Assembly: GCA_000146465.1 (NCBI GenBank)
Contig: CP001949.1
DNA: 64,000 nucleotides
Direction: 5' to 3' (one strand)
The notes under the pieces were generated by a model. The model made no database searches, was not told the origin of the DNA, and was given only the letters and a program-made list of their open reading frames with translations. This document shows positions 1 to 64,000 of the stretch, in pieces; the first letter of the stretch is position 1, and every line of letters starts with the position of its first letter. Position numbers and translations under genes: made by a program.

Positions 1-1468
1 GAGACATGCATTCTTCGTATATTCCACTGGCATCTATCCCTCTTCTCTCTCCAAGCTCTGCATATAGAAGCCAGTGCTTATAATCAAACAGATCCTTTCC
101 TAACTCCTCAAAAGCCCTTTCCAGGCTTATTTGAGACAGGATTACATATTTTCTTATTGTCCTCATCTTTCCAGGAATCACAGAATAGCTGCTGTGGAAG
201 TCTCCTCCCATGTAATACATCTTCGATCTAGCAAGGATAAATGTTTTCTTCTCTCTCCCGTACTGTCTCATTCCGCTCCTTAGAATCTTCTCGGCCCTCC
301 GGAAATATCCAATCTCCTTGCTCCCCACAAACAGCTTCCACCACTCCTTGGCCTTCATCAAATCAACAAAATACCTACGAGGCTCCATCACAAAAAATCT
401 CTCAATGAACTCGGAGTCCAGAAAATACTCCTTTGCAACATTATAGCAGGAAATAAACGTCTCGTCGTCATGGAGCCCATGCTTGCTCATCGAGACAAAC
501 AGAGACCAGAGGTCAGAAGGAAGAGCTGACATCGGCTCAGGTCTCTCCCCTTGCAGGTAGAGGAGAAGGGTATCTTTGGAGAGGATGGGGGACGGAAGCT
601 CGACCCTCCGCTTTCCTCTTCGAAGAATCCGAAGAGTTCCTTCCAGTCCAAGTCTGAGAAGATCTTCAACCACCATCGAGTTGTCTCCATCTTCCACCAG
701 ACAGCTCAGAAGATGCTCCGAGTAGATTCCTTTGTCCCTAAGGACTCTGTACAGAGACTCCACAAGCCCATGGTTGGGTTTTGTGCCAATAAACAGATCT
801 ACAAGTCTCTCCTCATGAGTCTCAACCACACTTTCATATAGGAACATCTGTTTCTCCAAAATATCTTCCAGATTCTCGCTCATCATTTTTCGGAGACCAA
901 AACTCCTGGGATGTCTTGAGACCCCAGCCCTCAGGATCTTGATGTCTCTGTCTTTTCGAAACAGATCTTCATAAAAGCCTTCATCTCCGTCTACAACCTC
1001 CAATGCCTCGTCAAGCATGTCGGATGCATAGTATCTACTAATAATCTCTCTCCACAGTCTCTCGTCCTTGATGTCTCGGCCCTCGAGCAATATCTTTGAA
1101 CCCTCGTTTCTCCCAACAAGTCTACTGAGTCTGATTCTCGCATCCACATTCAAACGGTTCTTCTTCAATAAGTTCCTTAGGACGTGGGTCTTCCATTCGT
1201 TATTTTCCTGGTCCTGCTCTCCATCCATCTCCACTTCCTCTATTCCTTTCCAAGAAGGAATGTGTCTGGAAGTGGCTTCCTCTATATCCATCTTTCCAAG
1301 AGCCTCCACCTCCTCTCTGGAAAGTATCCTTTGCTTTGGATCCTTTATTTTCCTCTTTCTTTTTTCTTCTATTGCTGTGTAGATCTCGTCCTCCTCTCCG
1401 TCATATCTAGATGCAGTGTTCTGTTCAAACAGACTCCTTATGTCAAAGAGCTTTCTTCCTTTTCCCAT
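1..1468 (-). CDS. N-terminal ~489 aa of a larger HAT/TPR-repeat protein, possibly pre-mRNA splicing factor Prp6-like; the ORF runs off the window start
   Basis: My manual reverse-complement translation from the ATG at 1468 is open to position 1, with an in-frame TAA immediately upstream of the ATG. The ORF track lacks it because there is no stop inside the window. The N-terminal 'DGEEDEIYTAIEEKRKRK' resembles the Prp6 N-terminal domain, and later 'KHWLLYAELGE'-type half-TPR repeats are present. Confidence 0.45.
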   Translation of the reverse strand, partial: MGKGRKLFDIRSLFEQNTASRYDGEEDEIYTAIEEKRKRKIKDPKQRILSREEVEALGKMDIEEATSRHIPSWKGIEEVEMDGEQDQENNEWKTHVLRNLLKKNRLNVDARIRLSRLVGRNEGSKILLEGRDIKDERLWREIISRYYASDMLDEALEVVDGDEGFYEDLFRKDRDIKILRAGVSRHPRSFGLRKMMSENLEDILEKQMFLYESVVETHEERLVDLFIGTKPNHGLVESLYRVLRDKGIYSEHLLSCLVEDGDNSMVVEDLLRLGLEGTLRILRRGKRRVELPSPILSKDTLLLYLQGERPEPMSALPSDLWSLFVSMSKHGLHDDETFISCYNVAKEYFLDSEFIERFFVMEPRRYFVDLMKAKEWWKLFVGSKEIGYFRRAEKILRSGMRQYGREKKTFILARSKMYYMGGDFHSSYSVIPGKMRTIRKYVILSQISLERAFEELGKDLFDYKHWLLYAELGERRGIDASGIYEECMS

Positions 1469-1525
1469 AGGCACAGCACAAAGAACACAAAAATAAATCC
1501 GATGTGGGGCATTAAAACTTTAGAG

Positions 1526-3325
1526 ATGGGCGAGGAGAAAGACACAAAGAAGAAGAGGGTTTCGTTTGCACCTGAGCCTCAGGTGATGTATATATATCCT
1601 GAAGAGGAGAACAAAAGCAACAAGGCTGTAGACTCTGGAATGATGAGCGAGGATGAGATATCTGTGGAGCTGACGGTAGATCATCTTCGAGGGAGGAAGA
1701 CAGAAGACGGAGGAGATGGAGAATTTTTGAATGCAGAGCTGAAGGATTTGATGGAGGATAGTGAGGTTGGGTATGGAGCCATGGGTGACAACAGTGGAAA
1801 AGAAGATGAGGTGGAAAAAGAGAAGTGCAAGGAGAACTATGGGGTGGAGGAAGGAGAGATTAAAGAAGTCAAGGATGATGAAGAGTGTAAGGAAGGAGGG
1901 GCTGAGAACAGCGAGACAGGGTGGAGAGAAGGGCCCTGTAGGAATGAACAGGAGGAATTTGAAGATACTCTGATGAGCAATGAGACAGTGAATGTAGAAG
2001 AGATCATCAACACCCAAGATCTTCGGAAGATAATTCCACAAGTGAGGAAAGAGATGGTGAATGTTTCTGAGCTACTGGTTTCCAAAGGAATCAGATTTCT
2101 GGACAGTCTTGTTGTGTCGAATACAAGAAGGGATACAATGTCGAAGTCGCGGAACGAGGTACATCCTCGGCAGGAAAGGTTCTACGAGAGTTTCCTGGAG
2201 CCTCGGACACGGTTCTTCTTGGAGTTCAGTTCTGATCTTGAGGATAGGATGTTGCGGCAGGAGAAGGTGAACGAGGAGCTGGAAAGAGAATTCAGGATTG
2301 CAGGGACTGTTTTTGAGAGCCCGGATGCCTCAAGCCTTCTGAGAGCTTTGAAGACGGAATGCCGGATGAAGTCTAAGATTGAGTGGTATGAGCTTCGTAA
2401 AGAGAAGGAAGTTGAGTTCAATAGAGAGGTAACTGATAGAAGGAATCGGCTTGCTGAAGAGTATAATCATCTTGGAGGATGTCTGAAGGAAACCTCTGAG
2501 AAGGTTGAAGAGAGTAAAAGAAGGAATGAAGAGATGGAGGAGCAGATACGCAGAATAAAGAATAGGCTTGGGATGGATGGGGATGGGAGGCACCAGAAGA
2601 TCTCTGAGCTGAGAGCATTGATGAGTAAGCAGGAGGGAACGATTGAGAGTGGAAGGAAGGAAGTGAAGAGACTTGAGGAAGAGAGAACAAGGAAGCAAGC
2701 CGAGAGACGTGTGCTGAAAGAAGCATTGGAGAAGATGGAGATGGAAATTAGAGACCTTGAGGAAGTGTTAAAAACCCAAAACATAACCGAGGGTGATGTG
2801 AAGGAAATAAGACAGGAGTTCCGGACATTGTGTGCAGCCTTTGGAATGGAACTAATGAAAGTAGATACAAGCGAGGTTAGGCTCCGAATACTGGAATACA
2901 ACCTCAAGATAAATCTAGGGGCTGGCTTCGTGATTGAATCGATTGAAGCCACTCCTCTGTGCGATAGAAAAGACCTGGGGCATCTCTACCACCACTTCGG
3001 AAAATACTTTGAAGGAAAGGGATGCAGCTTCTTCAAGGGAATTAGAGACGCCATGTTTATGTCGGCGATGGTGTCAGGGCTATGTAAAGAGTTGTCTGGA
3101 ATTAAGAAAAGACACTCTGTAGAATGCAGCGGGGAAGACAACGAAGCCATTGTTAGGATCTTAGCATTGGATGTGGAAAAGTGCACCAAGCATGAGATTT
3201 CCATCAAGATAAAAAATGGATTTGAATGCTTGATCCAATGGAAAGACAGAAGCCAGATGTGGGATCTTAAGAAGGATGTAGGTATAATATCCAGATCGGT
3301 CGAAGAAGCACTTGCAAATCGCTGA
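1526..3325 (+). CDS. Acidic coiled-coil protein with an N-terminal RVxF (KKKRVSFAPE) PP1-docking motif; candidate KNL1/Spc105-like kinetochore scaffold or another PP1 regulatory subunit
   Basis: ORF 1184..3325 trimmed to the first plausible ATG at 1526 (MGEEKDTKKKRVSFAPEP...). The protein has an acidic, low-complexity N-terminal half, a long heptad-rich E/K/R coiled coil in the middle and a C-terminal globular region. Confidence 0.4.
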   Translation: MGEEKDTKKKRVSFAPEPQVMYIYPEEENKSNKAVDSGMMSEDEISVELTVDHLRGRKTEDGGDGEFLNAELKDLMEDSEVGYGAMGDNSGKEDEVEKEKCKENYGVEEGEIKEVKDDEECKEGGAENSETGWREGPCRNEQEEFEDTLMSNETVNVEEIINTQDLRKIIPQVRKEMVNVSELLVSKGIRFLDSLVVSNTRRDTMSKSRNEVHPRQERFYESFLEPRTRFFLEFSSDLEDRMLRQEKVNEELEREFRIAGTVFESPDASSLLRALKTECRMKSKIEWYELRKEKEVEFNREVTDRRNRLAEEYNHLGGCLKETSEKVEESKRRNEEMEEQIRRIKNRLGMDGDGRHQKISELRALMSKQEGTIESGRKEVKRLEEERTRKQAERRVLKEALEKMEMEIRDLEEVLKTQNITEGDVKEIRQEFRTLCAAFGMELMKVDTSEVRLRILEYNLKINLGAGFVIESIEATPLCDRKDLGHLYHHFGKYFEGKGCSFFKGIRDAMFMSAMVSGLCKELSGIKKRHSVECSGEDNEAIVRILALDVEKCTKHEISIKIKNGFECLIQWKDRSQMWDLKKDVGIISRSVEEALANR

Positions 3326-3410
3326 CGGCCATTGGAGTCTTTGATAAATTGTTAATCCCGGGACAGGAGTCCGAGTAATAAACAATTAGTTTATTGATAG
3401 ATCACATTTG

Positions 3411-3773
3411 TTATAATTTGTCCTTCTCTTCTTCGGAGTCCTGGGGCTTTGAATTCCCCGGGAGTGCATAGTACTCTTGCAGAGACCGGTTGAAGTCTTC
3501 AAGACATCTTATCAGTACGTCTTCCTCCATGTTCTCAACCTGCATTCCCTCGTACAAAGAAACAGCCTTTTCATAAACAAGTCTCTGATGCTGGATGGAC
3601 TTGGATAGAAGCTCCAGGTCCTCCTTAGGACATGTCTCCGAGATATCCCCAACAACCCTGTCTAAGATGGTTCTAAGAACAGACAAGCTTTCGAGATGCT
3701 CTCCTTTTCTTATGGCTTTCTCTAGCTTTAAGTAGTTCTCCCTGTCCATAGGAAGGGCCACGAATCTAAACAT
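3411..3773 (-). CDS. Hypothetical protein (120 aa)
   Basis: Clean ORF in a tight intergenic context; no recognisable motif. Confidence 0.4.
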   Translation of the reverse strand: MFRFVALPMDRENYLKLEKAIRKGEHLESLSVLRTILDRVVGDISETCPKEDLELLSKSIQHQRLVYEKAVSLYEGMQVENMEEDVLIRCLEDFNRSLQEYYALPGNSKPQDSEEEKDKL

Positions 3774-3911
3774 TTGATTCCAGGAAGCCTAGATTAAGAA
3801 TTAGATTTTGAAAGCTCCCAGAAATATCTTAATATATAGTCCAGTGATATAATTCTCAATTGATATCTATTTAATTAAAGGATAAAAAGCCAGAGCATCC
3901 AAACTCTCTTA

Positions 3912-4876
3912 ATGGAGAAGAATCAGGCCGAGCCAGAAAAGAACATAAGTTACACAAAACTTGCATTTTTCTTTTTCGTAATAAGAACAGTAGTAATAGG
4001 TCTGGCCTTACTATCGGGACCATACTTTGCACTAGATGACGAAACAACAACATTCAAGATGTTTATAATTTTCTTGGACATAACAAACATATTACAGTTT
4101 ATATTTCAATGGGACATAATTCAGCGTAAGATTCTATTTCAATATCTTCTATATATTCCTGTCCTTGCTTACTCTCTGACTCTTACAATCACGTTAATAG
4201 TTGATGCACACAATACTAACAGTTGTAACTTCAAAGTAGAAGGTAAAATTAAGAAATTAGCTATTGGATATATCTATACATATATGGGAATTCTTCTTGG
4301 GGAAGTTGCTCTCCTTCCAATCATATACAGAAGACTCAAGAGTGACTTTATGTGGGCAAACTTCAAAAAGCTAGGAGCTAACACAGCTATTAATGGTAAG
4401 TGGAGATAAGTAATTTTAGATGCCTTCGGGAGGAGAGAACAGTTTAGTGCAATAAGAAGATTTATGTTGATTTTTCTGTGTGGAGAAGTTGCAAGTTTCA
4501 ATATAAGCATAAGAGATAACAAAGATGTCTTCTTTTTTGTAGCAGGGACACAGATATTTGTGATTTTCCTTTCTTTTATATTTTTCAACGAAGAATATGT
4601 ACATCAGAGAAGGTTTCTTCTGGGATTTTCCGGACTGTGTACATTAGGAGGAATAGCATACACTGTGATTTATATTGTTATGGCTAGTAGGAGTAGCGAA
4701 ATAAGAAAGTAAGTGAAGATGTTAATTTTAGAGGAGTTATTTCCGAAATTGTATTCTATACAATTACAATGCTTATTTTCTTTGTTGGAGCCTTTAGGGA
4801 TTATCAGACATTTGGGAAGGGACTAAAAGATTATTATAGTGGAAGTCTTGGAATAAGAAAAAAACTCACACCTTAG
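3912..4876 (+). CDS. Three-exon multi-pass membrane protein, ~305 aa after splicing; exons 3912..4395, 4420..4708 and 4732..4876
   Basis: ORFs 3912..4409 and 4464..4712 each end at a TAA embedded in GTAAGT. Removing introns 4396..4419 and 4709..4731 joins both in frame to a third exon that stops at TAG 4874..4876. All three exons encode hydrophobic helices. Confidence 0.55.
4396..4419 (+). other. Spliceosomal intron 1 (24 nt) gtaagtggagataagtaattttag
   Basis: Canonical GTAAGT 5' splice site and TAATTTTAG 3' end. Removing it restores the reading frame across the two ORFs. Confidence 0.55.
4709..4731 (+). other. Spliceosomal intron 2 (23 nt) gtaagtgaagatgttaattttag
   Basis: Same GTAAGTG...TAATTTTAG architecture. 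The apparent stop TAA at 4710..4712 lies inside it, and the downstream exon stays open for 47 codons with a transmembrane-like segment. Confidence 0.45.
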
Positions 4877-4894
4877 GCAGAGCAGAATACTTTT

Positions 4895-5298
4895 CCACGA
4901 GACAATAAAAACCAAAGACTTTATTTCTCTTGGGGACTCCCCGCATACACCGTCATCCGGCTGTTCCCCAACACCTTCTCAATCACCCCCTCAGACGCTA
5001 GGTGCCGCAACACATTCTCCGCAACCCCGAGGTTCAGATTGTACTTGCTCCCAACACCATACCGCGTCACAACACTCGCTCGGCACACATCCTTGCGCAC
5101 CTTCGACAGGAGCTCCTCGGTCACCGTCACTCCCCTGCGCACTTCCTCCTTCTTCTTTCCGTCGCTCCACTTCTTCTTGTCCTTCCTTGTTCCAGACATG
5201 GCCTTGAGTGCCTTCTTCTCCTTCGACTCCTGGATCTTCTTGGCCATTTGTGGGAGTCCAATTTTCCCACTTCAAATCCCATCCCAGAAACTCCCAAA
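4895..5298. repeat. Left arm of a ~404-bp inverted repeat carrying a complete RPS25 gene; the right arm is at 6723..7127
   Basis: The reverse complement of 4895..5298 matches 6723..7127 at both boundaries. The encoded 108-aa RPS25 ORFs and the antisense shadow ORFs are identical in both arms. Confidence 0.8.
4921..5247 (-). CDS. RPS25: 40S ribosomal protein S25 (eS25), copy A
   Basis: 108 aa MAKKIQESKEKKALKAMSG...VTRYGVGSKYNLNLG..., the typical eS25 lysine-rich N-terminus and conserved core. Confidence 0.85.
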   Translation of the reverse strand: MAKKIQESKEKKALKAMSGTRKDKKKWSDGKKKEEVRRGVTVTEELLSKVRKDVCRASVVTRYGVGSKYNLNLGVAENVLRHLASEGVIEKVLGNSRMTVYAGSPQEK

Positions 5299-5365
5299 GA
5301 AGCCCATAGCCTCCGAATGCCAGGAGTGGATTTCTGGATTGGAAAAATTTGCCCTCAATCTAAAG

Positions 5366-5812
5366 ATGGCAAAGATGCATTCTAGCGGAAGAGGACGCTC
5401 GGGGAGCGTTAAGCCGTATGCAACAGTGTTTCCAACATGGCTGACAAAGACGGCTGATGAAATTAAGGCCGATGTTATCCAGATGGGAAACAAGGGGATT
5501 CCTGCACCTGATATAGGGAAAAAGCTAAGAGACGAATATGGAGTCGGAAATGCCAAGGACGTCCTGGGGTGTGAAATCACAAAGTTCCTTGAAGAGAATG
5601 GGGCATCTCCAAAGATCCCATTTGATCTTGAGTCTCTGGTTCGCCGAGCGAACACCCTCCGAAGTCACTTGAACATCTATAGGAAAGACAACTCTGCAAA
5701 ATACAGACTTATCCTTGTTTCATCCCGGATGTATCGTGTTGCAAGGTACTACAAGCGCAAGATGAGGATTCCAGGGAACTGGAAGCCAAAGCTTGTTGAG
5801 CTCATTAAATGA
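5366..5812 (+). CDS. RPS13: 40S ribosomal protein S13 (uS15)
   Basis: MAKMHSSGRGRSGSVKPY...RLILVSSRMYRVARYYKRKMRIPGNWK is a hallmark S13 sequence. ORF 5039..5812 is trimmed to the internal ATG at 5366, which sits behind a ggaaaaatttgccc upstream motif. Confidence 0.85.
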   Translation: MAKMHSSGRGRSGSVKPYATVFPTWLTKTADEIKADVIQMGNKGIPAPDIGKKLRDEYGVGNAKDVLGCEITKFLEENGASPKIPFDLESLVRRANTLRSHLNIYRKDNSAKYRLILVSSRMYRVARYYKRKMRIPGNWKPKLVELIK

Positions 5813-5930
5813 TCTTCTTGAAGTCTCGAACTGGCTGTTTCAAGGCCACCTCTGTGTGTTTTTGACGTCTTTCCAACAGGCGATTTTATTTGCGAAGAGA
5901 GGTATATTTTGTGAAAAACAAACCCCGTGA

Positions 5931-6626
5931 ATGTATGAGGAGCTCTTGAACTTTCTGCTGGCGAGGAAGAAGAGGCTGCTGTCTGAGGAAGAGGCCGATA
6001 GACTTATGGAGCTTATTACCCAGTCGATGGAAGCCAGAGAGGGCCGGGAAGGGAAAGAGGACAATACAGCATTGATAAGGAAGATCCTCGAAAATGTGGA
6101 TATGGACCAAGCTTACGAAACAGACACTGAGAGCATGGAAAATGCTATGGAAGATTTGCTTTTTGATGGCTACAGCAGCGAAATTTACAGCAACGATACT
6201 ATAGACTTGAGCGAGTCTGACAACGACACAGAGCCTCTGTCTGAGCGGAAGTTCCAGAGAGGAGAGTTTAGAGCTGGAGTGAAGGCTTCTGAGAATGAAG
6301 AGGAGCCGAAGAGGAGGATTGGGCTCAAAGACAAAGCAAAAGAAGGGGAATGGAAGGATCTGTCGGGAGGGAAGGATAACGATCTCCAACCACCAAAGGA
6401 TAGCACAGGAGTTCTGTCGGAGGATGGGGAAGGCCCCAAGAGAAGGGAATTCAAGCTCCCTGGATTTAGTAAGGAGAAGAAGGAGAGATCATTTGAGATG
6501 AGGGATGGCGGGGACTTTAACTTGCCAGGGTCTGTGGAATTTGAGTTTGATCTCGGAGAACTAAAGAAGGTGAATAATACCGGGCCGAATGTGAAGTTTT
6601 TCGACGAGGATGGAGAAGAGATCTGA
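5931..6626 (+). CDS. Hypothetical acidic, low-complexity protein (231 aa)
   Basis: ORF with D/E/S-rich composition lying between RPS13 and the right repeat arm. Confidence 0.4.
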   Translation: MYEELLNFLLARKKRLLSEEEADRLMELITQSMEAREGREGKEDNTALIRKILENVDMDQAYETDTESMENAMEDLLFDGYSSEIYSNDTIDLSESDNDTEPLSERKFQRGEFRAGVKASENEEEPKRRIGLKDKAKEGEWKDLSGGKDNDLQPPKDSTGVLSEDGEGPKRREFKLPGFSKEKKERSFEMRDGGDFNLPGSVEFEFDLGELKKVNNTGPNVKFFDEDGEEI

Positions 6627-6722
6627 AAGTCTTTGGTTTTGAATGTAGAGTAATAGTGACTGTTTTATGGATGAATTATCTTTATTAAAGTAGCAAGTTC
6701 TCTCAATGATTGTGTTTTTTCT

Positions 6723-7127
6723 TTTGGGAGTTTCTGGGATGGGATTTGAAGTGGGAAAATTGGACTCCCACAAATGGCCAAGAAGATCCAGGAGTCGAAG
6801 GAGAAGAAGGCACTCAAGGCCATGTCTGGAACAAGGAAGGACAAGAAGAAGTGGAGCGACGGAAAGAAGAAGGAGGAAGTGCGCAGGGGAGTGACGGTGA
6901 CCGAGGAGCTCCTGTCGAAGGTGCGCAAGGATGTGTGCCGAGCGAGTGTTGTGACGCGGTATGGTGTTGGGAGCAAGTACAATCTGAACCTCGGGGTTGC
7001 GGAGAATGTGTTGCGGCACCTAGCGTCTGAGGGGGTGATTGAGAAGGTGTTGGGGAACAGCCGGATGACGGTGTATGCGGGGAGTCCCCAAGAGAAATAA
7101 AGTCTTTGGTTTTTATTGTCTCGTGGC
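6723..7127. repeat. Right arm of the inverted repeat; identical RPS25 copy
   Basis: See the left arm; boundaries determined by base-level comparison. Confidence 0.8.
6774..7100 (+). CDS. RPS25: 40S ribosomal protein S25 (eS25), copy B
   Basis: Identical 108-aa protein to copy A, on the opposite strand. Confidence 0.85.
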   Translation: MAKKIQESKEKKALKAMSGTRKDKKKWSDGKKKEEVRRGVTVTEELLSKVRKDVCRASVVTRYGVGSKYNLNLGVAENVLRHLASEGVIEKVLGNSRMTVYAGSPQEK

Positions 7128-7192
7128 AGCATTGGAACTTTTCTGTTGAGTGGCTGTTATCTTAAAATATCGCATTAAAAATTTACCCCACA

Positions 7193-8674
7193 ATGACATA
7201 CAGAGGGTATAGTGGAGATAGAAGAGGGTTTCGGACGTCGCCCAGATTTGACAGAGGGGGCAGATATCCTCCTCGGGAAAGACGTGAGGGACAGAGATAC
7301 GATCCTCTTCCAGAGCTTCCTCCTGTGGAGTTTCAGAAGAACTTCTACAAGGAGGCGGAGTCTATCAGTAGAATGAGTTCGCGCGATGTCGATTCGTTCA
7401 GGAAGACAAACGAGATGACGGTCAAGGGGATGGATATTCCACATCCGATCAGCCGGTTTGAGGAGGCAGGGTTTCCCTCTAGGATTGTGGAGGAGCTTGA
7501 AGGAAAGGGATTCAGTGGGCCCACGCCTATCCAAGCACAAGGATGGCCGATGGCATTAAGCGGAAGGGATATGGTAGGGATTGCACAGACTGGATCTGGA
7601 AAGACACTGAGTTTTATTCTTCCTGGGCTTGTGCATGCAAAGGATCAGCAGCCTCTGCGAAGAGGGGACGGGCCTATTGCGCTTGTGCTTGCGCCGACTC
7701 GGGAGCTTGTGATGCAAATCAAGAAAGTTGCCGACGAGTTCTGTGGGATGTTTGGACTAAGGAGTACAGCGGTTTATGGAGGAGCTTCATCGCAGCCACA
7801 AATAAAGGCTTTGCATGAGGGGGTAGAAATAGTTATTGCAACTCCTGGAAGGTTGATTGACCTGCATGAGCAAGGGCATGCACCGCTTAGCAGAGTGACA
7901 TTCCTTGTTCTTGACGAGGCCGACAGGATGCTTGACATGGGGTTTGAGCCGCAGCTCCGAAAGATTATTCCAAAGACAAATGGAAACAGACAGACATTAA
8001 TGTGGAGTGCAACATGGCCGAGAGAGGTGCGAGGACTGGCAGAAAGCTACATGAATGATTACATTCAAGTGGTTGTTGGAAATGAAGAGCTTAAGACAAA
8101 CAGCAAGATCAAGCAAGTGATTGAAGTCTGTAGTGGACGTGAGAAGGAGGACAAGCTGCTTGGAGTTCTTGACAAATTCAAGGGAGACAAGGTCATTGTG
8201 TTCTGCAACATGAAAAGAACATGCGACGATTTGGAGTATGTTCTGAATAGATCTGGGTATGGGGCTGCAGCATTGCATGGAGACAAATCGCAGAACATTC
8301 GAGATAAAGTTCTTGATGACTTCCGATCAGGGAGGAGGCCGATTCTAATTGCCACAGAGGTTGCAGGAAGAGGACTTGATGTAAATGACGTCAAGCTTGT
8401 GATCAACTTCGACTTCCCAGGGACATGCGAGGACTATGTGCATCGAATTGGAAGGACGGCAAGAGGCAACACAAAGGAGGGGATATCGCATACATTCTTT
8501 ACAATCAACGACAAAGGAAATGCACGGGAGCTGATCCGGATGCTAAGAGAAGCCAATCAGACGGTTCCTTCTGATCTCGAGGACATGGTGAGAGTGTCGA
8601 ACGATAGATATGGATCCAGGGGTGTCAAACACGACTACAGAGGAAGACCTGGGAGATTTCCTTATCGAGGATGA
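7193..8674 (+). CDS. DBP2: DEAD-box ATP-dependent RNA helicase, Dbp2/p68 type
   Basis: Q-motif (GFSGPTPIQAQ), AQTGSGKT, PTRELV, DEAD (LVLDEADRM), SAT, HRIGRTAR, and an RGG-like N-terminus. Confidence 0.9.
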   Translation: MTYRGYSGDRRGFRTSPRFDRGGRYPPRERREGQRYDPLPELPPVEFQKNFYKEAESISRMSSRDVDSFRKTNEMTVKGMDIPHPISRFEEAGFPSRIVEELEGKGFSGPTPIQAQGWPMALSGRDMVGIAQTGSGKTLSFILPGLVHAKDQQPLRRGDGPIALVLAPTRELVMQIKKVADEFCGMFGLRSTAVYGGASSQPQIKALHEGVEIVIATPGRLIDLHEQGHAPLSRVTFLVLDEADRMLDMGFEPQLRKIIPKTNGNRQTLMWSATWPREVRGLAESYMNDYIQVVVGNEELKTNSKIKQVIEVCSGREKEDKLLGVLDKFKGDKVIVFCNMKRTCDDLEYVLNRSGYGAAALHGDKSQNIRDKVLDDFRSGRRPILIATEVAGRGLDVNDVKLVINFDFPGTCEDYVHRIGRTARGNTKEGISHTFFTINDKGNARELIRMLREANQTVPSDLEDMVRVSNDRYGSRGVKHDYRGRPGRFPYRG

Positions 8675-8813
8675 TCTCCAGATTGGACAACTCAAAAACA
8701 AAAGATACTGAATGAACCAGGGGATCCTTGGCTCTCGGAAGTTACCTTCTACTTTGGAGAGAAGCCAGATAAAATTCATCAAATAAAATTTTGTTTAATA
8801 TAATCTTCAGGGC

Positions 8814-10493
8814 TTAGCATAGGTCCTTGACCATGTACGGGCCCTCCAGGACATACCCAAACTTGGAGTAGTAGTTCCTGGTCCCTACTCCCGAGATAAT
8901 TGCGATCTTGCTTGATCCATGCTCGTCCCTTGCAATCCTCTCGGCTTCGGCTATCAGGAGTGTGCCATATCCCCGGTGCTGGTACTTTCTTTCATCGCTC
9001 TTGTTTATGGCCACCGCACTCCCGTACACGTGGAGTTCTCTTATCATGGATGCATTTCCATTAACCACAGCAGGATGGTATTTCCCTCCCCGAGGACTTT
9101 CTCCACCTGTTTCCGAAGGTGGATCTAGGCCCTTCAACTCCTTTCGAAACGTGTCCACACTGCATTTGCGCAGCCTCAAAAGCCCTATCAAAATATCCTG
9201 CTTCACATCTTCATAGCTAAGGAATGTCTCCCAACCCTTGTTGGCCACATAATCTCTCCTCACAAGTTCTACTTCTTCTGGTAAGACACTTTCATGAATA
9301 TTCTTGATTCCAACCTCTCTAGTCCTTACATCTCTGCACCTTGTTCTGTAGTCCTTCATTCTGGCAAGTGCGAGTTCTCTTATGTTGCCGTGTTCCACCC
9401 CAGAGCTTACCAATGTCATCGGAATGTCTCTTTGCACTCTGTAGACTCTCATCCATGGAGGTACAAATGAAAGAATCCTTGCTAGGAGATCAATCAGCTC
9501 GTCGGGGGAATAGTTCTTATATTTGTTGTTCTTCCACAACTCAAAAAGTCCTGTCCCCTTAATTACGAGAGTAGGATATATCTTCAGCCCGTCACTCCGG
9601 AACCTAGGGTTATCGAAGTATTCTCGGAACTGTGCAAGATCCCTCTTCATAGGAACATTTGGAAGGTTAGGCATCATATGTGCAACTATCTTGAACCCGG
9701 CATCCTTAGAAAGCCCAAAGGATTCACACACACTTCCAACCGTGTGTCCTCTGTTGGTATCCAGGGCAACATCTTCATACACGCTTTGAACACCTATCTC
9801 AATCCTCGTGCATCCATAGCTTAGCATCTTACTGAGGTGTGGACGCACACAGAAATCCGGTCTTGTCTCTATTGTTATCCCAACACATTTCAACCGTCCT
9901 TCTGCTCCAACCCTCACTGCCTCTTCTACCGAGGCAGATGTATGCCCGCTCAGGGCATCATGCAGCCTTGAGATAAAGTGGTCTCTATAGGATTCGGGCA
10001 GGGACATAAACGTTCCCCCCATTATTATGTACTCGACTTTGTCCACATTATGCCCAAGGCTTTTGAGTTGCTTGAGTCTTTCTCGTGCTTGCTCAAATGG
10101 ATCATATCTACTTCTTATGGCTCTCATGCTTGTCGGCTCATATCCCGTGTACGATTGTGTAGAATATTCAAAGTCGGAGTCGGGGCCTCCAGGGCAGTAT
10201 ACACATATGTTCCCCGTTAGTGCTATGTGGGGGCATCTGTGGGGCTTGCACATCACTGCAACAACAGCAACCCCAGATGCAGTCCTAACCGGCTTCACCC
10301 TAAGCTGCTGAATCAGATGCCCATACTCGGGTGGAATAAACGAGATTATGTCCACCACACGCGGAGTAGCCCCGAGGTTGTACTTCTTGCACACCCTGGA
10401 CTTGATTGCATTCACATCTATCTTCTTCTCTTGCTTGTAGAGTCTAATGATCTCGCCAGAAATTTCGTTACATGCCTTGAGGAAGTCGGACAT
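8814..10493 (-). CDS. ELP3: Elongator complex catalytic subunit Elp3 (radical SAM plus GNAT acetyltransferase)
   Basis: 559 aa with a radical-SAM Cys cluster ([17 protein letters not shown]) and a C-terminal GNAT region. Full-length collinear Elp3 architecture. Confidence 0.9.
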
Positions 10494-10619
10494 TCTTGGG
10501 GAGGATGGAGTCTGGAATTAATTCCTTAGAAAGAGGAGTTGGGCTTCCATGTGAGCAATGGGCAATGCTGGCTGGAAGTGCACTTTGGGATATTTTGTAT
10601 TCGATTTTGAGCCCCGAAG

Positions 10620-13079
10620 ATGCAGGCTTCTCTGTACCTAAACACATCAACACGGATGAGGAAAGACGAGATAATGCAGAAGCTGGGGTCGAACAACGAG
10701 GAGGACAAGGCTGAAGGAATGAAACAGATAATAGCACAGATGAGCCAGGGAGAGGACTTTGGCTCTCTTACACACAAAGTAACAAAGGAGACCTTAGTGG
10801 TGAAGAGCAACGAGCTTAAGAGGCTATTCTATTACTATCTAGAGCTACTTCCGAAATCCAGAGGATCTCAGTCGTTTGAGGAGATACTTCTTCTGTCTAA
10901 TCAAGTTCGAAAGGATCTTGAGCATCCAAATGAGTATGTCCGAGGGTTTGTAATGAGATTTGTCAGTACTCTGGACGACCAGGAACTTGTAGGGAACTTC
11001 TACAAGTTGATCAAAGACAACCTCAACCATCCGAACGCATATGTTCGAAGAAATGCATACTTCTGTCTTGGAGAGATCTTCCTGAAGATGGACACATACA
11101 AGGAAATTCCAGACCTTCTGTACCATGCACTGCTCAGAGACCTGGATCCAAACTGTTTGCGGGAGGCCTTTGTCTCTCTGCACCAGACGGATCCAGACTT
11201 GGCATTGAAGTATGCTAACGAGGTGGACTTGTCGATACCAAGCGAGCTTTCCACGGCCATCATAGAGAAGACTAGCGACCCAGGCCTTCTGGAGAGGTTC
11301 CTTTTTTCCGGGGATTTCCAAACGGCGCTTGAAGCGGGGATATCGATTCACAGGATTAGTAGCGACGAAGAGTTGTTGAAGAGAAGTACAGACACCATAC
11401 TGAGGTGTCTTGCAGATCTTCCCGAATTCAGAGAATATGCTGTTGACGAGCTTCTGCTCTCCACATACTCGTTTTCAGGATATGCAATGAGCTTCTTGGA
11501 ACTTATAGACCCGTACGACTTGAGTCTTTGTTCAAAGTGCCTGGACCTTGCTTTCAAGATTGCAGAGACCCACGAGTTTCTGCGAATCTCCGAGTTCCTG
11601 GGATCGAAGTTCATTGATACTCATGATGCATCATCGCAGAACCAGAACTTCAAGGTGCTTCTCCTGAAGAAGATGGCATACTTTGCTGATGTCTATTCAT
11701 CCTACAGCGAAGAGATGATTTCTGAGTCATTGAAAAACATTGTGTCGGACAATCCGGAGATGAGCTATGGATCCTTGGTATTTCTCTCCTCTTGCTTCGA
11801 GGTCATGAGGAAGAATACTATGCCTGGGCAGAGAGAAACAATAGGATATATCGGCCATCTGAAGACATTGGTGAATAAGATAAACGCGGTGAAGTATGGG
11901 AAGATATTGAGGTGCTGTTTTGAGGTTCTTAGGAAATATGCCACAAAGGAGATCTTCCTCAGTACTGTTGAGATGCTGGACTGTTCGTTTGAGCTTTCCA
12001 GCAAGCCTTTGTATTTAGAAAACACACAGACGTTTTTGGGAGCATTTATGTGCATTGAATTGGCTAAGATGTGCAAGACATTTGGAGAAGACCAAAAGGA
12101 CAGGGTTATTGGGATCATGCTAAAGTTTGTTGAATACGGGAAGGAAAGCAAGACTATCGATGTGAGTTCCCATTCGACAATAATATCATGTATTAGATCT
12201 CTGATGTCTTGTGATGAGGAGGTGGGGATTGAGTTTGATAGGCAAGTACGGTGCAGGGAGAATGTTCTGGACCCTATTGTACTTCCTGGGGTGCGACCCG
12301 GTGATGAAAGGAATCAAAATAAGCTTTGCGAGTTTCTGAGAAAGGATGAAGGCGGGAGCGGAGAAATGAGGAATGTAACCCAGCTGACAGGGCTGTCGGA
12401 TCCCATCTATGTTGAGGCCACTACAAGTTACACCCGGCACGAGGTTGTGATGGATATGCTTCTTATCAACCAGACCTCGTCCTATCTTCAAAACATACTA
12501 CTGGACTTTGTGACCAGCCAGGGATTTAATGCAACATTCATCAACACGCCGTTTTCGTTGTCCAGTAGGTCAGTGGTGACCAAGAGATTTACATTCAGAA
12601 TCATCGAAGGATCGAATGGGTTTATAAGTGGATCCATAACCTTCAGGTATCCTGACGAATGTGGAGAGTATGCCAACACGGTGTATACAATCAATTTGGC
12701 GGAGGTAAGAACGGCAGTGTCGGAGTTTCTCGAGCCAAAGAAGATGGACTCTGACGAATTCCGAGAGACGTGGAAGGAGCTTGAGTGGGAAAACACATAC
12801 ACACTCAAGTTTGTTACCAGAAGAACCTTGGAAGAGATATTTGAGGAGGTGAGCAAGGTCCTGAACGGGGAGATACTGGACATCGAGTACGACGAGAGCT
12901 ATGCTGTTGGGAACATAGCTTGTATGACTCTCCAGAACGTATGTGTGCTGATCAATGTATGTCTTAGAAAAGGGGAGTATGTGCACTTTGAATCTAGGAT
13001 CCGTAGCAGAAGGGAGGGGATAGTAAAGTCTGTAAGCGCAGTGGTTGGGGATGTCCTGAAGTCGCTTAAGAATAAATGA
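10620..13079 (+). CDS. SEC26: Coatomer beta subunit (COPB1/Sec26)
   Basis: The N-terminus matches the COPB adaptin N-domain (...LEHPNEYVRGFVMRFVSTL...NHPNAYVRRNAYFCLGEIF). The true start may be the internal Met at ~10653. Confidence 0.8.
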   Translation: MQASLYLNTSTRMRKDEIMQKLGSNNEEDKAEGMKQIIAQMSQGEDFGSLTHKVTKETLVVKSNELKRLFYYYLELLPKSRGSQSFEEILLLSNQVRKDLEHPNEYVRGFVMRFVSTLDDQELVGNFYKLIKDNLNHPNAYVRRNAYFCLGEIFLKMDTYKEIPDLLYHALLRDLDPNCLREAFVSLHQTDPDLALKYANEVDLSIPSELSTAIIEKTSDPGLLERFLFSGDFQTALEAGISIHRISSDEELLKRSTDTILRCLADLPEFREYAVDELLLSTYSFSGYAMSFLELIDPYDLSLCSKCLDLAFKIAETHEFLRISEFLGSKFIDTHDASSQNQNFKVLLLKKMAYFADVYSSYSEEMISESLKNIVSDNPEMSYGSLVFLSSCFEVMRKNTMPGQRETIGYIGHLKTLVNKINAVKYGKILRCCFEVLRKYATKEIFLSTVEMLDCSFELSSKPLYLENTQTFLGAFMCIELAKMCKTFGEDQKDRVIGIMLKFVEYGKESKTIDVSSHSTIISCIRSLMSCDEEVGIEFDRQVRCRENVLDPIVLPGVRPGDERNQNKLCEFLRKDEGGSGEMRNVTQLTGLSDPIYVEATTSYTRHEVVMDMLLINQTSSYLQNILLDFVTSQGFNATFINTPFSLSSRSVVTKRFTFRIIEGSNGFISGSITFRYPDECGEYANTVYTINLAEVRTAVSEFLEPKKMDSDEFRETWKELEWENTYTLKFVTRRTLEEIFEEVSKVLNGEILDIEYDESYAVGNIACMTLQNVCVLINVCLRKGEYVHFESRIRSRREGIVKSVSAVVGDVLKSLKNK

Positions 13080-13123
13080 TCTTTGGTAAAGCGGATTTCT
13101 TTGAAAATTTTTGATCCCTGAAA

Positions 13124-14128
13124 ATGTCATCGGCCGAGCTGGAGGTTTTGGAATATCTGAACGGGCACAAGGACGAGGTCAAGGGCCTGAAGGTTGTGCG
13201 AGTATCTGGAAAGGAGATCCTGTACTCCTCATCGAAGGACAAGAAGGTTTTCAGCTGGGATCTGCACAGCAAGATTGACTCTGAGTTTGGCAAGATACTT
13301 AAGTTATATGAAGGGGGGCATAGCAAGAGAATTAACGGGATTGATGTGTCTAAGGACGGAAGCATGATGGTGACTGTTGGATCTGACGGGATAGGGAGGA
13401 TCTGGGACACAGAGGCCAAAAAATCAAAGCCCCTTGAGGGGCATAGTAGAGATGTTCTGTGTGTGAGCATCAACAGCAACGATACAAAGATAGTCAGTGG
13501 GTCTGTTGACAGGACGATGAACCTCTATAACACAAGAGGGGAGCTGATTGCAAAGATTGGGAAGGAGACGGAAAAGATGCATCGAGGATGGATCAACTGT
13601 GTTGCGTTCCACCCGATTGAGGAGAACATTCTCGCAAGCGGATCCACAGATGGGACTGTGAAGATCTGGGACTTGGATGCTCCGGAGCACATGCAGACAT
13701 ATCTTGGAGGGATGTATGTTGACTATGAGAAGGCAAAGGAGAAGAAGGTTTCCCCTGCAGACTACGACGAGTCGAAGAGTGTCACTGCAATGGCATTTTC
13801 GAAGGACGGGTCGATTCTGACATATGGAGAGAAGAGTGGGAAGGTATATCTTGTGAAGCTAGACTCCAAGGAGTGCATACAGAGTCTTGACACGCTCATT
13901 CCTGTTAGGTCGATTGCAGTTGGAGAGACTGAGCCTGTGATTGCATTAGGGACAGATGAGTCCGTAATTATTTGGGAGACAATCAGCTCAAGGATTATTG
14001 CAAATTATAACCTTAAGGAAATTGGAAACGGAGTTCGATGCCTATCCCTAGCGTTTTCTGGCAACACTCTTTATTGCGGATTGTCTTCTGGGACAATTGT
14101 CCCATTGGAGCTTAGAAAATCGGATTAA
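13124..14128 (+). CDS. RACK1/Asc1-like WD40 protein (G-beta-like)
   Basis: Seven WD repeats with RACK1-like spacing (GHSRDVLCVSINSNDTKIVSGSVDRTMNLYN...WINCVAFHP...GSTDGTVKIWDL). Confidence 0.65.
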   Translation: MSSAELEVLEYLNGHKDEVKGLKVVRVSGKEILYSSSKDKKVFSWDLHSKIDSEFGKILKLYEGGHSKRINGIDVSKDGSMMVTVGSDGIGRIWDTEAKKSKPLEGHSRDVLCVSINSNDTKIVSGSVDRTMNLYNTRGELIAKIGKETEKMHRGWINCVAFHPIEENILASGSTDGTVKIWDLDAPEHMQTYLGGMYVDYEKAKEKKVSPADYDESKSVTAMAFSKDGSILTYGEKSGKVYLVKLDSKECIQSLDTLIPVRSIAVGETEPVIALGTDESVIIWETISSRIIANYNLKEIGNGVRCLSLAFSGNTLYCGLSSGTIVPLELRKSD

Positions 14129-14174
14129 ACTGGTTCTTTGGTTTTCTTTTTAGTTTCCTTTCTGCCTCCCTGGG

Positions 14175-16034
14175 ATGGACAGGATCGAGCTATACGAATC
14201 CCAGAAGTTATTTATAGAAGATGCGAGGAGGGTGATTGATGGCGGATCTGTTGGAATATTCTCGAGTCCTACCGGAACGGGCAAAACGATCTCTCTTCTC
14301 AGCGCAGTGGCAGATTATATGGACATAGAGGAGACAGAGATGGATTGTAGAAACAGAATGCTGGAGAAGATACTTTTCCAGGGGTCCAGGAAAGCAGTGT
14401 TCTATTGCACAAGAACACATACTCAGCTGGCACAAGCTATTAATGAACTCAAGAAGCTAGGTGTAAGATGCAATTCGGTTGTACTAGGATCCAGAAAGAT
14501 CTACTGCCTGAATGAAGAGATTCGGAAGTATAAGAGCTCCGATGAAATGAACGAAGCGTGCAAGGAGGCAGTCAAGGAGGGAAAGTGCATGCTCCATGAC
14601 GGATGCGAAGAGTTTGATGGATATGGGGTGATTGATGTGGAGGATCTACTTGCTACAGGGGGGAGAGAGAGGTTCTGTCCGTACTATACTGCCAGAAGCT
14701 ACTCGCAGCAATGCGACATTGTATTTCTTCCCTATCAGTTGTTATTCACCAGAGAGGGAAGGAAAAGTGCAGATATTGATGTGAAAGGAAGTATTGTGGT
14801 TGTGGATGAAGCACATAACATTTATGATTCTGTGATACAGATGAACACAGCAAGTATATCGTTTGGAACAGTAGATAGATATGTCAAAGCGATGGAACTC
14901 TACAAGAAAAGATATGGGGGGAGGATGAAAAGGGATGGGCAGTTTGAGAGGGTTATGGAGGTACTCAAGAAGATAGGGAGCTTCAGGTGTGTACACTGCA
15001 GAGACATGGAGGGAGATGAAGGAGTGATGGGTGTTTCGGAGTTTCTGCTCGGGGCTGGTATTGAGGACTTCAACATGCTTGAGATCGAGGACTACATAGC
15101 CGTTAGCGGGATTTCAAGGAAGCTGGAGGGGTTTGAGAAGGACCTGAATATGAAACTTCCTGAGATATCGAAGTTTCTGTCTCTTCTAACAATGAGTGAC
15201 AAAAGCGGGAGGATCCTTTACAGTTCAAAGGGAATCAAATTTACACCTCTAGATGCATCCATGTACTTTGAAGATGTGCTCGAATGCAGGTCGTTGCTAC
15301 TGGCTGGAGGGACGATGGAACCTATTGACCAGCTTGTCTCTGCACTTAGAAAGAGAAGCCCCAAATACTTTTCATATGGAAGTGTCTGCAAGGACTTCTT
15401 GCCGATTGTGATTCGGTCAGGGCCGTCTGGAAAAGAGATTGTAGTGAACTATGAAACAAGGGAGAGTCCAATGTCTATCAAGGACGTAGCTTCATCCATA
15501 CTCAACCTATCGAATGCAGTCAGAAGTGGAGGGATGGTATGTTTCCTGCCCTCAAAAGCATATCTCAAAATACTTAAGGAGGCATGTGGAGATACGATAG
15601 GATCGAAGAAAGCTCTCTACGAAGACTCGGTAACCTTTGAGGAATACGTGCAGGAGGTTAGAAGAAGCCCTTGTATTCTCTTTGCTGTGATGGGGGGAAG
15701 CCTTAGCGAAGGAGTAAACTTCAACGATAGTCTCTGCAGACTACTTGTGGTTGTTGGAGTTCCCTATCCAAGCCAAGATCTAGAACTTAAAGAAAGAGCC
15801 AAATTCAACGGGAGTGGATACACTACAGCCATAGCAATGAAAACGGTGAATCAAGCTCTGGGGAGGGCGCTGAGACACAGAGACGACTATGCCGTACTTG
15901 TGCTACTGGACAAGAGATACGTCCAGCTCTCAAGACTCACTAGCCCATGGATAAGGGAAAAGATAATTCACTGCAACTTTGGAGATGGACTTTTCAAGAC
16001 TAATAAGTTCCTGAATAAAGATAGATGCCTCTAA
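14175..16034 (+). CDS. Rad3/XPD-family Fe-S DNA helicase, Chl1/DDX11-like
   Basis: Walker A SPTGTGKTISLL, a four-Cys Fe-S cluster segment, and the DEAH box VVDEAHNI. Confidence 0.65.
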   Translation: MDRIELYESQKLFIEDARRVIDGGSVGIFSSPTGTGKTISLLSAVADYMDIEETEMDCRNRMLEKILFQGSRKAVFYCTRTHTQLAQAINELKKLGVRCNSVVLGSRKIYCLNEEIRKYKSSDEMNEACKEAVKEGKCMLHDGCEEFDGYGVIDVEDLLATGGRERFCPYYTARSYSQQCDIVFLPYQLLFTREGRKSADIDVKGSIVVVDEAHNIYDSVIQMNTASISFGTVDRYVKAMELYKKRYGGRMKRDGQFERVMEVLKKIGSFRCVHCRDMEGDEGVMGVSEFLLGAGIEDFNMLEIEDYIAVSGISRKLEGFEKDLNMKLPEISKFLSLLTMSDKSGRILYSSKGIKFTPLDASMYFEDVLECRSLLLAGGTMEPIDQLVSALRKRSPKYFSYGSVCKDFLPIVIRSGPSGKEIVVNYETRESPMSIKDVASSILNLSNAVRSGGMVCFLPSKAYLKILKEACGDTIGSKKALYEDSVTFEEYVQEVRRSPCILFAVMGGSLSEGVNFNDSLCRLLVVVGVPYPSQDLELKERAKFNGSGYTTAIAMKTVNQALGRALRHRDDYAVLVLLDKRYVQLSRLTSPWIREKIIHCNFGDGLFKTNKFLNKDRCL

Positions 16035-16057
16035 GTGCTTTATTTGAACGGATAACC

Positions 16058-16591
16058 CTACTCAAAAAACCCATCCATCTTCTTAACAAGCTTCATTGTG
16101 ATCCGGGGCCCTATTTCATTGAACCCAACCTTTATGTCTTCCTCCTCTTTTGTGAGAATGGCATAATGCCTTATGTGAATAAGATCTCCATCGAAGTAGA
16201 AGTGCAGGCTTCTCTTGAATGCTTCGGGCTGGGACGACAGAGATAGAAACAAGCCTTTGAGGTCGCTTTCTCCTGTGAACGTAATGCAAGGATCGCTCTT
16301 GTAATACTCTTCTTCCACCCTAACGTATTTCGGGTTGTAGTCGACTACGTTGAATACATATGTAGGACCCTTTGGCCGGACTCCGATCTTGATGTCTCTT
16401 GCATCCACCAGAATGAAGTGAGATAGCTCCAATGCATCGGCAACATCTAGATAAGACTTCACTGTTGTGTTTCTGTCTCTAAGTTTGGCAGTGACATTAG
16501 GCTCCAGCATCCTACGTATGTGCATGCAGATTTGTTTCGACCTCTTTGTGGGCTTCTTCACAGTTATCACCAACTTGTTCAGGAACCCCAT
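16058..16591 (-). CDS. Brix-domain ribosome biogenesis protein (Imp4/Rpf-like)
   Basis: Brix-like segments HFILVDAR...GPTYVFNV and GPRITMKL. Confidence 0.5.
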   Translation of the reverse strand: MGFLNKLVITVKKPTKRSKQICMHIRRMLEPNVTAKLRDRNTTVKSYLDVADALELSHFILVDARDIKIGVRPKGPTYVFNVVDYNPKYVRVEEEYYKSDPCITFTGESDLKGLFLSLSSQPEAFKRSLHFYFDGDLIHIRHYAILTKEEEDIKVGFNEIGPRITMKLVKKMDGFFE

Positions 16592-16633
16592 GAGGGGTCT
16601 CCAAACCCCGCCTTTGTTTCGTTTGCAATGGAG

Positions 16634-17578
16634 TTAGATATTTGGAATTGTGGAAACATCCATCATATCGTCCCCACTCCTGTGTTCAAGATTTAAGAAA
16701 CCCGACGCAACATGCTTCTTTATGCCTTCCATCTTCTGGATAGACTCACAGATGCCGTTCCCCGGGGTAACCAGGAACTTAATCGAGTAGTAGCATAGCC
16801 CCACGAAGAAGGCCGTTTCTGCAAGCGAGTTGGTAGGAATTCCCAAGCCATATTCTACAGGAAAAAACATCCTTGCCATTCTAAATGCTCCGGAAGCCAT
16901 GTCCGCACACAAATATGCCATAATGCCAACAATCTTGGGGCTGACCCTTCCAAGAACCTCTTCGATCTCAAACTTGGTGATGATCTGTGTGTATGAGAGG
17001 ACATCATGCATCTTCCATATTTTTTGAAGCAATGCAAAGTACAGTAAAAGCAGCAGGGAATTCTCTGCTATGTTTAGAACTTCTACCAAATAACCTCCAA
17101 GATCATATCCATTGGAAACGTGGAAGATAAACGGATACAAAAAACTTCCAAAGAGTGAATAGTACCTTACAAATGCAATTGAAACCTTTTCGTCGACACC
17201 CAGCACCCGGAATCTCCTCGATGACACCAGAGGAATGACAAGGGCAGTTGCATAAAACATAAAGCTTTTTTGAATGTTTCTGGTACACAGCTCAAGCATC
17301 TTCAAGGAATGGCTGTCCATGCGGATCACCTTGAGAAAGTTGGGAGGACTTCCCTCGAGGTAGTTCTGTGTGCAAAGGAAGTAATAAATGCTTGTAAGCA
17401 CAAGAACCAGAAGAAGGAACATGAGTCCCTTTGCTCTTGTGGACTGGATTTCCTCTATGTACTTTGTGCCAGAGACCTCCGGACTGCTATTCGCTCTCAA
17501 CACAATGAGATTTACGGCAGTGGCTCCAAGAACAAGCACTGCTGCAAAAAGCAGAAGTGGTGCGATGGCAGAGTCCAT
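16634..17578 (-). CDS. Multi-pass membrane protein, hypothetical
   Basis: 314 aa with more than 7 hydrophobic helices; no motif recognised. Confidence 0.45.
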   Translation of the reverse strand: MDSAIAPLLLFAAVLVLGATAVNLIVLRANSSPEVSGTKYIEEIQSTRAKGLMFLLLVLVLTSIYYFLCTQNYLEGSPPNFLKVIRMDSHSLKMLELCTRNIQKSFMFYATALVIPLVSSRRFRVLGVDEKVSIAFVRYYSLFGSFLYPFIFHVSNGYDLGGYLVEVLNIAENSLLLLLYFALLQKIWKMHDVLSYTQIITKFEIEEVLGRVSPKIVGIMAYLCADMASGAFRMARMFFPVEYGLGIPTNSLAETAFFVGLCYYSIKFLVTPGNGICESIQKMEGIKKHVASGFLNLEHRSGDDMMDVSTIPNI

Positions 17579-17713
17579 TTTTGTTTATCTTGGAGAAAGG
17601 GAATTGTGGTAACTGTAAATGGCTCAAACAGATTTTGAAACAGATCAAGGGAGACAAGTACAAAGAGAAGAATAATCAAAACACTTAATTAACATTCTTC
17701 TGGCAACTCGAAA

Positions 17714-18640
17714 GTGTATTCAAATTATTTTTCTTCTAGTGCCCTGGAAATGGTTATCCAGCTAATTTATCTAGGCGTGTCATACATGATGTTGAAGATA
17801 CTCCCGACCATATACCAGTACATATACTCGAAGTGTAGAAACCATCAAGTGTGGGAAGGATTGAAGAAGAAGTATGTTCTCATCAATGGAGCAACAGGAA
17901 AGGTTGGAATGGGGCTGGCCAGGAAGTTTGCAGAAAAAGGAATGAAGATTCTCCTTGTTGGAAGAAGCGAGTCCCGGCTCACAAGACTCCATGCAAAGAT
18001 AGGGAGGATGACCGAGTGCCACATGCACATTGTGGACTACAAAAGAAACCCCAACCTGTCGTTCATAGAAAGATATGACATAGGAATTCTGATCAACTGT
18101 GTAAGTGCAATAGAGGACAGCCCAGCATACTTTGTGGAGCAAACTGTAGAAGACATCATGAATGCTAACCTTGTTGGGGTGATGTCTCTGACAAGACATG
18201 TGCTTGTCAACATGATGGACAGCGGATATGGGTATGTCATCAACATCGGATCTTTGATGGCAGAAGCATCGACACCTCTGTATTCTGCATTTGGATGCTC
18301 GAAACAGGCCCTAAAGACTTTGTCGGACTCTCTCTATTATGAGTTGTCTGGATATAACATAAACATAGAGTATATGGGAGTTGGGAATGTATCGTGCGAG
18401 GACTATGGAGAGAAGTCTTCGTTCCTGAGGCCGTCCTCGGACACACTTGCATCATCGATCCTGGGCACATTTGGGTCGGCAAAGATGTCTATACCGTACT
18501 TTCCCCATTTTATTATGTATCTTCTAATGCTTTGCATTCCCTCTCCGCTTCTGAGCAGACTAGTCCTCCATAAAAATAGACAGGAAATGCTTGAGATGAG
18601 AAACAATGAGTCCAGCTTTGAAGAACGGAAAGTGAAATGA
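17714..18640 (+). CDS. Short-chain dehydrogenase/reductase (3-ketoacyl reductase-like) with an N-terminal membrane anchor
   Basis: Rossmann motif NGATGKVGMGLARKFAEKGMKILLVGR; SDR length and fold. Confidence 0.6.
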   Translation: MYSNYFSSSALEMVIQLIYLGVSYMMLKILPTIYQYIYSKCRNHQVWEGLKKKYVLINGATGKVGMGLARKFAEKGMKILLVGRSESRLTRLHAKIGRMTECHMHIVDYKRNPNLSFIERYDIGILINCVSAIEDSPAYFVEQTVEDIMNANLVGVMSLTRHVLVNMMDSGYGYVINIGSLMAEASTPLYSAFGCSKQALKTLSDSLYYELSGYNINIEYMGVGNVSCEDYGEKSSFLRPSSDTLASSILGTFGSAKMSIPYFPHFIMYLLMLCIPSPLLSRLVLHKNRQEMLEMRNNESSFEERKVK

Positions 18641-18713
18641 TTTCCTGTCCTGATACTCAAGACAAGTAAGATACAAAGCTTTAGACCACGTCAAGAATAA
18701 AACTGGTTTATTG

Positions 18714-19154
18714 TCAGTTGATAGACGATGCTTGGGATGATATCTTAGGCCACATGTCGGCAACTTCTCTGGGGACTGGGCCAGCTATCTGGGCTCCTCT
18801 CAACTCTCCCTTGTTGTTGATGAGGACTGCAGCATTGTCCTCAAACATAATGTGAGATCCATCTGTGCGCCTCCAGATCTTCTTCTGCCTTATAAGAATG
18901 GCATAATGCACCTTTTTTCGGAGCTCAGGCTTTCCCTTTTTAACGGACACGACACATATATCCCCAGGCGCTGCTGCAGGAAGCCTGTTGAGCCTTCCTC
19001 TGTACCTCTTTACTCCAATGCATCGGAGGATCTTTGCTCCACTATTGTCGGCACATTTCATGAGAGTCTCCACCTGAACACCCCTTGTTATCTTGTTGCG
19101 GGGCTTTATTGAGATCTTCTTCTCAAGAACTTCTGTCTTCTTCTCGGCAGCCAT
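18714..19154 (-). CDS. RPL23: 60S ribosomal protein L23 (uL14)
   Basis: CADNSGAK...[30 protein letters not shown]...[17 protein letters not shown] matches the uL14 core. Confidence 0.85.
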
Positions 19155-19211
19155 ATTTCCGGGGCTTCTGTCGAAATTTTTTTCTAGAGAGATGTTCGCC
19201 CTAGAACTTCA

Positions 19212-19442
19212 TTAGAGGCTGTATCCCTCATAGGCTTCATTGGCCCTGTAAAGATCCTTTGTGGTAGCAGTTGGCCTTGATATTCCCGATTTCATCTCCT
19301 CCTTTCTTCCAAGGAGCTGCCATATTCTTTGCCTTAGCTCTTTAATCTCCTCTTTTCCAAGGTCCTCAGTAAGCATCTTATCTATGGCAAGGAGTTTTAG
19401 CCTTATCTTCGTTTTGATCTCAAGGTCTTTGGAAGTGTCCAT
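19212..19442 (-). CDS. Small hypothetical protein (76 aa)
   Basis: Compact ORF in a short gap; identity unclear. Confidence 0.3.
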   Translation of the reverse strand: MDTSKDLEIKTKIRLKLLAIDKMLTEDLGKEEIKELRQRIWQLLGRKEEMKSGISRPTATTKDLYRANEAYEGYSL

Positions 19443-19536
19443 TCTGTATAGTGGGATGGAACCCAGATGGATTTACCCTGTTTTAAAGTCTCTTTGATAG
19501 ACTTCTTGGATAACAATTATATGCAGACCCCATCAG

Positions 19537-19911
19537 ATGAAGCCGTTTCTTCTAGGCCTCCTCAAGTGCAAAAGATGTTCGTTTACATCAAGACTAGTTC
19601 CTCGATGCGAAAAGGTGAAGAGAAGCAGCATAGATGGAAATGCAAAGATTTTCAACAAGCATACGTTTACAGAGAATGGAGGAGAGAGACTCAAACTTCT
19701 TGTTGAAAGTCTACAGGGCTTTTTTGGCAATTTACTTTCGGAGCAGGAGATCGGATCCTTTGTCGAGGATCCAGACGACGATGAAAGGATAAAGGAGCTT
19801 TTGTTTGGAGTCGATGTTGTAGAGGGAAGCCTGACGTGTGATGAATGCGGCCTTATATACCCGATTAGGGATTCCATTGTGGAGACAGTCGATACTCTTG
19901 AATCTAAATAA
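19537..19911 (+). CDS. TRM112: Trm112-like methyltransferase activator
   Basis: N-terminal MKxxLLxLLxC, and a C-terminal zinc-ribbon-like GSLTCDECGLIYPIRDSI that matches the Trm112 C-terminus. Confidence 0.65.
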   Translation: MKPFLLGLLKCKRCSFTSRLVPRCEKVKRSSIDGNAKIFNKHTFTENGGERLKLLVESLQGFFGNLLSEQEIGSFVEDPDDDERIKELLFGVDVVEGSLTCDECGLIYPIRDSIVETVDTLESK

Positions 19912-19974
19912 AATGTTTTTCATGATTGGTGAGTTGATCGTTTCTAGAGAAATCTCTCTCCATTAGCCCTTGGA

Positions 19975-22770
19975 ATGTCGGACATAGAGGCCTTTGTGGC
20001 TTTTTACGAGCATCTGAAGTCTCAAGGAAAGGGAGATTCCGAGCTCCGGAGCGAGGAGCTGGAGAGGGCCATGAGGGAGATGCTGAGGAGAGCAAAGATA
20101 ACGGACTTTAAGGAGTATGCACGAAGTTACAAGTACAAGAGGAGGGAGCTGAGTGGTTTTCAGGAAGTACTGGTGTGGGGAAAGAGGAATTCCATATGGA
20201 ATGGAATGGGAGACATGTTTAGAAGCAGTATGGAGCTTCTCGGGCATTCTGGACAGGTTGATAGAATATGCTTTGACCAAGGAAATAGATTCTTTATGTC
20301 TGGAGGCTCTGATGGAATGATCAAGCTCTGGGACATTTACTCAGGGCTTTTGGTATACAGCTTCATAGGCCACCGAAACCTTGTGAGCGACCTTTGTGTT
20401 AGTAGTGATGGGAAAGTCCTTGTTTCGTGTGATTCCCACGGATTACTGAGCATCTGGTCCTTGGAGAGGTTTGAAATGCTCCTCCAGCTTGAACTGGAAT
20501 GCGAGATTGTCTTTACCGAATTTTTTGACACAGACGACCTATCTACCTATAATCTGATTGTTGTTTTGTCGAAGGGTGTTATCAAGACATACAGGTTTGA
20601 TGAGAGAAGGATAGTGTCTGAGTCTGAAAACCTTTGTCTTCTTGACGAGTCCATCAAGGGCCTGTGCTTTACAGATGGGGGAAGGTTTCTTCTGTGTAGT
20701 GGATGGTGGCCATTTCTTGTTGTCTTCGACACCCAGAACTCCGATGGATGCATAGTTCTTGAGACAAATGGAATGCCGGTGAATACCATATGCGGATCGA
20801 AGAAGGGTCTTAAGATAGCAGCAGCGTGCGACTCTCAAATATTCCAATGGACATTCTTTGCAGAGGGAAATCCTGGAATGGGAAACTTCAAAAGGAGAAC
20901 AAAGGACACGTCGTTAGAGGGACACTGGAAAAGATCTATCACCAAGATTGACATTGGGGAGAACGAGTCGATCGAGAGGATATGCTATCTCCGGGACAAT
21001 TTTCTCGTTTGCATATGCACTGATTTGAAGATAAGGATATTTGCGGGATCTGAGCTTAGATGCATAATAGACATACCGGAAATGGGGATTGCATATCCAC
21101 ATCCTCTGGAGAACATATTTGCCCTCTGCGGTAGTAGCCTTCGAATATATAGCATGGACAAGCTGATCTACGAGGAGATGCTGAGCTTTGCAGCCAATGA
21201 TGGCCAGTTTTCGAATGATGGAGAGTTCTTTGTGTTTGGAGACGAAAGAGGAGTGGTAAGGGTACTTTCGATGAGTTTCCTACCAAAGCCACCGAAGGAG
21301 CAGTTTTTTGAATCCGACCTTGACCACCTTAACTCTACTGAGTGGAATGGAGTTGTTGAGTGCAGGAGAGAATCCACTTATGAGTCGGATAGAAAGAGGA
21401 ACGAAGATTGGTTCCAAGTGGAATATGCCATTACAAAGAAGTCCAACGACTGTGTAAAGGTTGAGGATCTGGGATCAAAGCACTTTGTGAAAGACTTTGT
21501 AGGTCTTGAAGCATTCCGAAAAAAGTACATGAACATTCCCTTGCCTGGGGAGACACAGTCTGTGGAGCAGACAATGATATCTGAGTATAGCAGCAGCATC
21601 CTAGAGGGAGACACATCCAGTGGGTTTTACGAGGAATCTACAGACATGACAGGAGATGAAGAAATATTGTTTGAAGACAAAGGGGCACCTGTAAGAAGAT
21701 CCCTTGTTATCAGTGATGAGTCCTCGGAGATGGTGCCTGTTTTGAGAAGAAACACCCGGGTCTCGGAGGATGTTGAGAACGATTTAAGTCCAACAGGAAT
21801 TGTAAGAAGGTTAAGGAGATTCAATAGAGACCAGGCTGTGGAGGATGAAGAAAACGGAATCCGCATTCTGTCGCTAGAGGGAGGGGACGGTATGGACAGG
21901 AGGGGTGCTGAGCATTGTGCAGGACCTCGTAGTAGTATTAACGACAGCGAAAGAAGTGAACTAGCAGAAAACAGTGATGACCGATATGTGATTGGATTGT
22001 CTGGAGGGATAGGGCATGGAGAGCAGGAGCTAAGGCAGTATGTTCAATCGTGGCTGTCGTCTCCAAGTATGGTACCTCAGCCGGGAGATGTTGTTTACCT
22101 AAACTCCGAAGGCCTGAGAGAATTTCAAATGTTTGATGGGAGAAAGAAGTTTAAGGGGCAAGAAATATGCTCTGGATACTACGAAGTGAGAAGTCTTGAG
22201 GCAGTCAGGTACAGCCCACCATTTCTTAAGGTGGGGCTGGGCCTTAGAGACGAGAGCTTTTCGATAAGATACTACAGGTATCCTGGATCATCTCCTGTGC
22301 TCTTGTTAAGAGAACAGATGAATGCTGGGGCAGGGGATTTTATAAGTTTTGTGTCAAATGGGATAATATCTCGAGGAAGGGTGTCTGGAGTTCGAGGAAT
22401 CCATCTTGTAGTTGATTCTGGAGGGACTTCTGTCCTGGTTGAGAGGCTGGACATGTTAATTCCAAGGGCATTATTTCCTGGGGATATGAAGACCGAGATG
22501 TTAAAAGTACTCAGGCAAAGGAGAATGCACAGAGGACTTTACGTAACCCTGAGAAGAGAGTCAAATCCGTCTTACTACGAGAATGCAACTTCTACTGTCA
22601 ACCTAGGGATTATTGAAGAAAAGATCCTCCACGACTTATATCGGACAATAGGTGGACTGGAGTTTGATCTTGACATGGCAGTTAGTAACTCATTATATTT
22701 GGGGCCAGTTCTTCATGAGCATTGTCAGCAGGCTGTGGAAGGGGTCCGAACGATTATAAGAAGGATTTGA
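19975..22770 (+). CDS. Large WD40-repeat protein (931 aa) with an N-terminal WD propeller; function unknown
   Basis: WD repeats (GHSGQVDRICFDQ...SGGSDGMIKLWDI...) followed by a long non-repetitive C-terminal region. Confidence 0.5.
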   Translation: MSDIEAFVAFYEHLKSQGKGDSELRSEELERAMREMLRRAKITDFKEYARSYKYKRRELSGFQEVLVWGKRNSIWNGMGDMFRSSMELLGHSGQVDRICFDQGNRFFMSGGSDGMIKLWDIYSGLLVYSFIGHRNLVSDLCVSSDGKVLVSCDSHGLLSIWSLERFEMLLQLELECEIVFTEFFDTDDLSTYNLIVVLSKGVIKTYRFDERRIVSESENLCLLDESIKGLCFTDGGRFLLCSGWWPFLVVFDTQNSDGCIVLETNGMPVNTICGSKKGLKIAAACDSQIFQWTFFAEGNPGMGNFKRRTKDTSLEGHWKRSITKIDIGENESIERICYLRDNFLVCICTDLKIRIFAGSELRCIIDIPEMGIAYPHPLENIFALCGSSLRIYSMDKLIYEEMLSFAANDGQFSNDGEFFVFGDERGVVRVLSMSFLPKPPKEQFFESDLDHLNSTEWNGVVECRRESTYESDRKRNEDWFQVEYAITKKSNDCVKVEDLGSKHFVKDFVGLEAFRKKYMNIPLPGETQSVEQTMISEYSSSILEGDTSSGFYEESTDMTGDEEILFEDKGAPVRRSLVISDESSEMVPVLRRNTRVSEDVENDLSPTGIVRRLRRFNRDQAVEDEENGIRILSLEGGDGMDRRGAEHCAGPRSSINDSERSELAENSDDRYVIGLSGGIGHGEQELRQYVQSWLSSPSMVPQPGDVVYLNSEGLREFQMFDGRKKFKGQEICSGYYEVRSLEAVRYSPPFLKVGLGLRDESFSIRYYRYPGSSPVLLLREQMNAGAGDFISFVSNGIISRGRVSGVRGIHLVVDSGGTSVLVERLDMLIPRALFPGDMKTEMLKVLRQRRMHRGLYVTLRRESNPSYYENATSTVNLGIIEEKILHDLYRTIGGLEFDLDMAVSNSLYLGPVLHEHCQQAVEGVRTIIRRI

Positions 22771-22808
22771 GGGTTGCGGACATGTAATCAAGGGCTGGGG
22801 TTACCCTG

Positions 22809-23525
22809 ATGTACTACGACGTGAATATTAGTCTGGATTATCCAAAGCAAGATATCGAGGAGCTGGAGAAAAGTGAATACGAAGGGTTTTGTGTGAATAA
22901 GACTATGAGGCCCAAGGACCTCGAAAGACTTTCCCATGGATCTCTTGAGTTTCCTGGGGCAAAGCGTTACTACAACCGTGCGGAGATTGTATTTGGAGAG
23001 GGAGAGCAGATTGGATACGACTTTAGAAAAGCAATGAGATATGATCTGTTTGTTGTGAAGCTGAGCGGGACAGAGGGAATGGATAAGATAATAAAACATC
23101 AGCCAGATATGATTACATTTGACTATGGTGGAAAAGTCCTTCCATTTAAGCCCGGACTTGTCAAGACGGCAATCAGGGAAGGCATATTCTTTGAGATACC
23201 GATGAGAGAGGGCTTGAGAGGAGGGTCTTTAACCATCATGTGGATCCGGAATGTACGGAGACTGCTGTTTATTACAAATGGGAAGAACATTGTAGTTAGC
23301 AGTGGGGCCCAATGCTCCATGGAGATTAAGAAAGTCAGAGATGTTGTTAAGATGCTTGAGATGTTTGGACTTGGGGAGAAAAGAGCACTGGAAGTGATGC
23401 TCAACTCGGAGAGGCTTTTAAAGAGGTGTGCAATGAAAAGGCATTGCTACAGAGACTCGATTGTGCACAGTGTGGATGAAGGGGCCCTAAAAAGGGACTT
23501 TGTACTGTCTCTGTACAAAAATTGA
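22809..23525 (+). CDS. RNase P/MRP protein subunit Rpp30 (Rpp1)-like, paralog A
   Basis: PHP/TIM-barrel Rpp30 pattern: YDVNIS..., ITFDY, FFEIPM, NIVVSSGAQCSMEIKKVRDVVKMLEMFGL. Confidence 0.65.
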   Translation: MYYDVNISLDYPKQDIEELEKSEYEGFCVNKTMRPKDLERLSHGSLEFPGAKRYYNRAEIVFGEGEQIGYDFRKAMRYDLFVVKLSGTEGMDKIIKHQPDMITFDYGGKVLPFKPGLVKTAIREGIFFEIPMREGLRGGSLTIMWIRNVRRLLFITNGKNIVVSSGAQCSMEIKKVRDVVKMLEMFGLGEKRALEVMLNSERLLKRCAMKRHCYRDSIVHSVDEGALKRDFVLSLYKN

Positions 23526-23589
23526 TTTTTTACAAAATAAAGTCTACGACTAATAAGACTTGTATTTTTGATTACCTTTCCAAGGCTCG

Positions 23590-24243
23590 ATGTTCTTTGA
23601 TGTAAATGTAAGTAACAGATGCCCAAGAGGGGATCTGGATGTTTTAAAGGAGCTTGGATGGGATGGAATCTGCATAAACACTGTTGTTGGCTTGGACAAC
23701 CTGGAAGGATGGAGCAGTCCCCTTCTTGATGTGTGGAAGGACGAGAAGGCCTATGAGAGGATAGAGGTAAGATACAAGGATAATGAGAAGTGGAGTGAAG
23801 TTAGAAAGATGGTGAATCCTGATGTGCTTTCGGTGAGAATAGAAGGGGTTGAAGACTTTAAGAAAGCTCTCGAGGTTTCTCCAGACGTGATTACATTTGA
23901 TTATTCCAGGAGCTTCTGTCTCGGAAAGGACGAAGTTTTTGAAGCTGTGAAGAGAAATATATTTCTTGAGATTCCATTGGTGTGTGGGATGTATGGCCAG
24001 AGAAACAAAGTTGTATGGATGAGAAATGCCAGAAAACTTGTGGAGATCACGGGGGGAGTGAATGTTGTGGTTGGGAGCGGGGCGTCATGTTGTACAGAGA
24101 TGAGAAGTTCCCATGACATTATAAAGATATTGGGAGGACTTGGAACGAGTGGAGACTGTGGAAGGAAGATACTGCAGAACTCTGGGAGGCTGATCAGGTC
24201 CTGCAGAATAAGAAAAGGATGTGTTATGAAGGAAGAGATATGA
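23590..24243 (+). CDS. RNase P/MRP protein subunit Rpp30-like, paralog B (divergent tandem copy)
   Basis: Same collinear motifs (FDVNVS, ITFDY, FLEIPL, NVVVGSGASCCTEMRSSHDIIKILGGLG), about 30% identical to paralog A. Confidence 0.6.
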   Translation: MFFDVNVSNRCPRGDLDVLKELGWDGICINTVVGLDNLEGWSSPLLDVWKDEKAYERIEVRYKDNEKWSEVRKMVNPDVLSVRIEGVEDFKKALEVSPDVITFDYSRSFCLGKDEVFEAVKRNIFLEIPLVCGMYGQRNKVVWMRNARKLVEITGGVNVVVGSGASCCTEMRSSHDIIKILGGLGTSGDCGRKILQNSGRLIRSCRIRKGCVMKEEI

Positions 24244-24327
24244 TTGGTTCCTTGAAGATGAGATTCTGAAACATCTCTAGTTCTGTGACTACTGAGATAA
24301 ATAGAATTCTGAATCCAAACCAAAGGC

Positions 24328-25674
24328 ATGGGAGCAAGAAAAAACAGGATGAGAGGACGAGGTAGAATTCAAGGGGCTGGGAGAAGTATTGTTATTGAGA
24401 GAAGTGAGGTTAAGAAGGAAGAGAAGGCGGAAGGGAAGTTCAATGTCGATTTCCAGGAGCTTAACGAAGAACTATCTGGCATCGAATTAAAAGAGGAGAA
24501 TTCAAAGTGCTCTGATGTTGATGAGATGGTGTGTGAGAGAGTCTGCAAAGACGACAAAGTTGAGGAAGTACCTGAGGTATCCGAGATTAATAGGGAAAAT
24601 ACAGTGGATGAAGAGGTGGAGGCTGAGAAGAAGGAAGAGAATATCGAAAACAGAAAGGAAGAAGGAGAAGATGCTGTAAAAGCATCGCAAGCCCTCTATC
24701 CAGCAACACCCAGTGTATTGACCACTGTTATACCTCAGACACCAATGAGGAGGGTACTTCATGAGGAAGGAAGCCATCTTTTTGTTAAGGAGGAAAGTAT
24801 GGCTCTTCCTGGGAAGGTGATTATCAATAGGTATCCGGGACATTTGTTTATTCATATAGACCAGGTCGAGAGGTTCATGACATCCAGGAAGGAGGTGGAG
24901 AGTGTATCTATTAAGATTGAATCGAAGGGGATCTTCTATGAGACAAAGAAATATCCAGTGCAGCCGGACATAGGAATCAACGAGATGCTGCAAGTCCCCA
25001 TCAACAAGGCCGAGAGCAATGGAACACCTCTGAGATTTATACTTCTCCTGTACCACAGGTCTGGAAATATAGTAAAGTCGTGTGAAACTGTGCTTGTGGT
25101 TGACGGAAGTAGAATCCGCTCAATACATAACAATCTTCTCGAAAGTAGATTGGCATGGGACAACTATGTGTCGAGGAATCTATTTAAAAGCATTCGAAGC
25201 TTTTTTACAAGTGGAGCACCTGATGCATGGAGCCTGAAGATTTACTTGTCGTTTGTGTCGGACGATGAGCTTAGGTTGATTCCTGCGCCTCTTCCTCAGG
25301 ACCTTAAGTCCCTCAGCAAGTGGCTGGTGGTGAAGAAGTTTTCTTATAACATATGGTTTAGAGGATTTGTGAATGTCCGGGGAGATGTTGAAAAGGCATG
25401 TACCAACCTATGGAAGAGAAGATATGTTCGATGCTATGGATACATGATCTTTATATTTAACGAGCATTCGAGAAGCCTTGTTGGGACAATAAACCTCGTG
25501 GATGCAAGCTTTGATCCAAGCACGAGTAACAAGGTATATTTAGAGAACTTTCTTCGGATTAATGTTGGGGAGAAGGTGGTTGAGTTGCATTTTGACACAA
25601 AGGACAAATATAATACATGTAGGAGCGCACTTACCATGATGCTTCCACGAACACTGTTTCACAAGAAGGGGTGA
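24328..25674 (+). CDS. Hypothetical protein (448 aa) with a basic/acidic low-complexity N-terminus
   Basis: ORF only. Confidence 0.4.
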   Translation: MGARKNRMRGRGRIQGAGRSIVIERSEVKKEEKAEGKFNVDFQELNEELSGIELKEENSKCSDVDEMVCERVCKDDKVEEVPEVSEINRENTVDEEVEAEKKEENIENRKEEGEDAVKASQALYPATPSVLTTVIPQTPMRRVLHEEGSHLFVKEESMALPGKVIINRYPGHLFIHIDQVERFMTSRKEVESVSIKIESKGIFYETKKYPVQPDIGINEMLQVPINKAESNGTPLRFILLLYHRSGNIVKSCETVLVVDGSRIRSIHNNLLESRLAWDNYVSRNLFKSIRSFFTSGAPDAWSLKIYLSFVSDDELRLIPAPLPQDLKSLSKWLVVKKFSYNIWFRGFVNVRGDVEKACTNLWKRRYVRCYGYMIFIFNEHSRSLVGTINLVDASFDPSTSNKVYLENFLRINVGEKVVELHFDTKDKYNTCRSALTMMLPRTLFHKKG

Positions 25675-25806
25675 TCTGGCAGACGATGTGTTTCCTGAAA
25701 CCTATCTTATTAAAGAATTGAATACGGCCTTTCTCTATGTTCTGATGGAGGGAAGTTTTCCCGCCAAGCCTAAGGATTTCAAGAAAATCCAGGATCCTGG
25801 GAGTTT

Positions 25807-26112
25807 ATGCGGCCTGTTTTGAACGAGACAACGAATGCTACCAAAAGACTGGAGACAAAGAGTAAGGAAGGGGAAAGTGACAAGGGAAGGGTGCTCCACT
25901 TCCTGAAGGGTGTCTACGCAACGACCAGGGACTATTCGTTGAAGTATGACCTGAAGAAATGTATGGAGATAATTGAAGGGAAAGAGAACCAAGAGGTCAT
26001 CGACCTTAAGAATGCGTTGTCTGAAGCTCTTATAGAGAACGAGACGCTGTTTGCAGAGAAATGCGAGCTTGCAGTTACTCTGGAATGTATGAAAGCAGAA
26101 AGAAAGGAGTGA
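25807..26112 (+). CDS. Small hypothetical protein (101 aa)
   Basis: ORF inside an otherwise ORF-poor 840-bp stretch. Confidence 0.3.
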   Translation: MRPVLNETTNATKRLETKSKEGESDKGRVLHFLKGVYATTRDYSLKYDLKKCMEIIEGKENQEVIDLKNALSEALIENETLFAEKCELAVTLECMKAERKE

Positions 26113-26196
26113 TCACTGGACTCTGATATACATTAAAGGACTTATTTACTATTTGGTATTGAGAGATGGATTTTTGGCGGGACACCCCTCGGCTGA

Positions 26197-26472
26197 ATGG
26201 AGTTGCGATATAGATTGTAAGTGGAAGCAACTAATTTTAGGGTTTTTGGCAGAAAGGGTGTTCTGATCGAAGACCGAGCTCTGAAGGAGTTTGTGAGCGG
26301 GCTTATCCGGGGCTTTGGGGGCCTTGATTTGCTGAGCAGAGTTAGTGTAAGATGTGATGGAGGAGTGATCAATATCTCGGCGGACAAAGAGGCTTCTAGC
26401 ATTGTGCATGGATCTCTATTTCTCTGCGGAGAGTATAAGTCTGTTGGATGTAGATTTGAGCGAATCGATTAA
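26197..26472 (+). CDS. Two-exon small protein (~84 aa): exon 1 26197..26216, intron 26217..26240, exon 2 26241..26472
   Basis: ATGGAGTTGCGATATAGATT|gtaagtggaagcaactaattttag|G GTT TTT GGC... The splice fuses ATG plus 6 codons to ORF 26221..26472, which the ORF finder could only open with GTG. A CCCC motif lies just upstream of the ATG. Confidence 0.5.
26217..26240 (+). other. Spliceosomal intron (24 nt) gtaagtggaagcaactaattttag close to the 5' end of the gene
   Basis: Near-identical to the intron at 4396..4419: GTAAGTGGA...CTAATTTTAG. Confidence 0.5.
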
Positions 26473-26514
26473 ATGGTTTATCAAGTGTCATTACTATAAA
26501 TTATTCCAAATGAT

Positions 26515-27804
26515 TTGTTTAAAAAACAGATGCATAGAAAAACAATGACAGAGAGCTTGGATGGATACAGGGAGATAACCGAGATCCGGAGAGACAGGAG
26601 GATTGTGATAAGCTCTGCCGTAGATGTAGTGACTGGAGAAAAGGTTATTCTTGAGGAGGCAGATCTTTCTGGGATTTCTTCGTACTACCAGCCGTTATTG
26701 ATGGGTTTTTTACTAGAGCATGAACTCAACAACTCGCCTTATGTGATGAAGGTGATGAGGGTTTTTGAGAGCTCTAACCGAATTTATGTGGTACAGAGGC
26801 ATATGTCTCTTGGGCCTGTGGATACTACGATTGGAAACCAAATCTTTGTGAGCGATGACTTTGTGTTCTATGTATTTATGCAAGTGGTGTATGCCATGAA
26901 GCTGAACGGGGAAGAGGGATGGTTTTGGGACCGAATGTCGCCAAGATACATATGGATTGATGAGGATGGGAAAGTCCGAATATGCTGGGCAGATGTTGTA
27001 TTGGGGAATATGAAGGCGATGGTTAAGCAGTTGGATAAGTGGAACGGAAGAATGAAGAGTGAAGAGAAGACAACAGGGGGAGATAAGGTTAATTCTGGGT
27101 GCGAGGGGTCGGTGTCCTTTGGAAATCTAAGAAGGATTTTTGTGTCGCTAGCTCTGGGTGTATCGGAAGTGTCGAAAGTCATGTATTCTTGGAACGGCAG
27201 GATTGGGAGATCTGGATTCTTGGGACATATCCAGGGTCTTTCGCCGGATCTAGACGGGCTTGCATCGCTTCTGTTTGAGGATGGAGTCGGGATAAAAGAT
27301 CTTGAAGAGTATACACGGAGGATGATCCAAGAAAAGAGAATAGCCAGTAATCCTCGGGAGATATTCAAATCCCTGGGAACTGTTTTGGAAGAGATGAAAA
27401 GAGACGAAAACAAGACGTTGGAAGAAACAAGGGCATGGAATGGAAAGTCCCCGAGAACAGAAGAACCGGAAAGCGGAAGTGGGTCTGAGGAGAGCGGGAG
27501 AAATATGAGCGAGAGTGGGAGTAGAGGAGATGATGAAAGAGTTGGATCTTTTGGGACAAGAGAGTACAGAAAAGGGAGATTCTATGTATGCGATGCCATT
27601 CCCTTAGGAGAAAGAGAAAAAGGCCTAGGGATGAATGATCAGATGAAGAGAATGGGCCGAATTGTGAATGTACAAAATCGGCAGATAAGTCTTCTTACAG
27701 GTGTAATGAGGAAATCAGGACTCCTAGACAAGGAGACAGATGCAGAACTTGGAGAATTAGAAGATCTAGTGAATTTTCTGTTGTTTGGAGTGGAGAGGCA
27801 GTAG
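26515..27804 (+). CDS. Protein kinase-like fold lacking canonical catalytic motifs (putative pseudokinase) with an acidic/Ser-rich tail
   Basis: Kinase-like spacing (ITEIRRDRRIVISSAVD...KVILEE...YVMKVMRVFES...YVVQRHM...WFWDRMSPRYIWIDEDGKVRICWADV). I see no GxGxxG, no HRD and no DFG. Confidence 0.4.
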   Translation: MFKKQMHRKTMTESLDGYREITEIRRDRRIVISSAVDVVTGEKVILEEADLSGISSYYQPLLMGFLLEHELNNSPYVMKVMRVFESSNRIYVVQRHMSLGPVDTTIGNQIFVSDDFVFYVFMQVVYAMKLNGEEGWFWDRMSPRYIWIDEDGKVRICWADVVLGNMKAMVKQLDKWNGRMKSEEKTTGGDKVNSGCEGSVSFGNLRRIFVSLALGVSEVSKVMYSWNGRIGRSGFLGHIQGLSPDLDGLASLLFEDGVGIKDLEEYTRRMIQEKRIASNPREIFKSLGTVLEEMKRDENKTLEETRAWNGKSPRTEEPESGSGSEESGRNMSESGSRGDDERVGSFGTREYRKGRFYVCDAIPLGEREKGLGMNDQMKRMGRIVNVQNRQISLLTGVMRKSGLLDKETDAELGELEDLVNFLLFGVERQ

Positions 27805-27867
27805 AAACATATTATAGATAAAATCTGTTTAATCTATTTCTTCTTTGAACGATCTCCAAGCCCTCGA

Positions 27868-28758
27868 ATGGAGGAAATCGTTTACTTATGCGATTTGAGC
27901 TTTTACTCGTCGTCTGTGGCAGGAGATTCGCTAATTGCCTCGGACAAGATGGGGGGAGTACACATAATAGCTCCGGAAATAAGCACAGTGAATATAGATC
28001 ATTTCAAGAAGGATGTTAACTTCTATCCTGTTGATGATTTATGCTTCACCACCACAGACATGTTCAAGGGAATACGGGTGTGGGATAGATGCCGGGGAGA
28101 CATAGTGTATTCATATAAAGAAGATAGCATCAAGATGCATACATACAGCAGGACGGGATGTTTAGCAGCTGTTGGAGAAGGATGTGTGAAACTTTATGAT
28201 CTCCGTGTCAGGTACAATATTGATGCAGTGCCTCTAAAGATGTGCAAGAAAGCAGAATGGGGAAATGACAGGATTTATTGCATCAACGACGAGTGTGTGG
28301 TTGAATATGATACTCGGAACATGAGTAGCATGGTATGCGGAGAGAAGAATGAGGCCTATCTGAAGAAAAAGAATATTGAGGGAATTCTCGACCTTATCAG
28401 TATTAGTAAGGGGGAGTTTTGTACGGTGAAAAGAGATGGGGTCCCATATCTCATGAGATTGTCTGGGGTAGATGTGATGGAAGGGACAAGAAGAGCATCG
28501 ATTGGATGGAAGATGATAAAGGTTAAGGATACGTCTGATGATTTTGTGATTGGAATGGTAAGCGAAAACACTGTAGGATTCTACGGGTATAAGGACACGT
28601 GGACTCATGAATTTGATGGGATTAGTCATGTGGACTGGATGTGCTTTTCCAAAAGGAAAATCTATATGTTTGCAGATAAAAAGATTTATCTCATAGAGAG
28701 AGAGTACGAAGGGTTGAAGGAGCTTATGAAGGAAGGGCCTGGGTCCTTGGAAGAATGA
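27868..28758 (+). CDS. Hypothetical protein (296 aa), possibly a beta-propeller
   Basis: ORF; weak WD-like segments. Confidence 0.35.
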   Translation: MEEIVYLCDLSFYSSSVAGDSLIASDKMGGVHIIAPEISTVNIDHFKKDVNFYPVDDLCFTTTDMFKGIRVWDRCRGDIVYSYKEDSIKMHTYSRTGCLAAVGEGCVKLYDLRVRYNIDAVPLKMCKKAEWGNDRIYCINDECVVEYDTRNMSSMVCGEKNEAYLKKKNIEGILDLISISKGEFCTVKRDGVPYLMRLSGVDVMEGTRRASIGWKMIKVKDTSDDFVIGMVSENTVGFYGYKDTWTHEFDGISHVDWMCFSKRKIYMFADKKIYLIEREYEGLKELMKEGPGSLEE

Positions 28759-28820
28759 GCAAGGAAGCCCCTGGAGATTGTAGTGAATAAAAATGGATTA
28801 GGAGATGGGCTGTAAACAAA

Positions 28821-30986
28821 ATGAAATTCAAGAGGACAATACAGAAAACATTTGGATCGTCGAAGATAAAGAGTATACAGGTGCATCCTACCAAGCCGAT
28901 AGGGATAATGGGGCTGTTTTCTGGGGATATCCAGGTTTGGGACATCGACAAAATGGGAATGATAAACAGCATCCATGTGTGTAATGAACCGATAAGAACC
29001 TGTGCAATCTTGAGTAGGATGGACTGGGTACTTGTGGGAAGTGACAACGGAAAGGTTAGCATATACGAACTGGGAAAGTACAGGAAGATCAAGATGTTTC
29101 ATGGGCATGACGACTTCATCAGGAAGATCGAGGTCCACCCACAGGAACCGATGTTTTTGACTGCCTCCGATGATTCGACACTGAAGAGCTGGACATATGA
29201 AGAGGAGATTGTTCAGAAGATGGTATACACAGGACACAAGCACTTTGTAATGGATGTTTGTTTTTACCCGAATGACTGCAGTAAGTTCGTATCGTGCTCT
29301 CTGGACTCCACAATCAAGGTATGGCACATAGGACAGCCGCATTGTGTGAAAACGTTCAAGGGACACGCGTCTGGAGTAAACAGTATATGCTTTCTGAGTG
29401 GAGATTATCTGGTTTCTGGGGCAGACGACCTAACATTGAAGGTTTGGGACTTCCAAACAACACAGTGCATAACAACCCTCGCAGGACATACAAACAATGT
29501 CAACAAGGTGTATCCGTTTAGTAGCTTCTCTCTTTTTGCTTCATGTGGAGAGGATGGAAGCATGCGGCTATGGAACAGCAAGACATTCAAGCAGGAGGAT
29601 CTGATTATGCTGCAAGGGGGAAGAGTATGGGATGTGAAGGAGAAGGACGGAAGGATAATTGTTGGGTGTGATGAAGAGCTTGTCTTTATCAATGCTTGGC
29701 AGGGATCATCTCTTGTTCGGATGAGTAGGAACAGAATATTCTACTCTGCATCTGGGTCTATGTTTGGTACCAGGAGTGACAACATAGGTGTGGTCAAAGA
29801 GTTGCATAACATTGGATTCTACCCCGACGAGTTAGAGGTGTCCCCGAGTGGAAAGACAATAGCAGTTGGGAACGAGGGAGAGTTTAAGATCTTTTCATCT
29901 CTGGGATTTCGAAACAAGTTTGGCGGAGAGGGAAGAGATTTCCACTTCATAGAGGATGATGAATTTGTTGTGAGAAACGGAGAGGTTGTGAACTTCTACA
30001 AGAAGGCCGAAGTGATCCGAAGTATTAGCATCAAGGGGATCAGCAAAGTGTTTTTTCTAAGTCCTAGGTTGATAGGATGCAATGTCTGCGATCAGACGAG
30101 AATTTACCTATCTACTGGAGAGTTCGTGTCATCTGTTAGTCATGCGTCCGACCATCTTGCCATGATCGGAGACTTTCTGATTGCATGTGGAGCATTTATA
30201 AGCATCTACAGAGTGGACCATGAAGTGATCAACGGGTTTATTGAACAGGAGATTGAGATTCCAGAGGAAGGGATAAAGGAAGCATTAATACATCTTGGGA
30301 CTGAGTACTATTCGGTAGCATCCTGGTGTGCAAAAGAAGATGTTTTCTACTTTGTATCAAATGGTAAGGGATACTATCTCATCCTGGGAGACAAGCCATA
30401 TGTATATCATTTTTCATCTATTGACGGCACAATTGCCGGAGTTGAGAACGGAGTTCTGTTTTATCTCCGCGACAAATCAATTGAGTGCAAAAGGATAGAT
30501 GGGGAGTTTCTTGAGTTCCAAAGATCTGTAATACTTGGGAAAGAATACAAGGTGACGGAGGGGATCCGCAGTAAGGCGATTGCATTTTTCGAGTCTCTGG
30601 AAATGCACGAGAATGCTCTAGATCTTTGCATAGACGACAACCAGAGATTTGAGATTCTTCTCAAGCTGGACAGGTATGATGAGGCATTTTCAAAAGCAAA
30701 CAGTATAGTCAAGTATGACAAGCTTGGAAGATACTTTCTCAGGGCCGGAGAGCTTCCGAAGGCATCTGAATGCTTTCTTAAGTCGAGGAACTGGGTAAGC
30801 TTGCTCCTTTCAGACATTCTATCTTCGAAGAAAAATCTTTCTCTTGCAGCATCCGAGTGTAAAAAAGAGGGAAGGCTGAACCATGCATTCTTCGCATACC
30901 TCAAGAGCGGACAGTATATTGAGTGTGCCAAACTGCTGGAAAAAACTCCTTTCTCGACCTTGTTTGCTAAGAACTATCTTGATTAA
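28821..30986 (+). CDS. SEC27: Coatomer beta' subunit (COPB2/Sec27)
   Basis: The N-terminal double WD propeller is collinear with Sec27 (IQVHPTKPIGIMGLFSGDIQVWD...GSDNGKVSIYE...HDDFIRKIEVHPQEPMFLTASDDSTLKSW...), followed by an alpha-solenoid. Confidence 0.85.
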   Translation: MKFKRTIQKTFGSSKIKSIQVHPTKPIGIMGLFSGDIQVWDIDKMGMINSIHVCNEPIRTCAILSRMDWVLVGSDNGKVSIYELGKYRKIKMFHGHDDFIRKIEVHPQEPMFLTASDDSTLKSWTYEEEIVQKMVYTGHKHFVMDVCFYPNDCSKFVSCSLDSTIKVWHIGQPHCVKTFKGHASGVNSICFLSGDYLVSGADDLTLKVWDFQTTQCITTLAGHTNNVNKVYPFSSFSLFASCGEDGSMRLWNSKTFKQEDLIMLQGGRVWDVKEKDGRIIVGCDEELVFINAWQGSSLVRMSRNRIFYSASGSMFGTRSDNIGVVKELHNIGFYPDELEVSPSGKTIAVGNEGEFKIFSSLGFRNKFGGEGRDFHFIEDDEFVVRNGEVVNFYKKAEVIRSISIKGISKVFFLSPRLIGCNVCDQTRIYLSTGEFVSSVSHASDHLAMIGDFLIACGAFISIYRVDHEVINGFIEQEIEIPEEGIKEALIHLGTEYYSVASWCAKEDVFYFVSNGKGYYLILGDKPYVYHFSSIDGTIAGVENGVLFYLRDKSIECKRIDGEFLEFQRSVILGKEYKVTEGIRSKAIAFFESLEMHENALDLCIDDNQRFEILLKLDRYDEAFSKANSIVKYDKLGRYFLRAGELPKASECFLKSRNWVSLLLSDILSSKKNLSLAASECKKEGRLNHAFFAYLKSGQYIECAKLLEKTPFSTLFAKNYLD

Positions 30987-31054
30987 ATAAGTCGGTGGCT
31001 ATGTTCTTCTTTCCAGGACCCGGGATACACAAATTCTGATAGGAAGGATCCCTG

Positions 31055-32122
31055 ATGGAGAATCTAGAAAAATGGTATCCGATAGAGGTGACCACACACA
31101 ACTTGCATTTCCATGAGGAAGCATCCATATTCACAATGCATGGGAATGAAGAGTTTATAGCCACGGGAGGAGGGGATAAGGATATAAGACTGTGGAGGGT
31201 GGAAAAAAGTGCATCTAAGAACAAGGATTTTTGTTATACCACGGCAGCCAACTCCTCTATAAAGATAAGATATCACACAGTACTTTCTGGACATCACAGG
31301 AGCGTTAATTGTGTCAGATTTCAAGGGGATCTATTAGCATCTTGTTCCGATGGTGGAGAAGTCATCTTGTGGAGCGGAGAAAAGCCGCATGTAGTCCGAA
31401 GGATTGATGGAGATGATGCATATGAGCTTGTCTGGGGAAATGGGCATCTCTTTGTTGGGTTTTCCAGCGGAAACATATTGGTGTACCAGGTGACTCTGAA
31501 CAACGAATCTCTTAGAGGGGACGAAAACCATTCCAACTCGAGAGCTTCAAAGGACGAGGATGAGAAAAAGAAAGATTGGAGCCAGGAGATATCTACCAAG
31601 TTGGTGCAGAAGGTACAATGCCATGGAGATATAATACAGGGATTGGCATTTAACCATCGCTTTGGAGTCCTAACATCTTTAAGCAAAGACCGCACGGGAA
31701 GGACGTTTGTGTTTACCGACAAGCTTGTTGCAATAGAGAAAATGGAATATGTTGATGGAGAGAGGCTCTTTACAGCGGGAAGAGGCTTCTTTAGAAGGTT
31801 TTCATACTCTCCAGATGGGAAACTTTTATATCTTGCATGCTGCAAATCCAACACTGTTGCTGTACTTCACTATCCATTCCGAATGGAGCACATGTATGGA
31901 ACAATGGGACCCTTTGACTCGGAACCTTTGAGAATAATGTGTGATGAAAATAAGGTGTTTATTGCAACCAAGAAGAACTTGTATGTGTTTGCGGATCAGA
32001 AGCTGGAGTTCTGTGTAGAAAACATTTCCTTTATGACCATAACAGATGGATGGGTGTTTGATGGAATTTGCTTTCTGTGTTCCTTGGACGGATTTCTGTC
32101 ATCGTTGAGCATGAAAAGATGA
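31055..32122 (+). CDS. WD40 protein of the CAF-1 p60 (Cac2)/HIRA family
   Basis: N-terminus TGGGDKDIRLWRV...HHRSVNCVRFQGDLLASCSDGGEVILW, typical of chromatin assembly factor B-type propellers. Confidence 0.5.
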   Translation: MENLEKWYPIEVTTHNLHFHEEASIFTMHGNEEFIATGGGDKDIRLWRVEKSASKNKDFCYTTAANSSIKIRYHTVLSGHHRSVNCVRFQGDLLASCSDGGEVILWSGEKPHVVRRIDGDDAYELVWGNGHLFVGFSSGNILVYQVTLNNESLRGDENHSNSRASKDEDEKKKDWSQEISTKLVQKVQCHGDIIQGLAFNHRFGVLTSLSKDRTGRTFVFTDKLVAIEKMEYVDGERLFTAGRGFFRRFSYSPDGKLLYLACCKSNTVAVLHYPFRMEHMYGTMGPFDSEPLRIMCDENKVFIATKKNLYVFADQKLEFCVENISFMTITDGWVFDGICFLCSLDGFLSSLSMKR

Positions 32123-32174
32123 CTGGGCTTGGATTTAGTGGCGAATATTTGCAAACTGGTTGACAAGCCCCTAG

Positions 32175-33263
32175 ATGGGGATCCAAGACAAGATTAACGA
32201 GATAGAGGCGGAGATGGCTAGAACCCAGAAGAACAAGAAGACCGAACATCATCTTGGGATTCTTAAGGCAAAGCTTGCAAGATACAGGCATGAGCTGGAT
32301 GCGCCGAAGACCAAGTCTCTGAAAAATGATGGGTTTGAGGTCTCGAAAAGTGGAGATGCTAGGGTTGTTCTTATTGGGTTCCCTAGTGTTGGAAAGTCAA
32401 CTCTTCTGTCAAAGATCACAGGGACCCATAGTAAAGCAGCAGAACACGAGTTTACCACTCTAGACTGCATATCTGGAAAGATGTGCTTGAATGACACATG
32501 GATCCAAGTGCTAGATCTTCCAGGAATTGTTTCAGGGGCTGCACAAAATAGAGGGAGAGGACGGCAAGTGATAAGTGTTGCAAGAACAGCAGACTTGATC
32601 CTAATGGTTCTTGATCCCCGAAGGCATGAGGACAGGAAGATTCTTGAAAACGAATTATATGAGATGGGCATAAGATTAAACAAGGAGAAGCCTGACATAT
32701 CTCTCACATATACAGCAAATGGAGGAATAAACATCGGGGTAACATTGCAGCTCACAAAGACAACTGAAGATACAATAAGAGCCATTCTACGGGAGTACAA
32801 AATTAACAATTGCCAGATGTTTATAAGAGAGGATGTATGCGATGATGATGTCATAGACTTGATTAGCGGATCTGCCGTCTATATAGATTGTTTGTATGTG
32901 TACAACAAAATAGACGAACTTTCTCTGGAGGACTTCAACAAGATTGCAGAATGTCCCAACAGTACGCCCATAAGCTGCCAAAAAGGCTGGAATATCGATG
33001 CATTGCTTGAAGACATCTGGTCCAAGCTGAAGCTCACAAGGGTTTACACAAAGAAGAAGGGAATACCCCCGGCTTTAGACAACCCTGTGGTGATAAAGGA
33101 AGGAGGAACAGTGAGGGATCTTTGTGTTCAGATCCACAAGGATTTTCTGCAAGGTTTCAAATATGCACTGGTCTGGGGAACTAGTGCAAAACATAGCCCG
33201 CAGAAGGTCGGGCTTGGACACATGCTAGAAGATGAAGATGTGGTTCAGATATTTCTGAAGTAG
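32175..33263 (+). CDS. DRG: Developmentally regulated GTP-binding protein (DRG/Rbg1), Obg family with a TGS domain
   Basis: GIQDKINEIEAEMARTQKNKKTEHHLG...G1 motif GFPSVGKSTLL, DLPGI, and a TGS-like C-terminus. Confidence 0.9.
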   Translation: MGIQDKINEIEAEMARTQKNKKTEHHLGILKAKLARYRHELDAPKTKSLKNDGFEVSKSGDARVVLIGFPSVGKSTLLSKITGTHSKAAEHEFTTLDCISGKMCLNDTWIQVLDLPGIVSGAAQNRGRGRQVISVARTADLILMVLDPRRHEDRKILENELYEMGIRLNKEKPDISLTYTANGGINIGVTLQLTKTTEDTIRAILREYKINNCQMFIREDVCDDDVIDLISGSAVYIDCLYVYNKIDELSLEDFNKIAECPNSTPISCQKGWNIDALLEDIWSKLKLTRVYTKKKGIPPALDNPVVIKEGGTVRDLCVQIHKDFLQGFKYALVWGTSAKHSPQKVGLGHMLEDEDVVQIFLK

Positions 33264-33264
33264 T

Positions 33265-34587
33265 TTAGTTCTGCATGTATCTATCGAGATATATCTTCAT
33301 GTCGCCATCTGCCTTGGAATAAGCCTGGAGGAATATGGAGTAGACAGCATCCTTTTCTCTTTTCTTGTACATCCTAGCAACATTCTTAAATAAATCGTTT
33401 CTTATGAAGTACCTGTGTGTGAATCTACTGCTGCAAGACACAGTATGAAGGAGTACTTTGGAGACAAACACTTCGTTTACACCATCTCTGTGGTCGGACA
33501 GAAATATCTTCTTCATCAGCCCAGTGTTAATGAGAAATTCTCTTGCCCTGAATCCATGGTTATTAAGCAGGTACAGCAAAAGGTTCTGGAAATCTGGATG
33601 GTGTTCCATAATTCCGAGGAGGTTAAAAACTTCCGTGTAGAATGTATCTAGTTTTTCGGACTTACATACATCCAGTAATATGTACAGTCCCTCGAGTGCA
33701 TACAAAAGACTATCATCCAAGGGCTTTCTGCTAACCAGATCCTTGATCTTGGAGAGGATGTATTTAAAGTCTACAGCCTCGGACATTTTCTCTCGGAATA
33801 TAAAGCAGAGATAGTAGAATGTCTCAAAAAGATAGATGTTTTCTTTAGGTCTGTGGATTCTCTCAAGATACGTCTCCACACTTCCGATCTTATACCCGTT
33901 CCCACTGCATCTCTTGAGGAGGTCCCTTATCTCCTCATCAGACATTTCTGTTATTTTGCTCTCGCTTCTTGCCAATTCTTGCCTGTTTATGATAATGAGG
34001 AAGTCCTCGAAGGTCCTTGCAGTAGAGCCACCAAGATTCTTTTCTATGATTTCCCTATAAAATCCATATGGGGTGACTCTGCTCTTAGAAGGAACCTCAA
34101 ACAGTTCAAAAACCTTCTCTCCATTCTTAAGCAACATCTTAAACAGATGGAGACTCTCCATCTTCAGAAGTTCCAACACTCCATCCCTACTTTCAAGCAT
34201 TTTTTCAAATACAGAGTTGTCTGCGTATTTCCCGATGCCGAGAAGCTCTGCAAAGAGATTTACCTCCTTTCCAAAGGAAGTGCATTCTCTTTCCCTATCT
34301 AATTCCTCGAGGCTCCAGAAGGTCTTTTCCATAAATTCAGCGAAACTATCTCTAATTTCCTCACCTTCAAAACAGATGGCATATTCCTCAAAATCATCAT
34401 ATACAATTGCAACGTTTTTTTCCGATCTTCCACAGTGCTTCTGGCAAAGAGATATTTCAATACACCTTTCAGATCTATCGTCCTCGACAAAGATACAATT
34501 CTTTGCAATGTAGAGTATTGTTCCTGTGCATAGGTCTTCCCACTCGTCCTTCACATTTTTGAAGATCCTAGCCTTTATGAGAGCCAT
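33265..34587 (-). CDS. Protein phosphatase 4 regulatory subunit 3 (SMEK/Psy2)-like
   Basis: N-terminal EVH1/RanBD-like pattern (VKDEWEDLCTGTI...IAKNCIFVED...AICFEGEEIRDSFAEFMEK) followed by ARM-like helices. Confidence 0.5.
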   Translation of the reverse strand: MALIKARIFKNVKDEWEDLCTGTILYIAKNCIFVEDDRSERCIEISLCQKHCGRSEKNVAIVYDDFEEYAICFEGEEIRDSFAEFMEKTFWSLEELDRERECTSFGKEVNLFAELLGIGKYADNSVFEKMLESRDGVLELLKMESLHLFKMLLKNGEKVFELFEVPSKSRVTPYGFYREIIEKNLGGSTARTFEDFLIIINRQELARSESKITEMSDEEIRDLLKRCSGNGYKIGSVETYLERIHRPKENIYLFETFYYLCFIFREKMSEAVDFKYILSKIKDLVSRKPLDDSLLYALEGLYILLDVCKSEKLDTFYTEVFNLLGIMEHHPDFQNLLLYLLNNHGFRAREFLINTGLMKKIFLSDHRDGVNEVFVSKVLLHTVSCSSRFTHRYFIRNDLFKNVARMYKKREKDAVYSIFLQAYSKADGDMKIYLDRYMQN

Positions 34588-34661
34588 GAGGGATCTATTG
34601 TGTGAAAGATATTCATCAAAAGGTACAAATGTTTATTGTATTTTGGCTCTCTTTGAAGCTA

Positions 34662-35630
34662 TCATAATCCAAAACCAGGATCGATTTTCTTAAGACCTTT
34701 GTATCCAAGTAGAGAGAGCCCGGCCAGAGAAAACATGAGATGATATAAGTCAACTTCGTCTCCAGGTCTATCAGAGAATCCCCCACTCCGTCCTTGGCAG
34801 GACAATATGAAATTCTCCAACCTCTCTTGATTCACACAATTTTCTTTTCCAATAAGCACAAGAGAAGAGTATGCCCAAAACGAATAGCAAACATCTTCCT
34901 TCTTGCTCACCCTTCCAGAAAGACCTCCAGATCTTGCCTGCTTCTTGACTATAAATCTAGAGATACTTTCCTTGTCGACAAGCTCCAAAGCCCCAAGAGA
35001 CCTTAGCGTGCTTAGGCAACAGAACACTTGTGCAGCATGAGATTCAGCACCCTCAACAGCCCCAAATCCCCCATCCAGATTGTAACATTTTTGAATATAT
35101 TGAACAATAGCTTTCAAATCAACCCCAACCTCCGACAAAAACACCTTGCACGCCGGCCTAGACAAACTTTCGGGATCAAAATCTCCCCTTTCCAAAAGAG
35201 ACAGTAACTGCAGCCCCAAGACTCCGCAGCAGCTGATTCGGGTGTCTATCTCTCCATACCTGTCATTGTAGAAATATCCCTCCGGCTGCAGCAGTCCTGA
35301 TATAAATAAAGCAGTGTTCCTGTCACGGTAAGCTATGCGATAGATGTAGAGTATTTGCAGGGCATGGAAGGTACTTGTTATGTTGGAAGGGTATCCCTTG
35401 CATCCTCCAAACCCTCCATCGTCATTCTTACAGTTCATTACATACTCGATTATTCGGTCCTTCATTCTTAGCATCTCCTCCCTTCCCAACATCGATAGGG
35501 AGTTCACAGACCAGTATATAGTGCTGAGTCTGTATGGCTCCGTCAAGTAATACAGGAAGTTCTTTGTGTCTATCATACTTTGGATAAAAGAACAGTGTTC
35601 ATCAACCTTTAAACTCATTCCAGGGCCCAA
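34662..35630 (-). CDS. BET2: Geranylgeranyltransferase type II beta subunit (Bet2)
   Basis: Prenyltransferase alpha-alpha toroid repeats with recurring GGFGG/DGGF motifs. Confidence 0.8.
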   Translation of the reverse strand: MGPGMSLKVDEHCSFIQSMIDTKNFLYYLTEPYRLSTIYWSVNSLSMLGREEMLRMKDRIIEYVMNCKNDDGGFGGCKGYPSNITSTFHALQILYIYRIAYRDRNTALFISGLLQPEGYFYNDRYGEIDTRISCCGVLGLQLLSLLERGDFDPESLSRPACKVFLSEVGVDLKAIVQYIQKCYNLDGGFGAVEGAESHAAQVFCCLSTLRSLGALELVDKESISRFIVKKQARSGGLSGRVSKKEDVCYSFWAYSSLVLIGKENCVNQERLENFILSCQGRSGGFSDRPGDEVDLYHLMFSLAGLSLLGYKGLKKIDPGFGL

Positions 35631-35786
35631 ATTTCTTGTCTTCCTTAAAAACTGCTTTGCTTAAAAGAAAAGACACAGGTGCAGAGTCTGGTCCCTCTTG
35701 AATCTGTTGTAGACTCAGGTACAGAGATTTGATAAAGATTGAAATGTCTTTAAAAGTATTTACATTCAATCAAAACAAAAACAAAG

Positions 35787-37466
35787 ATGAATGAAGTTGA
35801 AAGCAACAATCACACTCCTCTTCATCCAGATATTCCCACAGAGGACCAGATAGAAGAGGAAGCTAACAGCAGGCGAGGGATTCTTCGATATTTCAGGGTA
35901 GCAAAAGTAGAGTACACAAAATTCACTGTTTTGGGATTGATGTTTGGAATAATTGGTTTCATATACTCGTTCATGAGGATTCTTAAGGACATGTTTGTGA
36001 TGGTGAGACAGGAGCCTACAACAATACTGTTCATCAAGATCTTTTACATTCTTCCTGTTTCCATGGCCCTTGTGTTCCTCATACAATATATGCTGGGGAC
36101 AAAGACGGTGTCGCGAATCTTCTCCATCTTTTGCGGGGGATTTGCATCTCTGTTCTTTTTCTGTGGTGTTGTGTTTCTGATTGAGGAGCAAGTTGCTCCT
36201 TCCAAGTTTCTCTTCCGTGACATGTTTGTTGACGGGAAGATGTCCACTAGAGGCCTCAATGTCTTCAAATCGATGTTTCTGACCTTAAATGAGCCTCTTG
36301 CCACAATCGTCTTCATCTCGGCCGAGATGTGGGGAAGCCTTGTCCTGTCCTATCTTTTCCTGAGTTTTCTGAATGAATCGTGCACAATCAAACAGTTTTC
36401 GAGGTTTATTCCCCCTCTCATAATCATCACAAACGTGTCGTTGTTTCTTTCTGCAACAGTGGCTGGAGCCTTTTTCAAGCTTCGAGAAAAACTAGCCTAC
36501 CAACAAAATCAGTTTCTACTCTCGGGAATATTCATCTCCCAAGGCCTTCTTGTGGTCTTGGTGATCTTCCTGAAGATATATCTTGAGAGAGTGGCAATGA
36601 AAAAGCCCTTGTTCATCGTCTCCTCCGGATCAAGAAGAAAGAAAGCTAAGCCCAACGTGTCTTTTTCAGAGGGCCTTGAGATCATGTCGCAGTCAAAGTT
36701 ACTTCTTGCCATGTCTCTCATTGTCTTGTTCTTCAACATTTCCTACAACATGATCGAGTCTACATTCAAAGTCGGAGTTAAGGTTGCTGCAGAATACTTC
36801 AATGAAGAGAAGGGCAAGTACTCCGGAAAGTTCAATAGAATTGACCAGTATCTTACCTCGACAGTGGTCATATGTCTCAACTTGTCGCCCTTTTCAAGCT
36901 ATGTTGAGACAAGAGGATTTCTTCTTGTTGGGGTCATAACGCCGATTGTGACGCTTCTGGCCATTACTCTTTTCTTGGGGTCTTCACTTTACAACACCAG
37001 TATGGAAGAGTCTGGAATTGGAATTGTAAATAGCCTCTTTCCAAGAGGAAAGCCACTTTACATTCTTGAAAATTACTCCGGGATAATCTTCATGTCCTTG
37101 CTGAAGATCACAAAGTACTCTGCATTTGACATCTGTAAGGAGAAGCTTGGGATGAGAATCAATCCCACATACCGGGCAAGATTCAAGAGTGTGTACGATG
37201 GGATCTTTGGAAAGCTTGGGAAATCAATAGGATCCATATATGGATTACTGATGTTCGAAGCCTTAGACACCGAGGACCTTAGAAAGGCAACACCCATAAC
37301 TGTGGGAATCATCTTCATCTTTGTTGTTATGTGGATAAAAGCAATCATCTATCTGTCAAGATCCTATGATTCTGCAGTACTACACAATAGAGACGTCGAC
37401 ATCGATATGACTGAGAAGGCCAAGAAAAGTATGGAAACATCCGAGCCTTCAAAAGCTGTAGATTAA
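35787..37466 (+). CDS. NTT: ADP/ATP (nucleotide) translocase of the NTT/TLC family
   Basis: 559 aa with 11-12 transmembrane helices and collinear similarity to the Tlc/NTT carriers of microsporidia, Rickettsia and plastids. Confidence 0.8.
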   Translation: MNEVESNNHTPLHPDIPTEDQIEEEANSRRGILRYFRVAKVEYTKFTVLGLMFGIIGFIYSFMRILKDMFVMVRQEPTTILFIKIFYILPVSMALVFLIQYMLGTKTVSRIFSIFCGGFASLFFFCGVVFLIEEQVAPSKFLFRDMFVDGKMSTRGLNVFKSMFLTLNEPLATIVFISAEMWGSLVLSYLFLSFLNESCTIKQFSRFIPPLIIITNVSLFLSATVAGAFFKLREKLAYQQNQFLLSGIFISQGLLVVLVIFLKIYLERVAMKKPLFIVSSGSRRKKAKPNVSFSEGLEIMSQSKLLLAMSLIVLFFNISYNMIESTFKVGVKVAAEYFNEEKGKYSGKFNRIDQYLTSTVVICLNLSPFSSYVETRGFLLVGVITPIVTLLAITLFLGSSLYNTSMEESGIGIVNSLFPRGKPLYILENYSGIIFMSLLKITKYSAFDICKEKLGMRINPTYRARFKSVYDGIFGKLGKSIGSIYGLLMFEALDTEDLRKATPITVGIIFIFVVMWIKAIIYLSRSYDSAVLHNRDVDIDMTEKAKKSMETSEPSKAVD

Positions 37467-37502
37467 AAGCACAATTCAAGACTGTTTTATTCTTCATGAT
37501 TT

Positions 37503-37769
37503 TCAAATATGGCCTTCGGCCTTGCTAGAGGAGTTGAAAAAGCCATAGCGTGCAATTCTTTCCATATAGGACTTGTTTTCCTTATCACGATTTCTTATCC
37601 TGAATGCCCCGTAGACCGACACAGATAAAATAAACAAACAGGCCAAAATGCATTGGAGAGTTGCATATTCCAAGAAAGATATGGAAGTATACATCTTGGT
37701 TACACATGTAGAGATAAACATGAGTAAAAGCAAACTTCTGGCCATCGGTATACTTTTGGCTTCCTGCAT
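37503..37769 (-). CDS. Possible small two-TM membrane protein (88 aa)
   Basis: Only ORF in a 365-bp gap; two hydrophobic helices. Confidence 0.25.
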   Translation of the reverse strand: MQEAKSIPMARSLLLLMFISTCVTKMYTSISFLEYATLQCILACLFILSVSVYGAFRIRNRDKENKSYMERIARYGFFNSSSKAEGHI

Positions 37770-37831
37770 TTGGGGTCATTCTCTGCCGCTTCAAATGTGA
37801 AATGCAGCAGGTAGTAACGAGTAAGAAGCGC

Positions 37832-38131
37832 TTACGATTCGACTGTGAGCCTGTATCCACATTCACAGGAATAGAAGACTGTTTGGCCCTCGTCGGTAGA
37901 TCTCAGCTGCACTGTATTGTACATCATTTCTTCAGCACCGCACCCGGGACATCGATGCTTTATCTTTGCACCTTCCACTTCTATGACTTCTATATGAGAA
38001 TCTCTTTGAACTTCAATTTCGGTGAAGACAGGCTTTATCATCTCGATACTATTTTCTCTCTTGCATCGGAGGCATTCCACTTTGCTGCTGTTGGATTTGA
38101 TATAGATTAACGTTCCACAAATACAAAACAT
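37832..38131 (-). CDS. RNA polymerase subunit with a TFIIS-type C-terminal zinc ribbon (Rpb9/Rpc11/Rpa12 family)
   Basis: Paired CxxC zinc-ribbon motifs: CxxxxxxC / CxRC near the N-terminus, and CPGCGAEEMMYNTVQLRSTDEGQTVFYSCECG at the C-terminus. Confidence 0.7.
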   Translation of the reverse strand: MFCICGTLIYIKSNSSKVECLRCKRENSIEMIKPVFTEIEVQRDSHIEVIEVEGAKIKHRCPGCGAEEMMYNTVQLRSTDEGQTVFYSCECGYRLTVES

Positions 38132-38312
38132 ACTGGGCCTAGATTTTGAAGAATCTTATATGGAAAGAAATGAAGATTTGGTGCAGCTGGAGCAGAGCGT
38201 CAGTGCGGAGTGAAACCTACGGCCAGCTTCATGTGGAGGATGCATGAATAGGAAAATCTAGAAATTAATAGATACCTTCTGGAGATAAAATAGTGGGGAA
38301 CCTGCCCTAAAC

Positions 38313-39542
38313 ATGGGGGGAGTTCAAATTGGTGGGAAAATAGGTAGAAGCATGGATGGAAAAATGAAAGAGGGAGATATGAAGAAATCTAGAAATATCC
38401 ACCTGGACTTGGAGGAAGTGGCAATGTGCAGCATAGAGGCTCTTAAAGCCAATCCCTCCAATGTTGAAGCTCTATATAGTCTAGGAAAATACCATATAGA
38501 AAACAAAAATATAGATGAAGTAGAGACTATTGCAAATAAGTTGTTTGAATTAGAGGAGGAATCTTACGAGGCATGTGTACTAAGTGGGCACATAGGTCTG
38601 CAGACAAGTGAGCTAGATAAGAGCTACGAGAACTTTGTGAAGGCATATGGCAAGGTAGAATACAAAGACAAGTTTCTGATATATGGAATCTCGCTTTTTT
38701 ACGAAGCCTTAGGAGACTATGCAAGTGAAAGACCCTGGCTTGTACTTCTGAATAAGCTGGGGGTAGAGGAGTACAAGAGCTATGAAGTTTTGTTTAGAAC
38801 AGGTGTTTGTCTTAAGAAAATGAACAGACTTCAAGACTCGATCAATGTCTTCCGTGTGATCTTGTACGATCCCGTATCGGATACCTATGATCCCTATGCT
38901 CAAATCCAGATGGCACACCTTTACGAGATGCAGTCCAAGCATGACCTTGCAATCGAGATCTTGAGCAGGATAAAGAAGGAAGGAAAGCTCAACCTTATGG
39001 TTTCGAGACTCCATGCATGGATAGACTTCAAGGTTGGGAACTTTCGGAGAGTAAGGAAGCGGCATAAAGAAGATAGTGATACTATTGACGATCCTTATCT
39101 CCTGTATCTAGCCGGAAGGATAAAGTACATGGAGAAGAACTACACAGATGCACTGAGAAAGTATATGAAGGTTATTCAAACAGATTCCATCTGTGGAATG
39201 GTGCACAACTCTATAGGATGCATATACCTTCGGCAAGGAAATCTTGTATCTGCAAAGATTGCCTTCATAAATGCCCTAGAGGCCAATCCAAGGTTTTCTG
39301 AAGCATCAATGAATCTCAAGCATATCGAAAAAATCATACCTAAGAAAACAAAGGAAACCATCGAACCGCTGGAGGACATTCTATACAATCCGAGAGAACT
39401 ACCTCCATCAATCGGGAGAACAAGATACCTTGACTCTGGAGGGGTTTTTTCTGATCCGGTGTATAACATCCACCCTCGGATGTTTAGAATTCTTCTTCCG
39501 ATGAAAACATCTAAACTCGAGTTACTTCCTGGACGATCTTAA
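38313..39542 (+). CDS. TPR-repeat protein
   Basis: Multiple 34-aa TPR-like repeats (AL..LGKYH, A...LGDY, A.IN.ALE.NP). Confidence 0.45.
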   Translation: MGGVQIGGKIGRSMDGKMKEGDMKKSRNIHLDLEEVAMCSIEALKANPSNVEALYSLGKYHIENKNIDEVETIANKLFELEEESYEACVLSGHIGLQTSELDKSYENFVKAYGKVEYKDKFLIYGISLFYEALGDYASERPWLVLLNKLGVEEYKSYEVLFRTGVCLKKMNRLQDSINVFRVILYDPVSDTYDPYAQIQMAHLYEMQSKHDLAIEILSRIKKEGKLNLMVSRLHAWIDFKVGNFRRVRKRHKEDSDTIDDPYLLYLAGRIKYMEKNYTDALRKYMKVIQTDSICGMVHNSIGCIYLRQGNLVSAKIAFINALEANPRFSEASMNLKHIEKIIPKKTKETIEPLEDILYNPRELPPSIGRTRYLDSGGVFSDPVYNIHPRMFRILLPMKTSKLELLPGRS

Positions 39543-39562
39543 ACAGCTTATTAAATTGAAAG

Positions 39563-40564
39563 ATGTACAGTCATGTCTGTCAAGGTTTTCAATGTATTCG
39601 ACTACACCCCATTTCTCCAGACGACCTGTTGGATAAGCTTCAACCCAGAATCCCGATTGGTGAGCTACAAACTCAAAACAAAGGATCTTCCAGACTAACG
39701 ATGAGGTTTCCTACCATAACAGTGGATAGAGAAAGAGACTTCAACACACACTTTGCATTCCCTCGAGACATATATCTCCTGATGGCTCTTTCTCTGATGA
39801 TTGTGATGGTTAAGAATTTGATGATTCTCCCTATGGCGTCTACCTTAATCAAGAGATTTGGTATGGAAAAGAGTTTAGAGTTTGAGAGAAAGAAGAAGTT
39901 CTCTATTTCTCTTTGGAAGGCTTTGTTTTATTCTTTCACATCGATTTATGGATACTTTGTAATAAGGAGTGAACCAGAAGCTTACACCATGGAAAACCTC
40001 ATAGGAACTTGGGGGATTCACAGGACTCCTTCTAAAGTCTTATTCTATTATTATCTGGAGTTTACATATTACTTTGTTGAGCTATTTTATCTCTTTAGTG
40101 AGCATATGTATAAAGACTTCCTGCAGATGGTTGCTCACCACATTGTGACTATGCTTCTTCTGTTTCTGTCTTATCACAAGGACCTGCTACGCCCGGGTGT
40201 TATCATCATAGCTATACATGACATATCAGACCCATTTTTAGAAATCAGCAAACTTATAAACTACATTCGTTATAAGCCTCTGGCCACAAACATATTCATA
40301 TGCTTTGCCGGGGTCTTTTTTGTTTCTAGGATAGGAATCTACACACCTCTTATTACATTTCCTATATGCATCACCATATGGGAACATGAATTTGGCCGAG
40401 TCCTGACCTTTATCTCTGTGTTATTACAAGGATTGGTATGCATGCATGTTATATGGTTCTGGATAATTCTAAAGATGATAAAGAAGATTGTTCGCAAAGA
40501 AGAGTTTGAAGACATTAGATCTGTCAAGCCCCAGGGCTCTTCCATTCATATCAAGTGCAAGTAA
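39563..40564 (+). CDS. LAG1: Ceramide synthase (Lag1/Lac1, TLC domain)
   Basis: Lag1p motif HHIVTMLLLFLSY...GVIIIAIHDISDPFLEISKLINY. The true start is probably an internal Met. Confidence 0.75.
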   Translation: MYSHVCQGFQCIRLHPISPDDLLDKLQPRIPIGELQTQNKGSSRLTMRFPTITVDRERDFNTHFAFPRDIYLLMALSLMIVMVKNLMILPMASTLIKRFGMEKSLEFERKKKFSISLWKALFYSFTSIYGYFVIRSEPEAYTMENLIGTWGIHRTPSKVLFYYYLEFTYYFVELFYLFSEHMYKDFLQMVAHHIVTMLLLFLSYHKDLLRPGVIIIAIHDISDPFLEISKLINYIRYKPLATNIFICFAGVFFVSRIGIYTPLITFPICITIWEHEFGRVLTFISVLLQGLVCMHVIWFWIILKMIKKIVRKEEFEDIRSVKPQGSSIHIKCK

Positions 40565-40611
40565 ACACACAAGTTCAGGTTAGATATTCAGGTGGGGTTG
40601 CCCCTCGGTAG

Positions 40612-41358
40612 ATGATCATGGTACTTTTGGTGTATCAGCTAGTACTTGCAATAGAGACTTGCAGGTTTGTGAAGTACTTCTGTGACGAGCAGGGAATAAA
40701 GGTTCCCGAACAAATAATGGACGATTACAACGAAGCAGAAGGAGAGTTTGGAAACGATCCAGAGTCCTTTGATTTCATATTTCACAATGGAGGCGAAATG
40801 GACATTTTCCAATACAAGATTGGAGTAGAGCTGGTTGCGTCGGTGTTCCTGGTCAGAAGGACATTCTACATGATAGTAGATGAAGAACCTGTGGGGAGAA
40901 GTGTTGTTTTGCTTTACACAATGTATGTTTCGAAAAAATATCGAGGAAAGGGATACTCAAAAAGAATCCTGAAGGATGCTTTAGACTCTCTGAATAGCCA
41001 TTACGGAATGAACGGAGACTTCTTGGTGGTCTTACATTTGGATCCAAAGGATAGAGATATGGCCCTTGCCTTTTCTTTATACTACAACCTCAACTTCAGG
41101 AATGGAGGGTTTTCAATGACAGGTCCAGGGGAAAAGCAATATTTCCTGGAGGAAATTCTTGAATATAGAGATCCCTGCGACGCAGTTGATAAATACAATG
41201 AGAAAAGAGATAAAGGGCTACACATGATAATGTTCTGTGAATACTCAAAGCTTTTTACATGTAAGAAGATTCCATATGAGCGATTAATGGAGTATGGATC
41301 AAGGCTGAAGAGCATTTTGAGGAGTAATAAGCCGGTGGAAACCCAATCTATGTCATGA
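40612..41358 (+). CDS. GNAT-family N-acetyltransferase-like protein
   Basis: Acetyl-CoA binding-like segment LLYTMYVSKKYRGKGYSKRILKDAL. Confidence 0.4.
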   Translation: MIMVLLVYQLVLAIETCRFVKYFCDEQGIKVPEQIMDDYNEAEGEFGNDPESFDFIFHNGGEMDIFQYKIGVELVASVFLVRRTFYMIVDEEPVGRSVVLLYTMYVSKKYRGKGYSKRILKDALDSLNSHYGMNGDFLVVLHLDPKDRDMALAFSLYYNLNFRNGGFSMTGPGEKQYFLEEILEYRDPCDAVDKYNEKRDKGLHMIMFCEYSKLFTCKKIPYERLMEYGSRLKSILRSNKPVETQSMS

Positions 41359-41438
41359 AACAAAGAACAGGGAGACATCAAACTTCTGAAACAGACAAAA
41401 AACAGAAGGATATATAACCTGAGATGAGTTAAACAACA

Positions 41439-41843
41439 ATGAAAGCAATTTTCTTGATTATGTTGTTAATTTATGGAATTCAAGGGATAGAGATAGAATG
41501 GAGTATTTCGGAGAAGGATACTGATTACGAAAAGATCATAAGGGAAGAGAAATGTGTTCTGTTCATCAAAAAGTTCTGCCCTTTCAGTATTAAAGCAAGG
41601 GAGCTGCTGTATAATAAGGGCATTTCCTGTAAGATTATCCCGGTAGACGGGCGGATCAAGCCCTACAATTTCGCGAAGACCTACCAGAGTACATTCCCTG
41701 TCTTCTTCTTCAATGGAACCTTTATCGAAGGAGGCTATCAAAAGCTCAAAGATCTTTCTATTCACAAACTTCCCCCATTTGACCAATCCCCCCTGTTTAC
41801 AGAGGGTAGTTATGAAGCTTCTTTTAGATCAAAGATCAAGTAA
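41439..41843 (+). CDS. Glutaredoxin with an N-terminal signal peptide and a CPFS active site
   Basis: Hydrophobic N-terminus, the active-site Cys in the CPFS motif, and a Grx C-terminal TFPVFFFNGTFIEGG motif. Confidence 0.6.
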   Translation: MKAIFLIMLLIYGIQGIEIEWSISEKDTDYEKIIREEKCVLFIKKFCPFSIKARELLYNKGISCKIIPVDGRIKPYNFAKTYQSTFPVFFFNGTFIEGGYQKLKDLSIHKLPPFDQSPLFTEGSYEASFRSKIK

Positions 41844-41849
41844 AGTCCT

Positions 41850-42272
41850 TTATTTTTCGTTTGCATCTTTGTTTTCTGTTTTTGTATGCTCCTCCTTGTA
41901 CTTTTTTAAAAAGTCCACAACATTTTCAACCTTCTTCCCGTCCTCGTACAACAAAGGAATCTCCCCGCCGTTTTTAGAAATCGCAGTGCTATAAAGATCC
42001 AGATTCTCCTCCACGTAGAACGGTTGATAAGGCACGCCGAGGCTCTTAAGAGTATCTTCTAATTGTCTACTTTGATTACAGTTCTGCTCAAGCACCGCAA
42101 CAATTCCAGGTCCCTTAAGCTTCTCACCTATGGTACTCGTCTCAAACCCACCTGTACGTTTGGCAGCTTCAAACCCCACAGCTTTTTGCCCTGTGACTTC
42201 CATTGTCTTCGTATATACAACTCCTACACTTACAACCAGTGCAATATAATGGAAAAAGTGGAGAGATTTCAT
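41850..42272 (-). CDS. Glutaredoxin-like protein with a signal peptide and a CNQS active site
   Basis: Started at the internal MKSLHFF signal-peptide Met. Contains GIVAVLEQNCNQS and GGEIPLLYEDGKKV in a Grx-like arrangement. Confidence 0.5.
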   Translation of the reverse strand: MKSLHFFHYIALVVSVGVVYTKTMEVTGQKAVGFEAAKRTGGFETSTIGEKLKGPGIVAVLEQNCNQSRQLEDTLKSLGVPYQPFYVEENLDLYSTAISKNGGEIPLLYEDGKKVENVVDFLKKYKEEHTKTENKDANEK

Positions 42273-42468
42273 CTTTCCTAATAAGGAAATTGGGGTTAAA
42301 TAAATTTTCTCATACAATGTTTTAATATCTAAAACGCAATAAAATCGATAAGACATCTATCACCTTACGGAGTTGAGTCAACAGATAAGAAACTCCTACT
42401 CTTAAACGGATTTGATCAGACTGGTTTAATTTATTATTTAATGAATACAGGCTTCTTAAGAAATCATG

Positions 42469-43158
42469 CTAAATCCTCTCACGGGACAAATCCAAGAGAG
42501 CATTAACTGCAATCACCTCAAAATCCTCCAAGTCTATCTCGTGCTCATCTCTTTCTTTTGTTTGCATTTCTATGGCGTCCTTTTCTCGCTCCTCCGAATT
42601 TGATACCTTTTCTTTACCTTCCGATCCAATCATAAATTGTGGAATCTTCCCAGGTCTTTTGTCGAAGTGCCTCCTAATCAAGGACGTTGCGGCTGTGTTT
42701 GTATCGTGTCTATAGTTTCCTCTACTCCCCGAAAGTGTTCTTCTTTCGTCCCTGGGTCCTCCAAAGTCGTCATAGAACACATCCTTATCAGAATCTACCG
42801 ATATAATTTCTCTATTCCGCTTGAAGCCATCGTGTTTCATTTGGTAATCTGATGGCTTTGCTCCCAAGTTCCTTTGGTTTTCCTCTTGGTATATATTGGA
42901 TTGGTCTTGAACTCCGCTTCGATGCTCATGGAGAGTCCATCCAGTCGCTCTGTGGCCATTGCCTGTTTCCTCCACAACTCTTCTGCATCTTACTCTCGAC
43001 TTTCCGGAATCCGCTTTGAAATTTGTAGGTCTCTTCCTCCCGTGTATCTTGTAGTAAAGTCCACATGCATTACAGAGATAGCTTCCATCCTCTGCCCTCC
43101 TCCATAAAGGTGTAGCTGTGGTGTTACAGTTGCTGCAAAAGCCTTGTTTGGATAACAT
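42469..43158 (-). CDS. GATA-type zinc-finger transcription factor
   Basis: [37 protein letters not shown]. Confidence 0.85.
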
Positions 43159-43365
43159 TCTTAGGGTGACATCTATTCTATCTGTTTTAGAGAGGGATCG
43201 AGGAAAGATTCATCAGGACATCCCTAGCACATTTGGGTTTTCTTCTTATATTAACTTGTTTTAGAATATCAAAGTTTGACAGCTCGGTGGGCGTTATTTA
43301 ATCCACACATCCGGCTTACAGCAGACGCCTGTACGTTAAATTGGAAATCATACACTAAATTAGAA

Positions 43366-44127
43366 TTACAAGATATGAACTCTTCGTCGTTCACGTCTTT
43401 CTCGAGAATGGCCTGTAGATATCCTGCTTCGGCAGATAGGACAGGCCAAGTTCCTGAGAAACCATTTGTCAACACATTCCTTGTGGAATGCATGGCCACA
43501 GCCAAGATTCCGAACATATCCCCCTTCTTCGAAGTCCTCTAAGCAAATAATGCAGCCTTTGTTGATGAACTCTTGGCTGGAGTAGGGACATAACAGTATT
43601 TTTTCTATTTCTTTGCTGGAGAGTCCTTCTACTTCTTCTATTCCAAAAGATAAAAACAAATAGAACACTATTGCAGCCACCAGAACAATTGGTATGTGAA
43701 GAAAGACCTGAATTGCAAGAGGGATCTTAACCTCAATGCTCTTGATCTTTATTTCTGGAGAATGGCCTAGGTTTCTTTGGCTATCCTGGCTCAGAATTGC
43801 CTTAAGCATAGAAAAGTCAAAGGACATGGTTCCAAAAGTGATGTTTTTCGACATCTCTTCGGTCCTTGAATTTATATTCTCTTTGTCTTCGATCCGGTAT
43901 ATCTCTAGACTATCCATCCAATAGTCCTTTCCCTCTCCCTCCTGCTTTGCTAAGTGTCCAAACAATTTGGGGATGGCTCGGGTCTCTATCTTGACATCTT
44001 TCAGAGTCAGCTTCTCTCCCAAGCAACTTCCCTCATCAATTGCATAAAGCGGCATGTACACACTTACGTCGAACATCTGGAGAATCACATATGCACTTAT
44101 TCTATAGACACTCATCTGTAAACACAT
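43366..44127 (-). CDS. Membrane-anchored RING-H2 E3 ubiquitin ligase
   Basis: Transmembrane helix followed by CIICLEDFEEGGYVRNLGCGHAFHKECVDKWFLRNLACPICR. Confidence 0.75.
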   Translation of the reverse strand: MCLQMSVYRISAYVILQMFDVSVYMPLYAIDEGSCLGEKLTLKDVKIETRAIPKLFGHLAKQEGEGKDYWMDSLEIYRIEDKENINSRTEEMSKNITFGTMSFDFSMLKAILSQDSQRNLGHSPEIKIKSIEVKIPLAIQVFLHIPIVLVAAIVFYLFLSFGIEEVEGLSSKEIEKILLCPYSSQEFINKGCIICLEDFEEGGYVRNLGCGHAFHKECVDKWFLRNLACPICRSRISTGHSRERRERRRVHIL

Positions 44128-44244
44128 CCAAAACTCTTTTATTTAGTCTCTGATACCCGGTTTCATCCGCCAGAGTTCTATACCGGATTTCTGTGGCAGA
44201 GGAAGCCCTAGATAATAGTTCTCTATACAGTATGGAAGTACTGC

Positions 44245-45687
44245 TTGCATCACCAAACAAAGAGGTACAAAATAAAACCCATAAGAAATCCGATGGCAAG
44301 GCTGGTGTACTCGGCATCTTCCAAGAGGATATCATGGGAAACAGAGTCTGGTGTTGCTACGCTTTGCTGTGTAGGAACTACAGATAAAAAGCCCGACTCA
44401 AAACAGATTGAATTCCAGACAATCTTGGGAATTCTCCAGGTGGAGAAAAACGAATACTGCGAGGAGTTCCTTGCATGTGTTACTAAAAGCACACTCACCG
44501 GTTTGTACGATGGGATCGAAATATACAAGATTGACAAAATCAGGTTTCTGAATATCAATGAGCCTGACAGGGCAGATGAGATTATGTCCCAAGTTAAGGG
44601 GTTTATGCAGTCCCATGATTTTTATTACTTTTCGGCATCTTTATTCATAGAAGATGAATTTGTGTGGAACAAACACATGAAAGACAATCTCCTGAAATAC
44701 TTTGGGCCAAATCCTCACCGATGGATCCTTTCACACCGGCCCGAAAGACAGTCTCTTAATCTCGGGATCTCAACACTTTTCTGTGGGTTTTTTGCAGCCA
44801 AGGCATTCAAGGTGTCGGAAGATTTCTATCATATGAAGCTTCTCTCGCTGGTGTCCTCAAGTAGAGTTGGGACAAGGTATTTATGTAGAGGTATTGACAA
44901 TGAAGGAAATGCATCTCTTTTTGTAAAGACACATTTTTTAACAAAGAGGAACAATATTACAATATTTGATTTCACCATAATCAGAGGGTCGGTTCCAATC
45001 TTCTGGAATCAGATGGAGTATGGAATCTCCACAAAAATAAACATTTATGGAGACGAGGATGGAGTGCGAAAGGCATTTGCAAAGCATTTCAAGAAGCTCA
45101 AGAGGGAATATGGAAAAGTACATGTAATCAATCTTCTAGGAGAAAAAAAACATGAAAAGCAGCTTACCTTGCACTTCAATAGACTCTTAGACCTCGAGGA
45201 CATCCCACATACAACGTTTGATTTAAATGCTCATGCAAACAACTACGACGATCTGAAGTTTCTTCTTTACTTCAAGCTGCAAAGTATCGATATGAAGGAT
45301 ACAGTCTTCCGAGTAAACTGCTTGGATTGTTTGGATAGGACAAACGTTGCACAGTCTTTGATATGCATGTTCTATTTCGAAAAAGTCGTAAGGAGCGAGG
45401 AAGTCCTGAAGAAGATGCAGGAATGCTGGGCAGACAATGGAAATTCACTAAGCAACTTATATACGGGGTCTGATGCAATGAAGAGAGAACTGGCTCTTAA
45501 GGGCAGGAGATCGTTTATTGGATACATGGATGATTTTGTCATTTCTGCAACACGGCTTATAAATGGAAGGTTTACCGATAGACAAAAGCACAGCATTATC
45601 AATGTTTTATTGGAAAAGAAGGAGGACTCAGAAGAGATAGGGGCTCTTAGCCTTGATATGGAAATCATTAATAGGCCTATATCTTGA
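44245..45687 (+). CDS. SAC1: SAC-domain phosphoinositide phosphatase (Sac1-like)
   Basis: Catalytic CX5R(T/S) motif RVNCLDCLDRTNVAQS. Confidence 0.85.
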   Translation: MHHQTKRYKIKPIRNPMARLVYSASSKRISWETESGVATLCCVGTTDKKPDSKQIEFQTILGILQVEKNEYCEEFLACVTKSTLTGLYDGIEIYKIDKIRFLNINEPDRADEIMSQVKGFMQSHDFYYFSASLFIEDEFVWNKHMKDNLLKYFGPNPHRWILSHRPERQSLNLGISTLFCGFFAAKAFKVSEDFYHMKLLSLVSSSRVGTRYLCRGIDNEGNASLFVKTHFLTKRNNITIFDFTIIRGSVPIFWNQMEYGISTKINIYGDEDGVRKAFAKHFKKLKREYGKVHVINLLGEKKHEKQLTLHFNRLLDLEDIPHTTFDLNAHANNYDDLKFLLYFKLQSIDMKDTVFRVNCLDCLDRTNVAQSLICMFYFEKVVRSEEVLKKMQECWADNGNSLSNLYTGSDAMKRELALKGRRSFIGYMDDFVISATRLINGRFTDRQKHSIINVLLEKKEDSEEIGALSLDMEIINRPIS

Positions 45688-45697
45688 TTAAACCCTC

Positions 45698-45970
45698 TTA
45701 AAGATGCTGCTTTACATATTCAATGGCCCTCTCAAGAACGTTTATGTCGACTCCACTCAGTCCGCCAACAAAGATTGTCCTCAGAATCCCAGACCTAAAC
45801 ATTCCATACATACGTACCCATGACCCTATATCCAGCTGCTTCTCGGTGGCCATGATGATGCTCCTCTCCTTGAATACCACCTTGTATCTCCCACTTCCAA
45901 GCCTACTCTCAACCTTTCCAAAGGAGTATATGGTTTTTCCCTCTATAGGTCTGTCCAAAAGGCTCAACAT
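45698..45970 (-). CDS. Small OB-fold-like protein, possibly RPA14/Ten1-type
   Basis: 90-aa ORF; the assignment is speculative. Confidence 0.25.
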   Translation of the reverse strand: MLSLLDRPIEGKTIYSFGKVESRLGSGRYKVVFKERSIIMATEKQLDIGSWVRMYGMFRSGILRTIFVGGLSGVDINVLERAIEYVKQHL

Positions 45971-45993
45971 CTGAAAGTTTCAAAATAAGGTGA

Positions 45994-46836
45994 TTGGTTC
46001 CAAAATGTTCAAATAGAAGCCATCCCTTTAACAGGAAAATGAGCATCAAAGCCCATGAGTCTTGTTCCGATCAGCTTAGAACAAGGTTTGTGATGTTTTT
46101 GCATATCAAAATGTACATAGGAACCTTGATGTATTGCCTGCTACTTGTCAAAACGTTTTATGGATCCCTGTGTCTTGTGCTCTTGGTTGTGGCCAACTCT
46201 TTGTCGTTTCTGAAGGCGTGTCTGAACGACCCGGGAAGAGTGAATAAAAAGACATATCATAAGTACCTGCCGGATGTGGTTGCATTTGAAAAGAACATCT
46301 CGACGCAGATATGCACCAACAAGAATGGGGATTGGATAAGAGCCATAAGGATCAACGGAACCGAGTATGAGGAAAAGTATTGTTTGGAATGTAATTTATT
46401 TCGTATTGGAGGGATGTCCCATTGTAGAGAATGCAACAGATGCATCTTAGACATGGACCATCATTGCCTATGGTTTGGAAATTGCATAGGCAGAAATAAT
46501 ATAAGGCACTTCCATATCTATCTGTACACTTTGGTTGCTGTTATCTTGGTGAATGCAGCATTGCTGTATAGCTTGATAGCCATATATCCCTGGAGAAATA
46601 CTCCACCCGGGCTAGCACTCAAAACCTTCTTATTTCTCCTTGCAGTGTTATATACCTTGTTTTTCTGTGTTATCTTTCTATTCACGGCCTTCAACATATA
46701 TGTGGCCTTGAATTCTTCAACATCAAAGGACTTCATCAAGAACGGCCTGAAAAACAAAAGGTTCGATCTTAAGAGAGCCTGCAGAAATCTCTCGAGAATC
46801 AGGCCAGAGATGTCTTCTTCTCAGCCATCGGTGTAA
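45994..46836 (+). CDS. DHHC-type palmitoyltransferase
   Basis: CLECNLFRIGGMSHCRECNRCILDMDHHCLWFGNCIG plus flanking transmembrane helices. Confidence 0.85.
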   Translation: MVPKCSNRSHPFNRKMSIKAHESCSDQLRTRFVMFLHIKMYIGTLMYCLLLVKTFYGSLCLVLLVVANSLSFLKACLNDPGRVNKKTYHKYLPDVVAFEKNISTQICTNKNGDWIRAIRINGTEYEEKYCLECNLFRIGGMSHCRECNRCILDMDHHCLWFGNCIGRNNIRHFHIYLYTLVAVILVNAALLYSLIAIYPWRNTPPGLALKTFLFLLAVLYTLFFCVIFLFTAFNIYVALNSSTSKDFIKNGLKNKRFDLKRACRNLSRIRPEMSSSQPSV

Positions 46837-46904
46837 GTTGTGGTTTAAATCTCATTGAAGGCCCATTTGTAGTCCCAAATGTATAAAAAGATTTTCTTGG
46901 ATTT

Positions 46905-48806
46905 CTAGGCAACACTTGAATCATTTTCTGTTTCTGTATCATTGGGTCTACCATCGGCCTGGTAATCTCGCTTGTAGAAGAGTTCTCTGGACGTAAGAAG
47001 CATCGAGTCCTTTGACTTGAACTCGCTACAGTTGTTAAGGTGTTCAAATTCCACTCTGAAGATTGTCCATACAAATCTCCGGGTTATTTCCAGGAATACT
47101 ATCCAGAACACTGGGATCTCAAACCAATAAAAGAATACCCACGAAAATCTACACAGCACATTGAATACTATTCCGCAGCTATACGTACATCTCGGATATA
47201 TCATCTTGCTTCGGATAATGCCCCAGTCCATAAATAGATCCCAAGTGGCAGAGTATATCGATGAGATGGTGATAACCATCATCTTATAGACAAACAATTC
47301 CCATGTTCTTTTTGTCGCATATAAAGGAATAGAAAATCCAGTCAGGATGGCAAAGGAGTACTTAAGGGCATTTGCAATGTGCGGAAACTTAAGACGGGTG
47401 TCTCTATAACGCCTAATACATTGCAAGAACCTTATTATTGCAAAGAAAGAGTTGGCATACCCCTCTACCTTCCAATTGAGATGCCTCCCGCAGAAGAATA
47501 TCTTCTTGAAGCAAGGCGTAAAGCTCTGGCCAACATCTGCAAAGTAGAAATGCCTGAATCTGACAAACGACATAGGAAACACAATTATTCTAAACACGAT
47601 AAGAAGAAGATAGAACCTCGACTCGTAGTGGAGTACTTTAAATGGAATCAAAATTATAAGGAGATGGCCCAGAAGTAGATAATATGGATTAAGATGCAAA
47701 AAGGAAATATTGATCCATGTTCCAACCACATTAGCAAATATCGAGAGGGAAACCAGAAATAGATACTTATCTGAAGTCAGTGACGAGCACATATCGAAGT
47801 TGAAAATAAACTTGTAGTTTATGTGGAATCTTTTGAATATAACGAGAGATGTTCCAAAAAGAAATGCCCCGTACTGTAGAAGTACCATAGAAAAAAACAG
47901 CTCCTTATCCATCTGGCTCTTCCCAAAGTTAATTAGCCCCATCATCCCAAGAGATATCCCTCCCAGTGCACCAGACACATAAGAGATAAGGGGGTCTGCT
48001 TTGGTCTTGACCCTTAATTTCTTGAATACCGTCTTTGCTTTGGCTGGGTTGTCTTTCGCAAACACGCTTCTGTAGAGTTCTTTTACAGACCTGTATATGT
48101 CGTCAATCCGCGAGGATTTGTTGAAGTACGACTCATTAACATTTCTAGAAAAATGCTCATGAAATCTTTCCTGAGGATACGCCTTGTCGTATTTCTTTGA
48201 TAGCTTCATTAGCCCTGTGTAGTTCAACTCCCTAAACCTTTTGATGCTGATCACCGCATGAAGAAACTCTTGTATATTCTTCTCCCTTCTTCTTCTTTCC
48301 AAACGCTTGGAGATCTTGAATATCTCTCCAATGCCCTTTTCGTCTGTTCCTTTCCTTACCTTCTTAATCAAATACTCAAATCTACTGTTCCTATCTTCCG
48401 AGGATGTGCTCGACCCTTTGGAATCCTCATCATCTCCTTCCTCATCAAGCTCCATCTTCATATCCGACTTGACCCTTAGCCGATCCTGCTGGTCATCCCT
48501 CCCCATGCCATAGTCGTCACTTAAACACATGGCTTTCTTTTGTGAATCCCTTATTCTCACTCCAGGGTCCTTTGGAGACTTTTCCTCAGGGGATACCCCG
48601 GCATCGGCAAATATCTCCTCCTTTTCAAGCATAGCCTTCTTTTCCAGTAGAAAAAAGAAATCGTTTATCTTCCGAAGCTCACCATTAATCCGAGTTTTGA
48701 ACTCCTCTCTATCCTGGCTCAACAGGGGTTTGAGGGTTTCATAGGATACATAATTATCCTTCCACTCATCGACTTGGTTTGCCCTCAAAGTGTTGGAAAA
48801 TCTCAT
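46905..48806 (-). CDS. SPX-EXS domain protein (Syg1/Xpr1/Pho1-like phosphate signalling/export)
   Basis: N-terminal SPX (MRFSNTLRANQVDEWKDNYVSYETLK), a multi-TM core and a C-terminal EXS domain (WDLFMDWGI). Trimmed to the Met at 48806. Confidence 0.8.
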   Translation of the reverse strand: MRFSNTLRANQVDEWKDNYVSYETLKPLLSQDREEFKTRINGELRKINDFFFLLEKKAMLEKEEIFADAGVSPEEKSPKDPGVRIRDSQKKAMCLSDDYGMGRDDQQDRLRVKSDMKMELDEEGDDEDSKGSSTSSEDRNSRFEYLIKKVRKGTDEKGIGEIFKISKRLERRRREKNIQEFLHAVISIKRFRELNYTGLMKLSKKYDKAYPQERFHEHFSRNVNESYFNKSSRIDDIYRSVKELYRSVFAKDNPAKAKTVFKKLRVKTKADPLISYVSGALGGISLGMMGLINFGKSQMDKELFFSMVLLQYGAFLFGTSLVIFKRFHINYKFIFNFDMCSSLTSDKYLFLVSLSIFANVVGTWINISFLHLNPYYLLLGHLLIILIPFKVLHYESRFYLLLIVFRIIVFPMSFVRFRHFYFADVGQSFTPCFKKIFFCGRHLNWKVEGYANSFFAIIRFLQCIRRYRDTRLKFPHIANALKYSFAILTGFSIPLYATKRTWELFVYKMMVITISSIYSATWDLFMDWGIIRSKMIYPRCTYSCGIVFNVLCRFSWVFFYWFEIPVFWIVFLEITRRFVWTIFRVEFEHLNNCSEFKSKDSMLLTSRELFYKRDYQADGRPNDTETENDSSVA

Positions 48807-49053
48807 CCTTTTATGGGTGACATATTTTCTCCAATTCAAGTCCAATTGGAAAGAATCGAAAGACAGATGGAAAAGCTTTGCACTGGAATAGGGAGGATGG
48901 TGGAGCAGCATTCCAAGATAGGAAGGTTTCTAATAGCCCAGGAAAAGATATTAACCAGAAGAACACAGACCCTCCAAAACGGAGAGGCGCTTTGAATCCA
49001 GCTCCAAGTTCCATCAAGTTTTTATCTAGCTTCCAAATGACGTCCCACCCCAT

Positions 49054-50346
49054 ATGGAAGACAGCGGATCCAAAGAAACTATTCAAGAAGAGTCTACAAC
49101 AATTATCAAGAACGAACGAACATTCTTCAATCCTGCACAAAAATTCAATCGGGACATATCTGTAGAGATTATCAGGGAATGCTTCAAGGACTCCACTTCT
49201 ATTCGAATTTTGGATGCAATGTCTGCTACGGGGCTACGCGGAATAAGATATCTCAAGGAGATAGAAAACTCCAGAGTTTATCTGAATGACATCTCCCAAT
49301 CTTCTGTCGAGACAATCAAGGCAAACATTCTTCTGAATGGAATCGAGGATGTAGAGTGCTTTGAATCTGTCTTCCAGAATATTAAGACAAGTAAAGATGT
49401 AAGAGCCACTATTACAAAGTCTGACTGCAACGTTTTAATGGCTTCTCTCCCCTGTTTCTTCGATGTCATCGACATAGATCCCTTTGGAAGCTGTTCTGAA
49501 TACATTGACAGTGCGCTACGAGCGATTAGACACAGAGGGATCATATGCCTTACTGCAACAGACAAGGGAGTTCTGTGTTCTAACGAGAGGAAGTGCCTCA
49601 TCAAGTATTCCACAAGTATCATGAAAGGAGTGGGGACAAACGAAGTTCCGTTAAGAACAATTATATCCCTAGTGTCAAGGCAAGCATCTAAATTCGATTG
49701 TAGTGTGGAGCCAGTGGCATCTCTAAGCATTGATTTCTATGTTAGAATATTTCTTCGAATAGTAAGGAGAAATCCAAGGTCCGTGATTGAAAAAAACAGC
49801 CTTTTCTGGATGTGCACCTGCCACAACATCTTTGAAGTTAGAAATGGCGAGGACATTAGCAACAAATGTGATAACTGCAGCAGAAGAATGAAGTTGTGCG
49901 GCCCGTTCTGGAATGGCCCTCTGAACGATATAAATGTCATCCAGGGAGTCTTGAACAGAGCAAAGGAGGATAACAAGAGATTGATTGGAGTGCTAAGGCA
50001 TCTAGAGCAAGAGCTACCAACAATGTTTTATTACGAGATTCCTCGTCTGTGTTCAATACTAGGAATCAGCTCTGTCAAACAATTGAGGGTGATGCATGCG
50101 CTAGCAAATATGGGGTATCGGGTGTCTTACACACATTCGGAGCTGAATGCTATCAAGACAGATGCGCCGATTGGCTTGATAAACAAAGTGCTGTTGCTGA
50201 GCGATGGGAGTAACCAAGAAAAGGCAGAGGTGCTTGGTCTAAAGTTTGAGGGGAATAAAAATATAGAGGCTCTTGAGACCATAGAGTTTTTCAAGGGCCT
50301 TATCAAGTCGGGGATGGGGCCTCTCTCTCTTCCTAAGAAACATTAA
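49054..50346 (+). CDS. TRM1: tRNA (guanine26-N2)-dimethyltransferase Trm1
   Basis: [14 protein letters not shown]...[15 protein letters not shown]...DIDPFGS. Confidence 0.85.
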
Positions 50347-50390
50347 AGTCTTTTAAGCATACGGGTTTTTCTTTTTCCGATTTCCAGTCC

Positions 50391-50888
50391 ATGGGTATAT
50401 CTCGGCTCTATGTATTGAGTAGGCTAAACAAAACCCTCTGTTATATGTCCTGGAAGTTCCTCAATGTGTTGAAGGAGAGAACAGGAGTGGAAAGCATTAC
50501 TAAAGAACAGGTAAAAGGAATCAAGGAGCTTGTAAGGAAAGCACACGAGTGGGATGAGAAAAAGGCCCGGGAGCATATGAATTTGGTACTGAAGATGCCC
50601 GAGGAGGAGTACTCGAAGCTTTGGAAAATAGACTTATACTCTATAAGCGACTGCGATAAGGAAAAACTCAAGAACCTCGACCAAAAGACGGTGTTCAACA
50701 ATATCATGTGGCTGTCACGCAACGTAGAGAAAATAGATTCAAGTATGAGGAAGTTTCTTGGAATGCATGTCTGGGTGGTAAACTACTGGATTAAAACGGT
50801 TGGGTCGTCAACAGTCCGAAAATTCCTAAGAGAAAACAACTATAGTGGAGAGTTTGTGTACTTCCTGTATAAATACTTTAATCTCTAA
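50391..50888 (+). CDS. Hypothetical protein (165 aa)
   Basis: ORF only; its 3' end overlaps the convergent kinase gene by 11 bp. Confidence 0.35.
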   Translation: MGISRLYVLSRLNKTLCYMSWKFLNVLKERTGVESITKEQVKGIKELVRKAHEWDEKKAREHMNLVLKMPEEEYSKLWKIDLYSISDCDKEKLKNLDQKTVFNNIMWLSRNVEKIDSSMRKFLGMHVWVVNYWIKTVGSSTVRKFLRENNYSGEFVYFLYKYFNL

Positions 50889-52311
50889 ACACCTGTCCTT
50901 TCCAGTTTATGGCCGCGTCTTTTTCTCCGTCTTGACTAACAAATAGAATGAAGTTCACCACAAAGTCGATAAACTCGATCTTACTTCCCTCTGCAAGCGT
51001 GAGAGTGCATGTAGTAAATGGAATCTTCTCGGAAAGCTCTATCTTCACCAATAGTCCATTGGAATGATGGACGGTATATCCAGACTTCTTTCTAAAGGTT
51101 ACTTTTGGAAATGCCGACAGGGAACGTTCAATGAGGATTCTAGACATCTCCAAACTCAAATTTATGTCCCTCTTCACAGCATACATTTTTCTTCTGTTCC
51201 ATAGAAAAGGTAGAAAGCATCCCCCCCTTATAGGCTTCATTCCACGGAGTATTTCATGTCTCCATGTCCTCCTTTGGTGGGTCTGGGCCGCTTTTTCATC
51301 AACCATAAAGCTGAGGTCGACAATGCTGTAAGGACGGCAAAGACAGACTTCTCCAGGGACAAGGAGGAGGTTTCCCGACAATAACTTTCTGTTAACCAAG
51401 CAGTAGGCCGAGTACTCTCTGGAGTTTTTGTCTGTGATATTATTGAGAACATCTTCTTTTCTGAATCCTATTTCAATCAGCCTTTCGATAACTTTGCCGT
51501 CAATAAAAATTATCCTTTTTCTGTGATCCTCTCTTGTAACATTTATCCAAGGATGCTTCATTATCTGATCTATTTCTATTCTCATGGACCTGTCAGGTTC
51601 TATAATCCTTCTTATTAGGTCCTTTAATTCATCGGACAGAGACCCATCAATCTTCATCTTCGACAAAATTGCATTCCTCCCCATGAGACTTATGTCCGCA
51701 TCTTCAAAAGGCAGTCTTCCATGGACCATTGCATAGAGAATCACACCTAGACACCAAATATCAACCTCAGGGCCAACGTATGGGATTCCCCTCATGATTT
51801 CTGGAGGTGCGCATTGGGGAGTTCCGCAGTAATCCTTTAGCACGGAAGATCTGTCGTAGAATGCCGAAAGCCCAAAATCACATATCTTGACCGACTCCCC
51901 ACTGATCATGATATTTTCTAGCTTTAAGTCTCGATGCACAATAGAGTGGCTGTGGAGATAATCCACTCCATACAACATCTGGACAAACAGAGACCTTGCA
52001 TGTGTCTCGCTCAGTCTCCCGTTTCTTCTTATATACTTGTGAAGATCAATTCCTCTCACTAACTCTAGAACCAGTACCAGGTTTCTCGATGTGCTGATAC
52101 ATCCATAAAGCTTGCATATGTTTTCATGGTCTAGGATCAATTGTATCTTCGGTTCAAAACTATTCTTCCATTGGTCCACATCCTTTTTGGCAAATTTTAT
52201 GGCCACATCCATCCCGGTAATTTTGTCAACGGCCGATAATACATCTCCATAGCTTCCCGAGCCAAGCACTCCAGTTATATCAAAGTTCAAAAACTTTCTT
52301 TGAAGGTGCAT
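50878..52311 (-). CDS. Ser/Thr protein kinase, CAMK-like (Snf1/MARK/Kin1 family) with a C-terminal extension
   Basis: GSGSYGDV, VAIK, HRDLKLEN, DFGLS, GTPQCAPPE, DIWCLGVILYAM. Confidence 0.85.
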   Translation of the reverse strand: MHLQRKFLNFDITGVLGSGSYGDVLSAVDKITGMDVAIKFAKKDVDQWKNSFEPKIQLILDHENICKLYGCISTSRNLVLVLELVRGIDLHKYIRRNGRLSETHARSLFVQMLYGVDYLHSHSIVHRDLKLENIMISGESVKICDFGLSAFYDRSSVLKDYCGTPQCAPPEIMRGIPYVGPEVDIWCLGVILYAMVHGRLPFEDADISLMGRNAILSKMKIDGSLSDELKDLIRRIIEPDRSMRIEIDQIMKHPWINVTREDHRKRIIFIDGKVIERLIEIGFRKEDVLNNITDKNSREYSAYCLVNRKLLSGNLLLVPGEVCLCRPYSIVDLSFMVDEKAAQTHQRRTWRHEILRGMKPIRGGCFLPFLWNRRKMYAVKRDINLSLEMSRILIERSLSAFPKVTFRKKSGYTVHHSNGLLVKIELSEKIPFTTCTLTLAEGSKIEFIDFVVNFILFVSQDGEKDAAINWKGQVFRD

Positions 52312-52483
52312 ATGCTCTGTTATTTCCTCGGAGAGTATTTCAAAAAGTGTTTCATATTATGAAGCATTGCTTTTGTCTTGAATATTCAATACATGAGTAT
52401 TGGAAAGTACCGCTTGGGAGATGCAAACACAGACAGACGTTTCGGAAATTCTGGCCTCGATGAGTATAAAATTCTAATAAATA

Positions 52484-53635
52484 ATGGAAGACAAAGTTAT
52501 GCTATTTATCTATCTAGCATTAACATATGCTATGGAAGAGATGGGATATATATTTTCTGAGGGAAAACAGCGATTCCTGACACGGAATGGAGTGAACATA
52601 GTTGTAGGAAGATCAAAAGACAAGCCGCTCAAGTTTCGAATGGTGGAAATGGATGGCAAGAATTCCCACAACATGCTTCTTTTTCCTGTTCCAAAGATGG
52701 GTGGCAATAAGGTTGCAGATCTTGCACTGAATGGCAGCAGGAAATGGCATTTCTATCCAAAGCATGGAAATTGGAATCAAAGAACGAAGTTTATTCTGTT
52801 ACCTGGAAACGCTTTGAAAATCGTTGTTGGGTCGGAATGTATTGGAGTTAGAGAAGACAACCAAGTGGTTGGAGAAACCTGTAGAAATAACGGAGAAGAT
52901 CTTTTTCAAATCTTTAGCTGGATTCCTATAAGCCAAAAGAAAAAAGTAAAAGCATGGTTCCATAGGAACAGATATGAGCAAGAAGAAGAAAATCAGAACT
53001 TTCCCGAAGACGACAGAGACTCGGGCTCGGAAGATAAGAACTATGGACCAGATAACTCGCCCTACGATAGTGAAACAAGTTCTTCTGATTATTGGAGAGG
53101 GGAAAGGCAATTCTATGATTTCGACTATGATGGGGGATTAGGAGGAGGATATGGTTCGTTTGGGCTTGGAATGGGATCCCTTGGAGGAAGAAGAAGAAGA
53201 TATAGGCGTGACGAAGACCATCTTAAATTCACCGAGGACGGAGAAGAAGACACATACAAGAGCGATGGAGGCAAAGACTATCGCGAAGAAAGGATGTTTC
53301 GGAGAAAGAGGATGGGAAACTATTCCGGACATAGAAAAGGAAGACATCATAAAGGAAGTAAAGAATTGGATGGAGGTTTTCTGCAGGGAAGAGATATGAT
53401 GTTTGGAGATCTTAGCAGCTCTGAGATGATGGACTACTTCGGAAACCTTCAGGAATATGACAGGAAAAATAGGGCACTTAGGGGAAATCCTCCTAATGGG
53501 TGTGGGAATTTGGACGGGATAGTATTTGCAGAAGGTTCCAACAATTGCAATACAGGAGGGCCTGGGGAGAACGAAATATGTAGGATAAACAAAACAACGA
53601 CGGCCTTCCGTAAGATGGTTGGCATTCCTATTTAA
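52484..53635 (+). CDS. Signal-peptide protein with a globular N-terminal domain and a Gly/Arg/Asp/Tyr-rich low-complexity C-terminus
   Basis: Hydrophobic N-terminus MLFIYLALTYA; an RGG/YG-rich segment; a C-terminal Cys-rich end. Confidence 0.45.
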   Translation: MEDKVMLFIYLALTYAMEEMGYIFSEGKQRFLTRNGVNIVVGRSKDKPLKFRMVEMDGKNSHNMLLFPVPKMGGNKVADLALNGSRKWHFYPKHGNWNQRTKFILLPGNALKIVVGSECIGVREDNQVVGETCRNNGEDLFQIFSWIPISQKKKVKAWFHRNRYEQEEENQNFPEDDRDSGSEDKNYGPDNSPYDSETSSSDYWRGERQFYDFDYDGGLGGGYGSFGLGMGSLGGRRRRYRRDEDHLKFTEDGEEDTYKSDGGKDYREERMFRRKRMGNYSGHRKGRHHKGSKELDGGFLQGRDMMFGDLSSSEMMDYFGNLQEYDRKNRALRGNPPNGCGNLDGIVFAEGSNNCNTGGPGENEICRINKTTTAFRKMVGIPI

Positions 53636-53746
53636 GGCCTGTACCATGAATAAAGATTTTGCCAATATCAAGTTTTATTTGTGCTTTTTTGATCCACAAA
53701 GCTTTGGCTTCTGTACATAGGTTCAAGTAGGCGTGGGCTGATTGAA

Positions 53747-54445
53747 GTGTCTGCAAAAAGGAGAAAAAAGTTTAAAAGGCAACTGGAAGAGAGAGCTATG
53801 GAAGCCTGGAAGATGATAAATAAACTTGTGGCATACATAGAGCTTCTTATTGTAACCTTTGTTATCCTTTTGTATCTTCTAGGACTTTACGAGGCTGCCA
53901 TTGTTTCTGGTGTATCGTTCCGCATATATTTGCTTCTGACTTCGTTTTACTACTACGTGGGGTGCCTGGCGAAGTCTCCTGGACAGCTCCTCGACTTTGG
54001 AAATGCAAATGTAAAAGGAATATGCAATAGATGCAACAGGATAGTGGGGACAAAAACAGTCCACTGCGAGATATGTAACAAATGCTATCATAAACGAGAC
54101 CACCATTGCCCAATAATAGGAAGATGTGTTGCATCCAATAACCTCAAGGATCTGTATTTGGCGGTTTTCTTCATGAGTCTTCATTCCCTGGCTGCAGTTC
54201 TGAGAGGTTCGACGAAGTTCGCTTACATGATGTCCATCCACAAGTATCTGCTTGCTATGTCGAGTGCATTTACATGCTGGCTAACACTCCTTATACTCAC
54301 AGGCAAAACAACAAAGGAACTGACCAGAGCCAAGGGCAATATAACCAGCGAAATGAAGATTTCCAGGCTGAAAGACATGTTCCGTAACGGGCTGATGGAT
54401 ACGCTGGTCCCCTATCTAAAGTGGAAGACACACATTGTAAGATAA
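53747..54445 (+). CDS. DHHC-type palmitoyltransferase (second copy in the window)
   Basis: CNRCNRIVGTKTVHCEICNKCYHKRDHHCPIIGRCV with four transmembrane helices. Confidence 0.85.
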   Translation: MSAKRRKKFKRQLEERAMEAWKMINKLVAYIELLIVTFVILLYLLGLYEAAIVSGVSFRIYLLLTSFYYYVGCLAKSPGQLLDFGNANVKGICNRCNRIVGTKTVHCEICNKCYHKRDHHCPIIGRCVASNNLKDLYLAVFFMSLHSLAAVLRGSTKFAYMMSIHKYLLAMSSAFTCWLTLLILTGKTTKELTRAKGNITSEMKISRLKDMFRNGLMDTLVPYLKWKTHIVR

Positions 54446-54502
54446 TCAAGATTTATTTGGAACTTCGAGCTCCCAAGCCTCCATTATAAACGTGTTTTTA
54501 GA

Positions 54503-54994
54503 CTAACTATTTTCTCTTCTTCGAAAAATGTTGGCAAGCCTGTTAGCCTCATTTTTCTCGATATTGTTCTTTCTTTGTCTCCTAAGTGCAGACACAGTTA
54601 TTTCTCCATCCTTCACTGCTGCCTTCAGAATCCTATTTTTCTTGCTGTGGGGCCCGTATCGAGGAATATATTCTCCTATCTCCTCGTCGTACACAAGAGA
54701 TCCTTTCTTTCTTCTTTTTATTCCCTTGGCCCTTGCGAATCTCTCCCATCTCGTCTCAACATGCTCTTTTAAGTATTGCTTGGGAAGGACTATTCTGGGC
54801 TCTGGGAGGACAAATACAAGGTCTGAGCCCCTCCTTGCCGACTGGCAGGTCTTTATCTCCTTTACAATCCCCTTCAATAAATTAGATGTTTCCTGATTCA
54901 GATCCGAGCTTCTAACCGCATTACTGTCCACTATCGTTAGAAACTTCAAATGATTCATTTCTCTGAAGGGCTGCCCAACCAAATAAAAAATCAT
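54503..54994 (-). CDS. RRS1: Ribosome biogenesis regulatory protein Rrs1
   Basis: LPEPRIVLPKQYLKEHVETRWERFARAKGIKRRKK...VYDEEIGEYIPRYG. Confidence 0.65.
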   Translation of the reverse strand: MIFYLVGQPFREMNHLKFLTIVDSNAVRSSDLNQETSNLLKGIVKEIKTCQSARRGSDLVFVLPEPRIVLPKQYLKEHVETRWERFARAKGIKRRKKGSLVYDEEIGEYIPRYGPHSKKNRILKAAVKDGEITVSALRRQRKNNIEKNEANRLANIFRRRENS

Positions 54995-55983
54995 CGGACA
55001 ACAAACAGATGGTCCATTGCATCCCGTCTATTCTGGACAATGCATTCGGCAACCCATAGTATGTTCTTTATTTCCTGTTCCTTCATCTTGAAGTACGAAT
55101 ACACACAGCTAAGGTCTCCATACATTCTAAACGACTCTTGGTACTTTTGAAGCTCGGCCTTTATAAGGACATTCGAGATGTCGGAGTCAAAGTCATAAGT
55201 CTCGCTCAAGATGGATTTTATGTCATCCAGACTTTCAACATGGGACAAGAGCTCTCGAGTCTTTAGACTCATGGAATGAACGTCGGGAAATAATCTCATT
55301 CTCTTTTTTCCCACTACATCCTTTGAATTGAGCGTGTTTACTGTAATCTCTATTATCTGCCGGTCTCCTTCAAGCTTCAGTATCTCCCTCATATGGTCCA
55401 TGTCGTCATTAAGGTTTCTAAATGTCTCCTCAATATGGAACTTGAAAAACAATGTCTGAAGAATTTGGAAGTTGTTTGCAGAAAACTCCTTCTTGAACTT
55501 GACCTTTCTCTCAAATTTCCTTAGAAAGCTGTTTTCTATGCAATATCTCTGGACATCGTCCATATCGTTGGAAAACTTGATTGTTCTCAATGCACTGAAG
55601 TCTCCTATTTCTATCTTCTCGAAGCTTTTCTCAAGGTTTGGATCTTGGAGTTTACACTGAAGAAGATAAAAGAAGTTCTGTATCTTATGGAAGTCCATGT
55701 AGTAATCGAGGATTGTTCTTATACCTTTATCCTCTGCATCGTGGTAATAATTGAAGTCTGATTTTAAGGCTTCTAATAGCTTCTTCTTCAGCTCAGGCTT
55801 TGTATAGGCAATTCCCTCCGAGAGTCCACGGTATGTCCTCGACAGCTTGATTGCCACTTCTTCCAGGCTCTCACACCTCTTAAGGGCATTGTAATCTTCT
55901 TCCTTCAGCATCTCTTCCTTTTTCCCATTGATTTCAGATATTATGTATCCATACTTCTCCACATGGTTGAATTGTTTTTCCAT
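54991..55983 (-). CDS. VMA6: V-type ATPase subunit d (Vma6/AC39)
   Basis: The C-terminal YSYFKMKEQEIKNILWVAECIVQNRRD matches the subunit d signature. Trimmed to MEKQFNHVEKYGYI, which has an atatttcccca upstream motif. Confidence 0.75.
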   Translation of the reverse strand: MEKQFNHVEKYGYIISEINGKKEEMLKEEDYNALKRCESLEEVAIKLSRTYRGLSEGIAYTKPELKKKLLEALKSDFNYYHDAEDKGIRTILDYYMDFHKIQNFFYLLQCKLQDPNLEKSFEKIEIGDFSALRTIKFSNDMDDVQRYCIENSFLRKFERKVKFKKEFSANNFQILQTLFFKFHIEETFRNLNDDMDHMREILKLEGDRQIIEITVNTLNSKDVVGKKRMRLFPDVHSMSLKTRELLSHVESLDDIKSILSETYDFDSDISNVLIKAELQKYQESFRMYGDLSCVYSYFKMKEQEIKNILWVAECIVQNRRDAMDHLFVVR

Positions 55984-56029
55984 GAGTGGGGAAATATGCC
56001 AAAATAAATATGGTATCTGTCGGTTCATT

Positions 56030-56983
56030 ATGCCCATGCCTCTCAGGATGAACGAAGAACATGTTCTCTGCATGGTGGAGAGCATGGTGGGTGCCAATCA
56101 AGGAGAAATGTATGAAAACAAGGTCTATTCAGTAAGTGATGGAAGCAAAGGAAAGATAGACAAGGCAGCATTAAAGAATAGGCTTCCACAAGGAGACTGG
56201 AACTCTCCTTACACAGAGATAATGGTGAGAGTAGAGGACGACGTGAAGATATCGGTGCAGAATAGCCCAATATATATCTATGGAGAGTACACAAAGATGG
56301 ATAGAAACATGACACAATCGCCTTTAGTAGTAGAAGGACGACTCAAATGCAATAGGAGCGTGTCGGATTTTAAGTCCCAAGTCAAGGAGTTCTTTCTAGC
56401 AGATGATGTTATCTTTACTCCTGCAGGAAGAGAAGACTTTGATGTTCGAATGGTTGAAGGAAGGCCCTTTCTCCTTTCTGTAAAAAACCCCCGAAGAAAC
56501 CTCAGCTTTGAGAGGTTGAATCTGGCTCTTTATAAAGAAGTCGAAATAAGAAACCTGAGCGTGGTGAGGAAGGAATGCAAGAGCGTGATCTTTGGGGGAG
56601 AGAACCAATCAAACAAAACATACTCTATATTTCTGTGCTGTAAAAAGGAGCTTGCCCTGCAAAACTATTACATAGTGGAACAGAGGACACCACTGAGGGT
56701 TCTACACAGAAGAGCCAATCTGGCCAGGATAAAGAAGGCTTGGATTCTCGAATCGGAAAAGAGAGAGGTTGAAGGGTGGATATATTACCGGATTGTTCTT
56801 GAAGCCAGTGCTGGAATGTACATCAAGGAGTTTGTGAATGGAGACTTTGGAAGGACAGTCCCATCTCTTGGAAGTAAAGAAAACTACTGTGATTTGCTTG
56901 AGTTGGATGTCCTAAGGGTAGAGAAGAAAAGCATAGAAGACTTTTTGGTGAGGAATATTGAGCTAGATGTTACTAGATGCTGA
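56030..56983 (+). CDS. PUS10: tRNA pseudouridine synthase Pus10
   Basis: GREDFDVRMVEGRPFLLSVKNP...QRTPLRVLHRRANLAR catalytic-domain pattern. Divergent from the Vma6 gene across a 46-bp spacer. Confidence 0.65.
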   Translation: MPMPLRMNEEHVLCMVESMVGANQGEMYENKVYSVSDGSKGKIDKAALKNRLPQGDWNSPYTEIMVRVEDDVKISVQNSPIYIYGEYTKMDRNMTQSPLVVEGRLKCNRSVSDFKSQVKEFFLADDVIFTPAGREDFDVRMVEGRPFLLSVKNPRRNLSFERLNLALYKEVEIRNLSVVRKECKSVIFGGENQSNKTYSIFLCCKKELALQNYYIVEQRTPLRVLHRRANLARIKKAWILESEKREVEGWIYYRIVLEASAGMYIKEFVNGDFGRTVPSLGSKENYCDLLELDVLRVEKKSIEDFLVRNIELDVTRC

Positions 56984-57026
56984 CCCACCATAGAACAAAT
57001 ATTTTGAATAAAAATCTTAACCGTAA

Positions 57027-57605
57027 ATGTCGGAACTGAATGGTCTTGAGGAGAATAAGCTTGACGGAAGTTTGAAAGAAAAAGATGTTGGCAACGACAA
57101 CTCTGAGAGCGGAAAGACTTATAAGAGCACTAAGAAGAGAATACTGTCGATGAGAGACGAGAGTAAAGAGAATCCCAAACAAGTTAGGATGAGTTCATAT
57201 TATGAAAAAAAGGCTGAAGAGTCTGGGATTCGAGGTGGGGACGAAAAAGGCGGGAAGAATGGTATACTGAAGCAAGCAATATGGAGAAGGGATCTGTCAT
57301 ACATCAGTGAGTTTCTGTTGAGAAAGGACAGAGGTCTAATGCTGAAAACATTGTCGTATGAAGACAAAGAGGTGCTAGGGGAGATACTCCTTGAATTTGT
57401 TGACCAGCCGTTGCGGATCGAGGCACTGGAGACTATGAGAGAGATTGTTTCGAGCATAAAGAATGTCGGATTATTTATTAGAAAGCTGAAGGAGAGAGCC
57501 ATTGATTTCTCAAAGCTGATTTATTTGAAAGGTAAGATCGACTACCTAAGATTTACAGCAGGAAATCAAGAGGAGAAGGAGCCTGAAATAACTGTCAAGG
57601 GATAA
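57027..57605 (+). CDS. Hypothetical protein (192 aa)
   Basis: ORF only. Confidence 0.35.
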   Translation: MSELNGLEENKLDGSLKEKDVGNDNSESGKTYKSTKKRILSMRDESKENPKQVRMSSYYEKKAEESGIRGGDEKGGKNGILKQAIWRRDLSYISEFLLRKDRGLMLKTLSYEDKEVLGEILLEFVDQPLRIEALETMREIVSSIKNVGLFIRKLKERAIDFSKLIYLKGKIDYLRFTAGNQEEKEPEITVKG

Positions 57606-57759
57606 CTTTTGCTCGGCCTTATCTAGTGAGGGGTGAAACACAGTAAAAAGTCCAATGGCGACGTTTATGATATGAAACACGTCTGGATCTGAAAGTACTG
57701 GATTGGTTACATGTGTTACAGAATAAATATAAAAGAAGCATTCTCATCTGTATAACAAT

Positions 57760-58083
57760 ATGGCTGACTCAGCAAACGAAAACAACACTTCTGGAGACAG
57801 TGGAAACAACAAAGCCAAGAGAAACACAATAATCGGAATTATTGTATGTGTGGTTGTTATCACAATTATTCTTGCCATCGGTGCCAAGAGAGGATGGTTT
57901 GGAGGAAGCAATGGCGGAGCTGGAGGTTCTCCTAAGGGAGGAAAGGTTGGAGATTTGTCTGAATCATCCAAGTCTAAGCTATCTGAATCCAATAAAAAGA
58001 ACTCAGCCAAGAGCAGTGGAAAGGAAGATGAAGAAAACAGTACCAGCGGTGGTATGGGGCAGTCTTCCAATCTTTATGGATAA
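57760..58083 (+). CDS. Small single-pass membrane protein with a Gly/Ser/Lys-rich tail
   Basis: IIGIIVCVVVITIILAI transmembrane segment. Confidence 0.35.
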   Translation: MADSANENNTSGDSGNNKAKRNTIIGIIVCVVVITIILAIGAKRGWFGGSNGGAGGSPKGGKVGDLSESSKSKLSESNKKNSAKSSGKEDEENSTSGGMGQSSNLYG

Positions 58084-58333
58084 TTGAAGGATGGGAGACA
58101 ATTAAATTGAATCTTCTTTAATTTCTGTTGAGGTATTTCGTATCATAAGTCGTTAAACGGCGGAATGTTGAATCTCTTTTTGATTGTTATTCTTTCCTTT
58201 GAGAACTTATCTTCGATTGTGAATTTTGCAGGATGAGCACTGAAGCTGTCTTCTTCACTCAGTGTATAGACTCTTTCGCCGTCCTTCAGGCGATAAAACA
58301 TCTGGGGTATTGGAGAAAAGGGTAAAATAGGCA

Positions 58334-58963
58334 GTGCCCTTTAGAGAGCTTCTCATGGCTGCTAAGAAGATGTGGAACATGTTCCTCCTCGGTTTGATAT
58401 CGACCAATGAAAAGAAGAGGAAGTTTCTGGATCGGATGCTCTTCCTCCCTGGAAGGCTTACGAGGATTCTCACAGCTATCAAGTCGTTTGATCAGTCGAA
58501 AATATTCTTAAGAAGGGTTTTGAAGAAAGACGCACCGAACTATTACGAGGTAATAAAGAAACCGATGGACTTAAGCATTGTTCAGAAGAAAATAGGGAAG
58601 TATAGGTCCTTTGAGGAGTTCAAGGCCGATCTTAACTTGATTTGGGATAACTGCCTCAAGTTTAATCAGGAGAAGTACTATCGGGATTGTGCTTTCAAGA
58701 TGAGGGAGGTGGTGAGTACTTTCGAGATAGAAGTGGTTCCTGTGAAAATGGATTCGGAGTTTGCAATGGGCTCGAATGTCTGGGAGGGCGAGGAAAACCA
58801 AGGGCCTGCTATCAAGTGGATGATTAGAAGAATGATTGGAAGAGTCCTTCTTCTTTCTGGATATGGGTTTGTTTCTAAAACAGCACTCTGGGTGTTTTGC
58901 GATGTCTTTCAGCACAAAATTCTGGAGATAGTAAAAGAAGAGTGCAAAGAGAATGGTAAGTAG
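58334..58963 (+). CDS. Bromodomain protein
   Basis: [18 protein letters not shown]...[25 protein letters not shown]. Confidence 0.75.
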
Positions 58964-59017
58964 ATGGATCGGAATGAAGGCCAAGTCCTTTAGCCCAGAA
59001 GCTTCTATTTTAAGCTA

Positions 59018-59038
59018 GGAAAAATTTTAACCCTCGAA
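59018..59038 (+). promoter_or_regulatory. AAAATTT...CCC start-proximal motif upstream of RPL10; one instance of a recurrent signal
   Basis: ggaaaaattttaaccctcgaa then ATG. The same arrangement occurs at 5341..5356 (RPS13), 7176..7190 (Dbp2), 6751..6773 (RPS25-B), 49041..49053 (TRM1) and, in reverse complement, at 55984..56000 (Vma6). Confidence 0.45.
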
Positions 59039-59698
59039 ATGGGAAGAAGGCCAGGAAGGTGCTACAGATATCTGTCGAAGAAGGCATATCCGAAGTCAAG
59101 GTTTAACAGAGGAGTTCCGGACTCCAAAATACAGATTTTCGACCTTGGAAGGCGTAAAGCAGGAGTCCTTGAATTTCCACTACTGGTCAACTGCATCTCA
59201 AATGAGAGAGAGAACCTGTCTGCAGAGGCATTGGAGGCAGCCCGTATATGTGCCAACAAGTATATGGTAAAGCATGCAGGAAAGGACAACTTCCATCTGA
59301 GAGTCCGTGTTTATCCGTTTCATGTTCTTAGGATCAATAAGATGTTGAGCTGTGCAGGAGCCGATAGACTTCAGACAGGAATGAGAGGATCCTTTGGAAA
59401 GCCTTATGGAAGGGCTGCAAGGGTTGTCTTTAACCAGCCTATTCTCAGCATAAGAACAAAGGACACTTTCAAAGATGTGGCCATTGAAGCATTAAGGAGA
59501 GCAAAGAACAAATTCCCTGGACATCAGAAGATCCAGGTTAGCTCGAAGTTTGGATTCACAAACATGTTACGGGATGAATTTACTTCTCTAAACGAGAATG
59601 GGAAGATCATCCTAAGGGGAGGGTCTTTTTCTGTGGTCAAAGAGAAAGGGAGCATTGACAACTTCAAGAAAAATCTCGAACAAGTTGCCAACAATTAA
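59039..59698 (+). CDS. RPL10: 60S ribosomal protein L10 (uL16)
   Basis: [28 protein letters not shown]..., with ggaaaaattttaaccctcgaa immediately upstream. Confidence 0.9.
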
Positions 59699-59775
59699 AA
59701 CAACAACTTTCTGTGTGCTTTTCCTGTTTTTCAATTCCCTAGAGCAAGGATAAACAAAATGATTGGGAAGGACCC

Positions 59776-60477
59776 ATGGATTTCAGTCGTGAAAAGCCTG
59801 TGACTTTGTTTTCCAACGAAGGGAATCTAGGCCAGTGTGACAATGCCCTCCGAGCTGCAATTAATGGGAGTTTGTCGATTGGAGCAAGCGCAGGAGATGG
59901 AGCTGTTCTGATATCCTTTAAGGATGTGCCTCCTCTTGCTATAAAGGAGGAGGTTAAGAAGGTGTTCAAGATATGCGATACAATAGGATGCACTTATTCG
60001 GGGCTTCAACCTGACTGCAGAATACAGGTTAACATGGGATGCCGGATAGCGGAAGAGTACTACGACGTGTATGGAAGATATCCTGATGTAGATGTATTTA
60101 CTGCACACTTCTCTTCCGTTGTGCAAGAGTACACACAGAAGAGTGGATACCGTCCATTTGGAACGCTTATGATATTTGCAGGTCCTGTGAAAGGGGTTCC
60201 AAGACTATACCAGGTAGATCCCAGTGGGTCTTACCAAACGGCAGATGTATGTTCTTCTGGGATGGGATATAGCGAAGCGAAGAAGTTTGTTAAGAGAAGG
60301 CTGGAGAGTCTTGATGACAACATGGTCAACTGTGTGTCCTCTGTGAGGGAATTTGCGGGGAAAGAAGTGGGTCCTGAGGATATTGACATAGGAGTGTATT
60401 ACAAGGACAAGAATGTATTTAAGACATTCACTCTTGATGAAGTTAAGGAAGTGTTCGACTCTCTGGGCAAGAACTAA
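59776..60477 (+). CDS. 20S proteasome alpha-type subunit
   Basis: N-terminal FSREKPVTLFSNEGNLGQCDNALRAA (the alpha-subunit YDR..FSPEGR.FQVEYA equivalent) and Ntn-hydrolase length. Confidence 0.75.
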   Translation: MDFSREKPVTLFSNEGNLGQCDNALRAAINGSLSIGASAGDGAVLISFKDVPPLAIKEEVKKVFKICDTIGCTYSGLQPDCRIQVNMGCRIAEEYYDVYGRYPDVDVFTAHFSSVVQEYTQKSGYRPFGTLMIFAGPVKGVPRLYQVDPSGSYQTADVCSSGMGYSEAKKFVKRRLESLDDNMVNCVSSVREFAGKEVGPEDIDIGVYYKDKNVFKTFTLDEVKEVFDSLGKN

Positions 60478-60533
60478 TAACTTTTTGAAATAAACTTCTC
60501 TGAGTATCTGGGTTTTTAATATTCACGGCTGTT

Positions 60534-61724
60534 ATGCTCCACGAGGCCAGGGCCCATATGGAAAGGGTCGAGAAAGAGATTTCTAGAAAGATAGATTTGT
60601 GTCTTTACGGCGAAGCACTTCAACTAATCCATTCTTTCCCTTTGTCATATGAATCTGGAATAAGTATCTATCCCTACAAAGGGTATGTTCTATATCTTCA
60701 AAGAAGATACGAAGAATCTGTTACTTTTCTAAAAGATCTTCTGAAGAGGTTTCCATCTAATATCAAGGCCAAGAGATTCTTGTATCTAGGACTTCTAACT
60801 CTAGGAGACTTCGGTTCATCTTTTAGAATTGCAAAAGAATGCTGGATTGATGGGGATTATAGAAGGTCTACACTCATCCGGATACTGGCACATTCTTTTG
60901 TGCTCAAGGATTTTGATTTCCTTGGGAGGCTCGACATGCACTGCGATGAGCCTCTACTCCTGTCAATGGGTTATATATACTCTGGAGAGTTAGAGCGGGC
61001 AGTGGAGTTAATGAGAAAGATCAACGATTCCCACGGCTCGGAAATATATCTTGACTCGCTGATTTCTGCCAAGACTAGGTCTGTATATATGCTGGATTAT
61101 GTAAGGTACTTGGATGAGGAGATTTTCATCAAGGCAATAGAGAGTCTTGAAAACAAACTGAAGGTATTTGAAGGAGTCGAAGGAGAGGGATGTGATTATG
61201 TGGACAGTAAAGTATTACGTATAGCGAAGAAGGTGCTAAGTAGAGGGGAGTACGAAGTTGTAGAGAAAAATATTTACCATGGAAAGAAAATGAAACATTG
61301 CTGCCAAAAGGAATGTGTAATAGGAAAACTTAGAGCCAGAGCAGAAGAGGATATGCTACTCCCTAAAAAGGGTTTTCGGAAACCAAAAGGGAGATACTCC
61401 GAGCTAGAAGGTATATTTGAAGAGATAAGAAATGGAAACATAGAACATGGATTGGAGAGCTTGAAAAGAACATATGGGAAAGAAACGATTGGCGATCTCG
61501 AGAAACACTTAAAAGATGGGCAAAACATACTTGTCCTGAACGAAGTAAAAGAGTCCTATTTGAGGTACAGAAAGAAAGAGAAGGCATTACATTATGCCAA
61601 GCTTGAGAAAGAAGCACAGTCGTTGCGTGTGCGAGACACAATTGAATGTCTGGAGAAGCTCATGGACGAAAGCATGGTTAGAGAGATTATTGAATTTCTT
61701 GAATTAGATTTATTTGATAAGTAA
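60534..61724 (+). CDS. Hypothetical helical-repeat protein (396 aa)
   Basis: ORF only; no recognisable motif. Confidence 0.35.
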   Translation: MLHEARAHMERVEKEISRKIDLCLYGEALQLIHSFPLSYESGISIYPYKGYVLYLQRRYEESVTFLKDLLKRFPSNIKAKRFLYLGLLTLGDFGSSFRIAKECWIDGDYRRSTLIRILAHSFVLKDFDFLGRLDMHCDEPLLLSMGYIYSGELERAVELMRKINDSHGSEIYLDSLISAKTRSVYMLDYVRYLDEEIFIKAIESLENKLKVFEGVEGEGCDYVDSKVLRIAKKVLSRGEYEVVEKNIYHGKKMKHCCQKECVIGKLRARAEEDMLLPKKGFRKPKGRYSELEGIFEEIRNGNIEHGLESLKRTYGKETIGDLEKHLKDGQNILVLNEVKESYLRYRKKEKALHYAKLEKEAQSLRVRDTIECLEKLMDESMVREIIEFLELDLFDK

Positions 61725-61767
61725 ATCTCGTGCTTATCCACCGCCTGGGAAGATAGTAGGACATCGA

Positions 61768-63369
61768 TTATTTCTTCTCAAGGAACACAGAAGGTACCGG
61801 CATTCCATCGACAATAAGGTGGCATATGTATCTAGCAAAGCTTTCATCTGCACAGTCATTAAGAAACAATTCTATGCCTTCGTCGTTGGAATAGCTAAGC
61901 TTTTCTATCTTACAATAGGGACCCATCATGGAAGAAAGATATACCCACTTGTCTGTGTCGAGGAGTTCCTTGTTCAACTTTGCAAGGTAGAATGTGACAA
62001 GGGGATAGATGTACACAAGGCAGGAGAATATGGACTCTATAGCCGGGCGAGGGCCCTTATCAATGGAGATAAGCTTGATGCAGGCATCATGAAATCTATC
62101 TAAAAACCCAGCATCTATAAGCATAGAGAACTTGGACTGGTCTTTGATTGCTGATGAGAGAAATATTGTAAGGGAAATCAAGAGAGGTATATGATCCGGG
62201 TTTCCAAAGAACAGGTCTATAAGTGTGAAATAAACTTCTTTTTGGAATATCTCATCCATAAGGAGATCCAGCTGTCCCACCATTAGTCTTATGTAGAGGA
62301 CTAGCTTGGAGTCCACTCTTTTGAATTCGGGAACTTCTAGCTTAGGGCATCTCCGAGAACAATTTAGGATCTCAATTATGTCGTATATTTGCTTGAATTC
62401 CGAATACGACTCCTCTTTAAGGAACATAGAAATGAGCTTTTCTCCCCCAGACACTATCTCGTCGTGGAAGAAATCTTCTTCATCGCTGGACATCGACCCG
62501 CTGTCGTCGCCTATCCAGTCTGCAAGAAGCAACATCTTTAATGCAACATAACACTTTCTTTCGATAAGGACAGACACAGGACGTGAGTCCTTCAGCAGCA
62601 TGGCCAGCTTCTGCATGTTAAGGCCCTTCAGCCCAAGCAGAATCGAAAAGAGATTCAATGCCGGTTCAAACCAAAGTAAACCCAGAAAGGAGTTGACAAA
62701 GCGACCATCAAGAGCCTCTGTCATGTAATGGGGATGGATCCGAAAGTGAAAAGCTAGAACCTCAAAAAAGTATGCAAGAACCTTTGACGTGGAGTTGAAA
62801 ACAAAATATTCCAAATCTTCCTCATCTCCGAAGTATTCGCTGATTTCGAAATTTCTGAGAATTTCCCTTGTCTTTGTTCTATCATCTGAATCTTCTGTAT
62901 CCGAAGTGTTTTCCCGGAATTCTCCAACAGATCCAAATAAAGCATCCTTGCTTCTTCTTATCCATTCCTCTTTCGTCATAGGATACACGCATTCGGAAGA
63001 GCATCCCAAGGAACGGCTCGAGGCATCTTCAATTGAGAGATCTCCTCTATTCCCCTCGTCCCCACCAGAGCCATTGCTTCCAAAGTCAATTATCCGTATG
63101 AAAACACTCATCTTCTGATAGAACGCAAAGTTGAATCGGCTATTTTCTGTGCATAAGCATTCGCTAACAAGAGCAATGTCTCGGAAATAGCAGAAGTTAA
63201 ACACAAGATAGTCCAAGTGGTAGATCATGTAATTTGTAATCATTGGCTTTTTAAGCTTGAACTGTGTTAAAGATCTTTGGAGAATGTTATGGAATCGCTT
63301 CTGGTCCACGTCAGGATACATCGAACTATTCCCCATCAATTCCAAATTTGATGGGCTTTTCCTTCTCAC
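61768..63369 (-). CDS. Hypothetical protein (533 aa)
   Basis: ORF only. Confidence 0.4.
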   Translation of the reverse strand: MRRKSPSNLELMGNSSMYPDVDQKRFHNILQRSLTQFKLKKPMITNYMIYHLDYLVFNFCYFRDIALVSECLCTENSRFNFAFYQKMSVFIRIIDFGSNGSGGDEGNRGDLSIEDASSRSLGCSSECVYPMTKEEWIRRSKDALFGSVGEFRENTSDTEDSDDRTKTREILRNFEISEYFGDEEDLEYFVFNSTSKVLAYFFEVLAFHFRIHPHYMTEALDGRFVNSFLGLLWFEPALNLFSILLGLKGLNMQKLAMLLKDSRPVSVLIERKCYVALKMLLLADWIGDDSGSMSSDEEDFFHDEIVSGGEKLISMFLKEESYSEFKQIYDIIEILNCSRRCPKLEVPEFKRVDSKLVLYIRLMVGQLDLLMDEIFQKEVYFTLIDLFFGNPDHIPLLISLTIFLSSAIKDQSKFSMLIDAGFLDRFHDACIKLISIDKGPRPAIESIFSCLVYIYPLVTFYLAKLNKELLDTDKWVYLSSMMGPYCKIEKLSYSNDEGIELFLNDCADESFARYICHLIVDGMPVPSVFLEKK

Positions 63370-63381
63370 AATAAAACATAA

Positions 63382-64000
63382 CTAGCATATCTCTTCATCT
63401 TCGGGCTCTTCTCTTCTTAATATCAAATATCTTACCTTCTCTTCTTCACATATTTCCTTGAACTTAGGGAAGCACTCGCTTCTTATAATCACGTAGCCAT
63501 CATGCACTTCTCCATTCCTCCTAGCAAACTCCATAATCTTATCATTTCCTCCAACACTGACTCTTATTCCAACCCTTTCAAATCCTATCTTCTCCAGCTT
63601 GCTCAGTATCTCTTGGGACTGCTTCTTACTATTTCCGATGTATATGTTGTGCACTTTGTTTATCGCCTCCCTCAAAGAAGCCTCATTAAGATGCCTTCCC
63701 CCTCTAGTCACTTTGTTCCGAAGAAACTCAATAATCTCCCGCTCCGTCTTTTCTTGCTCGTAAGCCCTAGTCACTTCACTCTTCTGTTCGTGTCCACTAT
63801 TCAATATTTCAAGAACTATCTCTTCGTGCGTCTTATTAAATAAGTCCAGATCCGCTTGCTTAGCTATCTCTCCCTTTGACACACTCCGATAAATCGTATC
63901 CGTAAGAAGAATCTCGCTCAAAGGTGTTGCCATTCCATTTCTATATTCGTAAAGCTTGTTGGGGTAAACTCCTAGTTCATACTTCCTCCCAAACTTTCTA
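63382..64000 (-). CDS. SDO1: SBDS/Sdo1 ribosome maturation factor; N-terminus truncated by the window end
   Basis: VSKGEIAKQADL..., NSKKQSQEILSKLEKIGFERVGIRVSV are collinear with SBDS. The reading frame stays open upstream of the Met at 63933 to position 64000. Confidence 0.7.
   Translation of the reverse strand, partial: RKFGRKYELGVYPNKLYEYRNGMATPLSEILLTDTIYRSVSKGEIAKQADLDLFNKTHEEIVLEILNSGHEQKSEVTRAYEQEKTEREIIEFLRNKVTRGGRHLNEASLREAINKVHNIYIGNSKKQSQEILSKLEKIGFERVGIRVSVGGNDKIMEFARRNGEVHDGYVIIRSECFPKFKEICEEEKVRYLILRREEPEDEEIC

Follow-up and report, generated by a model that had tools for sequence, protein, structure and literature searches.

A split microsporidian gene for a minimal protein, probably of the Pop5/Rpp14/Pop8 superfamily and a subunit of RNase P/MRP

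A split gene on chromosome 8 of Encephalitozoon intestinalis, within the 64-kb stretch of DNA analysed here (the window), appears to encode a minimal protein of the Pop5/Rpp14/Pop8 superfamily, most likely an RNase P/MRP subunit of the Rpp14/Pop8 type; we put the probability of this reading at roughly 70%. Comparative data carry the case that this is a genuine protein-coding and spliced gene, and its product of 83 aa is probably a member of the RNase P/MRP complex. The Rpp14/Pop8-type role is the best reading since the sequence favours Rpp14 and the hallmarks of Pop5 are missing. The protein thereby becomes a candidate partner of Pop5 in an RNase P/MRP that ranks among the most reduced in eukaryotes. 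Novelty is low, as the gene model has been deposited and one orthologue already bears an RNase P name, and neither the annotation nor the RNase P point changes current understanding.

Gene structure and the conserved mini-intron

The features of the locus are collected in Table 1. A mechanical list of open reading frames opens the exon-2 frame (26221..26472) only with GTG; as an earlier note on this DNA had observed, that ORF contains no in-frame ATG. The ATG, the CCCC upstream of it and the 24-nt intron proposed in the earlier note are all present in the letters where it had placed them. Its first exon of 20 nt also stands, although this exon comprises the ATG, five codons and two bases of a split Leu codon rather than 'ATG plus 6 codons', and the spliced product is real but has 83 aa instead of about 84. 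The spliced CDS of 252 nt encodes MELRYRLVFGRKG...CRFERID (in full, MELRYRLVFGRKGVLIEDRALKEFVSGLIRGFGGLDLLSRVSVRCDGGVINISADKEASSIVHGSLFLCGEYKSVGCRFERID). Translation without splicing would give MELRYRL*, a peptide of 7 residues. Because the intron is 24 nt long, the ATG lies in the same frame as exon 2 in E. intestinalis, and because the 5' splice site itself supplies the TAA, protein output should depend wholly on splicing, which we infer from sequence to occur in vivo.

Table 1. Coordinates of the features of the locus and of the neighbouring genes; positions are those of the window unless a contig is named.
Feature	Coordinates	Strand	Details
RNase P p30 (Rpp1/Rpp30), first paralogue	22809-23525	+	238 aa
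RNase P p30 (Rpp1/Rpp30), second paralogue	23590-24243	+	217 aa; PF01876 E 3.4e-24
DUF5101 (PF17031) gene	25807-26112	+	directly upstream; 84-nt spacer
CCCC motif	26186..26189	+	8-11 nt upstream of ATG
Exon 1	26197..26216	+	20 nt, ATGGAGTTGCGATATAGATT; ATG 26197-26199; M E L R Y R, then TT, the first two bases of the split Leu codon
Intron	26217..26240	+	24 nt, phase 2, spliceosomal (predicted), GTAAGTGGAAGCAACTAATTTTAG
5' splice site GTAAGT	26217-26222	+
In-frame TAA	26218..26220	+	from the 5' splice site; TT before GTAAGT is read TTG TAA
Branch-site motif ACTAAT	26230-26235	+	presumed branch A 26234, five bases before AG
3' splice site TAG	26239-26240 (AG)	+
Exon 2	26241..26472	+	from the last base of the split Leu codon to TAA 26470-26472; residues 7-83
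DUF5101 gene, contig L005	1085-1390
DUF5101 gene, contig L006	1196-1501
DUF5101 gene, contig L007	525-971
DUF5101 gene, contig L008	149-463

CCC is found no more than 20 nt 5' of the first ATG in 26 of the window's 48 large ORFs; among random 20-mers, 15% contain it. A CCC also precedes the ATG in the orthologous loci. CCCC is likely to be a transcription or initiation signal typical of the E. intestinalis genome, and an upstream CCC is a usable start-site signal for its annotation. An out-of-frame ATG 31 nt 5' of the true start opens a 15-codon ORF (26166-26213, +) that ends within exon 1; it probably falls outside the transcript, because the CCCC motif comes after it. Rfam and tRNA scans of the entire window returned no match, and explanations by a non-coding RNA gain no support.

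The intron has the features of an Encephalitozoon-type mini-intron, namely GT-AG ends, a GTAAGT 5' splice site, a branch motif of the CTAA type, the length, the 5' position and the restoration of the frame. GT-AG ends and GTAAGT are present in all six intron-bearing lineages; E. romaleae and E. hellem keep the branch motif as (A/G)CTAAT, and it is weaker in three lineages known from assembled contigs, L005 and L008 (GTTAAT in both) and L009 (ACATAAT). Mini-introns of E. cuniculi were reportedly described in Katinka 2001, Lee et al. 2010 and Grisdale et al. 2013, and 37 introns of that species are said to have been validated by RNA-seq. The locus shares with such introns the GT-AG ends, GTAAGT, a strict branch motif near the 3' AG, a length of 22-28 nt and an extreme 5' position just past the start codon; it differs in that its host gene does not encode a ribosomal protein. 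E. cuniculi introns range from 22 to 76 nt (PMC3629993); they are typically about 25 nt long and GT-AG, have strict motifs at the 5' site and the branch, and are strongly biased towards the 5' end of the gene (PMC6349667, PMC3629993). The locus has the tiny 5' exon that the earlier note had called a classic microsporidian arrangement, and with it a canonical mini-intron of the Encephalitozoon type that matches these published descriptions.

Could a chance ORF have come to stand beside a chance intron-like motif in an intergenic spacer, with no gene at all? The ORF is short and has no Pfam match, and a regular expression (GTAAGT...[AT]CTAA[CT]...AG) run over both strands of the 64 kb matches once, at the intron described here, where mononucleotide shuffles expect about 1.0 match. 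The intron motif alone is therefore not significant, and since motif statistics are uninformative by themselves, we relied on comparative data. These refute the coincidence, to which we give practically no credence: orthologues occur in at least eight lineages with signatures of purifying selection, splicing restores the frame for introns of four lengths, intronless homologues exist, and the AlphaFold2 (AF2) model is confident. The intron rises above chance because it is placed between an ATG and an ATG-less ORF and because its frame-restoring conservation extends over six lineages.

Conservation of the spliced ORF in related genomes, on which the earlier note had let its proposal stand or fall, is found in these six lineages, where the intron occupies the same codon position with lengths of 22, 23, 23, 23, 24 and 28 nt. 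Exon 1 and the intron measure 20 and 24 nt in E. intestinalis, 20 and 23 nt in E. romaleae, 14 and 23 nt in E. hellem, 14 and 22 nt in L005, 20 and 23 nt in L008, and 23 and 28 nt in L009, which has 21% G+C. In all six, the intron splits the same Leu codon after its second base (phase 2), the frame is restored only by splicing, and every intron-bearing orthologue reads TTG-TAA or CTG-TAA at the 5' splice site; where the intron has 22, 23 or 28 nt, only its removal brings the ATG into frame with exon 2.

When the loci of E. intestinalis, E. romaleae and two E. hellem strains are aligned, 19 of 24 intron positions are invariant across the three Encephalitozoon species, with one 1-nt indel, while third codon positions drift and hold 38 of the 71 differences between E. 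intestinalis and E. romaleae. The two E. hellem strains differ by 7 synonymous and 0 non-synonymous changes, among them CTG versus TTG in the split codon. The exon 1 residues RYR-L are kept in E. romaleae and E. hellem, and the residues of exon 1 align without gaps to the contiguous KY(R/K)L N-termini of two homologues from more distant microsporidia that lack the intron, one on a JGI metagenome contig (...AKYRMALHKRNA...) and the other in Enteropsectra breve (ENBRE01_2686, ...SKYTLSLIKKTA...), in both of which the junction is contiguous. An identification of L005 with E. cuniculi was rejected, since the proteins encoded beside the small gene on L005 are known only from Logan assemblies. No E. 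cuniculi orthologue surfaced in the protein searches, and a text search of the literature for EROM_081240 and ECU08_1240 found no mention.

Public records and shortened gene calls

The gene model is already known, being public for E. intestinalis and its sister species. The spliced product is 100% identical to KAL7349042.1 (P7C66_08s3g13240, a hypothetical protein of E. intestinalis isolate ATCC 50507; PMC12697097), 69% identical to EROM_081240 of E. romaleae and 65% identical to E. hellem proteins; EROM_081240 and EHEL_081220 are deposited orthologues. The public gene spans of 276, 275 and 269 nt, for proteins of 83, 83 and 81 aa, cannot be translated directly and are therefore annotated with an intron of 24 or 23 nt. 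In the ATCC 50506 reference, the accessions of the upstream gene Eint_081220 (ADM12054.1) and the downstream gene Eint_081230 (ADM12055.1) are consecutive, and likewise in two of three newer isolates (KAL7345129 followed by KAL7345130, and KAL7347090 by KAL7347091). As the neighbours bear consecutive accessions, the gene is presumably missing from these two isolates, and the ATCC 50506 reference annotation seems to lack it too. The description of the gene as 'hidden' in the earlier note consequently holds for ORF finders and for that reference, but not in general, since KAL7349042.1, EROM_081240 and EHEL_081220 are deposited. E. intestinalis records are annotated inconsistently, and the reference annotations call for harmonisation.

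That ORF-based annotation misses such genes was expected in the earlier note and is borne out by the orthologues. Gene calls on contigs from Logan/JGI assemblies are shortened to 69 aa (L005, 1501-1710), 56 aa (L008, 601-771) and 74 aa (L009, 601-825) and begin at GTG, TTG or internal codons, because neither the intron nor the first exon of 14-23 nt had been modelled. The N-terminus of the family will be under-represented in protein databases that draw on such calls. The locus illustrates cleanly how microsporidian genes with their ATG on a tiny 5' exon are lost to ORF-based calling.

A small protein family with an Rpp14-like profile

A Pfam scan of the 83-aa protein of the window gave no match at E <= 1. 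An exhaustive HMMER search with three Encephalitozoon sequences as queries retrieved 26 proteins at E <= 0.001 (25 without one repeat protein), 12 of them at E <= 1e-10. The homologues mostly have 80-100 aa and come from microsporidian contigs, one being from Enteropsectra breve, and they follow the pattern KY+L-x-F-x-KK...L..FV...L..FGG..LLS...V....C......VH.AL..CG.Y....C.F. A word-indexed protein search with the family profile added two Logan sequences only and no named member.

AlphaFold2 models the 83-aa protein as beta-alpha-beta-beta-alpha-beta (pLDDT 87.8, pTM 0.76), and the predicted core is superimposable on the solved Rpp14, Pop5 and Pop8 subunits. Pop5/Rpp14/Pop8 subunits of RNase P/MRP are the best PDB matches by two structure-search methods; with Foldseek, the top seven matches are seven Pop5 chains. 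The earlier note had seen a vague likeness to Roadblock/LC7 folds in the tail and had suggested structure prediction on the spliced product as a check. The model and its matches speak against that likeness: although a Roadblock/LC7 domain is also a small alpha/beta protein of similar size, the topology of the AF2 model and both structure searches rule this fold out, with no Pfam match to it and none among the structural matches listed.

At the level of sequence, PF01900 (Rpp14/Pop5) is matched by 4 of 28 family members scanned, and no other Pfam family is matched by as many as two; the best E is 0.0014, which does not establish that any member attains the PF01900 gathering score. When PDB sequences were searched with HMM profiles of 3 and 28 sequences, only insignificant matches to CopZ and eL22 came up. 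Profile-profile comparison used an alignment of vertebrate Rpp14 built from database matches and a small Pop5 alignment of four sequences; the human RPP14 and POP5 and yeast Pop8 sequences that were used are identical to the PDB chains. With hhalign, the family aligns to vertebrate Rpp14 end to end over 87 columns (90.6%, score 42.3) at an E of 1.3e-6, a value for a single targeted comparison that would be borderline after correction for about 25,000 families. The family scores lower against the Pop5 alignment (4.5%, E 0.0089, score 21.9) and yeast Pop8 (0.1%, E 0.64, score 9.5), and the positive control, Rpp14 against Pop5, reaches 95.1% (E 3e-8, score 52.6). Against 60 column-shuffled Rpp14 alignments, the family attains at most 3.3%, with a mean score of 12.1 (sd 2.3, maximum 20.1), so that the score of the true Rpp14 profile lies about 13 sd above the shuffles. 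A C-terminal pattern, L-x-G-x-Y-K-x-x-x-C-x-F, is common to the family and Rpp14 and can be seen by eye.

These comparisons bear on two explanations that accept both gene and intron as real. It is quite improbable that the protein is a lineage-specific RRM-like or ferredoxin-like protein, serving as an RNA-binding protein or adaptor unrelated to RNase P/MRP, whose likeness merely reflects a common fold, since two independent structure-search methods rank the RNase P family first, PF01900 alone is matched by more than one member, and the Rpp14 profile match is full-length and far above the shuffles. It is somewhat easier to imagine, though still unlikely, that the protein is a degenerate and truncated Pop5 orthologue that forms an archaeal-like Pop5 homodimer in RNase P. 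The score against Pop5 just exceeds the maximum of the shuffles, yet falls well short of that against Rpp14, and the family has neither the V-[SG]-G-T-I motif, which all four sequences of the Pop5 alignment share without variation, nor the C-terminal helices found next in Pop5. Most family members end 2-6 residues past the C-x-F strand, and motif and helices are missing because the family stops a few residues after strand 4. In addition, the microsporidian Pop5 found by profile in a 2006 inventory (PMC1636426) is probably another, more typical gene.

An Rpp14/Pop8-type protein therefore remains the preferred reading, albeit of a minimal kind. Compared with human Rpp14 (124 aa; 6AHR chain H, in the Rpp14 branch of PF01900), the 83-aa protein is shorter, lacks the N-terminal extension and the C-terminal tail, and taken alone falls below Pfam significance. 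It differs from Pop5 (archaeal RNP2 2CZV/3WZ0/2AV5, yeast 6AGB chain E, human 6AHR chain E) in the missing motif and helices, and from yeast Pop8 (6AGB chain H) in that no sequence similarity was detected, the two being 6% identical when aligned by structure. In the telomere-to-telomere project, structural matches to the PDB served to infer functions (PMC10158259), and such structure matching may be the source of the UniRef name of the E. hellem orthologue, 'Ribonuclease P protein component 2'. This is the name that PDB entries give to archaeal Pop5.

Genomic neighbourhood and a model for RNase P/MRP

The solved yeast and human enzymes (6AGB, 6AHR) contain Pop5 paired with Pop8 or Rpp14, one Rpp1/Rpp30 being bound to each partner. 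About 2 kb upstream of the 83-aa gene lie two tandem Rpp30 paralogues that are 32% identical to each other; PF01876 is present in both in the public loci, and the pair is kept in E. romaleae and E. hellem. Their proximity is circumstantial evidence that the paralogues may partner the 83-aa protein in an asymmetric tetramer, and the pair may have subfunctionalised, one for each place that Rpp30 takes in the RNase P tetramer of eukaryotes. A DUF5101 gene likewise stands directly upstream of the small gene in L005, L006, L008 and Enteropsectra breve, an adjacency conserved over a large evolutionary distance.

For Microsporidia, the 2006 inventory lists Pop1, Pop4, Pop5, Rpp1, Rpr2 and Rmp1, and neither Rpp14 nor Pop8 (PMC1636426); Rosenblad et al. 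place Rpp14 in Metazoa only (PMC1636426). The telomere-to-telomere paper, its supplements and the 3DFI paper contain no description of a microsporidian Pop5 or Rpp14.

We propose a model in which transcription would start near the CCCC, in the spacer after the DUF5101 gene, to give a pre-mRNA with the ATG on its 20-nt exon. The reduced microsporidian spliceosome would then cut out the 24-nt GT-AG intron, with U1 pairing with GUAAGU and U2 with ACUAAU, and with the branch A five bases before the AG; the joining of TT to G would complete the Leu codon and open the frame of 83 codons. The protein would pair with Pop5 and bind one copy of Rpp30, and the resulting tetramer would clamp the RNase P/MRP RNA at its catalytic domain. 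Output may be held down by the intron, with productive mRNA perhaps in the minority, given that short E. cuniculi introns show a mean splicing of <20% (PMC6349667). Taken in full, namely that the 83-aa family is an Rpp14/Pop8-type subunit unlisted in the 2006 inventory, that it sits in an asymmetric tetramer of Pop5-Rpp30a and Rpp14-like-Rpp30b, and that it is gated by a poorly spliced mini-intron, the model is tentative and we rate it at somewhat less than even odds. If true, the asymmetric tetramer would represent, in minimal form, the clamp that proteins place on the catalytic RNA in eukaryotes.

Several minor observations concern the gene calls and spacers around the locus. On L006, two successive gene calls overlap by one base, which belongs to the stop of the first and the start of the second, and the 106-aa call there probably starts too far upstream. 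In the spacer before the downstream kinase-like gene, a block at 26496-26532 (+) is near-invariant in three species (TATAAATTATTCCAAATGATTTGTTTAAAAAACAGATG) and exceeds the neighbouring coding sequence in conservation. The start of the kinase-like gene itself differs among public records, with 424 aa from the ATG at 26530 in some and 419 aa from MTESL in others. GC skew is positive over 20001-32000 of the window (0.18-0.36 per 2-kb bin), coinciding with a long run of genes all on the + strand, and it drops or reverses where genes change strand.
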